Assembly: GCA_951406725.2 (NCBI GenBank) | Contig: OX597819.1 | Span: forward strand, 2,976,001 to 3,040,000 | Source: Octopus vulgaris | Taxonomy: Eukaryota | Reading direction: 5' to 3' | Length of the DNA stretch: 64,000 bases | In this document: in pieces, positions 1 through 64,000 of the stretch | Layout of the letters: each line of letters starts with the position of its first letter | How positions within the stretch are numbered: position 1 is the first letter of the stretch | The notes under the pieces: generated by a model | The model's database searches: none | What the model was told of the DNA's origin: nothing | Seen by the model: the letters and a program-made list of their open reading frames with translations, nothing else | Program-made: the position numbers and the translations under genes

Positions 1-1095
1 CTTTTTTCTGTTGTTATTCCATAATGTTGGCATAGCTTCCAGTGTATGTAGGTTCCAACTCTGTCGTGTCTGTGAATATATTCCTTCTTAGCCAGGACTG
101 GGCAGCCAGATATAATGTGATTTATTGTTTCTTGTCCATCTCCACATATTCTGCAGTTACTTGTTATATTTCTTTTCATTACATGTTTTTGGTAATTTCT
201 GATGGGGAGGCTTTGGTCTTGTGCTGCAATTAAAAATCCCTCTGTCTCTGCTTTGAGTCCTGAGCTTCTCAACTACTGCTGGGATTTTTCTTTGTCTATT
301 TCTTTTGCATTTAGTTTAGTCCAGTACTTGCCATGAAGGGGCTTTTCTTGCCATCGTTTTATCATGGTCCATTGCTCTTCTAGTTTTAGTTTGGCTTTCA
401 TTTGTTTTATAGATTTTGTTTCTTCTTCTTCTTCTTCTTCTTCTTCTTCTTCTTCTTCTTCTTCTTCTTCTTCTTCTTCTTCTCCTCCTCCTCCTCCTCC
501 TTCTTCTTCTTCTTCTTCTTCTTCTTCTTCTTCTTCTTCTTCTTCTTCTTCTTCTTCTTCTTCTTCTTCTTCTTCTTCTTCTTCTTCTTTGTTTGGTGGT
601 ATGATTTCTTGTTTGTATTTGTCAGCTTCCTTAAATACTGAGAACAGTTTTTAGTTTTGCTTGTGTTTTGCCGCTATTTGTATCAGTTTTCCTTGCTTCT
701 GAAGTAGATATTTTTGCAGTCCTATGGTGGTTATTTTATAATAGTTTTCCAGCTGTATAAGACCTCTACCACCTTCTATATGTTATATATATAGCCTTTC
801 TATGTCAGATTTTGGGTGATGCATCCTAGATCCTGCCATTATTTTTCTTGTTTTCCTATCTATTTTGGTCAGTTCATTTAGTGTCCAGTTAAGGTTATTG
901 TAGCTGTAACTTATAACTGGGATGGCTAAAGTGTTAATACCTATTATCTTGTTTTTTGCATTGAGCTCTGTTTTTAGTATTGATCTCACTCGTCTATAGT
1001 ATTCTTTCTTTATTTTCTCTTTCATTTGTGTGTGTTGTATCTTATCTAGTTCATGGATTCCTAAATATTTGTAAGTTTGGCTTTGGTCTAATTTA
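1..1095 (-). mobile_element. 5'-truncated R4/Dong-type non-LTR retrotransposon remnant
   Basis: Minus strand encodes YKYLGI...EYYRRVRSILKTELNAKNKIIGINTLAIPVISYS...HPKSDIERLYI, then GGRGL, LHGKYW, AAQDQ and CRICG...TINHIISGC (CCHC). Contains stops and frameshifts; abuts an (ATT)n tract. Confidence 0.8.
420..589. repeat. (TTC)n/(TCC)n trinucleotide microsatellite
   Basis: About 170 nt of TTC with a short TCC interruption. Source of the poly-S/F/L ORFs. Confidence 0.98.
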
Positions 1096-2996
1096 TCATT
1101 ATTATTATTATTATTATTATTGAGAGAGCAGTGCATGCCATCAAAGCTCAGTATACCCATCATGACTACCTGTTTGATAAGGGTACACCAGGCACATGCA
1201 ACACAACCATATGTGCACAACTTGGTGATCTCATATCATGATAAACAGTGCATAACCTTGTTTAAGGATGTTGAACAAACCACCCATGTTTCCAGAGGTG
1301 AATTATCCAAACCCCAAAGAATTCCTCTCAACACATGGCTATTATGTCCCCCACTACTTCTACTTGTGATTAGAGATGCACATATTGTCAGCCACTAAGG
1401 GGCATGATCAACTGGTTAAGGTTAAACAACTGACAAGCAAATCTGTGGTATTGAGTAGAATATTTGCTGTAGCCCATCTTTTATACAAATTATTATTATT
1501 TTTATTATTGTCATCATCATCATCATCACCATCACCATCATCATCATCAGCAGCATCATCATCATTATTTTTGTTGTTATTTATACAGTAATACGAGTGG
1601 TGAGAAAGAAATGCATTGTGGTACTTCTTTCAGCTCTTTAGTTTCTGAGTTCAAATCCTGCCAAGATCAATGTTGTCTTTCATCCTTCAAAGATCAATAA
1701 AATACAATGCCAATTAAATATTGGGACTGATAGAATTGATTAAGCCTGCTTATACTTATACACTGACACAGCTTGCCCTTTTACCAACTCCAGTTTAGGG
1801 AATGAGAAGATTAAACTGGAGAAATGACAAGGTGTCGGATCAGAAAAGAGGACAGCTCAATGCTCAAGAACTAAGGAGAAGAGTGGTGAAAGTCTGATGA
1901 ATCAATAGCAAAAACTATGCATAACATAATCCTCATCAACAACAAAGTTTCAGCATTAGTGTTTCTATGAACTAAAAGAAATTGTAGGGAAGCTGAAAGA
2001 CACACTCCAAATTACAACAAGATTTTGTCAGTACCAATACAGACCTATGCACTTCCAAATAGGGGATTTTCATCTCATGTAATACATTGTAAAAAGGAAC
2101 AAACTATAGCTTTGATGAAACTCTCATCATTTTTGATCAACTGAAAGTTTTTAACAGAGTAACCATCCTTATTTGGGCTTCGTGCTTCTAATTTCTGGCC
2201 AGTCTTCAAGCTGAATGGCCACTTTCTACAATATCAATATCTGTTTGGTGGTTAAAATAAAAGACACTTGTCAGAAATCAATAGCATTTCATACTTTGTT
2301 CAGAAATTATGTCCTCTTTTATATTCTTATATACTAGTGTACCTGTGCTGTTAGAAATGATGGCATCAAAATGATACGGAAAATGAAATTAAAATAAATA
2401 CATTACAACCTTTATTTCAGTAATTGCTTCAACAGTTGCGGAAGGGACATATCCCACTTATACATTATATTTTGGCATAGTTTCTAAGGCTGGATACCTT
2501 TCTTAACATCAAACATGCAACAGAGAAATACTGGGGACAATTTATAATGGCACCATCACTAGAGAAGTTATCATGTTCTTGATAAGACAAGATTAAGAGC
2601 ACTCATGACCCTACTCAGGACCGGATTTAAACTATGGGGAGGCCTGGGGCACTTCAAGTTTGGTGGGCCCCTTATACACTAGAATTAAAATCTTAGAAAA
2701 TTTCCAAATTTAAATCTCAAAACCCATCTGTTTCAAATAATTGAATTTGATGAATTAGCAGAGAAAGTTTAAATGACTGAAAATGTTGCTTTATAGATAC
2801 GCTTTTTCAAAATTCAAGTTTTGCTTTTCACACATCCACTTGCGGTGTTTGACTTTTCTTTCATTGTGAAAGGTACAATGAAGGAGGCAAGAGTGAGATT
2901 AGATCTTTTCTCTTAATGTAAGTTACATATGTTTCAGAATATAGAATAAGATAAAATGACAGCAAATTATGCTGTTGTTGCTGTTCCAAAGTCATA

Positions 2997-3051
<55 letters not shown>

Positions 3052-3555
3052 GAGTAGAGATACTAACATTTAAAAGACATGGATTTTAAAAATTCTATTA
3101 AAACAGCTTCCCTTCATTGTTTTGTAATGCATAAAAAAAGAAATAAAAAGCAGGGTAACCCAGATGAAAATGGGGGAAGTCTGCTTTTCTAGTTTCCAGT
3201 AAGAGCAGGTGGGGCACTATGAGTAATGTTTACTGCATTTTTGACTTTGAAGAAACTATATTCTTCACTACTTTGTCAAAACTATATCAGCAAAGTAAAG
3301 ACCTTCTCTAAATGCCATAAAACCTATAAGATATTTAGAACACTATTTCAGAAAATTATCACTGTTCTCTTTGAGCATATAAAAGACAAATTTAGGCGGG
3401 GCAAAATGGGTAAGACAAAATAAGATAAATTTACCCTCTCAGTTCTCCAGAATTAAATTTGAAAAGAGTCATACACATAAATATCCATCCTTAGACATCA
3501 GAAATGCAATAAAATTTAAAATATCTTGGTGAAATGAAAGAAAATTATGGAAAAA

Positions 3556-3906
3556 CTAGAGCTACTGCATGCATATACAACTGCGTGCATTCACACATAC
3601 ACGCGAGTAATGTCCAAATCTCCACCCACTCACATACAGCTAGCTGGCATTCAATTGGCGTATCAAGTTTCAGGCATTTTGATTGGGTTTTGGATAGAAA
3701 ATTCACAAAAAAGTCACTTCTATTGATTTTTTAATGGCTTTGCAGGGTGACCGGGGAAATATAAAGATGTGCATGACCACCCTTGGATGGTTTTGAATGA
3801 CCATAGAAAGTGTGAGCCCTCTAACTGAAAAATTGTGGATTTGTATTAAGGACACACACACACACACACACATACACAGACATTTTGCCGCTTATATAAA
3901 TAGAGA
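3556..3906 (-). mobile_element. non-autonomous Helitron-like element, copy 1
   Basis: Minus strand begins TC and ends CTAG, inserted between A and T. Near-identical to 20434-20762. Confidence 0.7.
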
Positions 3907-4563
3907 TAGCACATAATATGATATTAATGAAACTCAACTAAATCTAAAAACCCAACATTAAATATTCTTTATAGTTTCTTCTCCAAAAATTATTCTGATA
4001 TTTTATTAGCTACCTCAATTACAATTGGGTCAAATTTGAGGAAAAGTTTCTTGAAAATAGTACCTGTCACTTATGTTTCAACCTTTCAACTTCAACAACT
4101 ATGTAAACTATACTGACCAAATTTTACTGCCAAAGATGATGTAATGGTACAAAATGAGAGAAAATAACAAGAAATCATTATTCATTTTGACCCAGTTACC
4201 AATTTTGTCCCACTTCCAATATAGTAATTCCAAGCATTTGACAGAATGCCGAAAAATATACGAAAAAAGGTTTGATTTAATTAAACATTTGAATATAAAT
4301 GCAATAATTCTAAAGCTGAAAAAGAATGCTTTTAGCTGTTGAGAGATGTAATTTTATAATTAAAACTAAATTCAAAAGTTTTTTTTACTTACTTCATAAA
4401 ATAAGACCAGCTTTCAAAGCCTCACTGAAATAAATTTAGAAGTAGAAATGTGTGTGTGTGTGTGTGCCTTTAACTGCTATTAATCAAGCCAAGGTCAAGC
4501 ATTGAATGAAGGGATTTGGCCTAGAGACAATAACATTTTTCTATCAATCTCTTTATCTTTATA

Positions 4564-5410
4564 CTAACAGAATTGCCCGGCATTGCTCGGGGCTGAATTG
4601 CTTGAAAGTACTGTTAATGATTGCACTGAATTATGATGATTATTCAGGCAAATATTGATATAAGTTTACGGTGGGAGATAAGGACTTAACGATCAAACGT
4701 GTGCCATAGCATTGTTTTGGGGGAACCAAATTTCTGATGAGCATTATAGGGGCACCAACTTTAAGTTTGAGAAAGTGTGGTGGTAGTCCGGGGTGCTCAA
4801 AAGAATTGAGTACCTCTATTGGATAGTTAATGACGTCCTCTGGGTCAGGAGTTGTATCGATAGACTGATATACATAGACTTCCCCAGGAATGAGTTTTAG
4901 CATTTCATCATTAATATGGTGAACAGCTTTATTCCTCGGGGCCAGTATAGCCTTTTTGCCAATCCAATCCATATTCTGATAATTAGCTTGTAGATATGGG
5001 AACACTGCATCTCTGAGATCAGAAGGCGTCTTAACAATGGTACAAATGGAATCGATGGCAATATTACCATTTTCATCCCCTGGTATTTTGCCTTCGCCAA
5101 GTGCAAGGAGGGTGTGAGGAAATGCTGCTGATGTGATATTACGTCGCATATGAGTACGCATATTGGTGTGAATTTTGAGAGTTACTTCCCTTTATTTAAA
5201 GAAATATGCATTAAAATGGAAAAAAATGATGGTAAATTATTTGTAAAATCGTAGACTCATCGTAGATGCGCGCTAATACGCAGAAGGGCTCGATATGAAT
5301 CACGACTATAAGATACTCGGTTTTGGTTAAACTGCATCGCAAAATGTGGGAGTAGTTAGGAATCTAAATCGGAGTAGACAGACACACAACCTTTCTTTTA
5401 TATATAAATA
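4564..5410 (-). mobile_element. Helitron derivative carrying a PIF1 helicase fragment
   Basis: ORF 4640..5161 has KAILAPRN...V...N and LPPHFLKLKVGAPIMLIRNL...GTRLIV (Helitron PIF1 motifs). Subterminal hairpin CCCGGCATTGCTCGGG at 4576-4591. Confidence 0.85.
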
Positions 5411-6100
5411 TTTTCGTCCTAAAAAACTTTGTATGGATTGAATGGTTACCTCTATGGAAATATATACATGCACATTATACATACATGTGTGTATAGATGT
5501 ATATATAAATACATTTAAATATCTATATACACTTTTGGGCGATCTTTCTGTTTCTTAGAGATAACTTTAGATCTTATTTTCGTCCTAAAAAACTTTGTAT
5601 GGAGTGAATGGTTACCTCTATGGAAATATATACACACACGTTATACATACATGTGTGCATAGATGAATATATAAATACATTTATTTTTCTATATACACTT
5701 TTGGGCGATATTTGTGCTACTTAGAGATAACTTTAGATCTTATTTTCGTCCTAAAAAACTTTGTATGGAGTGAAAGGTTACCTCTATGGAAATATATACA
5801 CACACATTATACATACATCTGTGTATAGATGAATATATAAATACATTTAAATATCTATATACACTTTTGGGCGATCTTTCTGCTACTTGGATATACTTTA
5901 GATCTTATATTCGTCCTAAATAACTTTGTATGGAGTGAAAGGTTACCTCTATGGAAATATATACACACACATTATACATACATCTGTGTATAGATGAATA
6001 TATAAATACATTTAAATATCTATATACACTTTTGGGCGATCTTTCTGCTACTTGGATATACTTTAGATCTTATATTCGTCCTAAAAAACTTTGTATGAAT
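5411..6100. repeat. tandem repeat, 165-166-bp unit, about 4.2 copies
   Basis: CGTCCTAAA anchor recurs at 5415, 5581, 5747, 5912 and 6077. Confidence 0.95.
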
Positions 6101-6794
6101 TGAAATTTTTAAGAAAGGAATTTGTTTACATACATGTGTGAAATGGCAAATGTTTGTGCAGTTGTCCGAAATGGAACCAGGGTAAATGTGTGGAACTGAT
6201 GTATTATAATGAATAGTCCTTCTTGTTGTGAATATTAATTTGATTAATATGAACTGAAAACCAGTGGTGTAGCATATAAGACCATAGGTGATCTAGCAAA
6301 AAGGATGACCAGTCTGTCACACACTCACACACACGCACACACACACACAGACTCACATGCACCCTCACACACACATGCACACACACACACACTCACACAC
6401 ACGTTAGCTTACAATTTTATTTATATATTTGCGTGTCAATGTGTGTAAAGAGGAAGTGGGAGTAATATGCAGAGTGAAAGAGTGAAATGGTAAAATATTT
6501 AGTTTTCTCGAATTTTTTCCGAAATGGGGGTGAAATTGAAAGAAATTTTGTATGCCATGACCGAAAAATCATAGGTAAACTCTAATTGAAGAAATTGTGT
6601 GAGGAGTAAATCGTTATGTATTTATTTGTTTCTGTTTGCTGTGTTGTTTTTTTTTTGAGTAGTGGTTTAAGTTTTGAGTAGTGGTTTAAGGTACACTTCT
6701 CTCGTTTTATATAAATACTTTCACTTTAATCGTTGCACACTTGCAAAGAGAAAGGAGGAGAAATTAGGGTGATAGCATGAGTGAAGCATTTCGC

Positions 6795-6852
<58 letters not shown>

Positions 6853-8116
6853 AGCCCACACTAAGAAAAGCACTTCACTTACACACCACAATGTGAGTTT
6901 TCTCGAAATTTTGCTTAATTTGAAAAACTGTACCTGGCACGACCCGATGTATTCTACTCTTAAAAATGCTAGGTAAATTGTAATTGAAGAAATCCTATAT
7001 TGTAGATTTCTATAAGAGACAAAGGGAGGCAGATAAAATCTGCCTTTTATAATAAGAGATACATTCATACTTACATACATACATACACAAACACACATAC
7101 ACTCATGGATACATACATACACTTTCAGGAATGTTTTGTTGTTTTCCTTTTTTCTGTTGTCCCAAAAAGCAGCTACAATTCCCAAAGGAATTGTAAGTGC
7201 TTTGATGTCTCTAAGGTGGCTAGCATAAAAAAAGAATCCATTACATTTTTTAAGACATCAAGATACCTTTGTATATTGAAAGAGAGCCTCTTCATGTCTG
7301 ATTGCTGGGAGGGACCCTCCTGTATTGAGTGCTGCATACCCTTTCTAGCAGGGTCCCCCAAATATCTAGGTGCCTGGGGCAATTGCCCCCTCTGCACCCC
7401 TATAAATTCAGCCTGACCCTACTTATCTTTACTTGTTCACAAACCACTTGACAGAGTGTCTTAGGTGTAATTTAATGTGGTGCCAGCATCAATGAAGTTG
7501 TCTTGTACTCTGCAAGACCAAAGCAGTAGTTTCTTCCTTACCTTCACTTTATGTTGTCTCTTTTTCTATGGGGCAATGTAACAAATGGAGTGGCAGAAGA
7601 AAGGGCATCCGTGAAAGATGAACAAGGGTGAAAAGGAGAAAGAAGTAAGAGTCTGAATGAGGAAATAGAATTTTAATGAGGTAATTGCATTGATGAATTA
7701 AGTTGGTTTGAGTTCCAATATATGTGCGTGTGTAGATAAAGGAAGAATGAGAAAACCAGGTAGGATTAAATGCGATGGTTTATTCAATCTGTTAAAATCT
7801 GGCAAAATTGTTGAATACATCTTGAATGATAATGTCAGAGAATATATATATATATGGTTTCTAATACAGTTGGTACTTGGATAGATCAGGAAAACAAATA
7901 TGTGGCATGTTCAAAAGCATTCCAGTCATGACCAATCTTTTATTTTTATATATCAGGTTCTACTTTGTTCAATGTGCCCTTTCCTTTCTGCAAGATAGTA
8001 TGATGTGATTTAAGGGAGATTTAACTTACTATTTTCAGTAGATCATGTGACTATGTACTGACTTTCCCATTGGCTCATCTTCTGTCTGTCTGTCTATCTG
8101 TCTGTCTGTCTATCTG

Positions 8117-8153
<37 letters not shown>

Positions 8154-9356
8154 AGTTATTTTTTTGTTATTTGTGTGCATGTGTGTTTCTGTCTCTTACA
8201 ACATATAGACAATGCAACAGATTAAAAAAAAAGAGTTCCACTTTGATTAAAAGAAGGGAAAGAGAAAAAGTTGTTCTCAAGAGAGAAATACAATGAGAGA
8301 GATAGTGTACACACTATCTCTCTCATGTGTGAAAGAGAGATAAAATGGTAGTGTTGTCATTATAATAACTAACAAATTTTGTAATTAACATACTAACAAG
8401 TGTGAGTCTGTCAATACAATGCAAAACACATTAATAAAAACTATATGTATAAATTTATAAAATATATATAGATATTTTTTTTTGTTGTTGTTTGTTTGTG
8501 TGAGTGTGAGGTTTATTCTCTGTCTGTCAACGTAGAGACAGACTTTGAAAAAGACCTTTGAGTAGAAAATGGAGAGCAGAAATAGTTGTTGAGAAATACA
8601 GTGAGAGAAAGAGTGTGTGTGAAAGATAGATAAATAGTTAGTGTTGTCACCATAGTGACTAACAAGTTCTTGATTAAAAATGCAGGAATTTTAAGTGCAA
8701 ATCTGTCATCACAGCACAGCACCAACTTCAAAGAAAGGCTATATGAATGTATATAATATATAAGTTTTTATCTTTTTGGGATTGTTTGTGTGTGTGTGAG
8801 TATGTGTGTATTTCTATGTCTTTCAACATTTTGACAACACAGACGAAGAAAACAAACTTTCATTTTGAACAATTTACGAATGTATGTGCATGATTAACAA
8901 ATATTTTTACAGGCAGTATAACGACAGGCAATGACCTAGTTGACTAATAATAAAGAAGTGAAATTGAACTAGTGTGTGTGTTTATTATCAGTGTTATGGC
9001 TGTCCCACATTACAGCAAAACACAATTTACCTCTATATCTACCAAACACACAACACAAGTTAACTTGATGTTAAAATTTTGACTATCCTCTCTGATACTA
9101 CATTATATGTTCCAATCCATATTAATAGAAAATAGAAAGTTGAACCAATAAAGACAATGAATGAAAACAACTGATGTTTCATAATGTATTTAGTAATATT
9201 TTTATGCCACTTATGCTTAAATGGACTAATCTAGTTATCTAATATTCTTCTGCTTTTGATATATTTGATATTACTGGATGTGTTTTATATGACTTGAATA
9301 AAAATTAAATACAAAATTTCAAAATTAGAACTTTACACACTGAAAGGCAAATGAAG

Positions 9357-9738
9357 TACAAAAACTCTGAGCACCTTTTCAAACTCCACCTGTCTAACAC
9401 TCGTGAACATGTTTACAAAGTCAGAAAACAGTACAGCTCCCATGACTTTTGGAAACATTTTTTCACGTTAAGAGTTGCTGAAGCATGGAACAAACTGCCG
9501 GCATCAGTTGTTAGTTGTCGGAGCACTGCATCCTTCAAAACTTCCATGCTTCCTGAGATTTGCCAACACTACACCTGATTGTCTCCCCTCCATACACACG
9601 CAAGCATGTATCTGACTCATTCACTGTTCATTTTCCAGACATTTGTACATTACTGCATATACTTTATATGCACTTTTGACAAGTTGTGGTGCACCTGAGC
9701 ACTGTATACAATAATTTCATTATTATTATTATTATTAT
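9357..9738 (+). mobile_element. 3' end of a CR1/L2-type LINE
   Basis: Encodes TREHVYKVRK...KHFFTLRVAEAWNKLPASVV...FK (CR1 ORF2 C-terminus), followed by a 3'UTR and (ATT)n tail. Confidence 0.8.
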
Positions 9739-10269
9739 ATATATAAGTTCATCTGGGTAATTTTGAAAAACTGATATTTGTGAACAATCTGAGTTATTGA
9801 CATAGTTCCTCAGAAAAGCATTTTACATTTTATATTTGGTTCCTTTTGCACCAAATTAAAATTGAAATTATGAAACAATTGAGGAAGTTGTTAAATCTTG
9901 TATTCTCTACTATCTATTTTTAATGAATGACACTAAACATGAGCTTGGATTCTGAGCAAGCATATGAGCAACAAATTTGGAAGTTAATTATAATTACATT
10001 TTATTTTTCTGAATATTCAAATGTTGTAGGAGCAAGAAAAATAATTGTTTAATTTTTACTTCAAATTTGTCATTTTAGAAAATGATTCTATAATAAAGTT
10101 ATTTTTCCAGCCTATTCAGAATACCAAACCCAAAAATCTGATCTTTTTTAAAATAAGAATATGCTTTTGAATAAGTAACGAAAAAAAAAAAAAAGCTGTA
10201 TGAAAGTGATGAAAACAGAAATAAAAGCAAATAAAATGAAATGAAATGAAAATCAATATTTCTTGGTGG

Positions 10270-10730
10270 AAATCTCAAGACCGCCATCTTCTGTTTGCAA
10301 GGATTTGTGCAAGTCCATCGAATTGTGTGATCTTTAGTGAAAAACAGTGATAAATAAGTAAAATGAAATATGCAAGGAGCGTTAATTGTTGCCATCAATT
10401 CTCGTTGATTATTTAAACGGTTGAGTAAAAGTTAAATGCGGCTAAAAATAATTGTTCTGCTCTCGAATCCCCGTTTTCAGTCGTAATTCAACGGTGAAGC
10501 AGCCATCATGTCACGGAGAGCCGAGGGTCAGCTTTTCATCGGAAGATTGAGCAAAAATACGCGACAGAGAGACTTGGAAGAAATATTCGAACCTTATGGT
10601 CGTATGCAGAGATGCGAAATTAAGTATGGTCAGTATATTTCCGACACTTTTTCTCGTCAGAATAAGCGTAAATCCATTTAGTTTGTTGCAACTTCTGCCT
10701 CCTCAAGTGCGATCGCCATTTTTACTCTTC
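10270..10730 (+). promoter_or_regulatory. CpG-enriched promoter/5' region of the SR gene, with YY1-type motifs and a possible Inr
   Basis: Local excess of CpG (extending to about 12200) against a CpG-depleted background. CCGCCATCTT at 10281-10290, CGCCATTTT at 10714-10722. TCAGTC at 10477-10482 could be an Inr or a 5'UTR splice acceptor. Confidence 0.55.
10508..10628 (+). CDS. SR splicing factor (RRM + zinc knuckle + RS; SRSF7/9G8-like architecture), coding exon 1
   Basis: ATG at 10508 translates MSRRAEGQLFIGRLSKNTRQRDLEEIFEPYGRMQRCEIKY, with RNP2 motif LFIGRL. Phase-1 donor G|gtcagt at 10629. CpG-rich context. Confidence 0.93.
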
Positions 10731-13639
10731 GAAGATTTTATTTTCGATGTCAAATTAAGATTTCTTACTTAAAGTTTGTAAATTTAGTGAATGCTGAATC
10801 TAATATCTCACAAGCAGATCGTAATATTACCACAGAGTGATAAAATAAACATTTTCCCCTCTCTTCCTTCGTGTTTCTATCCTCTACGTGTCCACAATCT
10901 TCTTCTTCTTCCAACTCCCATTTGCGTTCATTCCTTCGCATATTTATGGAAATAATTTACCAAACCGCGACCAGATCCACGAAAATATAATATTCTGCTG
11001 GACATACCTGCCGAAATATTCCTCCACAAATCACACCTAACAAACATAATTGATATTCGTAAATTATTTACGTGTTCATTTCCTGTGTTTAATTTACTTG
11101 CTTCATTTAAAAATGGGTCTTTTACGGGAATCCTTTGCTTTTCGCTTTTTATTTGCTTCTAAACCGACAATTCTCGAGTGTTTTACTCTTAATTGCTGAT
11201 ACATATGTTCCTTCCATGTCCATCCAAGTGCTTTTTAAAGTCTCTCGGCTGCAATCTCCTTCTTGCAACGAAATCATGGAAATCGGATTTGATTTTAACT
11301 TCGACACTAGTTTCCTTATAACTTAAATCATTTATTATTTATATCCTCACTTTCCCTTTTCCCCGACACGTGTCTTCTTCTATAGAAACGGTTAAACATT
11401 CCCCACAGATCGATTAAATGCCGCTAATTCCATCTTTTCGCAGTAGTAATTCCCTCCCTCGGCTTCTCTCTCCCTCAAAAGCAGTCGCTCGAAATTTCAC
11501 CTTTTACAAAATATTCTTCTTCACGTAAATGTTTATAATTTCTATTCCGAAGCATTCACCAATTACAACATGTTAATTACCAATTTAACAAGACAAAAAA
11601 TGTTTCCCCGAATTCATAAAAAAAAAAGTATGAAGAAAATTATTTTTTAAGGTTATGTTTTTTATTTTCGAAAAATATAAAAATATCGATTACAAAAACC
11701 CTTTTTTGGGTAATTTTTTCCGTTTTATGTGGGTAAATGATTTAGCTTTAAATATGCACGCACACCCACACGTACCTAGTTCCGTGTGTACATTGTATGC
11801 ACAGACAAAGTATGAAGGCACGTGGCAGAGTGGCTTGGGTGTTGGGCTTACAATCGATAGGTGTGGGTTCGATTCTTGAATCGGATGAGGTATTGAGTCC
11901 TTGAAGAAGGCGCTTTCATCTCATGATGAAAATGACAATTAGCGATAGGTGGGGAGCTACTCCAGCCAAGAACTAACTGGCATCCCCCTCTTGTACTCTC
12001 TTATCGCTTTTAAACGGAATGAAAACCAGGCTAAAACGTGTATATAGATACGCGGCGAAACCATTTCCCGAAATTATTCGGTTTTGACGTTTGGAAAATT
12101 TTTTCGGATGTTTGTGAAGAATCGTAACTTCAGATGTTCAAAACATCAATCTGCCAAAACCGAAAATTTACGGAAGCGCGGAGAGGCACGCAGCCAATTG
12201 AATAAAATTTTTTTTTTGCAAAATTGTAATTTGAGATTCTTAAAAACATCAGATTCAAAGAAATTAATGTTTTTGATACACTAGGAATGTCATGTATCAA
12301 TTGTCATCATTTAACGTGTACTTTTCCATGCCTGCATTGATCAGATGGAATTTGTTGAGGTAGATACTTAATGTGGTTGGATACTTAATAATCTGTCGCC
12401 AACCATCACCTGTTTCTAAGTAAAGTATTTCCCGAGACCAGATATTTTTTCATAGAAGATTGCAAACAAAGCACACTGCTTGCATAATAGTTATAGTCAT
12501 TTAAAAACTGCCATGCGATGTCATGGCAAAGAGAGAGAAACGCACACACACGACAGGCTTCCTTCAGTTTGCCAAATCCACCCAGAGCTGTAGTAGAAGA
12601 CAGTTGTCCAAGGTGCTATGCTGTGGGACTGAACCTGAGACCATGTAGTTAGGAGAGGAGAGACTGAGAGGGAAGGAAATTAAGTTGAACTTGTATGCAT
12701 TTGAATGTTTGCTCACTGATACAAAATGGAAGTGATGTAGCAACAATATACACACATTTGGTAACTTTACCAAACTTTAAAAAAAATTGGGCACAGGTAT
12801 CTACAAGAAATTGCTTCCAATCTCATTCAAACCACATCCTACTCTGTTAAAAAACAGAAATACATTAACTGAAGTCATCATTTTATACCCATTTTCCACC
12901 ATGGCATTGGTTGAACACTGACAGGGTCCAATGCGTCTGTGGATATTGTCTTGATCTATTTTTGGCATGACTTTGTAATGCCAATCACTTCACAGTGTAT
13001 GGGGTACTTTTTTGTGGTACCAGCACTAGTGAGGTTGAATTGTAACTTACAAGACTACAGTCTTTGTCAGAGAAGGAGAATAGGAGAAAGAGTGGCGATT
13101 TTAGGTAAGGTATTGAGAAGTTAAAGTAATGATTGGAGGAGCAGGCTTATTGTTGGTAGAGTGTTAGTTGAGAAGTTTAGAGCATTAGGGAAAGGATTAG
13201 TTGAAGAGAAAGAGTAGTGACATGTTTAATGAGAATGAGTCAGTGAGTGATAAAAAGGACAGTGGAGTGGATTAAGTAGGAGCAAATTTAGGACTTACCT
13301 CCTCCTACTCCACAATATATTTGAGTGGGATGAGGGTATGATGCTAGAAAAAGAACGAAAGATGATGGTGCTGAGGGCTACCTTAGGTAAGCGAATTGGA
13401 AAGAATGTGGGGCCAGAAGAACGAAGAAGGATGGGTAAAGTTTGCAAGAGTAAGTTGGAGTGAGTGATGGATAGAAATAGTCATAGGTAGATAGGGATGA
13501 AAGTGGTCATTGGTGAGCCAGTGGGTGACAGTGAGAAGAATGAAGGATGGAGGACAGTAAGAAGTGGCCCAGGAAAGAAGGAGTGATGAGTGGCAGAACA
13601 GAAAGGGTGATAATATATGTAGTAATTGGGCATTTCATC

Positions 13640-13805
13640 CATCTTGACATTGTGAGTTCAAATTCTGGCAAGGTTGATTTTGCCTTTCATCCTTTTGGGG
13701 TTGATAAAATAAGTATCAGTTGAACACTGGGGAAGTGTCGATGTAATTGACTTATCCCCTCTCCCAAAATTGCTGGCCTTGTGCCAAAATTTGAAATCAA
13801 TATTT
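13640..13805 (+). mobile_element. SINE family with core GAGTTCAAATT...TTTGCCTTTCATCCTTT..GGG.TGATAAAATAAGTA.CAGT
   Basis: Recurs at about 1640-1745 (+), 18745-18955 (-), 21210-21375 (-), 44229-44445 (-), 57590-57815 (+) and 61390-61600 (-). Confidence 0.75.
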
Positions 13806-13989
13806 GTAGTAATGGGCTCTGCTATCATTAATTACAACAGGAGAGGGACAGTGGGATGAGGTGAATACAGCAGATGTAAACTTATAGCGACCCAGATATG
13901 TGCATATACATTAAGCATCCAGCCTCCATCTCTAACTCCTCCCCCTCATTTTAGCATCAGTTTCACCATCAAGCAATGTGCATCTTCAA

Positions 13990-16330
13990 TTATCTCTGAT
14001 AGGCTCACTATCCTAACATAGATCAGTCTTCACATTGTCCTGTATTTTTCTGGTCCCAGCCACTGCAAATTATCACCTCTTTATATAGTTGTGCTCATCT
14101 GTATGCATCATATTGTCCATACCAATGCAGTCTTCTCTCTTGCACACTGCATTTGATATTCCCCTTCTAAACATTTGTAATTTGTCATTCATGAACACTG
14201 ACATTGCACACCCAGCAGAAGATGCTTCTTTTCTTTCTAGTTTTTGCAGGTTCTTGGCATTCGGTGCTCATCTCTCACTACCAAGTAGCATTGCATTTTG
14301 TACCCAAGCATCATGCAGTCTGCTTTTTGCTCTGAGAGAGAGGGAGAGATCTTTTGTTACCAGCAATAGTAGTAGCTCTCTGAACTTTCTTTAACCTGTT
14401 CTTACTCTAGCTACTATACTTTCAGAACATCACTGTCACTTAGATCACTTAGGTAACAGAAGCTAATCTACTATTTTCAGGAATTCCCTTGTACATTTAA
14501 GAATATCTAATAGCCAATCACTATTAATGCTTATTGTTCCTCAGTATCTACTACATACAAAGTTTACTTTCTCTATCAACCTACCTATACTTCCACTGTA
14601 CTTCTTGTGTGTCCATAGTTTGCACTGGGTTCATCATATGGAATTTCTTTCTATTCATTTTCTACGTATTGAGCAATGCCATTTCCCTGCTGGAAGCAGA
14701 GTCCTGTCTATTTTCCTACTTAGTAATACAGTCTTTGGTAAGTTAACTTTGAGACCCTTTGATTCCAGGTTTTTCTTCCACAACTGGCATTTCTCTAATC
14801 TTATTACAGATTCAGGTCATTAGGAAGATGGCATCAGTAATACTTCTTCCTGGCACAAACTGAACTGCATCTCATCTAGGCTAACTCTTCCCATAAATTT
14901 CATGATCTGGTTCAGCAATTTGGTACCTCTGTAATTATCTCCTTCTACGGTATTGCCTTTATCCTTGTAACAGCTGAATATGATGCTACTGTGCCAGTCA
15001 TTAGGTAAGACACCTTCCTGCACAGTCTGATTAACTGTATAGGGCACTACTCTGCCAGATATTTTGAGTATTTCAGCAGTAGTTCCTGATTGGCCAACTT
15101 CATACCCTTCCTTTTTTTTTCTCACTGCTGTCTATTAGAATGGTTGGTTCTTCTCTTGGCTCTATGCTGGGAAGACATTTTTTCTCTCATGCTCTTCGGT
15201 ACTACTCTGCCAGATATTTTGAGTATTTCAGCAGTAGTTCCTGATGGACCAACTTCATATCCTTCCATTTTTTTCTCATGCTGCTATCTCCTGGGTCTAT
15301 GCTGAGAAGACAGTTTCTCTCATGCATTCTTCACATTTAGTAGCCTTTTTTTAAATAGCATTTGGTACCCACTTCTCATCCACAATGTTTTGGTTTTGTC
15401 TAGTACACTGCCATGCAATCCAAAATGCCTCACACCTATGATCTTCATTTGGTAGAACATTGGCAAATCTCTTATATTCAGCTTTTCCCATTGTTATGTA
15501 TACCTGTTACCTAGTTCCCCTTCTAGCTACCTGGTATATTTCCCTTCTGGCTTTTCTTCAAGCCTTTCTAAGTCTGTCTCTTTGCTGTTATAGCTTTGTT
15601 TGTCCCAGCTACAAGCTTGGTCTGTAACTCTGAACAGGTCCATGCTGTAGGAAATAATTGTTGTCTTTCTATGCTCAAGTCTTTATCTCTGCCTTCCTAT
15701 TATCAAATATTTCAATTAGTTCTTTTCAAAATTCCTAACTGTTCAATGGAACTTTAAGCTTCCATACTTTTTACCAAATTGATTTGTGTCTCTGAGTTTG
15801 TTTAGTTCTAAATTTGAAGTCACTAACCACTGACCTGTGTTAGGAAGGACTCTGGAGAGTCTGAAGTCTATCTGGCTTGTGTTCCCCAGATTGATAGGTC
15901 ATCAGGTAGCCTGATGGTTATGAGATCATTAGTGTTTCAGCCCTCCAGCAACCTTCTTCTCTCTTCATTCCATGAACTAATTGCTGTAACCTCCATGCAC
16001 CCAGTCATGATATTCATCATCAACGTAGTCTGCAAGAGGGTCTCATGGGATTGGTCCTTCTGTCCATTTTCCAACTCAGATTGTAGAGCATATGCAAAGA
16101 TAAATGTTGCTGTGGCATTAATTAAAGCTACTCTAAGTTTAATTATCCCACTCCATACTCTATCTCAATCACTTTAGCAGTTTCTCTGTCAGTAGTATGC
16201 CTACTCCACTCACATACTGCCTGCCCAGAAAAATTTATACCCTTATTCATATGGTGTCTATATGTCTCAGCTCCAGCATTTAACAATCACTCCAGACCTA
16301 CCTTCCATTGTACCTACATTAATTTTGGCA
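13990..16330 (-). mobile_element. decayed RTE-clade LINE
   Basis: Fragments such as LPNDWHSSIIFSCYKDKG...NYRGTKLL...LDEMQF, plus endonuclease remnants. Internal duplication of about 155 bp at 15045-15325. Confidence 0.8.
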
Positions 16331-17652
16331 GCTCTGGAAGTTTTATACTTGATAGGAAAAGAGAGTGAGTTGTTGAAAGGGTTATGTAAATGTTTGCTGC
16401 ATGTGTCCAAATATCCAAATATTAACACTCAGTGTAGTATTTGAGATATTGTCTCAAAAAAGAAGAAGAAAAGTGAGATGGTCATGGTTAAAACATTTTT
16501 GATCATGTATCCACTTGATCTTGTCTGATCAGGGGCTAAATATGTATACAATAAATATAAACTCATACGTTATCTGTCTGTCAAATATATCCACCCACTT
16601 GTCCATTTATCCACCCAGTGGATGTCTTATCAGTCAATCACTCATTTCATTCAGTCATTCAGTGAAACTCCAGCGTAACTAGATTGTCACATTTTTTGTT
16701 TGTTTTTGTATTTACACAAGTACTTCTGTGTTTTGGCAACAGTCATTGTAGTGAATTTTTATATAATGCAAGTTATATGCAGATACCTATTTACATAGCT
16801 ATAACAAGGTGAATATTTTACATAGTAACAGTGATTGCAACTAAATAACATTGTTGTGTAGCTAGAGGGAGATAATACCTAACAAAATCTGCTCCTCCTA
16901 TTGCTGTTGAGGTAAAGCCTGCCTTTTTCTAGCAGTCTCTACTTCATGTTATATTATGCAGCATTTTCTCTCAGTATCCATCTATGTCTTGCTAATCTTG
17001 TGACATTACATCTCCCCTGGATATTAAATGAGGACTTGGGTTGTTGAGCCTGATCTTGAGAGGCTGTTCACAGCACCAGCATATTTCTACACATTTGTTG
17101 CCCCATTGGGATCATTTGAGATTATTTCCACCTCACGAATGATTGTTTCTGTACGGCATTGACTATTTAGCAGGCATGTGGCATTATCTCTACATGAGAA
17201 GCCTACCTCAGCACTGTTTGCATCTATTTACTAGAATTTTCTTTATGCTAGTTGTGCATCTGAAAGACCTCAAAATATGCCTATTGAAAATTTTTGTGTA
17301 CCTATGTGCCTGTCGAAAATGTTTATACACTAGATTAAGGTAAATCCTACCTAGACAAGTTTTAACATTCAGAGAAAATGGAGGTGAAAACCATGTGACC
17401 TTATGGTAGTGTTTTGTTTTGGTGGGGTTATGGTTGGATATATAATCAATCCTTCTTTGAAATCACTAGCAGCCTTGTTATAATATAGGGCTGTGGCATT
17501 AAAGGTTTCCTTATTTGATGATAAGTTAGAGATTCATGTGCTTACATGGCTGGATGGCAAGTATCTGTGTTAATATTTGTCACCTTCTCATTTGGTTACT
17601 GGAAAAGTTTATAGGTACTTGTATTTGAATCCAAGTTTACTTCCAGGCAATC

Positions 17653-18122
17653 AAGTATTTTCAAGTTGGTCTCTGCTGTGACTTGACCCCAAGGGAATTA
17701 AGTATTTTCAAGTTGGTCTCTGTTGTGACTTGACCCCAAGGGAATTAAGTATTTTCAAGTTGGTCTCTGTTGTGACTTGACCCCAAGGGAATTAAGTATT
17801 TTCAAGTTGGTCTCTGTTGTGACTTGACCCCAAGGGAATTAAGTATTTTCAAGTTGGTCTCTGTTGTGACTTGACCCCAAGGGAATTAAGTATTTTCAAG
17901 TTGGTCTCTGTTGTGACTTGACCCCAAGGGAATTAAGTATTTTCAAGTTGGTCTCTGTTGTGACTTGACCCCAAGGGAATTAACTATTTTCAAGTTGGTC
18001 TCTGCTGTGACTTGACCCCAAGGGAATTAAGTATTTTCAAGTTGGTCTCTGTTGTGACTTGACCCCAAGGGAATTAAGTATTTTCAAGTTGGTCTCTGTT
18101 GTGACTTGACTCCAAGGGAATT
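17653..18122. repeat. 47-bp minisatellite, 10 near-identical copies
   Basis: Unit AAGTATTTTCAAGTTGGTCTCTGTTGTGACTTGACCCCAAGGGAATT, head-to-tail with no spacers. Confidence 0.97.
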
Positions 18123-19837
18123 AAGGGCATAAGTTAATCCCTTCCTAAGCTTATAGAATGTGTGACCATTTATCCCTCTCAATTTGTTATATAGTGCACT
18201 TAACTTTGCTAGGAGTTGTACTAAAATTTGTGACAGTGGTGTTGACATCATCATGCACACCAGGAAAACTCTGCTATTTGAAAAGGGTTTGGTCTAAGTA
18301 AAGTGGACTCACCCAGACAGCTTCTTCTATGTAGTGATAGGAGCATTTGACAATGCTGATGTATGTAACCATAAGGCCTTTTTATTCTTGATATAGTTAG
18401 TAAGAAATTCCCCTCAACTAGCTTTGATCCACATAGGGCCTTAACATTTTCAAAATGAGCAAATGGTCACACACTCAACATGGCCTTTTGTGTTTTCTGT
18501 CTTGGTTGTATTCTTTCAACCATGTTTTGTGTTTGGAACTTGTACTCCTCTGAGATCCAAGAGCTGGATGTGTTTTAAGGTCTCCAATAGCAAAGAACCA
18601 AGCCATACTTTTCCATTCAGTCATGTCCAATGATTGTTAATTTTATTTCTCTATTGCTGGAAGGATTCTGGCATAAAACAAACCGTTTGGTAACATTCAC
18701 TGGCTGTCATAAGATTATAATATTATGTATAATAATAATAATCATTTCAAAGTTTTGCCACAAGGGCAGCTTGTGGGAGCGGATTAAGTTGGTTACATCG
18801 ACCCCAGTGCATAACTGGTACTTATTTAATTGATCCAGAAAGGATGAAAGGCAGAGTCAACCTCGGTGGAATTTGAACTCAGAATATATTGATGGGCAAA
18901 ATACTGCTAAGCATTTTAACCAGCGTTCTAACAATTCTGCCTGCTTGCTGCCTTTATGTAATACTAATAATGATAATAAGAGCACTCAGAGAGTGCAAAC
19001 CTCTGCCAAGGCAACATCAATGTCCTCTCAACGATCAGCCGGAGATGATTTTTAAAATAAGAATATCTGAAATAAACTTGACTGCTCTCACAAACAAGAA
19101 TACTAAAGATAAACCCAACTGCTCTCAAAAAACAGAAAAATAATCTAGAATCCTTGTCCAGTACCTGATTGATCCCAATGGTAGTCATGGAATGTGAAGG
19201 TGGGTGTGTGGGCTGTGTTTGTAATTCTGTGTGTGTGTGTGTGTTGTCTGCAGTGGGAACAGGGACAGTTTTCTCTACGAAGTCCTTTTTTAGTCTATTC
19301 ACTGATATAGTGTCTTTACTACCTTAAAGGTCTATAGTAAAAAATTTATCTGTTCATGAAAGAAAATGGAAAGGACCTGTATACAGTGCTGTTAAGGGAG
19401 TTTTAACAACATTGTTGCACACAAAAACTTGAATCCAAGAAGTAAAGCTTCCTTCAAGGCAGAGCTAGAAATGCAATTGTCATGTAGGTAAGAGGTTTTG
19501 AACAGGAGTGATATATTCAAATTGGTAAAACTAAAAATTGGTGAGAATAAATTCATTATTTTTCCTGAATATGTTAGTGTTATTTAATTTCTGAACGGTT
19601 TTGCTGCCGTTTGTTTATGTAGTTTGATTTCTTTATCCATCAGTTTCTACTAAGACGTGAGTAAAATTAATAATAGAGAAAGAAAAATTTCCAAATATAA
19701 TCCCAGGTTGAATATATGGCCCTTATACACCCTAGAATCAAGCTCAATGTATAAGTAAAGATACAAATATAAATAATTTGTAGAGCATAAGAATAGTTGG
19801 AGTGATTAGAGCTAAAAATCCAAAAGTTAAAGCAATA

Positions 19838-20220
19838 TAGGCATGGCTGTATGATTGAGAAGCTTGCTTACCAACCATATGATCCTGGGTTCTGTCCCAC
19901 TGGGGGTTACCTTTGGTAAGTGTCTGCTACTATAGCCCTGGGCTGACCAAAGCCTTGTGAGTAGATTTTGGAGATGGAAACTGAAAGAAACTTATCAGAC
20001 ACAAACACACACGTGTGTCTGTGTCTGTGTCTTTGTATTTTTGTTTGTCCCACAGTATTAGTCCCTGTTACATAGCAGAAAAAACTGATAGAATAAGTTC
20101 CAAACTTGAAAAAAAACAAAACAAAATTAAGTACTGGAGTTGATTTGCTTAATCAAACCCTCCAATGCAGTGTCCCAGCATGGCTGCTGTCCAATGACTA
20201 AAACGATTTAAAGATAAAAG
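19838..20220 (+). mobile_element. SINE family with head GGCATGGCTGT...AAGCTTGCTT.CCAACCA.ATG.TCC.GGGTTC.GTCCCACTG
   Basis: Related copies at about 12300-12655 (-), 24040-24190 (+), 41820-42120 (-), 44830-45235 (-) and 62020-62445 (-). Confidence 0.7.
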
Positions 20221-20433
20221 ATGAATTTAAAAAATGCAGAAATCAAGAACAAAAGTAAAAATAAAAATGCAAGTACAAGATAAGGAAAATAATGTTCCTC
20301 TAAAAAAAGGTTTCAATCAAATGGTAAAGAATAAAATATATAAAAAAAATTTAAATAAAAACTAAAAATAAAATAAAACCAAAGGCTTGTTGGTGCTGTG
20401 GGTGTAGAGATATATTGTAGACTAGCACTATGA

Positions 20434-20762
20434 CTAGTGTATGCATATGCAGCTGCGTGCGTGCGTACATACACGCGAGTACTGTCCAAATCTCCACCCA
20501 CTCACATACAGCTAGCTGGCATTCAATTGGCGTATCAAGTTTCAGGCATTTTGATTGGGTTTTGGATAGAAAATTCACAAAAAAGTCACTTCTATTGATT
20601 TTTTAATGGCTTTGCGGGGTGACTGGGGAAATGTAAAGATGTGCACGACCACCCTTGGATGGTTTTGAATGACCATAGAAAGTGCAAGCCCTCTAACTGA
20701 AAAATTGTGGATTTGTATAAAGGACACACACACAGACATTTTGCCGTTTATATATATAGAGA
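20434..20762 (-). mobile_element. non-autonomous Helitron-like element, copy 2
   Basis: Same sequence as 3556-3906, with TC...CTAG termini on the minus strand. Confidence 0.7.
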
Positions 20763-21742
20763 TAGGATGCAGCGATAACATTATACAGATACAATTAGTG
20801 AGAAAACCAGGAACAGTCAATCTGCAACTTAATTGTAGTAATTAGGGCTGACAAATGACCCCAAATATGTCACTATAAGGTTTAAAGCATCCAGTGAATT
20901 TTTGATATAAACTTTGTGTCACACAGCCATATATACTCCAAACAGATAGTACTGCCAGCACAAAAATATACACACAGAGAATATATTTATCAAATTTCAA
21001 ACACAGGCTAAACTTTGAATATAGCTATTAACATATGACTGAGTTAAAGAACATCAGTGACACCTACTTGTTGACAAAAACACACATTTCATTTGTATTT
21101 GTATACATATCCATAATGATGCTTACAGACTGTACACTTAGTTCATACACATTAGTCAAATCAATCAGATACTCAATACAATATTGGTAATGCATTGCAT
21201 ATGGAATGGCTAGTCGATTACACAGATCGCCAATGCTCAACTGGTACTATCAACCCTGAAAGCATGAAAGGCAAAGTTGATGTTGGTGAAATTTGATCTC
21301 AAAGCATAAAACCAGAAGGAATGCCTCTAAGTATTTTGTCTGGTGTGCTAAGAATTTTGCCAGCTCATTGCCTTAATAATAGGGGAAAATAATCTCTACT
21401 CAAGTGAGTAGAATACCACAAATTAATCAATACTACATCAGCTATTTAAACAGTGATGCTAAACTTTGTTTCACACACACACAAGATAGCTTAGTTTGTC
21501 TTTTGGCCCCAAACAACAACACTGAAATATGGTTACATGTGGTTCTGGATTCAGCAACAGCTGTTGTTACCTGTGGTGCAGGACCACAAGATTTAATTAG
21601 CATTTTAATTGATGTCTTAATAGTTTTAGTCAATTTACTATTTAAACATGCAACATCCATACTAAAAATACTTTTCTTCTGTTTGTTTGTTATACTCTTT
21701 TTTTTTGTTTCTTGTTCCTGAAATATTTTAGATTACAAATGA

Positions 21743-22510
21743 TATGAGGCTTGGCTAAAAAGTTCATAGCCTGATCAAAATACTCTCATGGAATGTGACT
21801 AGATGAAGTTTACTTTTCAATGTTGTCTTTCTTGCAGTCCACATACTTCTATCAGTTTTGCTTGGATTCCATTGGTAAAGAAGCTTTCATCCTGTTGGTT
21901 CCAAGCCAAGTATTTTTTCATGTTGGGGAACAGATGATAGTCAGATGAGGCCATATCAGAAGGGTGAGCAACCAGTTCAAAGCCAGTCACACACAACTGC
22001 CATTGAAACGAAGGGCTTGTGTGATGAAACAAAGACACCTTTTGTCAGTTTTCCTGGGCAGATGGTTTTGATTTCCTTTTGTAACTGTCTCAGCAAGTTG
22101 GTATAGTACTCCCCATTGATAGTGTAGCCCTTCTGAAGATAATCAGTAAACACAATGCCACTTGCATCCCAAAAAACTGAGGCCATGAACCTTCCCTGCA
22201 GATGAAACAATATTGGCCTTCTTTGGAACAGGTGAGGAGGTGATGTTTCCATTGTATGGATTGTCTCTTTGTCTCTGGCTCAAAGTGATGAACCCAACAC
22301 TCATCCTGGAAACCAGCTGGATCTGCCTGAAACAATGTCAGGTCTTCCCATGATGTGATCAACCTGGTGTGCTTTTGATCAGGTGTCGGAAGACATGGCA
22401 CTCATCCAGCAGAAACCTTTGTCATGCCAAGTTCATTGTACTGAATATTCTCAGCTTTCTCATGGGATTTGCATATAGTATTGGTTATTTGATTTATAGT
22501 CAGTCATCTT
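21743..22510 (-). mobile_element. degenerate mariner-family transposase remnant
   Basis: Encodes DECWVHHFEPETKRQSIQWKH, MASVFWDASGIVFTDYLQKGYTINGEYYTNLL and HPSDMASSDYHLFPNMKKYL in shifted frames. Confidence 0.85.
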
Positions 22511-23636
22511 GTAGATATGTAAGTATGTGTATTCCGTGTTATGCTGTTGAATTTCGACTGAAAGATGTTATGGCAAGGTCTTAGTTTGTCAGTGTATTAT
22601 TTCTAGACCATTTCTACAATTGTATTATGATGCATTTTGATGATATTTCAACATGTATTTCCTCATTTTGAGATAATTTGAGAAGTGTGACTTTCTCTTT
22701 CCTCACTCACCTTTGAAGTTTATAACTAATTTAGTGTGATAGCGTTTTGTTTTGAAAGGTTGATTGATTTATGTCAGCTGATGTCAGTTTATTTGCTTTT
22801 AGAAAAGCTTGGTTAGCTCTTTTGTCAAATAGTTTAGTTTTTTGATATTCTGATATATAAGTCTTAGATAATAGCCATCAGCAGGTGATGATTCTGTCAA
22901 CCCAAATATTCTACCTGTTTTATGTTCGTACTTGCCAGATCTGACTCCTCACACCTACTCTACAATGTCATTCTAGAAATAAAACAGTCACATCATTGAA
23001 ATCTCAAAGTATGATTACTTCAAAACAAGGTGAATAAGTATTACATTTAACAGTAACCTAAATAGTAAATGGTTAATAGCAGTCTCTGATGACTAAAAGT
23101 TCTTTTGGGTACTAAGATTTCAAAATTATTTCAGATTGGGAAGAATAACTTGTATTCTTTTTTTTAATGAGATTTTAAAAGCTTGTGTAAGCAAAATTGC
23201 AAGATTTTGTAATTTTTTAAAGATTTGTGGTTCAGTTAGGTCAAGCTCACTAATTAAATATTAAGCTGTTGGGAAGAGGAACTTGTAGAGAGACAGGCAT
23301 GATATAGCCATATTTTGAGCCACTCTTTCATTCAGTAATGTTTATTGTTACATTTGTGTAATATTTACTTTTCAGTGGCTTCTATGAATTGAAATTAAAG
23401 CAACTTTATTTTAGTGTTTATTCACATTGAATTTGTTTTGTTTCAGGTGGAGTAAAAGCTTTAATGATTTTATGATTTTAATATAAAATATATTCATGGT
23501 TAGTGTAATAATGTAATTTAACTTTTTGTGATTCAATATTTTTATTACTAACAATTTTTTCTTAAAATATAACCAAAAATAAAAATATTAAAGCAAAAAT
23601 TATCAAATATTTAAAACTTCTAAATTTATTTTTCAG

Positions 23637-23648
23637 GTGCTGAAATGG
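23637..23648 (+). CDS. SR splicing factor, 12-nt microexon (coding exon 2, adds G-A-E-M)
   Basis: tttatttttcag|GTGCTGAAATGG|gtaagt: consensus acceptor and donor, phase 1/1. Gives KY-GAEM-AYAFVDY in the loop before RNP1. Confidence 0.8.
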
Positions 23649-24649
23649 GTAAGTAATTCTCTTAAAATTTAATGATTTTTTTTCTTCTGTTTCTCAAAAA
23701 AGGATTATATGAACTTGTATGAAAATATATAAAATTATTTAATCTCACCTTTGCTAAGCATTTAAATCATGGTAAAATGTGTCAAAGTTACATCGTGTTT
23801 TACATCAGTATTTGGAATTACTTCAACACTATTGGAATATAGGTTTCCAGTGTGAGCAGTTTGGTACTTACAAGCATGTTTATAACTTGGGTGTCATATT
23901 TTTCAATAGCTTTGTTCTTCTATTCAATCATAGTTGGAACTTTTTTTTTTTTGTTGGAGCAAATGATTTAAAGTTGCATGCTTGTCTTATTGCAAACAAT
24001 TCAATTATAGAGTAAGAAAGTATCTCATGAATGGTTTCAGGCAAGCTTGGCTCTGTAGTGCTGAAGTTCTCTTCATGGCAGTGTGGTTCCATGTTCAGTC
24101 CCAATGCGGAATGTCTTGAGCGTTTTCTACCATAACCTCAGGTCAACCAATGCTCTGTGAGTGAAATTTGGTCAACAGAAACTGGAAGTTAGTAAGCCTG
24201 TCCTAATTTGTGATAAAAGACTTAATCCAACACCAAGTTTAATACCACCACTTGGCTTTTGTGTACCTTTACAGGAGGTCCACTCTTGAAAGCGTTCAGG
24301 TTAGCCTTCTGGTGTGGGTATAACTTCTTCCCTTCCTGCCACCAGTTACAAAAGCTCTTAAAACCATGGGCACAGACTAAGTTATGAAAAAAGACAAAAA
24401 GTTGAGTAGAGCACTGATTTTGATGTAGTGCATACTGTTATTCTTGACTGTATCTTACCTGTTCATTGCAATAAAGAAATTTCCTTAAAAGATCTTTTGG
24501 TGCAAACAGTTTGCAAAATTGTATTATACTATTGATCTAGATCTAATTTATTATGCTCACCTTTCTACTTTAGTAGAATTACTCATAAATACATATGAGT
24601 GTGTAAAGTCATATATATATTTACACACATACAAACACACACATGTACA

Positions 24650-26443
24650 CAAGGTCTGGTGAAATTGTGAAGATGCTAGAGTAGAGATGAATGGATATGT
24701 GATGTGTGCAAGAGGTAAGGTGGAACTGATCCTTTACCAAACTCCTCACAAGCACAAAACAGCAATATAAATTCTTGTGGGTAACAGCAACAGCCGGGGT
24801 AGAGTAGGCATACTGTTAGCTGAGAAAAGGATAAAAAATGTATTTCAGGTAGCCAGGGTATGCAATTGGATAATTAAGAGACAAATTAAAGGCAACTCAA
24901 AAGTGATGGTTGTCTCTGCATATGCCTCACAGGAAAGATGCACAGAAGAACAGATGGGCTACTTCTATGAAACCCTTTTGCAGACTAATTCAATGCTGTT
25001 TGACAGTTACTTCATCATTGTGACTGACAACTTCGGTGGTCATGTTGGCCAATATGATAATGATTTCCATGACATACATGGAGGCTATGGCTATGGTGCA
25101 AGAAATGAGGAGGGTGTACAGCTCCTGAAGTTCTATGATGCAACTGATCTAACAATTTGCAACATGCACCACTAGGAAATTGGCTAACCACTCCATCACC
25201 TATCAATCTGACATACACATTAATCAGATAGATTACATTCTCACCAAGAAAATAGACAGAGGAGTTACTGTAAATATAAAGCCTTTTTTTGGCAAAGAAA
25301 GCACCATACAACATAGATTAGTGGCTAGTGACTTCAGAGTCAGAGCTAGGCTGACACAGAAACAAAATGTGACATAGGAAAGGAAGATATGGAAACTAAA
25401 AGCTCTTGTAAATGGGAACAGATTTTGGCAATAGAAAGGAAGACCTTGTAGTACAGATGGAAATCTGGAACTTCTGCAAAATAACATGTTTAGGGCTACA
25501 AATCAGACATGTGACTGGGGCAAAGGTGGTGAAATGATGCAGTTGATAGGGCAGTAGAGGCTATGTGACAGACTTGGAAAGCCTGAAAGAAAGGTGTCAG
25601 CATTATCAAATCACTAGATGGGCTGCTAGGTGATAGGTATACTTGGCTAAGGGTGAGGCAAAGAGGAAGAAATTTGCACATCAAGATTACAAGACAGTTT
25701 GTGATAGAGATTTAAGATGTCATATTTAGAAGGATAAAGGTATACTTGCCATGGATGTAGAAGAAAAAACAAGTGAAATGGAAGTGCTATTATGGGAGGC
25801 TACTGAATGTGGAGAATGTATAGGATAAAGTAGGGCTACCTCTTACTGACTCTGCAGAACAACCAGCAATTCACGTTCACAGCAGTGTGGTAAATAAAAC
25901 CATCAAGGATATATTAGAGGGATAGTTGCAGGTCCATTTGGGATGGTTATGGAGATGCTCAAAATATCTGGTGAGGTAGAGGCACATAATTATCACCCAG
26001 ATAGTTAAGTTATACGAGAAAGAGTCATACCTGATGACTGGCATCACAGTATCATTGTAAACTACTGCAAAGGCAGAGGAGATGCCTTAGTGAGAAGCAG
26101 CTATAGAAGAATCTAATTAATGGGTCAGGTTATGAAGGGATCAGAGCGAGTCGTCCAGACGATGCAGGAGAAACACCAAGCTACGAATAAACCATTACTC
26201 CTGGCATTTGTTGACTTGGAGAAGCCCTTTGACAGGACACTATGTATGGTAATTTGGTGGTCACTAAGGAAACTAGGCATTGACAAATGGCTTGTAAGAG
26301 TTGTACAAGCCATGTACAAAGATGCAGTAAGTAAAGTGAGTCAACAAAGATTTCAGTGAATTTAGCAAAAATGGATGTTAAATGATGATGATGGTTGGAC
26401 AATGATGATGATGGATGGACATCAAGGCTCAGTCCTCAATCTC
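24650..26443 (+). mobile_element. decayed RTE-clade LINE (5' part; continues at about 29361-29790)
   Basis: APE endonuclease (GVGILL-like, VSAYA, DNFGGHVG, QIDYIL, QHRLV) and RT (AFVDLEKPFDR, HQGSVL) fragments. Confidence 0.85.
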
Positions 26444-29360
26444 ATCATCATTATCATCATTTAATGTCTGCTTTTCATGTTGGCATGGGTTGGATGGTTT
26501 GACTGAGGGCTGGCAAGCCAGAAGGCTACACTAGTCTCCAATCTGATCTTGCAATGTTTCTACACCTGGATGCTCTTCCTGACGCCAACCACTCTGAGAG
26601 TGTAGTGGCTGCTTTTTATGTGTCACCAGCACAGGAGCCAGTCAGATGTTACTGGCATTGGCGATGCTTGAATGGTGCTTTTTACATGCCACCAGCACTG
26701 GAGCCAGTCAGGCGGTACTGGTAATAACCACACATGAATGGTGCTTTTTACATGCCACCAGCATGGGACCAGTCAGGCGGTACAGTCATCGACCATGCTT
26801 GAATGGTGCTTTTTACATGCCAATCAGGTGGTATTGTCATCACTTCACTTGCCTCAACAGGTCTTCGCAAGCGCAGTTTATTGCCCAATGATTGAAGGGT
26901 ACTCTTAAATGAGCTTGTTATGCTACACTGGCATAGGCCATGGTTATGATCTCATTTGGCTTGCCAGGTCTTCTCAAGCACAGCATATTTCCAAAGGTCT
27001 CAGTCACTTGTCATTGCCTTGGTGAGGCTCAGTGTTTGAAGGTCATGCTTCAACACCTCATCCCAGGTCTTCCTGGGTCTACCTCTTCCACAAGTTCCTT
27101 CTACTGCTAGGGTTTGATGCTTTTTCAACAGCTGTCCTCATCCATACGCATACCAGCGCAGTTGTCTCTCTTGCACACCACATCTGATGCTTATGTCCAA
27201 CTTTTCTCTCAAGGTGCTTACACTCTGTCATGTATGCGCACTGACATTACACATCCAGCTGAGCATACTAGCTTCATTCCTTGCAAGCTTACGCATGTCC
27301 TCAGCAGTCATGGCCCATGTTTCATTGTCATATAGCATGGCTGTTCACACATATGCGTCATAGTCTACCTTTTACTCCTAGTGAGAGGCCCTTTGTCACC
27401 AGCAGAAAGAGGAGCTCTCTGGACTTTGCCCAGGCTATTCTTATTCTAGCAACTATGCTCTCAGAACAGCCATCCCTGCTACTGACTTGGTCACCTAGGT
27501 AATGGAAGCTATCAACTACTTCTAGTTTTTCCCCTGGAATATGACGGAAGTTGTTTTCTGCACATTTTCAGTGTTTACTGCCCCTGAGAATTTGTCACAC
27601 ACAAAAACTATCTTCTCAGTTAGCCCTCCTTTGATATTGGTGCACCTCTTATGTGTCCATAGCTTACACCGGGTACATCTTGTGGAGTTTCTACCTACCC
27701 CTTTTCTACAGATCAAGCAGGGCCATCAACTTGAAGGGATTTGTGGTTTGTCTGCCTTCCTACTTATTAAAACTTTGATCTTTGCTAGATTGACTCTTAA
27801 GCCCTTTGATTCTAGACCTTGCTTCCACACCTGAAACTTCTCCTCTAGTTCTGGTAGTGACTCAGCTATTAGAGCAAGGTCATCAGCATAGAGAAACTCC
27901 CAGGGGCATGCTGTCTTGAATTCCTCTAGAGGACTATGATGAATAAGAGGGGGCTGAAGACTGATCTTTGGACCCCTACCTGGAATTCTTCACTGTACTC
28001 GTTGCCAACCCTCACCTTGCTGACAGCATCCCTGTATATGGCTTGTACAGCTCTCACTAACCACTCATCTATCCCTAGTTTCCGCATTGACCACTATATA
28101 AGGGATTGGGGGACCCTGTAAAAGGCGTTCTACATGTCAATGAAAGCCAGGTACAGAGGTTTCTCCTGCAGCTGTCTTACCAAAAATATAGCACCAGTGG
28201 TGCTTTTCCCTGACACAAAGCCAAACTGCATCTCGTCCAGACTGACTCCCTCCCTAATTAGTTGGGCTATGACCCTCTCTGTGACTTTCATTACCTGATC
28301 TAACAACTTGATACCTTTGTAATTATTTGTATCTAATGCATCACCTTTGTAGCAGTTGACTATGGTGCTGCTACACCAGTCATTGGGTATGACTCCTTCA
28401 TGTATCACCTTATTGACTATACAGGTGACTAGTCTATAATCTAGTCACCCATATAGTCAATGATGAGCTGGGGACTTTCCCTGTCTTTACACCCTTAATT
28501 GCTTTATCTACCAAGGTACTGTCAATTCGGATAGCTGGTCCCTCTGTTGGGTTGAGATTCAGTAGACTCTCGCCCATTCATTCTCTTCATTTAGCAACCT
28601 TTCATAGTGGCGTCACCAAGTCTCTCCTTGAAGCCTCATTAAATGCAAGTGATTCATCATCCATGTGGACACATTTCTCTCCTATGACATCACGATTCTC
28701 TCTCACACACTGTCTTGCAACACGAAACACTTCATGTCTTTGTCCTCACGACCCAGAACATTAGCAAATTTTTTCTTATCTGCTTCCCCTCTGGCTAAAT
28801 AAACCTGTCTTCTAGCTTCCCTTCTGGCAATCTGATACAATTCCCTGCTACCACCGTTCTTCTAGTCCTTCCATTGCCTGTTTCTTTTTCCCTAATAGTC
28901 CTGTCAACTACTTTGCTCTACCACCATGTTACCTTGGGTCAAAATGGGACATTGCATTATCTGTAGATCTGGTCAGTAGCCCTCAACAGGTTGTCTCATA
29001 GAAACCTCCAGTTGTCTTCCACATCATGTTATATCCCCCTCTATTTTGTCAAAAGCTTTGAATAATATGTCTCTAAATCTCTGTCCATTCGCAGGATCTT
29101 TAAGCTTCCAGACCCTTCTTCCTCATGTTGGCTGTCTTCTGGGCATCCATTTAGCCCTGATCCTGAAGTCGCTAACTACTTATCTATGTTGTGGGGTGCA
29201 TTCTTCACCTGGGAAGGTTTTGGCATTTATAAGTAGCCATCTTTCCCGTTTCTTGGTGAGGATGTAATCAATTTGACTAGTGTGTCCACCAGATCGGTAG
29301 GTGAACAGGTGATTGGCATGTTTTCTTAAGTTAGTATTACAAACCATAAGATCATTTGCA
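26444..29360 (-). mobile_element. RTE-clade LINE inserted antisense into the preceding LINE
   Basis: Minus strand encodes IPNDWCSSTIVNCYKG...QFGF...STTGAIFLVRQLQEK, LYADDL and CTRCKLWTHKRC. 3'UTR and (GAT)n tail at the 26444 end. Confidence 0.85.
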
Positions 29361-31702
29361 TCTCTTATTCATTAGTCCTTCAGGCTATAACAGGATTTTA
29401 AAACTGGTTGTCTATGGGAAGTCCTATATACTGATGGTATAGTTGTCATCGCTGAATCTATTGAGGAAATTCCAGATATGGAAAGCTAAACTTAGAATCT
29501 AAAAGTCTAGATGGTCGAACTTGGGCCTTGAGAATTTGAGAAAACTAGAAATAAATGAACAAGCATGCTGTATTGAATATGCAATGTAAGTGTGCATGGA
29601 AGACATTAGTACAATGTGCTGAGAGAGAAATTGGGTATAAGAAGAATCTGATGTAGTATGCAAGAGAGAAGATTGTGTTGGTATAGACATTTGATGTGTA
29701 CATATGAAGATAACTGTATCTAGAAGTGATGATCACTTAATATGGACTGACCTTGCAGATGAAGGGAAAGCCAGGAAGACATGGAAATATTTGCTCAGAA
29801 TTGCTGATGATCATGTCACTTTTAAGGGCCACTTAGTTTGGTGTATCACATAAAAGTATTCACACTGCTTATTTTAAATGTATACCAAACCAGGTATTAC
29901 TGCCTTCTGTTACCTGGTTTATCATCTGTGTGATATTACTTGATTCATATAATCTATACCACTCCACTCATGTAGCTTTTGTAATTGATATTTGCAAACA
30001 GTTTGCCCTTTTCATCACTATGTGGTTGAGCAGAAATAGATTGAAAATGTATTTGCTTGTCTCTATGTGAAGTTGTGAGAGATTTCATTTCTGTCATAGG
30101 ATTGTAAGAACAGTAATAAACGAGTGAAGAACAAATATATAGTGTGTGTGTTTATTTGGAAAAAAAAATGACCATCCTGAAATACAAAATCTATTTCAAC
30201 ACACGGTTTCACATCAGGAATCTTGCAGCATAAACGTTTTTAATTTTTCTTTTTTTTAAAATTTTATACATTGTCTTTTACATGTTTGATTTTTACCTAT
30301 TGTAAAAATTCTATATATTGTCACAGCTCTAAGTTTATTGTGGAACTGACTGAACTGAAATACTGCTTAAAAAATAACACATGGCTTTAGTTATGCTATG
30401 GCAGTGATAATTTCCAGACTAATCACACCCCAAGCCATGCTAACTGACATCACTGTCTTTTTTCTCTTATTATAAAAGTTAAAACCATAACAGTTCCACT
30501 ACTCATTTCACAAATTTTTCACACCATCACACTCTATTTTGTGGGTTTGTCTGGTATATATTTCTGGAAATATGTCTGACCTTTATATCCTTCCATCTCT
30601 TTGTTAATGATCAGTTTTTCTCCTGCTTGGTAATATAGCTTAAATGCCCTTTGTTCAATGTTAAGGAGGGGTCTTATTGTATAAAGGACTTATGTTTTTC
30701 CTCATTTACTGATATATTTCTGGTGTTATGTACATTTGAATTCTGAGGTGATGAAATATTGGTGTTTCCAAAGGGTTCATTTGTGCTTCAGTAACTGGTA
30801 ATCCTGTTCAGGTTCCAAATGTTCTTTATTATATTTGCTGCATTTTGCCAATAAAATTTTGTCTAGGCATATATGAGATTTGAGTTACTATTTTCATGTT
30901 TTCTGTAATGACCTCTGTGTCCTGGATGAAACATTAAGCTGCATCTGGTGGTGAGGCTTCTGCTCAGGAGTTCAGGAGTGTATGGAATTAACCCTTGGTC
31001 ACTACTATTCTCAAAACTGCTCTGGCCTGAGTGGCAGTGCCTGTTAAGGGCCCCAACTGTAAATTAAATAGCAAATGAATGATCTTGTTAAGATATACAG
31101 GACTCAGAAGAGTATTGGTCCCTAGATGTGTCATACGGACCCACTAGTGAGTGGACATGCCCTTATATGAACCAGTCTCTCTGCTGAAATGTTAAATAGG
31201 CCCTGTGCCTCATAACTAATCTTGAGAGCAGGGGACTAGTAGAGTAAACTGTTAATAAGCCAGCAGACGGTAGTAGGAAATCACTGCTGTATCTAACCTG
31301 AGCAAAATCACGAATCTCCAGACTTTGGTATGGAAATCCATAATTGCTGGCATCTGCAGACATGACACATATAAAGAGAAGAGTAACAATTTGTATCCAA
31401 TTACTGATTTAACATGTTGCAGAATCACCAAAACTGTTTCCATTGCAATAGTAAATAATGTTTACCAGAAATGTGCTGTGTTTTCAAATATGAATATTTG
31501 TGAGGCCAAAACAAGGAAACTGAGGTTACAATATTTAGAACATGTTACTCGGTTGAATCCTGGAATAAAGCTAACTTTGCCTGTATTGCAACTGAAGAGA
31601 ATAATAAATTCTTCAATCAACTGAAGTCAGTTGCACTTAAAATATTATCATTATAGCAAAATTATGTTTTGGGTAATGAAGAAGTTTGGAATAAGGTGTA
31701 TA

Positions 31703-31759
<57 letters not shown>

Positions 31760-32029
31760 GTTCCAAAAATGTCGCTCTTCTGTCAAACTTATCAAAAACA
31801 GCTAGATATAATGGAAATGGATTCAAATGCAAACACAGAAGTGTAAAGAATAGTATTTTATGTATACTCTTTTACATTGTATATAAAAAATGAAAAAAAA
31901 CTCAACAAAATATACTTTTGAGATATTCATAACTGTGTCATTCTTCTTATAAATATTGGTCAATGGACAGTTATGCTCTCTGATGTTTTTAAGAAACAAA
32001 TTTACTTTTTGTTTTGTGCTATATTTCAG

Positions 32030-32070
32030 CTTATGCTTTTGTTGACTACGAAGACCGCCGAGACGCCGAG
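32030..32070 (+). CDS. SR splicing factor, coding exon 3 (RNP1)
   Basis: atatttcag|CTTATGCTTTTGTTGACTACGAAGACCGCCGAGACGCCGAG|gtatgt encodes (A)YAFVDYEDRRDAE. Phase 1 in, phase 0 out. Confidence 0.93.
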
Positions 32071-33206
32071 GTATGTTTTCTGGGAATGTCTTACTGAATA
32101 ATATTTATGTTTTACTTGTAAAACTGTTTTGAAGGTTTTTTTTTTAACGTAATGTTTTTAATGTAATATTAATTACATTCTATTTAATAATACTTTAATC
32201 TTTTAAATGAAGTAAAGAAAAGTAATAGAAAAAAAATGACCCAAAATTATTAAAGATTTTGGATTGTGGTTATGTAAATAAGTTCTTTCTTTATATCAAA
32301 TATTAATTGACTCCTGAGATTTTTGTTTTAGTTTGAAAACATTTCAATAACGGCTACTTGCTCAACGAAAACGGCAACACCAATGTCCATGACCTGCCTA
32401 GAAGGGTTAGTTTAAAGCTTATTGCAATTTTGACACCGTAGGTTCATTTTTTTTTTTTTATTGCATCTGAAAAAAAAATTGCTATAAATATTCAAAACCT
32501 TAAAATATTCAAGAAAATAAATCTGTTTTGTGTCAGTTTGAAATGTAACTTCTTAAGAACTGTTATAATTTAATAGTCTCTGAATTATGTAGACATTTTT
32601 TTTATAGAATAAGATCAGATAGATTATGGTACTTTTTATCAAAAAAATATTTATATTTAGCTTTATTCACACAGTTTGATATAATAACATATTTTATTAT
32701 TATAATATAGTTCTTCTACTGGTTGCTCTTTTGTGGATAGAGCCAGATAAAAATCAATTGATTTAAGAAATGTTTAGAGAATAAGGGATCAGTATGTAGT
32801 TTTTGTGTTATCTTATGTAGTGTTTAGTGTTTTCTATCTTATTTCTATTATGTTTGAAGAAATCCGCATATATTCTTCCACTCTCCAAGGGAATGATTAG
32901 GCATCAATGTAAGGGCATGGACACCTGTCTAATGTAGCTGCAGTTTTCATTGAGTTGGCAAATTCCATGGAGGTAGGTAAATTTATAGTCTACTTCAGTG
33001 GTGTTTTTCACTCTCAGAAATGACAACTAAAGTAGTGAAAAGCTTGAGAACTAATTTGTGAAATTCTTTCTTCAGCAAATATTAACTGTATGTGAGGAAG
33101 CACTTCAGATCTGAAATTTCAGTACTCTGTTTCAGCAAACCTATTTGTTGCCACACACACACATGCACACGCACACACATGCACACACACACACATGCAC
33201 ACACAC

Positions 33207-33280
<74 letters not shown>

Positions 33281-36200
33281 TTACAAGCATACATTCTTTC
33301 TCTCAATGTAGTGGTGTATAGTTTTTCTGATATGCAACTAATGTAACTATGGCTAAAATTTCTTCATAAAACTGAGAATGATTTATTATTGCAGTCCATT
33401 TTAATTTTGGTAGTTTATATATTCACTAACAAAGAAAATTCTCCCATATTGGTGGGTGTGATTCTTTTGTGTGTGTGAACCAAGCATTAAAACTCATCCT
33501 TTGATAAGAATTTGGTGTATCCCATTAGTGCTGTAGGCTTTATTAGTCAATTATATGAATATTGCTGGATGTGTGAAGCTCAAGTATACAGTTCATTTAC
33601 ATTTTAAATAACATTTACCAATGTAATTGACTCAATCAAACAGTGAATTACAGTGTTATTCAGCAATATTTCTAAGAGTTTCTAAGTGATATTGGTATAT
33701 TTGTTTCATGAAATATCTGACTTTTTGAGGTTATGATTATTGTAATGAACATGAATACAGTCTCCAAATTCTGTTTTAGATGATTTAACAAATCATCTTT
33801 CCAAATTCGAGAAGTTGTGTGTATGTGTATTGTGTTGTAAAATACATACACACTACGTATGAACCAAACATGTTTAATTATATGGAATTCATGCATTTGT
33901 ATACAGAGTCTATATAAATTTAGAAATATATAATAAAGATAATGAAACATTTTTACATAAATGTGTGTTCTTCAAAATTCTCTGATATTTATGAATATTA
34001 CCTTCATAATATAAGCTTGATGCATGATTTACAGAGAATGATAGCATTTTAATAGGAATTTCCACTGTAACTAAAGTACAATTCACATTGTTTTGAAAAT
34101 TTGTGAATTTGGTCCTCACCTAGTTTTCTTATTGCAGGTGCTTATAGTGCTCTTGTCAAATTTATTTCTGTGTATATAATTATTGGGAAGGTATGTGTGA
34201 GAGAAAGAGAGTGGGTAAGATTAAATTGATGTGATAAAGGATCTGATGTTTGCAGAGCGACAGTCCCCCTATTCTGCCTCATTTATGCATGTTCAAGAAC
34301 TCTAAATGTTATAGTGACAAATGTTAAATAGATATGTCTGGTTTAACCATATAAGCATTGAAAAAAACATGTTGAAATGAATGTATTTCTTCATGGGTTA
34401 CCAGTATGGTACTTATTTCTCATCTGTTCAAATCTCCCACTAAATAGGATGCCAGTTTATTGCAGGTAACTTTTCCTGCAAGTCAATGAATCACTTGTTC
34501 ATTTTTCAATGGAGCTGCTTCTTGTAGTGGTGAAGTACACAACTCTTCAGGACCTCTTTAGAGCTAGGTGTGCTCTGACATTGTGAGTTGAAATGCATTG
34601 ACCATGGAAACAACACAGTACCAGTAACATATAAAGCACCAGCCTCTTGCTTGGTTGTTTTGTATTTAGTAAACTTGGTCATAGATGTTTTCAAAACGAT
34701 TATATATATATATGTTTATATATATGTTTGGTGGAGAAATTTCATAAACCTATGTTGAAGATCAGATCCAATGTCTTCCTTTCTGGCTCTAATGGATATC
34801 GTAACTGATCAACCAAAAGTTTGGTTGTGTTGCCAACAATGCATCTAGCTTGTCATATATCACATGACCAGAACCTATCTACCAGGTCTTTCTATATCTC
34901 TGCTTCACATCCATTTAATATTGCTAGAGTCTGTGTGGATGTCTACATGAAATTACTGTGGATTTAATTTTTATAGTTACCTACAAATGCACATGCAAAT
35001 ACATATACATATAAATATATGTGAATGATTATCTGTGAAGATCTAAATCTTGTACAATATTTACTGAAAAATCTGATATTATCCACTTTTTAGTCAGAGG
35101 ATTTTGTAGATTATAATTTTGAAACCATTGATACCCAAATAAATATGGAAATTTTGAAAAGAAAAATGGAAATAAAAAATTTGTCTTTTAAGATTTAATT
35201 AAAAAAAAAAAAATTCAAAATGTGTCCTTGAAATAAAATTTTTGTAATAAATCTGTTTATTTACTATTTATTGAGGAAAAAAAAAATTATCCTATGTTAT
35301 TTCTCTAAGTATAGAAGTTAAATATTTCTACTTGCACAGACAAACCACCTGACTTGCTTTTCAGTCTGCCTCTGCAACTTCATAGCTGAATTGTTGGTTT
35401 CCAAAATCAGTTTTTAAAAATCTGCTTAAGAATAATTTAGAATATAACGTACTTACAGAGAACATTTTACATGAAACTATCAATGTAAAATGGAAGACAA
35501 AATTGTTCTTTTGCTAAGAAAATGATTAGCCAGAAAGATTTCTCATATTTATGTGAAACAGCTTAAACTGGAAACAAATTAATGGAATTTAACTTTTAAT
35601 CTTTAAGTAAAAGTCCTTGTGGAAAATTGACAATGATATAATTATAAAAACCAATTATAGTAATGCTAATTTGGTGTGGAGTTTTTAAGAAGAAACTATA
35701 GCAGCTGGGTGTTTAACTCTGTGCATTGAAAGGAGTTTAGTATTTTATTAAAGGAAGCATTATGGTTATTTACAATAATGTTTAATGGCAAAATTTTAGA
35801 TATTAAACCCTACCTTTACACTCCTATATGTAATTTTGGATCTTAATATTAGAATATTACACTATTTTCCCCAATTGTCTGATTTTATATCAGACAAGTT
35901 TTCATTTGCTTGGGTCAGAAATTGTACAAAAATAGTAAATAATTATTTACAAGCTATTAATGATTACTCTCCATTTATTGAAAGTTCTATGGAATTTATA
36001 TTGCATACCTGTTAAAGATCTATTCATTTATTAGAAGTAGATAATTACAGTAACTACTGGTTAATTATAGGCCAACTCTCTGGTCTGAGACTAACCTCCT
36101 CTTGCAAATCTCATATGCCCTGAAAAGGGTCATGGGTGCTACCTTTCACCTCTGACTTAATTATAGTATAATCTTTATTCTCTCACACACTATTTCTGTT

Positions 36201-37379
36201 AGATAGTGTTGTGAAACAGGGTCTATTGTGTAGTCTGGATGGCATTTAGCAAGGTAATTAGGGCACATAAATCTGAAGTTTCTGCTTTTTCATTTTACCT
36301 GCCAACTCCAGAGGGAAGGTAGTTTGGTTCAAGTTTAAGGAACTTTTCAAAGTTAAAGAAAAAGACAACCCAAAACAAAGCAAAAAAGAAAGCATTAAAT
36401 GTGAGATGCAACTTCTATTTGTAAACTAAATGGTGGAGAATGGTAACCAGCCAACTTGATATTCTCTGGGTTAATTTTGATATAGTTTCACTTATGAAAA
36501 ACTAAAGTTGTACTTCAGCTTTTAATAATTTGTAGATATTGTTTTCATTTGTGTAATAATTTCACAAATTCATTTCAATTTAATAAATACTGTAGACAGA
36601 TTTAGCCACTAACCCAAATTATGTTCTTGTAGGACTATTTTAATGAAATATTTTTTATTTTCAGGTGTAAAAATTTTAGAATGATTTTCTTGAAAGAAAG
36701 CCATCTCTAATTTCTTGTTCCATTGTTGTACTATGCTTCTTAGGTTTGACTACCTTTTTACAAGATAGTTGTTTACTTATTAATATAGTATTAAAAAGTA
36801 TTAAAATTTTTAAAAGAAAAATAATTTTAGATTGTACTCTCTTGAACTATGATATATTAGTAACAGACTGTTACTGCAGTTAAAATGAACTTTATCATTT
36901 GTTTTATGTTTATTTCTTTTTATTTTTATATAATATACATATTTATAAGTTTTTAATGATGATGAAATTATGAATTTAAGTTCAAAACACCCTTTCATAA
37001 ATATCTAAGATAAAAATAATATCTAAGATAAAAATATTGTTAGTTTTCACATTAAACCATTTTTGAAAATTTTCAATCATAATGAGTTCAATTACATTGA
37101 TTTTAATTGCATCTTTAGCATAATGAATTAGTTGAAAGAATATAAGATTAAAGCAATATCTAATAATGACATTTTTAAAAGTAAAAATGTCTTGATTTCC
37201 TTTTTATTTGTTTTTAATAAATTTTTATTAGTAAACTAGTACATTATTTCCTCATTTGTGCCCGCCTCTTCTTACAATTTGATGTTATAAACATATTGTA
37301 ATTCTAGTGACTGTTTTAAGGTTGTTTTTAAAATAGTTTTTGCATGTGCATTTAATACATTTCATTTGTGGTAAACTAG

Positions 37380-37646
37380 CAGACTAGCCAAATGCCGCAG
37401 AAAAGCCTGATCCGGTTTGAGACCGAGCATGATCCGATAGCCAGGCCTGTTTCGCCTTTGGTATTAACCATGTTCCCATGGTCTCCCTTGCCAGTTCCAA
37501 TTCCTGACCATGCTTACCTGACCATTACCATGTGACCATGTCCATTGTGAACATATTCATCTGTCCATGAGGTGGTGGAGCCGCCAATCCCACCGCCCTG
37601 ATCATGGCTTCCAAGCGTCTGTCTGCCATTGGTCCCATGGTTTTCA
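37380..37646 (+). other. candidate poison (PTC-containing) cassette exon of the SR gene
   Basis: GC-elevated island in an AT-rich intron, not repeated elsewhere in the window. In-frame AGs end at 37379, 37382 and 37400; in-frame TGA at 37533-37535; donor TCA|gtatgt at 37647. Confidence 0.6.
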
Positions 37647-38258
37647 GTATGTCATGGCAACTTTGCCACTTTTTGTCATTGTCTTCAATTTCTGCATGTA
37701 ATAATATTACATTCTTGTTTAAATTTAGTATGTACTGTTTTTTAAATGTTCTTAAAAGTAACTTTAATAAATACACACAAGGTAAAAGTTTTGAAATTGT
37801 AATTAAGTGATAGGGAGGCTGCATTTCATAGATATCTGTGCGAGAAAAATTGTATAAATTAATGTGTACACGAGAAATGCTTATTCCTTAAATTCTTATA
37901 ATTGTTAAGAAAAAAATCTGAAATCATTTGATGCTAAATTAGTTTCGACTAATATTACAAAACTCAAAGTCTAGTAGTCATTGTGCTAATCTGTCATATT
38001 TTGGTAGTTGCCGTCATAACCTAAACATCATTTTGCGAGATTCTATTTTTACGATAGATTGACAATCAGTGTTTTTGTTACGTCAAATTCTTGAATTTTA
38101 ATCTGAAATATTGCATATTTTAATTACCTTATATGTTTTGTATTTAAATTTTGATGAAAGGCTATATTGATAATAAAAAAAAAAGTGTTATGAGGTTATG
38201 AGATAATGTAATTTAACAATATTGTAATTAAGTTAGTAAAAAAAAAAGCAAATAAAAT

Positions 38259-38610
38259 GAGCACCCAGAGACTGCAAACCTTCACCAAGGCAACACCACT
38301 ATCCTCTCAAAGATTAGCCAGAGATGATTTTTAAAATGAGAATATCTGAAAATAAACTTGACTGCTCTCACAAATGAGAATACTAAAAATGAACCTGACT
38401 GCTCTAAAAAATTAAGTAAAAAAAACAGGAAAAACAATTCAGAATCCTTGTCTAGTACCGGATCGATCCCCAAATCTTATCAGTTTGTGTTAGTCACAAG
38501 GCCAAACTTCCATGAAAGTTTCATCCAAATCCATCCAGCAGTTCTTGAGATATCTTGTCCACAGACAAACAAGCAAACACAACTAAAAACAATACCTTCA
38601 CCAAGGAAAC
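38259..38610. repeat. unclassified interspersed repeat
   Basis: Similar to 18980-19180. Short direct repeat ACCTTCACCAAGG near both ends. Confidence 0.65.
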
Positions 38611-39239
38611 AGCTATCCTGCTGAATACAGATATCTGTTCTACTTTATTATTTAGAGGCTGGCAATAGGAAGAAAGAATGTCTAGTTGTAGAACAATCCC
38701 ACCAACAATTCATTATGATAGTTCAAGTTTTCAAAATATATTCATCTTCTACTTATTTAGAAAAGTTGATATAAAATTTTGCATGTGTTTATCCACTTTG
38801 CTCATGCAAGGTTTATAAATACTCGAATTTTTGGAGCATCAGTCTCTTCCCTATTATAAGCACAATTTATTCATCTGTGTTAGGCTCAATAGTACAATAC
38901 ATTGCAATCACTATGCTCACCACCTTATCTCAGTCAACCTGCTGTACAAAAAACTGTGTTTTTGTAATCATATACTTTTAGTAATTGATTTACATTACTC
39001 GATAATAGGAGAAAGGTTGCAAAAGAGGCAACCTAAGCAGGCAGCAGTTTAGATGTCTAGGAAAAAATACAAAACTTTTACATGCTGTTGTTGAAAGTCT
39101 TGGTTCTTTGTTTTTATCAAAATGCTGTATAGAACTAAAATCATGATTTATTGTGATAATTGCAATAATTAATCCTGTAAATTTATAATGAAAGTTATGA
39201 AAAAGTGCTTTGGGAAGTTTTTTCAGACTGTGCTAGCAG

Positions 39240-40135
39240 GGATGTGAAAGAAGTTAGTGTTGAAATACACAGCTCACATCAAACTATACTTTGAAATAAA
39301 AAGAACAGATCCTCAGCTCTACAGGTCTTTCTTGCAATCAGACTTCGACACAATGCAGAAATTACTGACTGGCAATTGTACCACCATGCATTCTGGGAGG
39401 AAAAACCGGACTTTTACATACTCTCTTTACAACACCAGTCATCCTAAGATATCTGCTGTGAACATGACCTGGGCATTATTGTTGACAGCAGTTTATATTG
39501 GACAAATCACATCTCTAAAATGGTGAAGAAGACTGAGGGTGTCTTAGCATCACTCAGAAAGGCCTTTGTCAGCTGCTCTCCAGCTACCTATTTAAAGTTC
39601 GCATCACCAGTCTGGAACCCCTATCTTGCACAGTATATCAATCTCTTGGAAACTGTTCAGAAACGTGCAACCAAATGAATACCAGCCGTCAGGCATCTAG
39701 AATACTTTGAACATATTAACTTCCCTGGGCATGGACACATTAAAGTTTAGATGTCTGGCAACTGACTTGGCAAACACAAGATTATCCAACAACAACCACC
39801 TTGGATATCTTTTTGTAAACACCTGTGGATATGTTTTCGAAATCAAAAAAACAACACAGCATCCATAATTTTTGAAACAATTTTTCATACTCAAATTTAC
39901 TGAAGCACGGAAAACTACCCGCATCATTTGGTAGCTGTCAGGATACTCCATCTTTCAAAACTTCCATGTCTGCTGAAATTTGCCAGCAGTACAACTGATG
40001 TCCCACCTCCTTTTTTTAACAACTTATATTCACTGTTGGCTTTCTGTGTAGACTCCCTCTACTGTTCATGCAGTTTTGGTTGGTTTTTCTGATGAGTGCA
40101 CTTGAACATTGTAAACAATAAATTCATTATTGTTA
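39240..40135 (+). mobile_element. older CR1/L2-type LINE 3' fragment
   Basis: ASPVWNPYLAQYINLLETVQKRATK-like segment near 39600-39675. 3' end similar to 9357-9738. Confidence 0.7.
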
Positions 40136-40189
40136 TTTTATAAAATAGTGATTGTAAAATACTAACCAGTTCTATCGAAGATAAATATT

Positions 40190-40740
40190 GCTTGAGAAGA
40201 CTCGGCAAGCTCAAGTGAGACCATAACCTTGAGGCCTATGCCAGGGGTGTAACCAGCCCACTTATGCGTACCTTTCCTTCATTGGACACTAAACTCTGCT
40301 TGCGAAGACCTGTTGAGGCAACTGAAATCGAAATCTGATGAGTGGCATCCGTGCTAGTGCAACACTAAGAGTACCATATGAGCGTGATCGTTGCCAGAGC
40401 AACAAGCTGGCCTCCATGCTGGTGGCATGTAAAAACACCATTTGAACGTGATCATTACCTGCGTCGCCTTACTGGCACGTGAAAAAACATTCATGCGAGG
40501 TTGCAGAAAGCAACATTTGAGTGTGTCTGTTGCCAGTACCGCCTGACTGGCCCTCGTGCCGGTGGCATGTAAAAGCACCCACTACACTCTCGGAGTGGTT
40601 GGCGATAGGAAGGGTATCCAGCTGTAGAAACTCTGCCAGATGAGATGGAGTCTGGTGCAGCCATCTGGTTCGCCAGACCTCAGTCAAATCGTCCAACCAA
40701 TGCTAGCATGGAAAGCGGACGTTAAACGATGATGATGATG
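40190..40740 (+). mobile_element. RTE-3'UTR-related SINE or LINE end with (GAT)n tail
   Basis: Shares GCACCCACTACACTCTCGGAGTGGTTGGCG...GCATGGAAAGCGGACGTTAAACGATGATG with 26444-27000 (-) and 63515-63815 (-). A fragment also occurs at about 41880-42020. Confidence 0.75.
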
Positions 40741-42299
40741 AACCACTGCCTAAATTGCAAAAACACAGAAATTAGTAAATAGATTGTATATAAAAATTTA
40801 AAATATATTTTTTAGTTCATGTTAAGGTGCACAACTAAAAGTTGTTCAGGATACATTTTAGGATATTGTAGTTATTATGCCTTTAAAGGAAAGCAGCTAT
40901 CTGTTCTAATTGGTTTTAAGATGAGTACTGTTTATACTTAAGATTGATATTGAAGACTTGAAAGAAAATGTTTCCAAGAGTATATTTCTCTTAGGTAAAA
41001 GGAAAAGAAATTCTAAATGTCACTTTATTTCAATGACATAGAGATATTTTCAGTGTACACACATAGTTATGTTCGTCATAAGTTTTTTGGGGAGGGAATT
41101 AAATAGATATACTTTATATTGATTCACCGTTACTGTAATTGGCTATTAAAGAATGTAAGGATATATAGATATCTTTTATTGTAACTAAAGCCTCCCTATC
41201 ATTTCTGTATGTAAAGGATGTGTGTATGGAGCTATATGCATAAGTAACTGCATGCACATATTATATACATGCATTTATATGTGTGTATGCATATATGAAT
41301 GTATATAGTATATTAATATATATTTATATTATCTATATGTATTTGTCAGATATATCTATATAATGTGTGTTAATGTAGTTTTTTTATATATATATACATA
41401 CATATGCATCTATAAACAAACATATATATATATGCATATACATGTATAAAGGTGTGTATATATATGTATGGTGTGTGTGTGTGTGTGTATATATGTATCT
41501 ATATATATATATATATTTAGGTGTATATAGGTTGTAAATGTAGGTCTGTCAGGGTGCGGTACATGTATGTATATGTAATAGTGTGTGTGTGTGTACATAT
41601 ACATGAGTGTTATTAAATTATGTATGAAGTTATATCTGTGTATATAGGTGTTTGTTGTGGTGTGTGTATGAATATATATATACACACACATGCACATATG
41701 TATGTGTGTGTGTGTTCTGTCAACCCTATATTTCATGTCACCCATTGTACTGTCTTCTATTTACCTTTTGACCTCCCTCTACCTTTCATCCATCTTACAT
41801 ACATTATGCAGGTATATATGATGAGCTTCCAATTTTTTTCTACCAAATCCATTCATAAGGCTTTGGTTGGCCCAGATCGTTAGCTGCATCGCCTTACTGG
41901 CACTTGTGCTGGTGGCACGTGAAAAAACATTCATGCGAGGTTGCAGAAAGCACCATTTGAGTGTGGCTGTTGCCAGTACCGCCTGACTGGCCCTCGTGCC
42001 GGTGGCATGTAAAAGCACTCACTATTGTAGAAGACACTTGCACAAAGTGTCACACAGTAGGATTGAACCTAAGAGCACATGGTTAAGTAACCACCTTCTT
42101 AATCACACAGCCACAGCTGTGCTTGTGATTTGAGTAAATAACATATATGATTAACAATTTCTTGCCAGACATCTCTGAAGCAACAAAACCACCGATCATG
42201 TTAGAATTTACTTTGCACTGCAAAGAGCGTATTTGTGAAATCAATGAAATGAAATATGCAAAGTACCAGGAGCAGAAGTTTAAAAACACAATATGAGTC

Positions 42300-43150
42300 T
42301 ATAAAGGTGGACTGAAGAGGCTTTACAGATGTTCACATTGCAAAGTCCTCAACTGATTAGGCTTTGCAGTGGTGGAAAAGAAAAGGACCATTCAGTTTGC
42401 AAGTCAAGTTATTGAGAAAGCCACAAGGTGGTTTTGGATTAAGAAGGCTGCTCCATGGGTTATAGCTGCTAGAATGTAAAACTGGAATCAGAGGCAGGTT
42501 AACAGAGAAAGCAGAATTTCTATGTGGCTGTTGTGTACAAGAAATAAACACAAAGATCACGTAAGAGATAGATGCTTTCAAATGCCCTTAGATTCCATTA
42601 GAGGTAGTAGATAGCTTCTGTTATGTAGGTTGCCTAATTAGCAGTGGTAGATGTTCTCAAAGTATGGTAGTTAGAATAAGAACAGGGTGCAGAAGGTTGA
42701 GGGAGCTATTACCTCTGTTGGTAACAAATGATTTTTATCTCAGTTTGAAAGGCAGACTGGCTGAGATCTTGTATACAAACTACAATGCTACATGGTAGTG
42801 AGATATGGGCCCTTAATGCAAAGGACTCGCAAAAACTGAACAGAAATGAAGGAAGCATGCTCTGCTGGATGTGCGATGTCAGTGTGCATGGATAACAAAA
42901 TACAAGTGTGTTGAGGTAAATGGGGTATAAGAGGAATGAGATGTAGTGTGCAAGAGAGACAGCTGCAGTGGTTTTGTTATGGGATGCGTATGAGTGAGGA
43001 TCGGTGTATAAAGAAGTGTCTCTCACTTACAGTGAATGGAAACAAGAAGGTGTGGAATGGAGGGGGGGGGGGGGGCGAAGGGTGACCGGGTTGTTTAGTC
43101 TTAAAAAGGACCGAGATGACGCGACATGCAATGCTCGAGAAAATCTGCCT
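42300..43150 (+). mobile_element. decayed RTE-clade LINE 3' fragment
   Basis: VDSFCY.G, MLHGSEIW and MLCWMCDVSV remnants, homologous to the other RTE copies. Confidence 0.65.
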
Positions 43151-45739
43151 AGTTATGTGGCATAGTATTTTGTGTCGTGGTATTTTGGGCAGGTGTCTTC
43201 TACTGGAGCCACACAAAGCCTTGTGAGTGTATCAAGTAGAGAGAAATTAAAAAGACTGTTGTGTGTGTGTGTATATGTCTGAGTGTTTGTACTCCTTTGT
43301 CTTTGCATCATATGATAATTGTAAAATTAGTGTTGCTGTAATTTTTTATCTTCAGTTCCCATGTGCAGCCATGGGAAATATTACTTGGAAACAGGTGAGG
43401 TTTGGCAGAAGGAAGGGTGTGTAGCCATAGAAAATCTGCCTTAGTGAATTTCGTCTGACCCATGCAAGCATAGAAAAACAGAGCTTAAAATGATGAGGGT
43501 GATGTTGATGGGATGTTTCAATGCGTGCATGTGTACACATGCACAAATGAAAATATGTTTATATATGCAGATATATTAAGCATAAAGCACCCATTGCCAC
43601 TCTGTAAAGTGGTTGGTATCACAAAGGGCATCCAGCCATAGAAACATTGCCAAAGCAGACGTTTGAACACGACTTATCCAATCCTGTCAAACCAAACTAG
43701 CTTGGAGAATTGAGAAACGTGTTAAATAATTCAAACATACACATGTATATAACCATAACAGCTCAAAAGTTTAAGTGCAACATTGCATTATATTCACCAC
43801 CATAACCTCCTAAACCATCCCCAACCAACACTATGCTCCCACTTTAAAACAATCTGTATACATAAAAAAAACCCCAGTTCCTCTTCAAGGTAACCTTTTA
43901 ACAAATAAAAGAAAAAAAAATCTAGGGGACAACACAAAATACAAATTCATCATAATTACTGTAAGTATTGAAATACTGGGATAAGCTTACATTATCTAAA
44001 TTTTATGCATCGGTTTTGAGTGCTAGAATGATGTCAACATGCTCACAGGCTAACATAATTGATTACCTTGATTTGATGGAACAATCACCCAGTGTACCAG
44101 TTTTATGACTCCCATGCCAAATCACTGGAAGCCATATATTCCACTGCACAGGTATTTTTATTATCTATATTTTGCACCTTACCTGATGCACAACTAGTTG
44201 ACTTTTACATAACTGAATGCATTCTAATATTGGTTTCAAACTTTGGCACAAGACTAGCAACTTCAGGGGAGAGGCTAAATCGATTACATTGATCCCAGTA
44301 CTTGACTGGTACTTATTTTATCGACCTCAAAAGGTTGAAAGGTAAAGTTGTTTTTAACGGCATTTGAACTCAGACTGTAAAGAAGGACAAATGCCACTAA
44401 GCATTTTGCCAATTGTGCTTACACTTCTACCAGCTCACTGCTTTAGTGTACACTAATATTTGATATATAAGTTTTTGCAAATTTCTATAATTCATACCAA
44501 CAATACTGTCATAAATATGCTTGCAAACTACCCTTCCTTGCATGGCCCACCACATGCCCCAATTTGAAACATGATCCTGACCACTAATCGAATACACTAT
44601 GTACATAACATTTAGTTACAGTTGATAGTCTATAGCTGATTGGGCAACAGGTGAATAGACTAGCAGCAAAAGGCTAATGCACTGCTACTACAAATGATAA
44701 TACATTTAGTTAGACACCTAAAAATAAGCATTTCAAAAGACTAATGTAATATGAAAAAAGAAACACAAAAATACATATCTATTTTTTCATATACAATTGC
44801 CAAAATGCAATTCTCTTATACAATATAATCATCATTGTTTTAATGTTTATATCTCTATGCCCTCATGGGTCAGATGGAGTTTATTGAGGCAGATTTTATA
44901 TGGCTGAATGTCTCTCCTGCCACCAACCCATACTTCTTTCCAAGTAAGGTAATATTTCCTGTGGCGAGACATTTTTACAGAATATTGGAAACGAAAGACT
45001 TAGCTTCTATGACAGTGATACTCATTTACAACTGCTGCAATGTTAAGACAAAGACACACACACACACGCATACACATGCATATATGATGAGCTTTCCATC
45101 TACCAAATCCACTCACAAAGCTTTGGCTGGCCCATGACTGTAATAGAAGACACTTGCCCTAGGTACCATGCAGTGGGACTGAATTCAAAACTATGTGGTT
45201 GGGTAACAAAGTTCTCAACCTTTTAGTTATACCTGTAATGATATATATATATCATTATGAGAGAGGGTGGGAGTGGGATTATATAGAAGTGGGTTGATGG
45301 GAAATATCAGTATGGGCTGGATTGTAGGAGGAGATAAGAGTGACCCAGGAATGATAGTTCAAGGAGTAGATGATGAGCAAGGCAGAGGAGTGGTAGGGAG
45401 AGTGATGTAGAGGTAGCTGAGAGGGTGTTGAGAATAATAGAAAATATTCAAAGTGTTAAGGTGGGAGGAGAGGGTGAGGTAGTACATGGGAGGGGTTGAT
45501 AATGAGAATGAAGGATGGAAGCAGAAACGCATAGCACAAAAAGTTAAGGGATGTGAAGAGGAGGCAGTTGAGATGGTGTAATACTTGTTGGGGACAATGT
45601 GTGTGTGTGTGTGTATTGGACTGTCTCTATTGTAAATGAGAATTCAGCTGAACTCAACCCCACAGTTTTCTTAGTTCAGTGTTTTATTATGTTGTCTTGC
45701 AGGGGAATTCAGGCCTATCCAGGATTTGTAGATCTGGGT

Positions 45740-45897
45740 GCATGTATGTGTGTGTATATATGTATTCGTATACGTGGATGTATGTATACATGTCTATGTA
45801 TGTATGTATATATATATATATCTACATATATAACCACATGTGTATATATATATGTACATATAAATATGTGTGTGTGTATGTATTATATATATATCTT

Positions 45898-45963
<66 letters not shown>

Positions 45964-46660
45964 CGTGTGTAAACATAGGCGTCTGTATATGCATACACAT
46001 GTATCCAGGTAGATGCATACATGTGTATGTATATATATATGTGTGTGTGTACAAATGTATATTTATACATATGTACATATATTTGTGTGTATGTATGTAT
46101 AGAAGAGGTTATAATCAAAGTTGTGTTCTTATGAAGCACATCTGCACATTCCAGTAATCAAATGTATTTAAGTAGATGTTTATTTTGAATGAGAAAGTCA
46201 TTCATACCAGTTGAAAATCTTAGTGAGTCATATTTGCAGTGTAAAGTATATATTAGAACAAAGACTGGAAAGTTTGGTATAGTTTTAAAGTGAACTTTCC
46301 GGTCTTTGTTTTAATGTATGTGTATATATGTATGTACATGTATATATAAATGTATATGTGTATCAGTATATGTATATATGTGTGTATATATGTTTATATA
46401 TGTAGTTGTATGTATGTGTATATATGTATATATATATATATGCACCTATACATTTACATATATGTACACAAGAAGTGCATATTTATGCATGTGTAAATGT
46501 CTATTTTTGTATATATAGATACATATGTATCTGTGCTGTACGTGTATCTGTATACATATTGGTATGTATGTGTGTGTGTGTATATATATATTGTCTGTAT
46601 TGTGTATTCTTGTACATATGTGCGTATATATGTGTGTGTTTGTGCGTTTATATATATTGT
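45740..46660. repeat. degenerate (TA)n/(TG)n low-complexity tracts
   Basis: Alternating purine-pyrimidine runs. Similar tracts at 41220-41715, 33152-33279, 31698-31756, 6798-6848 and 2998-3051. Confidence 0.9.
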
Positions 46661-47874
46661 GAGAGCTTGTAGCTTGTAATGTTGTAAGTGGCCATGATAG
46701 AATAAAGTTTTCCAGCAATAAAACACTGAATACAAGTACTTATGAATTTTACTAATTTGTGGTCAACTGCAGGCTGTTTTGTTGTGTATTTACATAAAAT
46801 TCAATGTTGTATCAAATGAAAGAATATACATTTTCAGAGTATAAATATGGAAAAATCACGAGATTAGGTATTAATAATTTCTGCATTAAGATGTTTACAT
46901 TTCTCACTTTTAAAATGAAAACTTATTTTATAAATCATCATAGATGTACATGTATAGTGGGATAGATAGAGAGGGGCCAATAACTAAGTGGAAAGCTGAT
47001 AGAAGACAGGAAAAGATGGGAATGCTGTAGAGGGTAAGAAATAGGATGGGTTTGTTAGGGGGAGAGAAGAGAGAGGGAACTGGTTACTTACTTAATTCTG
47101 AAGATAAAATGAATAAGAATAGTCTATTACTGCAAAGGTTTTTTGTGTCATTTTTAAAAATAAAAATGGAAAAAATATAGGAAAGTGTTGAAAATGTAGA
47201 TGTAAGGAAATCTCAACATATGGGTGTTAGTGACATAAATATCTTCTATCAGATATGACTAAAAACTTCAACCGAGATGGAGTGAAATATATATTTTTAG
47301 ATAATTCTATCACTAACTCCCGTTAGTAAACTTCTTGAAAGTCTAAAAAAACATTGATTCTCATAGTGAAAATTTAAACATTCATGATAACTGCAAATTT
47401 AAATATTAGTAAAGATATAAATATTCATGACAACTGAGCTACAAACACCCCTTATATTTTACATCAAAGGTACAAAAAGCTAATTCCCCCCATAAAAACT
47501 GATAAACCTCATAAAAACTGATATTGTGAAAATTAGTTAAGGGATTTTGACAAAACAGTCTCATAAGTTATAGAGGTATCTTCCTTATGTATATGACAGA
47601 ATTGACAAGAAATGATTTATTGGTTTGAAGGCATCTCTCGTATTAATACCAAATTCTTACAATTGGGTAGCAAAGAGTAATATTTTTCTATTAAAGAGTA
47701 TTGCTTTCTGTTATTCTTATTAAGACTAAAACCATTGCTGATTCATACACACACACACACATCATCATCATCATCGTTATATATATATAATCAGAAATAT
47801 TGAATTTCTAAATGTCTCAGAGAGACATGAGCGGTGGTGGAGCGATAGAGTGGTTGTATAAAGTCAACTTAACA

Positions 47875-48080
47875 TGACAGTCCTGTAAAGGGAATTACAC
47901 CACCGCTGTTTAGCCCTAGGAAGCATCGAACGCTTCCTGTCGGCTTTGACACATTTTCTGTGTCCTTATATTTGTATTTGTATATATAAGGACACAGGAA
48001 ATGTGTCAAAGCCGACAGGAAGCGTTCAATGCTTCCTAGGGCTAAACAGCGGTGGTGTAATTCCCTTTACGGGACTGTCA
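47875..48080. repeat. long near-perfect inverted repeat (97-bp arms, 12-nt loop)
   Basis: 47875-47971 is the reverse complement of 47984-48080 with 3 differences. Looser pairing extends to about 47852/48102. Confidence 0.95.
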
Positions 48081-48125
48081 CATTATGTTGACAGTATACA
48101 ACCTCTCTCTCTCTATCTATCTATC

Positions 48126-48163
<38 letters not shown>

Positions 48164-49177
48164 TCACATATAGTCTCTCTTAGTCTATTTTGAATCTTAA
48201 CCTCTGGTATTTCATCATTCAGTGGTATTTTTCGCTGTTTCTTCCACACACAATTCTCTTGTTTATTATCAACAATTTGATAGGTTTCTTTATTGCTTTA
48301 AAACATTTTTTTAGGTGTTGATTAGAGTTTTAGTTGTGATTAAATTTTACTGTTTTTATTTCATGCTGTTACTTTCACTTACCATTCTTAATTCTTGTCA
48401 TCCCATTCACTGTTGCTAGATCCAGTTTAGCCTATATATAACTCATCTTTTTCTCTTTAGAAAATTCTAAATTCTTTATATTTTACTTACTTTGTTTTGC
48501 TTCATAATTCATTTTGGCTCACATTCTTAAACTCAATTTAATACTGATTTACTTTACTTTTCCAAATTTTTTTTTTTCAATTATCACGTAAACAAAATCC
48601 TACAGCACTACAACTTTTGTACTAGTAAATTACTCTTTATTTCATTTTGATTCTTTCTCTTTCCCTGCCATTTGGCTCCTTCTCTCTCACCTTACATTCT
48701 CCCCACCAAACTATTTCTCATGCTTTTCCTCTCCCTATCTTTCTAAGCAGTATCTCCTTCTTTCATTCATTTTGAAATCTAGGAACAAAAGTTTCTTAGT
48801 ATTTAAATTGCAATCCCTAATCTCTTCCCTTGTATTCTAAATTGTTCCATACTTGCTCTCCATAACTACGTATTCTCTCACTTGATACAACTTTGCAATC
48901 ATCCGATGCAGACCTGATGTAGATTGACGCAAATTATTAAAATTGGTGTGTGTCTGTGTGTGTGCACTCGCCTCTAAGCATATGTGTTCTTTCAGAAGAA
49001 AGCTCATGTGAGAAAGAGAAGTGAAAAATTTTGGCTGTTTTAGAATTGGGTTACTAATTCCCATTCCCTAAATTATGAAAATTTAGAAACATATTCCTCT
49101 TATTTAAAAAAAAAGAAGTAAAATTTTCATCCATGCTTCTTCAATGTTCATATCAATTGTTTTTCTCACTATTACAG

Positions 49178-49273
49178 GATGCTATTAAATATGAAAATGG
49201 TCGAGAAGTATGTAATTCAAGTATCATTGTAGAATGGGCAAAAGGCAACCCAAGACGTCCTTTAGTCAGTAAT
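49178..49273 (+). CDS. SR splicing factor, coding exon 4 (end of RRM)
   Basis: attacag|GAT... encodes DAIKYENGREVCNSSIIVEWAKGNPRRPL(VSN). Phase-0 donors at 49265 (gtcagt) and 49274 (gtaagt). Confidence 0.9.
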
Positions 49274-50152
49274 GTAAGTATTTTTCTATAAACTGTTTTA
49301 GTGGTGCAATTTAAGGTGATTAAATTGATTCTTGATGTGGACAAGTATTTTATTTCATTACCTGTGGAAGAAAGATAAAGTTAATCTTGATGAGATTTGA
49401 ACTTAGATCATAGTACATTTTGTCCAAAGCTCAAATGATTCTGCTTGTCCATTGCTTACTAATAAAATTAATAGTAGTAATAATCATAATAATCAAGTAA
49501 GTGATTGACAATAAAATCTTTTTCATTAGAAAGGTGGGATATAAATGCTTGCAGATATTAGGCAGGGAATTAAGACCTTGAATACAGGAAAAATATTAGC
49601 AATATAGTTATTAATGAGGAAATAAGGAAAACTGTGATAACTGCACTAAAAGAAGTAATTAAAATAGTGGAAATATAAAATCTAGGGAATTAGAAACAAG
49701 ATTTTAGGAGTCACATAAAAGTGGTAAAAATCCAGTAGGGTTGGGGAAGGCACTGAAAGGATATCAAAAAGTTTATTTAAAAGGGAGCAGAGGAAGAAGT
49801 TGTAATTTGAAGATTAAATTAGCTACAAATAAAAATACAAAATCCTTTTAGTGAGGTAAAACAAAAAAGACTATGATCAAATTAAAGATGAACTTGGAGT
49901 TCACTATTTGGGGTTATAGATGTGAATTTAAACTAATTATGAAGCAAAATAATAAGTAAAATCTAAAGAATTTAGAATTCTCTAATGAGAAATACACGGA
50001 GTAGAAGTCTAATGGTTAAAGTGGTTAAAAGAAAGTAGGGTGAATAAAAATAGTAATAGTGAAGGTATTGTGTTGTACCAGGGTACTTTGTACTGATACT
50101 CCAAGTGGAGAAGACAAAAATAGTTTCAAATCAGAAGTCCAGTCTCATAATG

Positions 50153-50473
50153 CAGTGGTCCCCAAACTTTCTTTACACCACTGATTGATTTCAAGCAAAA
50201 CAATTTTTTTCCTTGAACCTGGGATCACATGCTCTTATTATACTTACAATTAGCTTGTGTTCTTTATTGGTGGACAAAAACACTGACTTATAAAAATGTA
50301 AGAAAAAGGCACAGATTGAAGTGGTAATTTCTTTTCAGAATGAAACACCTTGCAGACTGCTATATAGTCAATAAAACAGAAATAAAATTTAAACATTCAT
50401 TCTTTCCCTGTGGCCTTGTAACAAAGGATCCACGGCATGGTCTTAATCTGTATTCATCTTTTGGGGATCTCTA
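50153..50473. mobile_element. hAT (Charlie-like) MITE
   Basis: Termini CAGTGGTCCCCAAA and TTTGGGGATCTCTA. Flanks TCATAATG and CTATAATG are an imperfect 8-bp TSD. Confidence 0.55.
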
Positions 50474-51569
50474 CTATAATGATTCTGCTACAAGGAAGAT
50501 GGAAAGGATCAGAGTTTTCTCCCTTCCATTCGAGCTTTCTCCACTTCCTTCAAAATGAATGCAAATAAGGCGAATATAATTTTTGTAATTATGTATTTCG
50601 GGGCTGGTTAACTGACGTAATCCTGTTAAGTCCAGGAAGTTAAGAGTTAATCTTGTGTAATTTTTTTAATCATCTAACCTGATGAGATATTGTACAAAGA
50701 TAAAATAAAATATAAATAGGATTCAGAAAATCAATTAATTTCAACTTTTCCCCTATCTGACCATGTAAAATATTCAATCTTTTCTTTCAGTATATAAGAA
50801 CAAGAAATATATTTTAAGGGTTTGTCTGCTCAGTTTTTAACATTCATTTTTGGGTTTAAAAACGACATGATCACCATTCGTACATTTTACATTCTTTTTT
50901 TTCCTTCCATGAAAATGTCTATAAATCGAACATTTGCCTGTGTTGATGTAAATGTTTTAAAGGCTGACTGCAGCACCAATATGATTGTCACTTAATATTC
51001 AATTAAATCCCAAATTGGGAAGGTTTGACCATGTATCTGCACCAATTTATGTAGGCCCTATCAAAGGTTTTTTTTTTTTTTTTTTTGCTAAAAACTAACA
51101 GTGCTCATGCATTTATCTCTCTTCATAGCACTAGTGTTATTTAAGGAAAAAAGCTTGTCTCAAAGGCCAATACACCTTGGTACCAGTAATGTTGCAGGTA
51201 CTGCTGTCAGATACTGCAGAGCATCTATCTCATTTGATGCTTTAACAGTTCCACCTACCCTGAACTCATACTTTTTCTGCTGACACCTAAAAGATGAAAA
51301 ACTTAAGTCAGTTTGAACTGAGAGTGATGGGTGTCGGAGCAAATAGTGTGAGGCATTTTGTTCAGTGCTTTTACACCTCTGCCAAGTCACCTCTTTTCAA
51401 TTAGATGAATACAAAAGACGTCAAAAGATAACATTTATTTTATATTTATGAATAATTTAATTACAGTAATAGTAATTTGAGTTCATAGGGAAAAGTATTT
51501 TTTTACATTGTAGTGATTATATCATATAAATAAAATATACTAATGAAAATAAACTATAAATTTGTTTAG

Positions 51570-51703
51570 GGCTATGATGAATGCTATCGCTGCCATCGAC
51601 CTGGACATTGGGCTCGGGATTGCCCTGATGATCGTTACTATGGTTACAGAAGGCCCGAGCGCAGTAGCTACTACAGATCACCATCTCCACGCCGAAGACG
51701 AAG
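51570..51703 (+). CDS. SR splicing factor, coding exon 5 (CCHC zinc knuckle)
   Basis: tttgtttag|GGC... encodes GYDECYRCHRPGHWARDCPDDRYYGYRRPERSSYYRSPSPRRRR, containing CX2CX4HX4C. Phase-2 donor AG|gtagtt. Confidence 0.93.
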
Positions 51704-51810
51704 GTAGTTATCAGTTTTTTTTACTGTTTCAGAGGAAATTTGATGTATGTTGTGTGTAATATGTCTATATATATATTTATGTATCTATTTTGTTTTTTCT
51801 CAATATGTAG

Positions 51811-52225
51811 ATCTCGATCAAGGTCACGATCCAGAGACAGGCGTCGCAGAAGATCTCGAACAAGGTCTCATAGTAGAGATCGCAGTCGTAGTAGAGACCA
51901 CAGGAGTAGTAGTAGAGACAGAAGACGACGTAGTCCAAGCAGTGAACATCGACGAGGTCGAGACAAACTTAGTCCAGATCACTATCGACGAGACAAAAGT
52001 AGATCTCGATCAAAGAGCCGTTCTCGATCTGTTAGTCAATCCAGAAGTAGATCTGTTAGCCGTTCCAGAAGTAGATCCCGAAGTGCTTCCAAAGGGAAAA
52101 CAAATGGAGAACAGGAAACTGTTGCAGTGAAACCAGATCATTCTCATTCATCTAGTCGGTCACGCAGTAGATCGAGGGACAAGTTTACACGGCAGTCAAG
52201 AAGCAGAAGTGTTTCGCAAAGCTGA
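51811..52225 (+). CDS. SR splicing factor, last coding exon (RS domain)
   Basis: caatatgtag|ATCTCGATCA..., in frame with ORF 51740..52225 (RSRSRSRDRRRRRSRTRS...SRSVSQS), TGA at 52223-52225. Summed exons are 819 nt (273 codons) with the distal exon-4 donor. Confidence 0.95.
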
Positions 52226-52414
52226 AGACTAACAAAATTTTACACAGGCCATCCATTGTTTTCATTTCTCTATATAAACTGTATTAGATCTTGAAATTCT
52301 ACTTTTTGCTTGCAGTCATTAAAAGTTTTCTTACATTTATTTTTTTTTTCATTTCTTCTTTCATCAGCTTGTTTCAGTGGCATCTTCCTATTAAACATTC
52401 AATTTCTACGCATT

Positions 52415-52460
<46 letters not shown>

Positions 52461-52716
52461 TATCAACCATCCAAAGTCTTAGTAACTAATGACTCTACTT
52501 TTCATTCTTCTGTTAAAATCTTCAGCTGACTGCTATGATTTTTTTAATCATTCAAAAGAAATATTCCCCTCCATCTCTTTCACATATTTGTGTTAAATTT
52601 CTTAAATTTTAATCTACTTCATAAGATCTCATCCTGTATTGATTATTTCCACTTCTTCAAGACTACTTGGTAATTGTTATTGTCTGCACTGTATAAACAC
52701 TAATTTGTCTATTACA

Positions 52717-52761
52717 AATAAATTAAATTAATTCCACTATTGTTTTACTTCAGCCTTTATT
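52717..52761. terminator. candidate convergent polyadenylation signals
   Basis: AATAAA on + at 52717-52722 and AATAAA on - (TTTATT) at 52756-52761, between the two stop codons. Other candidates exist (ATTAAA near 52318 and 52390; TTTATT at 52843). Confidence 0.35.
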
Positions 52762-53195
52762 AAATAATTCATCTTTGAAAATATTCTTTCTATTTACTCA
52801 CTGTGAAACAGAGTTCTGAAACCTGTGGATAATATATAACATTTTATTTCTTTAATTTGCAACATTATTATTATTGTTTCTGAGTAAAAGAAGTCATGCC
52901 TTTAACTTCTTGGAAATTATAGCGCCCATTATTGCAGTAGTATTTTTATCATAATGAAAAAGAAATTAAGTGAGGCTGTGAGTGTCTTTGAGAGAAGCAT
53001 TAATTACTGGAAGACAAGGAAATGTGGATGATCCAAGCATAAAAATTTTATGTAGAAAAAAAAATAGAATTCAAAGTATAAACTTGTTTTGGGTTTTAAG
53101 GTTATTATAATACAGTAAATTGTGTAAGTAATTTAGACAGAAGATATTTATAATTTGTTTTTCTTCACCGAGAAATTAGCATCAAGTCGAGCAAT

Positions 53196-53339
53196 TTAAT
53201 AAATCCATTTTTGAAAGGCTCTTGTACCGTCTCTTTTCCATTCATTTGCTAAAATACAGTGGTTTTGGAACTCTGGTAGTGCACTTAGAATGCAAGCTCC
53301 AATATAGGCTGCATGGTATCTTTGGGGAGAAGAATGAAC
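53196..53339 (-). CDS. actin-fold protein, last coding exon
   Basis: ccttatag|GTT... encodes VHSSPQRYHAAYIGACILSALPEFQNHCILANEWKRDGTRAFQKWIY*, cf. actin [32 protein letters not shown]. 144 nt including TAA. Confidence 0.92.
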   Translation of the reverse strand, partial: VHSSPQRYHAAYIGACILSALPEFQNHCILANEWKRDGTRAFQKWIY

Positions 53340-54899
53340 CTATAAGGAAGTAGAAATTAAATATCAGTCATGTTTTTTATGCTATCATACAAGAAAGATT
53401 ACCAATTTTGTGTATTTTAAAAAGTTATTGTTTCATATTTAGATAACATTTAGTTATCCTCATCATTTCACATTCACCTTCCCATGCTGGCATGGTAACC
53501 AGATTCTCTTCCGGCCTCCAGCTCTTTTAGTTGCCTTATGGTTCTCTTTCTAAATGAAGTGCAGATTGTTTGATGCTTGCATGGACCTTCAATATGTAAT
53601 GCTAATGGTGTATGTATTATGGAATACATATGAGAGAAAAACTAGAAGAATTGATAGGCTGCATTTTGTAAAAGACAAGACTATGTATAGGCATGGCATG
53701 CCTATGGAAGATGCCAGTTGTATAAATAAATTAGTACCAAGTACTTATAGATAGAACTTGTGAAAGAAGAAGGCTAAAGAAGACAGGATGAAATTGTGAA
53801 GATTGATTTGCATGACACTGAACTTCAGAAAGGAGATAGAGGGCTGTGACTCATGGTGAAGACCCTCTCATGGAAAACATGTAAAATGATGAATATTTAA
53901 CACTTAAGGAAAACTGAAATGTAGCAAATGATGGAAAATGAAATGTGATTGATAAGTGGGAATAAAGCAAGGATTTATGTTGCTTTAAGATTTATTAGAC
54001 TATGAAGTAAAGATATTTTGTATATGAAAATCCTTTTACATTGTGACTGTGTCAGAACTGCACCTCATTATTAACTAAGGGATTTGTTAAAAGAAAAAAT
54101 CCCAAGATCGGACATATGCAATGGTGGTATGCAGATATAATAGAGTGCTACAGTATTTAGTTATTTAATATTTATATTTTACTGGAATTGGTTTTTACTT
54201 TTAGGTAATCAATAATTAAGTTTTCTTGCTCATCTACTTTGTAAGATCGCTTGAGCTACAAATGATATTTGATTTTCATATTTGATTGTTTCACTATTTC
54301 TGTACTTACTATATTGATTGTGATAATTGGCAATTTCACTGATGTATATGGATAACATGGTAGAAACATGAGATTAAATTAAAGCAATATTTTATTTATC
54401 TAGACTACTTGTTGACATGTTGATTGGTTCTATCTCCTTATTTCGACAAATATGACCAGCTGCTATTAATTCAGTAAATAAGCTTCTATGTCGTCATCAC
54501 TTGTGCAATTCTGATGATTGCTTTGAAGTGTGGCCCTGTAAGTCATAGGGCAGCCTAATGAGATGAGTGGTAATTCTGAATAAAATTTTGCACTGCAGAT
54601 AACCTTGAATAAAATTCTACAGAGTGGAATAAAACAACACACCATAGTCAAGACACTCCATCTGGTACAGTAACTCTGAATCTAAAAGATCTGCACAGAG
54701 AAGACATGGAGAGAAGGCTGCAGTGAAGAAAACTCATCTGAAAGAACAGTAACTCTGAATAAAAACTCACAAGTGTAGAGAGAACGAACACTCCAGTGCT
54801 GACAGACATCCTTTCTAGTGCTGGTGACGAGTAAATGTAGCCAGTCTTTGCTGTAAAGTGATTAGTAATTGAAGGGCATTATGCTACTAGAGGTATGCC

Positions 54900-56514
54900 A
54901 AAATTATTACAGTTACAAACAATGCAAAACTATTTGCATGTATAGGACTGTTCATGCTGTGCACGTTAGTGGAGGAAGTCTTCAAACAGACATCAAATGA
55001 TTGCATGATGTGTGCTTTGTAAAAGAGGTAAGTGGAAAGGGAACCACAACCAAACAGGTTGGATGGAGTAGGCATGGTGTTGGCAGATGAAGTCATTAAC
55101 TAACCATAGGCAATAGTTATCTGGGCATATATACCACAATCAGGATGACAGATGAGCAAAAGGACCTCAGTGAAGTCCTTTTGCAGTTTACCCTGATAGC
55201 AAATGACTGACTTCATTATCAAAGCTGGTGGTATTAATGGACACGGACTATTCTCATGTAGGTAGAGAGAGGAGACAAAGAATGGGGAGGGACTGGACTG
55301 CTGTGCTGCAAGAGTGTAAATAACTTAATTATTTGAAACACTAACTTCAGGGAACCAACCGTCCAGCCACATGAAGTCTACCAACCCAGGTAGACTTCAC
55401 ATTCAACAAGAAACTGGATAGACAACTATTTGTGAACACTATATTTTTCCCTGGTGAAGAATGCAGCACTCAACATAAAGGCAAGTGACAAATAACATCA
55501 AAGGTAAAAGGATTCAGAAGACGAGACAGCCTGGAGACAGAAGGTATGAAAGTTAGAGGATCATTCATTGAGGCATAGGTTCCAGGAAGTGGAGACAAAA
55601 CTTAAAATTGAGGGCAATTGGGAATTTCTATGGGATCACTAGATAACAGGCCAGATTTGTGCTTCGAGCAAGATTATGTGCAGCCAGAAGGAAGGTGACA
55701 TGATGTTGGAAATGCTAAATTAAACATGGCCTTAACAGATTGGAAGAAGATGAGTGGAATCAAAGAATATAAGGTTGTTAGAAAAGAAGCTAGACATATA
55801 TACACAGCATGGAGGGACAAGCTTGAATAACTGGCAGTTATTGAACTGGAGGAAGCTGACAGGGCACCAAGCTCTCGGTCATGAGTTCAATGTACAAGTT
55901 GGTGTGCACTAGGGGTCATTTCTCAACTCCCTACTGTCCAGTATAATTCTTGAAGCTATAACAAGTTTAAGATTGGCTGTCTGCCAATAAGAAGTTTAAG
56001 ATTGGCTGTCTGCGAGACCTATATACTGATGGCTTAGTTCTCCGAGATGAATCTATTGAAGATTTAGAAAAAAAAATTTAAACATGCAAACAGAATCTAG
56101 AATTGAAAGTTAACCTATGAAAGGTAGAAAGAAATTAGAAAGAAAGGAGCCAAGACTCTACTCTCTCCTTAGTCTTTTCTTCTTCACCTTTTTTTCCTCT
56201 CATTCATGGACACTAACATTACACATCTAAATATACAGAAAGGGAGTCGGCTGGAACTGGGAATACTCAGCATAACCAACAGGAAGTGTTGTGGGATGAG
56301 AGGCAGGGATGACCTTGTGCAAGAGTAGTTGTTGGTTGTAAAAGAACACAAGAAATAGTTTTTCAAATATTCTACTAAACATTTGGAAATTTATTTCTCA
56401 AGCACTTACATCTGTTGTTGGGTAGAACAAGCTTCCTCGAAATATTACTGTGTTAATTAGGTGATATAATTAACAGTGAAGGTGGATGTTCCAGAGTAAG
56501 AAGAGGGTAGTAAT

Positions 56515-56552
<38 letters not shown>

Positions 56553-57005
56553 GGTTAAGTGTAGATTGTGCGATGTTTGTGTGTAAATGTTGCATGCTAG
56601 TGATAGATGGACATTGAATGAAGAGGATGTGTGCAGGATGAAGAGGAATGAGGTGAGCATGCTGGATGTGTAATGTTAGTGTGCATGTATGATGAAACAC
56701 ATACAGTTAAAAAAAATTTTTAAATAAATGTCGTGAACAAGAGAAAAGACTAAGCTAGTACAGGAAGGCATGATGTGCATGGAGGAAGCGAGTTGTACGA
56801 ATAAATGATAAGAATTTCAAGTGAGTGGAAACTGTTGAAGTGGGAAGCCAAGGAAGGCATGATGAGGCGGTGAAGATTAACTTCAAAGGTTAACCTCATG
56901 AAAGAACTGACGAAGGGTCATAAGTCATGATGAAGTGTTGTACTGGAGAAGACCTGACTAACAGATGCGAACATGGTAAAAGTGATGTAAAATGAAGATG
57001 ATGGT
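54900..57005 (+). mobile_element. highly decayed RTE-clade LINE
   Basis: Patchy similarity to the RTE copies at 24650-29790 (GVG, FKIGCL, MLDV remnants); ends in a GAT-like tail. Confidence 0.55.
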
Positions 57006-57139
57006 CAACATGACTACTTCATTTCGCTATAAAACTGGAGCCCTTGTTCCAAAATTTAGATATTGATAATAACTGTTTGTAGTAAGCACTTTCACAATCT
57101 ATATTCACAAGTTATAGTATAAGGATCTGTATATCTTAC

Positions 57140-57239
57140 CTGCACAAGTAGAGATGGATTGACTAGTTTTTGAACTTCCTTCTCCAATCTTGCTGCAAAC
57201 CCAGGGATCATTGTTACACCTCCACTCAGGTAGATAGCT
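57140..57239 (-). CDS. actin-fold protein, penultimate exon
   Basis: caacag|A GCT... encodes AIYLSGGVTMIPGFAARLEKEVQKLVNPSLLVQ|gtaaga, matching the actin LSGGTTMYPGIADRMQKE motif. Confidence 0.92.
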
Positions 57240-57865
57240 CTGTTGAAGATATTCACAAGAAGAATAAAACTAGACAACCTCTTGTTTAAAGGAACTTGCA
57301 TTTATTTAATTTTGGTTTTCTTTTAATACAGATGTCCAGTTAAGATAATTCAGAAAATATCTGTATATAAATGAAATAATGGCTATGGAGTCAAGGTATT
57401 GAACTGATTATATTTGTTTTTAGGTTCAAACCTTACTTCTGTCATTATGCTAAACTCCTGGAAGGGCATTTACATCTTGCTTTAAAAAAAAATCCCTTGT
57501 TAACTTCACAACTGACTTTATGGAAAAAAGGGTATTCAGCAAGTATTGATGTTTGTAGTTGGAGATGATCCTTATTACTAATCAAATAAAGGAGGCTAGT
57601 TGGTAGAATCATTAGCACACTGGACAAAATACTTAGTGGCATTTCTTCTGGTGAGTTCAAATTCCACCAAGGTTGACTTCGCCTTTCATCCTTTCAGGGT
57701 TGATGAAATAAGTACCAGCTGAGCACTGAGGTTGATGTAATTGTCTAATCCTGCCTAACCCTAAAACAGGCACCTGCTAAATTTCAGACATTCTGTCTAT
57801 AGTTGAAAGGATTATTACTCATTAAATAGTATGGAATGGCATTCATTAATAAGTCTGAGATAAAT

Positions 57866-58110
57866 GGGGGGGTGTGGCTTAGTGGTTAGGGTGTCAGCAT
57901 CATGATCGTAAGATTGTGGTTTTGATTCCTGTACTGTGCGATGCGTTGTGTTCTTGAGCAAAACACTTCGTTTGACGTTGCTCCAGTCCACTCAGCTGCC
58001 AAAAATGAGTAACGCTGCGATGGACTGGCGTCCCGTCCAGCTGGGGAACACATACACCATTGAAACAGGGAAACCGGGCCCATGAGCCTGGCTAGGCTTT
58101 AAAAAGGACG
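57866..58110 (+). mobile_element. tRNA-derived SINE
   Basis: A-box TGGCTTAGTGGTTAG and a degenerate B-box, then TTCTTGAGCAAAACACTT. Related copies at 62507-62835 (-) and about 11816-11990 (+). Confidence 0.75.
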
Positions 58111-59044
58111 CATTTATATTTTTATGAATGGAGTTGTGCATCCTGCCTGTTTCAGTTTTCCAAATTGAAAAAACAAACAAACAAGCAAAACCAAAACAAA
58201 AACCCCAACAAAACCACTATTTATTTGGCATAAACTTTATAAATCCAATTTAAGTAATAAAGTATTTTAAAAGATACTTTTTATTTAGTGAAAAGCCTTT
58301 TTTTTTTTCAGTTTTTAATATTGATTTGGTATTTGTTTTTGTTATTGATGACCTGTAAATAAATGCATGATGTAATTTTTGCTAATTATATGAACCACTA
58401 AAATAATTAGAAAACAAACGAGGACATTTAATAGCCAAGGTTTCTGATTTGTAGAAATATTTATATGAAGTCAAGAGACATTAACATCAACAAAGAAATG
58501 AAAACCTAATCACGTTCACTTCTCCAGATTGGTAGCAGTGTTTAATCTTGTTTCTTAAAGCTACTAATTGTGTATCAATGATGGAGAATAAAAAAATAAT
58601 AAAGTAAGGCCAATTGTTTGATATTGAGTAATTACGAAAGATTTTTCAACAATTTTTGTTTAAGCTTTCAATCGTCAAGATGAGTTACCTCCCCTCACTC
58701 ACAAGCTGAAGAAAATTGGATACAAAAACTTCATAAACGAAAGAAAACAAACAGAAAGAAAAACAACAACTATTTAATAGGTTTAAAGAAAACTATTGCA
58801 ATTACTGTTTTGTTATAGAAATCAATCTTGAGGAGCAAAAAAGAAGTTTAGGTAAGCATTTCTTTGGATTATCAAGTCATGAATATATCTTTTTCTAGAT
58901 TAAATGTGTCCCAAACAGGAAGATAGCAAAGTTTACCGTTTCATCCTTTTGGGACTGACAAAAAGGAACCAGTATCTATTGACACTGAATCAATTTCATG
59001 AACATTAATCTTGGACCTAACAGAGGAATAATATTTCTACCAAC

Positions 59045-59191
59045 CTGCACATATGCCTCCTGTTATCCATTGGACATGCATTAATTGCTTTTAATACCAG
59101 GGCTTGGACTGTGGGATAGTCCATACCCCACAGGTCTGTATTAAAGAAACCTTCAGGACTTGCAAAGCAGCTGATATCATGGCTTATGGTG
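59045..59191 (-). CDS. actin-fold protein, internal exon
   Basis: tcttccag|C ACC... encodes TISHDISCFASPEGFFNTDLWGMDYPTVQALVLKAINACPMDNRRHMC(R), cf. actin ERFRCPEALFQPSFLGME...CDVDIRKDL. Phase 2/2. Confidence 0.9.
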
Positions 59192-59926
59192 CTGGAAGAT
59201 AGGAAAATATTTCATTAATAAATATATTTTCATGTTTTGTTTTAGTTAACTTCAAATGACATTTTACTGGTAAAGAGCTTTGTAGTTCACTTGAAGCATT
59301 GTAGTACAAAAGTAGAAAAAGAAAAGGAAAGTAAAAAAGCCTGTAACAATGCAGTAAGTTTTACAAAAACCTTTAGATTTCAGGTGCAAAGACCCTTCTT
59401 CAGAACGAAGCAGCTCCAAAAATGTCAAACCACATTGATTTCATTTAAACTGCTCGGTGACGACAACCAGCATCATAACTGTTATGTCCCGCATTTTGAT
59501 GATGTATTTTGCCGTCTTTACAAGACTGCCCCGAACAGCATAACTCACTGACTGACACTACTGACCGTGTCAGTCCACCATTTATTAGCAGTGGACCAGC
59601 CCATTTCTCACCTGGGGGCATCCACCACAACAATAACTTACGCCACCAACACCATCTTCAATAATACACCAATGACCAACAATTGGAGAGTTTCTGCTAC
59701 TGCTGCTAACCCTAATGTTGAGCAGTTTAAATAAAATAACAAAACTGATGTAACTGGATATTTCTTGACCTGCTTCCTTCTCAGGATGGGAATTTGTGCC
59801 TGAAATATAAAGTTTTTATGAAACTTTTCGCTTTGTTAAAAGCTTTCTTTATTTTCTTTTTAGTTTATTAGTAGCTTTTTAAAAATATATATTCCATCAA
59901 TTATATATGATTTATCAATACAATAC

Positions 59927-60042
59927 CTATAGGTGTCTTTTGGTATATCATATTTGTTTAAATATACTGATGACAAGAACTTTTCTGGCTGCTGCATATA
60001 TTTCTGTATCTCTTCTTCATAATTTTTGGATACATAGCATGT
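59927..60042 (-). CDS. actin-fold protein, internal exon
   Basis: ttttcag|ACA TGC TAT encodes TCYVSKNYEEEIQKYMQQPEKFLSSVYLNKYDIPKDTY(S), cf. actin LCYVALDFEQEM. Phase 0 in, phase 2 out (gtattg). Confidence 0.87.
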
Positions 60043-60463
60043 CTGAAAAATATTTATAGAATTATTATTTAAATCTTTCATTAATGCATCAAAAACTTAT
60101 CTTTCAAAACATTCTAGATAATATTTTTCCCTTAGTAGTCACAGTTATTACAAAGGCAATAAACATTTCTTCATAATATTTGGTGGGACCAGAGATTTGA
60201 AATTGAAGAATTGCAAGGAAAAGATGCATAGAATTCACCTATTTTATTTTTCATTCACTTATTATGAAGTACTTAAAATTTCTAGTCAGTGGTAATCATG
60301 CATTTCATCCTTTTTAGAAATCACCAGCATGATTACAACCTGTGACTTACTAATTAAACAGTTTATGGAGAGAGACATTTCATTAAAAGATGGAAAATAA
60401 TTTCAGTCTGGAGGAAATTCATGGAATGCATGTGCTTTTCTTTTTCTTCATAGAGTATTAATA

Positions 60464-60994
60464 TTGGGTTGTCCGGAAAGTTCATGCCAATTTTTAAAGG
60501 AAAGAAAAAGGTCAATAAATACTTGTCATTACATTTTTAATAAACCAAATATGAATTTCCTTTAACTTGAAAATACCCTCTTCCCAGAATTGAGGTAGTT
60601 TCATGGCAAAGAATTCATCAAGGTATCTTTTTATGTCATCCAAGGAATTGAAATTTTTACCATTAAGACTATTCTGCAGAGACGTGAATAAGTGGAAATC
60701 CGAAGGAGCAATATCTGGTGAATATGGAGGGTGGAGTAACACATCCCGGCCGAGCTGCAGCAATTTTTGTCTGGTTCCCAAAGCATTAAGTGCCGAAGAT
60801 GAACTTTCTTATCTTCCATTTTAAAAGGTTACAGACTTAACACAGGTTATAGGAACATAAACCTTCGTCCACGAAAAGATAGCTTAAACTGTGCTCTAAA
60901 CGAAGGCATAGTCAAATCTTATTTTATGGACTCAACCATGTTCTAAAATAAGTCGAAAGGTAAGCTACTATAACAAGCTTTCCGGACAACCCAA
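60464..60994 (-). mobile_element. internally deleted mariner element (MITE-like)
   Basis: Perfect 17-bp TIRs TTGGGTTGTCCGGAAAG / CTTTCCGGACAACCCAA, TA on both sides. Retains HPPYSPDIAPSDFHLF and an N-terminal MEDKKVHLRH fragment. Confidence 0.92.
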
Positions 60995-62264
60995 TAGTTT
61001 AGCAATTGAGAAAAAGAAAGCTTTTAGTGTTTACATAGAAGATAATTATTCACCAAGACCTCTTTATTCCTCATCCAGAACTTCTACCCATCAAAAGATT
61101 TTGTCCTTTTTTTATTTTCCTACTGGAGGATTTGCAGTGTTATGTCACAAAATTCTGAGTTAATTACTTTAAAGATTTTGTCAGTGATTCATCATCATTA
61201 TCATCCTTTAATGTCTGTTCTCCATGCTGTCATGGGTTGGATGGTTTGATAGGAGCTGGCTAAGGAGATGTCTGCACTAGACTTCTGTGTCTATTTTAGC
61301 ACAGTTTTTACAGCTGGATGCCCTTCCTAACACCAGCCACCCAGTAGGGTGGACAAAAGATTACTAAATAATAGGATTACAAAATAATATTGATTTCAAA
61401 TTTTGGCACAAGACTAGCAATTTTGGAGGAGGGGATAAGTTGACCTCAGTATTCAAATGGTACTTATTTTATTGACCCCAAAAGGATGAAAGGCAAATTC
61501 AACTTCAGTGAAATTTGAACTCAGAACATGAAGATGAACGAAATTCTGCTAAACATTTCACCTGGCATGCTAACGATTCAGCCAGCTTGCCACCTTATGA
61601 TTACTAGATGATATTAAGAAAAAGAAAAAAGGCTTTGATTTCTTAAATTTTGTTCCATCTGCAAGTTATTTGGATATGAACTGTGCAACCCAGTCTGCTA
61701 AGCAGAAAATAATTGCTACAATATACAAAATCAGTTATATGAAAATGAAGTGCAATAGATCCATTTGTTATGTGATTAATCACTATCCTAAAAGTTATAG
61801 TGTACATTTCCAGTCTTCCATGGAAAATATGTTTGGTCATGGGGAAATATTACCTTGCTTTGCCCAGGTGAGAGTTGGTAGTAGGAAAGGCATCCAGTCA
61901 TAGAAAATCTGCCTCAATGAAAATTCCATCTGACTTGTGCAAGCATGGAAAAGTAGATGTTAAATGATGATGATGATGATAGTGTGTCATAGGTAAGTTG
62001 CATTTTAAAGTCAGATCATCATCATCATCACCATCATTTTAATCTTCCTTTTTCCATGCTTGCATGGGTTGGATGGAGTTCATTTGAGGCTGATTTTCAA
62101 TAGTTGAAGGCTCTTCCTGTCACCAGCTTTCACCTCTTTCCAAGTAAGATAATATTTCCCCAGGGCCAGACATATTTTCACAGACAATAGAAATAACACT
62201 GCTTGCATGATAGCACACTCATTTACATCTATCTTGTGATGGAGACACACAACCATGCACGCAC

Positions 62265-62300
<36 letters not shown>

Positions 62301-62506
62301 GGCTTTCAGTTTCCATTTGCCAAATCCACTCTTAAGGTCCTGGGATATAGCAGAATACACTTGCCCAAAATGTCACACAGTGGGACTGAACCAAGAACCA
62401 AGTGGTTCAGAAGCAAACTTCTTACCATACAACCACACCTGCACCAGATATTTGCATTAATTATTGAAGTAAAGTATTTTATGGATTCATGGTATCTCTC
62501 TTCTGT

Positions 62507-62835
62507 TAAATTATAGGAGCACTCGTCAGTTACGACGACGAGGGTCCCAGGTGATGCTATCAACGGATCAGCTTGCTCGTGAAATTAATGTGCAAGTGGC
62601 TGAGCCCTCAATTGACAAGTGTACCCCTAACGTAGTTCTCAGGGAGATTCAGCGTGACACAAAATGTGACAAGGATGGTCCTTTGAAATACAGGTACAAC
62701 TCATTTTTGCCAGCTGAGTGGACTAGAGCAATGTGAAATAAAGTGTCTTGCTCAAGGACACAACGCATTGCCGGGAATTGAACTCACAACTTTACAATCG
62801 TGAGCCGAATGCTCTAACCACTAAGCCATGTGCCT
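62507..62835 (-). mobile_element. tRNA-derived SINE
   Basis: Minus strand reads GGCACATGGCTTAGTGGTTAGAGCATTCGGCTCACGATTGTAAAGTTGTGAGTTCAATTCCCGG (tRNA-like head). Confidence 0.8.
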
Positions 62836-63040
62836 TTACCTTCTGTTAAATAGCAAAGAGAGAATGGTAGAGTTAAATTTCTTGACATTTCAATTTTAGA
62901 AGTCTCTCCGAGTAGATAATAATTAACCTTGTTGACATTCAATTATTGATCTGATAATTAGTAGATTAACCATATTTAAATTAGATTTGATATCACACCA
63001 GATAATTAAATTCAATAATTAGGATTAACATAAAAACTAC

Positions 63041-63183
63041 CTGCTCCATAATGTATCGAATAAGAATTTGTTCTAATGGTGAGTACAAAGGAAAATTGTG
63101 TTTTGCCAATCCAGATCTCAATGACTGCCGAATTTTGCCAGCACCATATGACTGAACTGATTGTCCCCCTTCAATTGCAAATC
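63041..63183 (-). CDS. divergent actin-fold (actin-related) protein, internal exon
   Basis: cacag|GA TTT GCA... encodes (G)FAIEGGQSVQSYGAGKIRQSLRSGLAKHNFPLYSPLEQILIRYIMEQ|gtagtt. By eye it aligns to actin GYALPHAILRLDLAGRDLT...AEREIVRDIKEK. Confidence 0.85.
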
Positions 63184-63820
63184 CTGTGGGTGAAAAGAGA
63201 TGGAAACAAATGTCAGAACAGAAATAAATAATACATCACGTTATAATCATTAAGAGATATCGTATACTAACAGAGATATCGTATACTAACAGGGAAAGAA
63301 AATTTGAGCAGCAAGAAAACAGCAAATCATATTTTGAAGCTTACGTCTTAAAAGAGGCTAAATTTGATTGAAAAGATAAATTTGAATGTAGGGAGGGGGA
63401 AATGCATTATCAGGTATTTTAAAAATTGCTTTGTCTTCTATAGCCCTTTGAATGGATTTGGTAGATGAAAACTGAAAGAAGCCCATTGTATATGTGTGTG
63501 TGTGTGTGTGTGTCATCATCATCATCGTTTAACATCCGCTTTCCATGCTAGCATGGGTTGGACGGTTTGACTGGGGTCTGGTAAGCCATGGAGGCTGCAC
63601 CAGGCCCAGTCAGATCTGGCAATGTTTCTACAGCTGGATGCCCTTCCTAACGCCAACCACTCCGTGAGTGTAGTGGGTGCTTTTTACGTGTTAGATAAGG
63701 CTGGCAATGGCCACAATCGGATGGTGCTTTTTACGTGCCACCGGCATGGAGGCCATTCGTGGCGGCACTGGCAACGGCCACGTTCGGATGGTTCTCTTAC
63801 GTGCCACCGGCACGTACATG

Positions 63821-63856
<36 letters not shown>

Positions 63857-63960
63857 TGGACAAACAAAAGGAAGAGCACTCTACATATTTATTGGGAGTT
63901 ACATTTATTGTTCAAAACGGTCTGAATCAGATTCTGAATCAAACTGTTTTGAACAATATA

Positions 63961-64000
63961 TTGGGTTGTCCGGAAAGTTCTTGCCGATTTATAGTAGCTT
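63961..64000. mobile_element. start of a second mariner-family copy (truncated by the window edge)
   Basis: TA followed by TTGGGTTGTCCGGAAAGTTC, identical to the TIR at 60464. Confidence 0.8.

Follow-up and report, generated by a model that had tools for sequence, protein, structure and literature searches.

A conserved 12-nt microexon coding for the predicted beta2-beta3 loop of the RRM in an SR-like protein is spliced into transcripts in Octopus vulgaris

The 64,000-nt stretch of the Octopus vulgaris genome analysed here (the window; GenBank contig OX597819.1, positions 2,976,001 to 3,040,000) contains a 12-nt microexon at 23637-23648 (+) that codes for G-A-E-M within the RRM of an SR-like protein. 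Its presence in transcripts confirms that it is a real coding exon that is spliced in by this organism. Inclusion by default with minor skipping is the reading preferred here, at somewhat better than even confidence, and the data so far do not support neural or tissue-dependent switching in this animal.

The microexon is preceded by a U-rich acceptor ending in CAG (...TTTTTCAG), comprises GTGCTGAAATGG (23637-23648), and is followed by a GTAAGT donor. The earlier note on this DNA had proposed consensus splice sites around a 12-nt exon that keeps the frame whether present or absent, between introns of about 13 and 8.4 kb, and its coordinates prove exact. Intron 1 is 13,008 nt and intron 2 is 8,381 nt, and the exon is of phase 1-1, with exon 1 ending and exon 3 beginning in phase 1, leaving the frame intact with the microexon in or out. 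A candidate branch point, TACTAAC, is predicted from the sequence at 23546-23552 (+), ∼85 nt 5′ of the acceptor. Consensus at the splice sites is by itself weak proof of an exon, as generic 12-nt pseudo-exons defined by consensus sites alone arise 0.28 times per shuffle of the 21-kb region. The site pair combined with G-A-E-M coding was found in 0 of 300 shuffles versus exactly once in the window, and this, together with spliced contigs in 4 of 4 runs, rules out a chance pseudo-exon. Elsewhere in intron 1, a strong-looking acceptor at 23430-23447 (+), 190 nt 5′ of the microexon, would cause a frameshift and an early stop if used and would then resemble the alternative 3′ sites of plant RS2Z genes, and a 47-nt tandem repeat is present in 10.2 copies of 98% identity at 17645-18125. 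A complementarity scan for an RNA bridge across the introns gave only dispersed repeats (71-82%).

Exon 1 was found in 19 public runs, none registered as RNA, and four of these (X1, X5, X9 and X14; 4 studies, 2 organisms) were compared at the level of contigs, which carry no tissue labels. The contigs were placed on 10200-12700 and the exon-1 junction was read from their loose ends; the skipping junction, 10628 to 32030, spans 21.4 kb. In all four runs a single contig, with a start near 10268-10285, spans exon 1 and runs on without a break through the microexon and 20 nt into exon 3. The departure from the genome is at 10630 because the first two bases of the microexon equal the GT of the intron, and the loose end consists of the other 10 microexon bases and the first 20 of exon 3. 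As exon 1 has one match in the genome, spliced transcripts are the simplest source of these contigs, and a retrocopy is an unlikely one. The exon postulated in the earlier note is thus carried by transcripts in 4 of 4 runs. The skipped form is absent from the contigs of the same four runs, as read from all but 30 of the loose ends, and contigs drop rare variants and give no inclusion levels; the depth of the last full exon-1 bin equals that of the single contig in each run, so that no second form is seen there.

The coding part of exon 1 (10508-10628, +), which has a phase-1 donor and is supported by the contigs and a Pfam RRM_1 match, encodes RNP2, alpha1 and beta2. The microexon follows, documented by splice sites, contigs and orthologous loci and placed in the beta2-beta3 loop by the AlphaFold model of a Lingula orthologue, and then the 41-nt exon 3 (32030-32070, +), seen in the contigs and equal in length in orthologous loci, which encodes RNP1 and the start of alpha2. 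Exon 4 (49178-49264 or 49273, +) encodes the end of the RRM, exon 5 (51570-51703, +) a single CCHC zinc knuckle (Pfam zf-CCHC, E 4.3e-07) and the start of the RS region, and exon 6 (51811-52225, +) the RS domain to the stop codon; the junctions of exons 4 to 6 derive from homology and splice sites, not from RNA. Two candidate donors of exon 4 lie 9 nt apart, after 49264 and 49273, and leave the linker before the knuckle without or with V-S-N; this linker also varies among the isoforms of homologues. The modelled protein is accordingly 269 or 272 aa, with one RRM, one CCHC knuckle and an RS domain, and its RS region covers 147 aa with 65% R+S and 51 RS/SR steps. The N-terminal RRM followed by an RS-rich C-terminal domain is the arrangement that defines SR proteins, and this domain order suggests that the product would act as a splicing factor. 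On the opposite strand, exon-like pieces of a neighbouring gene occupy 57095-60096 (-), one with a weak Pfam Actin match below the cut-off (E 3.1e-05), and reading frames at 60512-60828 (-) resemble what we take to be the end of a mariner-type transposase.

The modelled protein matches a Lingula protein [GenPept accession XP_023930093] at 118 of 133 aligned residues. Named homologues occur in molluscs, brachiopods, annelids, bryozoans, chelicerates, myriapods, tardigrades, echinoderms, hemichordates, amphioxus, cnidarians and sponges, with weaker ones in ichthyosporeans and one fungus. No vertebrate or insect member is present among the 67 and 120 named matches listed (the 120 being part of 528), which is weak evidence, drawn from among the matches listed, for loss of the subfamily in vertebrates and insects. 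Database names of the homologues are inconsistent (SRSF7-like, SRSF4/5/6-like and RS2Z-like), Foldseek returned generic RRMs only, and the family tree (44 rows, 80 columns, without named SRSF7 or RS2Z rows) does not resolve the grouping, its bootstrap being unsettled.

The best single-RRM match is RRM1 of SRSF6 [PDB 9r53], with 62.5 bits for the included and 66.1 bits for the skipped form. The skipped form aligns to it without gaps, whereas the loop of the included form is four residues longer. By similarity alone, the tree being unresolved, the RRM is therefore closest to RRM1 of SRSF4/5/6. However, SRSF4/5/6 have a second pseudo-RRM, of which SWQDLKD is the motif, and the gene model here has none and carries one zinc knuckle in its place; Pfam finds one RRM stretch per homologue. 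SRSF7/9G8 and the plant RSZ proteins share the composition of RRM, one CCHC knuckle and RS domain, but the RRM of SRSF7 is less similar to that of the window (44.9 bits, below SRSF6), in a comparison where the 80-column tree is without named SRSF7. Plant RS2Z proteins have two knuckles, in contrast to the one CCHC found here.

Predicted folds of orthologues stand in for the joined protein of the window. In the AlphaFold model of the Lingula orthologue, an inclusion form (pLDDT 87.1), G41-M44 fall exactly between strands 33-40 and 45-51, and a skipped oyster form is predicted to fold with a two-residue turn (pLDDT 87.8). These models predict that the microexon supplies the four residues of the beta2-beta3 loop directly ahead of RNP1, in agreement with the position first suggested for it. 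Among 184 records matching the loop pattern, a count that includes isoforms and a few records outside the family, 120 have a loop of this length, 45 a longer one, 3 one in between and 16 one of the skipped length. Since the loops of sponges and the fungus Coemansia are equally long, the long loop is likely ancestral as well as the majority state of the subfamily. The description of the four residues as an insert is thereby reversed: the long loop is the usual state and not a novel insert. The same loop is longer still in spiders, a hemichordate, tubeworms and leeches, and that of oyster paralogue B has one further residue, likely from a tandem acceptor, with a tandem donor likely in some loci (records P0282, P0058, P0025, P0294 and P0216; exon-1 ends of loci L030, L036 and L045). 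Such lengthening and variation in spiders, the hemichordate, tubeworms and leeches hints that the loop is tuned. In RBM39 the beta2-beta3 loop contacts RNA (PMC10477243), and the loop described here might do likewise.

A scan of metagenome contigs yielded 80 loci, of which 13 were compared for the exon-1 end and a separate exon-3 start. All 12 loci with separate exons 1 and 3, representing ∼9 distinct sequences, carry a 12-nt exon between the same two introns, so that the segment and its intron positions, which had been put forward for checking in orthologues, recur throughout. These microexons code for G-A-E-M, G-A-D-M or G-A-E-F, have consensus sites with GTRAG or GTATG donors, and are followed by a 41-nt exon 3. 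The introns in orthologous loci total only 0.4-2.8 kb, so great intron length, as in the window, does not belong to what is conserved. Three further loci have the microexon and lack exon 3. In the 13th locus (L065, 1-330) exon 1, loop and exon 3 form one continuous segment, after which come an intron and another copy of exon 3 that has diverged. Intron loss, considered from two short records (P0128 and P0151) that read across exon borders, was put aside because similar loci resemble partly spliced RNA contigs. In Nematostella the loop reads K-T-A-Y in the JGI model versus K-T-G-R-D-M-S-Y in RefSeq, which is the exact codon change predicted by a 12-nt exon of phase 1-1. The microexon would accordingly predate the split of cnidarians and bilaterians, the cnidarian side of the comparison consisting of gene models, not DNA.

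The 16 records with a short loop comprise 7 RefSeq alternative isoforms, 8 single models or unnamed records, and one two-RRM protein outside the family. The 7 isoforms come from 5 loci (Babylonia, paralogue A of Ostrea and of Magallana, paralogue B of Saccostrea, and an amphioxus hybrid), each of which has a sister isoform that includes the segment. Accessions for skipped isoforms are XP_065940597, XP_055998070, XP_076470993, XP_061176164 and XP_078587977. Paired isoforms in RefSeq normally rest on RNA junction evidence. At least 2 of the 8 single or unnamed records are contradicted by RefSeq for the same species, and the warning that gene predictors overlook exons this short holds for the Nematostella JGI and Mya GenBank models, which miss the microexon when compared with RefSeq, and for the Pomacea GenBank model, which runs into the intron. 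The microexon is already within the RefSeq models of orthologues. The alternative use of the exon proposed in the earlier note is partly borne out by RefSeq isoforms of other molluscs and amphioxus and so far not in this organism, where inclusion alone is seen in 4 of 4 runs.

These records bear on three accounts of the exon. That it is strictly constitutive, and that every short-loop record is an artefact of annotation or alignment, draws on the single models that demonstrably miss it (Nematostella JGI, Mya GenBank and Pomacea GenBank) and on half of the short-loop records (8 of 16) being single models or unnamed. We nevertheless regard it as very unlikely, given that both forms stand side by side in RefSeq at 5 loci and that the microexon is without an internal AG, so an alternative acceptor is unable to mimic skipping. 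A conserved regulated switch, by which the exon is left out in certain cell types, stages or conditions to yield a short-loop RRM with other RNA or protein partners, is a possible but rather unlikely account. Two phyla show skipping, and among oysters both paralogues do, a recurrence that also fits a conserved regulated event. The RefSeq isoforms that lack the exon, from 5 mollusc and amphioxus loci, would be its products; the skipped form is predicted to fold and is gapless against SRSF6 RRM1, where the included form is a four-residue insertion, the RBM39 loop touches RNA (PMC10477243), and two introns have been kept 12 nt apart over long times. Against this, a skipped contig is absent in 4 of 4 runs, and most RefSeq sets with several isoforms (B. 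floridae, ticks, echinoderms, Saccoglossus and abalones) have no skipped form.

Under the preferred reading of default inclusion with minor skipping, two phase-1 introns would have come to flank a pre-existing loop segment before the cnidarian-bilaterian split. The perfect GTAAGT, the U-rich acceptor and the TACTAAC-like branch point would probably suffice to define the exon, with no need of a tissue-specific helper; strong splice sites are reported to mark constitutive microexons (PMC8831610). When the microexon is missed, the frame would be kept and the product would be an RRM still able to fold, its turn as tight as in SRSF4/5/6. Skipped transcripts giving a foldable in-frame product would therefore be tolerated and appear as minor isoforms.

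A neural microexon dependent on SRRM3/4 (eMIC), included in neurons and skipped elsewhere, seems scarcely probable. The exon shares with eMIC microexons a very short, frame-preserving form (12 nt), and it has a strong donor and, at some distance, a strong motif resembling a branch point, but it differs in having no UGC between branch point and AG. The earlier remark that UGC is missing just 5′ of the acceptor extends further, there being no TGC in the 200 nt 5′ of it. Of 9 flanks compared, 3 are free of TGC within 70 nt, and in no flank does one lie nearer than -18. UGC is typical of SRRM3/4 targets and not strictly required, as it occurs in 79% of one class and 74% of another (10.1101/2024.09.17.613571). 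Inclusion is however the majority form in all taxa, and the long loop is found in sponges, which have no neurons, and in a fungus. The microexon probably lies outside the neural eMIC programme.

Downstream of the microexon, intron 3 contains a GC-richer island at 37371-37690 (+; borders approximate), the second-highest-GC 300-nt window of that intron, which is CCAT-rich, follows tandem acceptors and reaches a stop in the frame of exon 3. It is a candidate stop-containing (poison) exon, and poison exons are known in SR genes (PMC11346455). Contigs of X1 and X14 stop 51-52 letters past exon 1, at the exon-3 end, as a splicing branch there would cause. Three homologue records run into other sequence after exon 3. 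At locus L025 exon 3 is joined to a segment of intron 3 that soon meets a stop, and at L023 the intron ahead of this segment is retained. A GC-richer island of intron 3 is conserved within two pairs of loci, L030/L037 and L071/L072, at 73% over 410 nt in one pair and 76% over 506 nt in the other. The motifs GCCAT and CCATG are shared by 7 of 7 islands, a partly circular result as the islands were chosen by GC content. The window's own island has no significant sequence match to those of other loci, and its peptide alignments with them are at chance level. A conserved poison exon in intron 3 is put forward as a candidate, and control of gene dosage would more likely operate through it. A broader proposal is that a microexon older than the bilaterians lets an overlooked RS2Z-like splicing factor of animals alternate between two RRM forms, one with its own long loop and one with a tight turn of the SRSF6 type. 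Regulated splicing would in that case exchange the RNA-recognition modes of two SR subfamilies, would not depend on the SRRM3/4 programme, and would operate next to a conserved poison exon. In this full form we consider it unlikely.

The intron that separates RNP2 from RNP1 undergoes alternative splicing in plant RS and RS2Z genes, and the introns at this place are long in RS2Z32/33 (Kalyna et al. 2006, PMC1636356). The window gene has two long introns between RNP2 and RNP1, a likeness seen at the level of the region. In related plant RS genes such splicing truncates the protein (PMC1636356), whereas here a frame-preserving microexon lies between the two introns. In animals, the amphioxus protein Br125053 was placed weakly with plant RS2Z by Richardson et al. 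(2011, PMC3173450), who left the antiquity of an RS2Z-like lineage in animals open. Br125053 has one RRM and one zinc finger, and its RRM, given in the supplement of that paper, matches the amphioxus homologues found here. The published model is the short form without the four loop residues, and the accessible portions of PMC3173450 do not mention the microexon.

Microexons of great age have been described before in RNA-binding proteins (PMC8553928). Those of ELAV/Hu and SRRM3/4 are likewise tiny, old and frame-preserving; the conserved ELAV/Hu microexon lies in the hinge and is regulated, and bee elavl2 has alternative exons in the RRM2 loop (PMC8553928). The window exon differs from these in lacking UGC and, so far, signs of regulation. 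No paper on this microexon was found in the portions of the literature accessible to us; the supplements of Torres-Mendez 2019 and of bioRxiv 10.64898/2026.09.05.749416, which describes exon orthogroups including octopus and amphioxus, may list it.

The exon thus probably has a very long history in animals, and its gene belongs to an SR-like subfamily spread across the invertebrates. It explains a recurrent annotation error, namely the short-loop models in databases and in the alignment of PMC3173450. Homologues from sponges to chelicerates and amphioxus bear on the question, raised in the same paper, of an ancient RS2Z-like lineage in animals. If skipping is regulated, the two natural forms would offer a clean test of whether the length of the beta2-beta3 loop sets RRM specificity.
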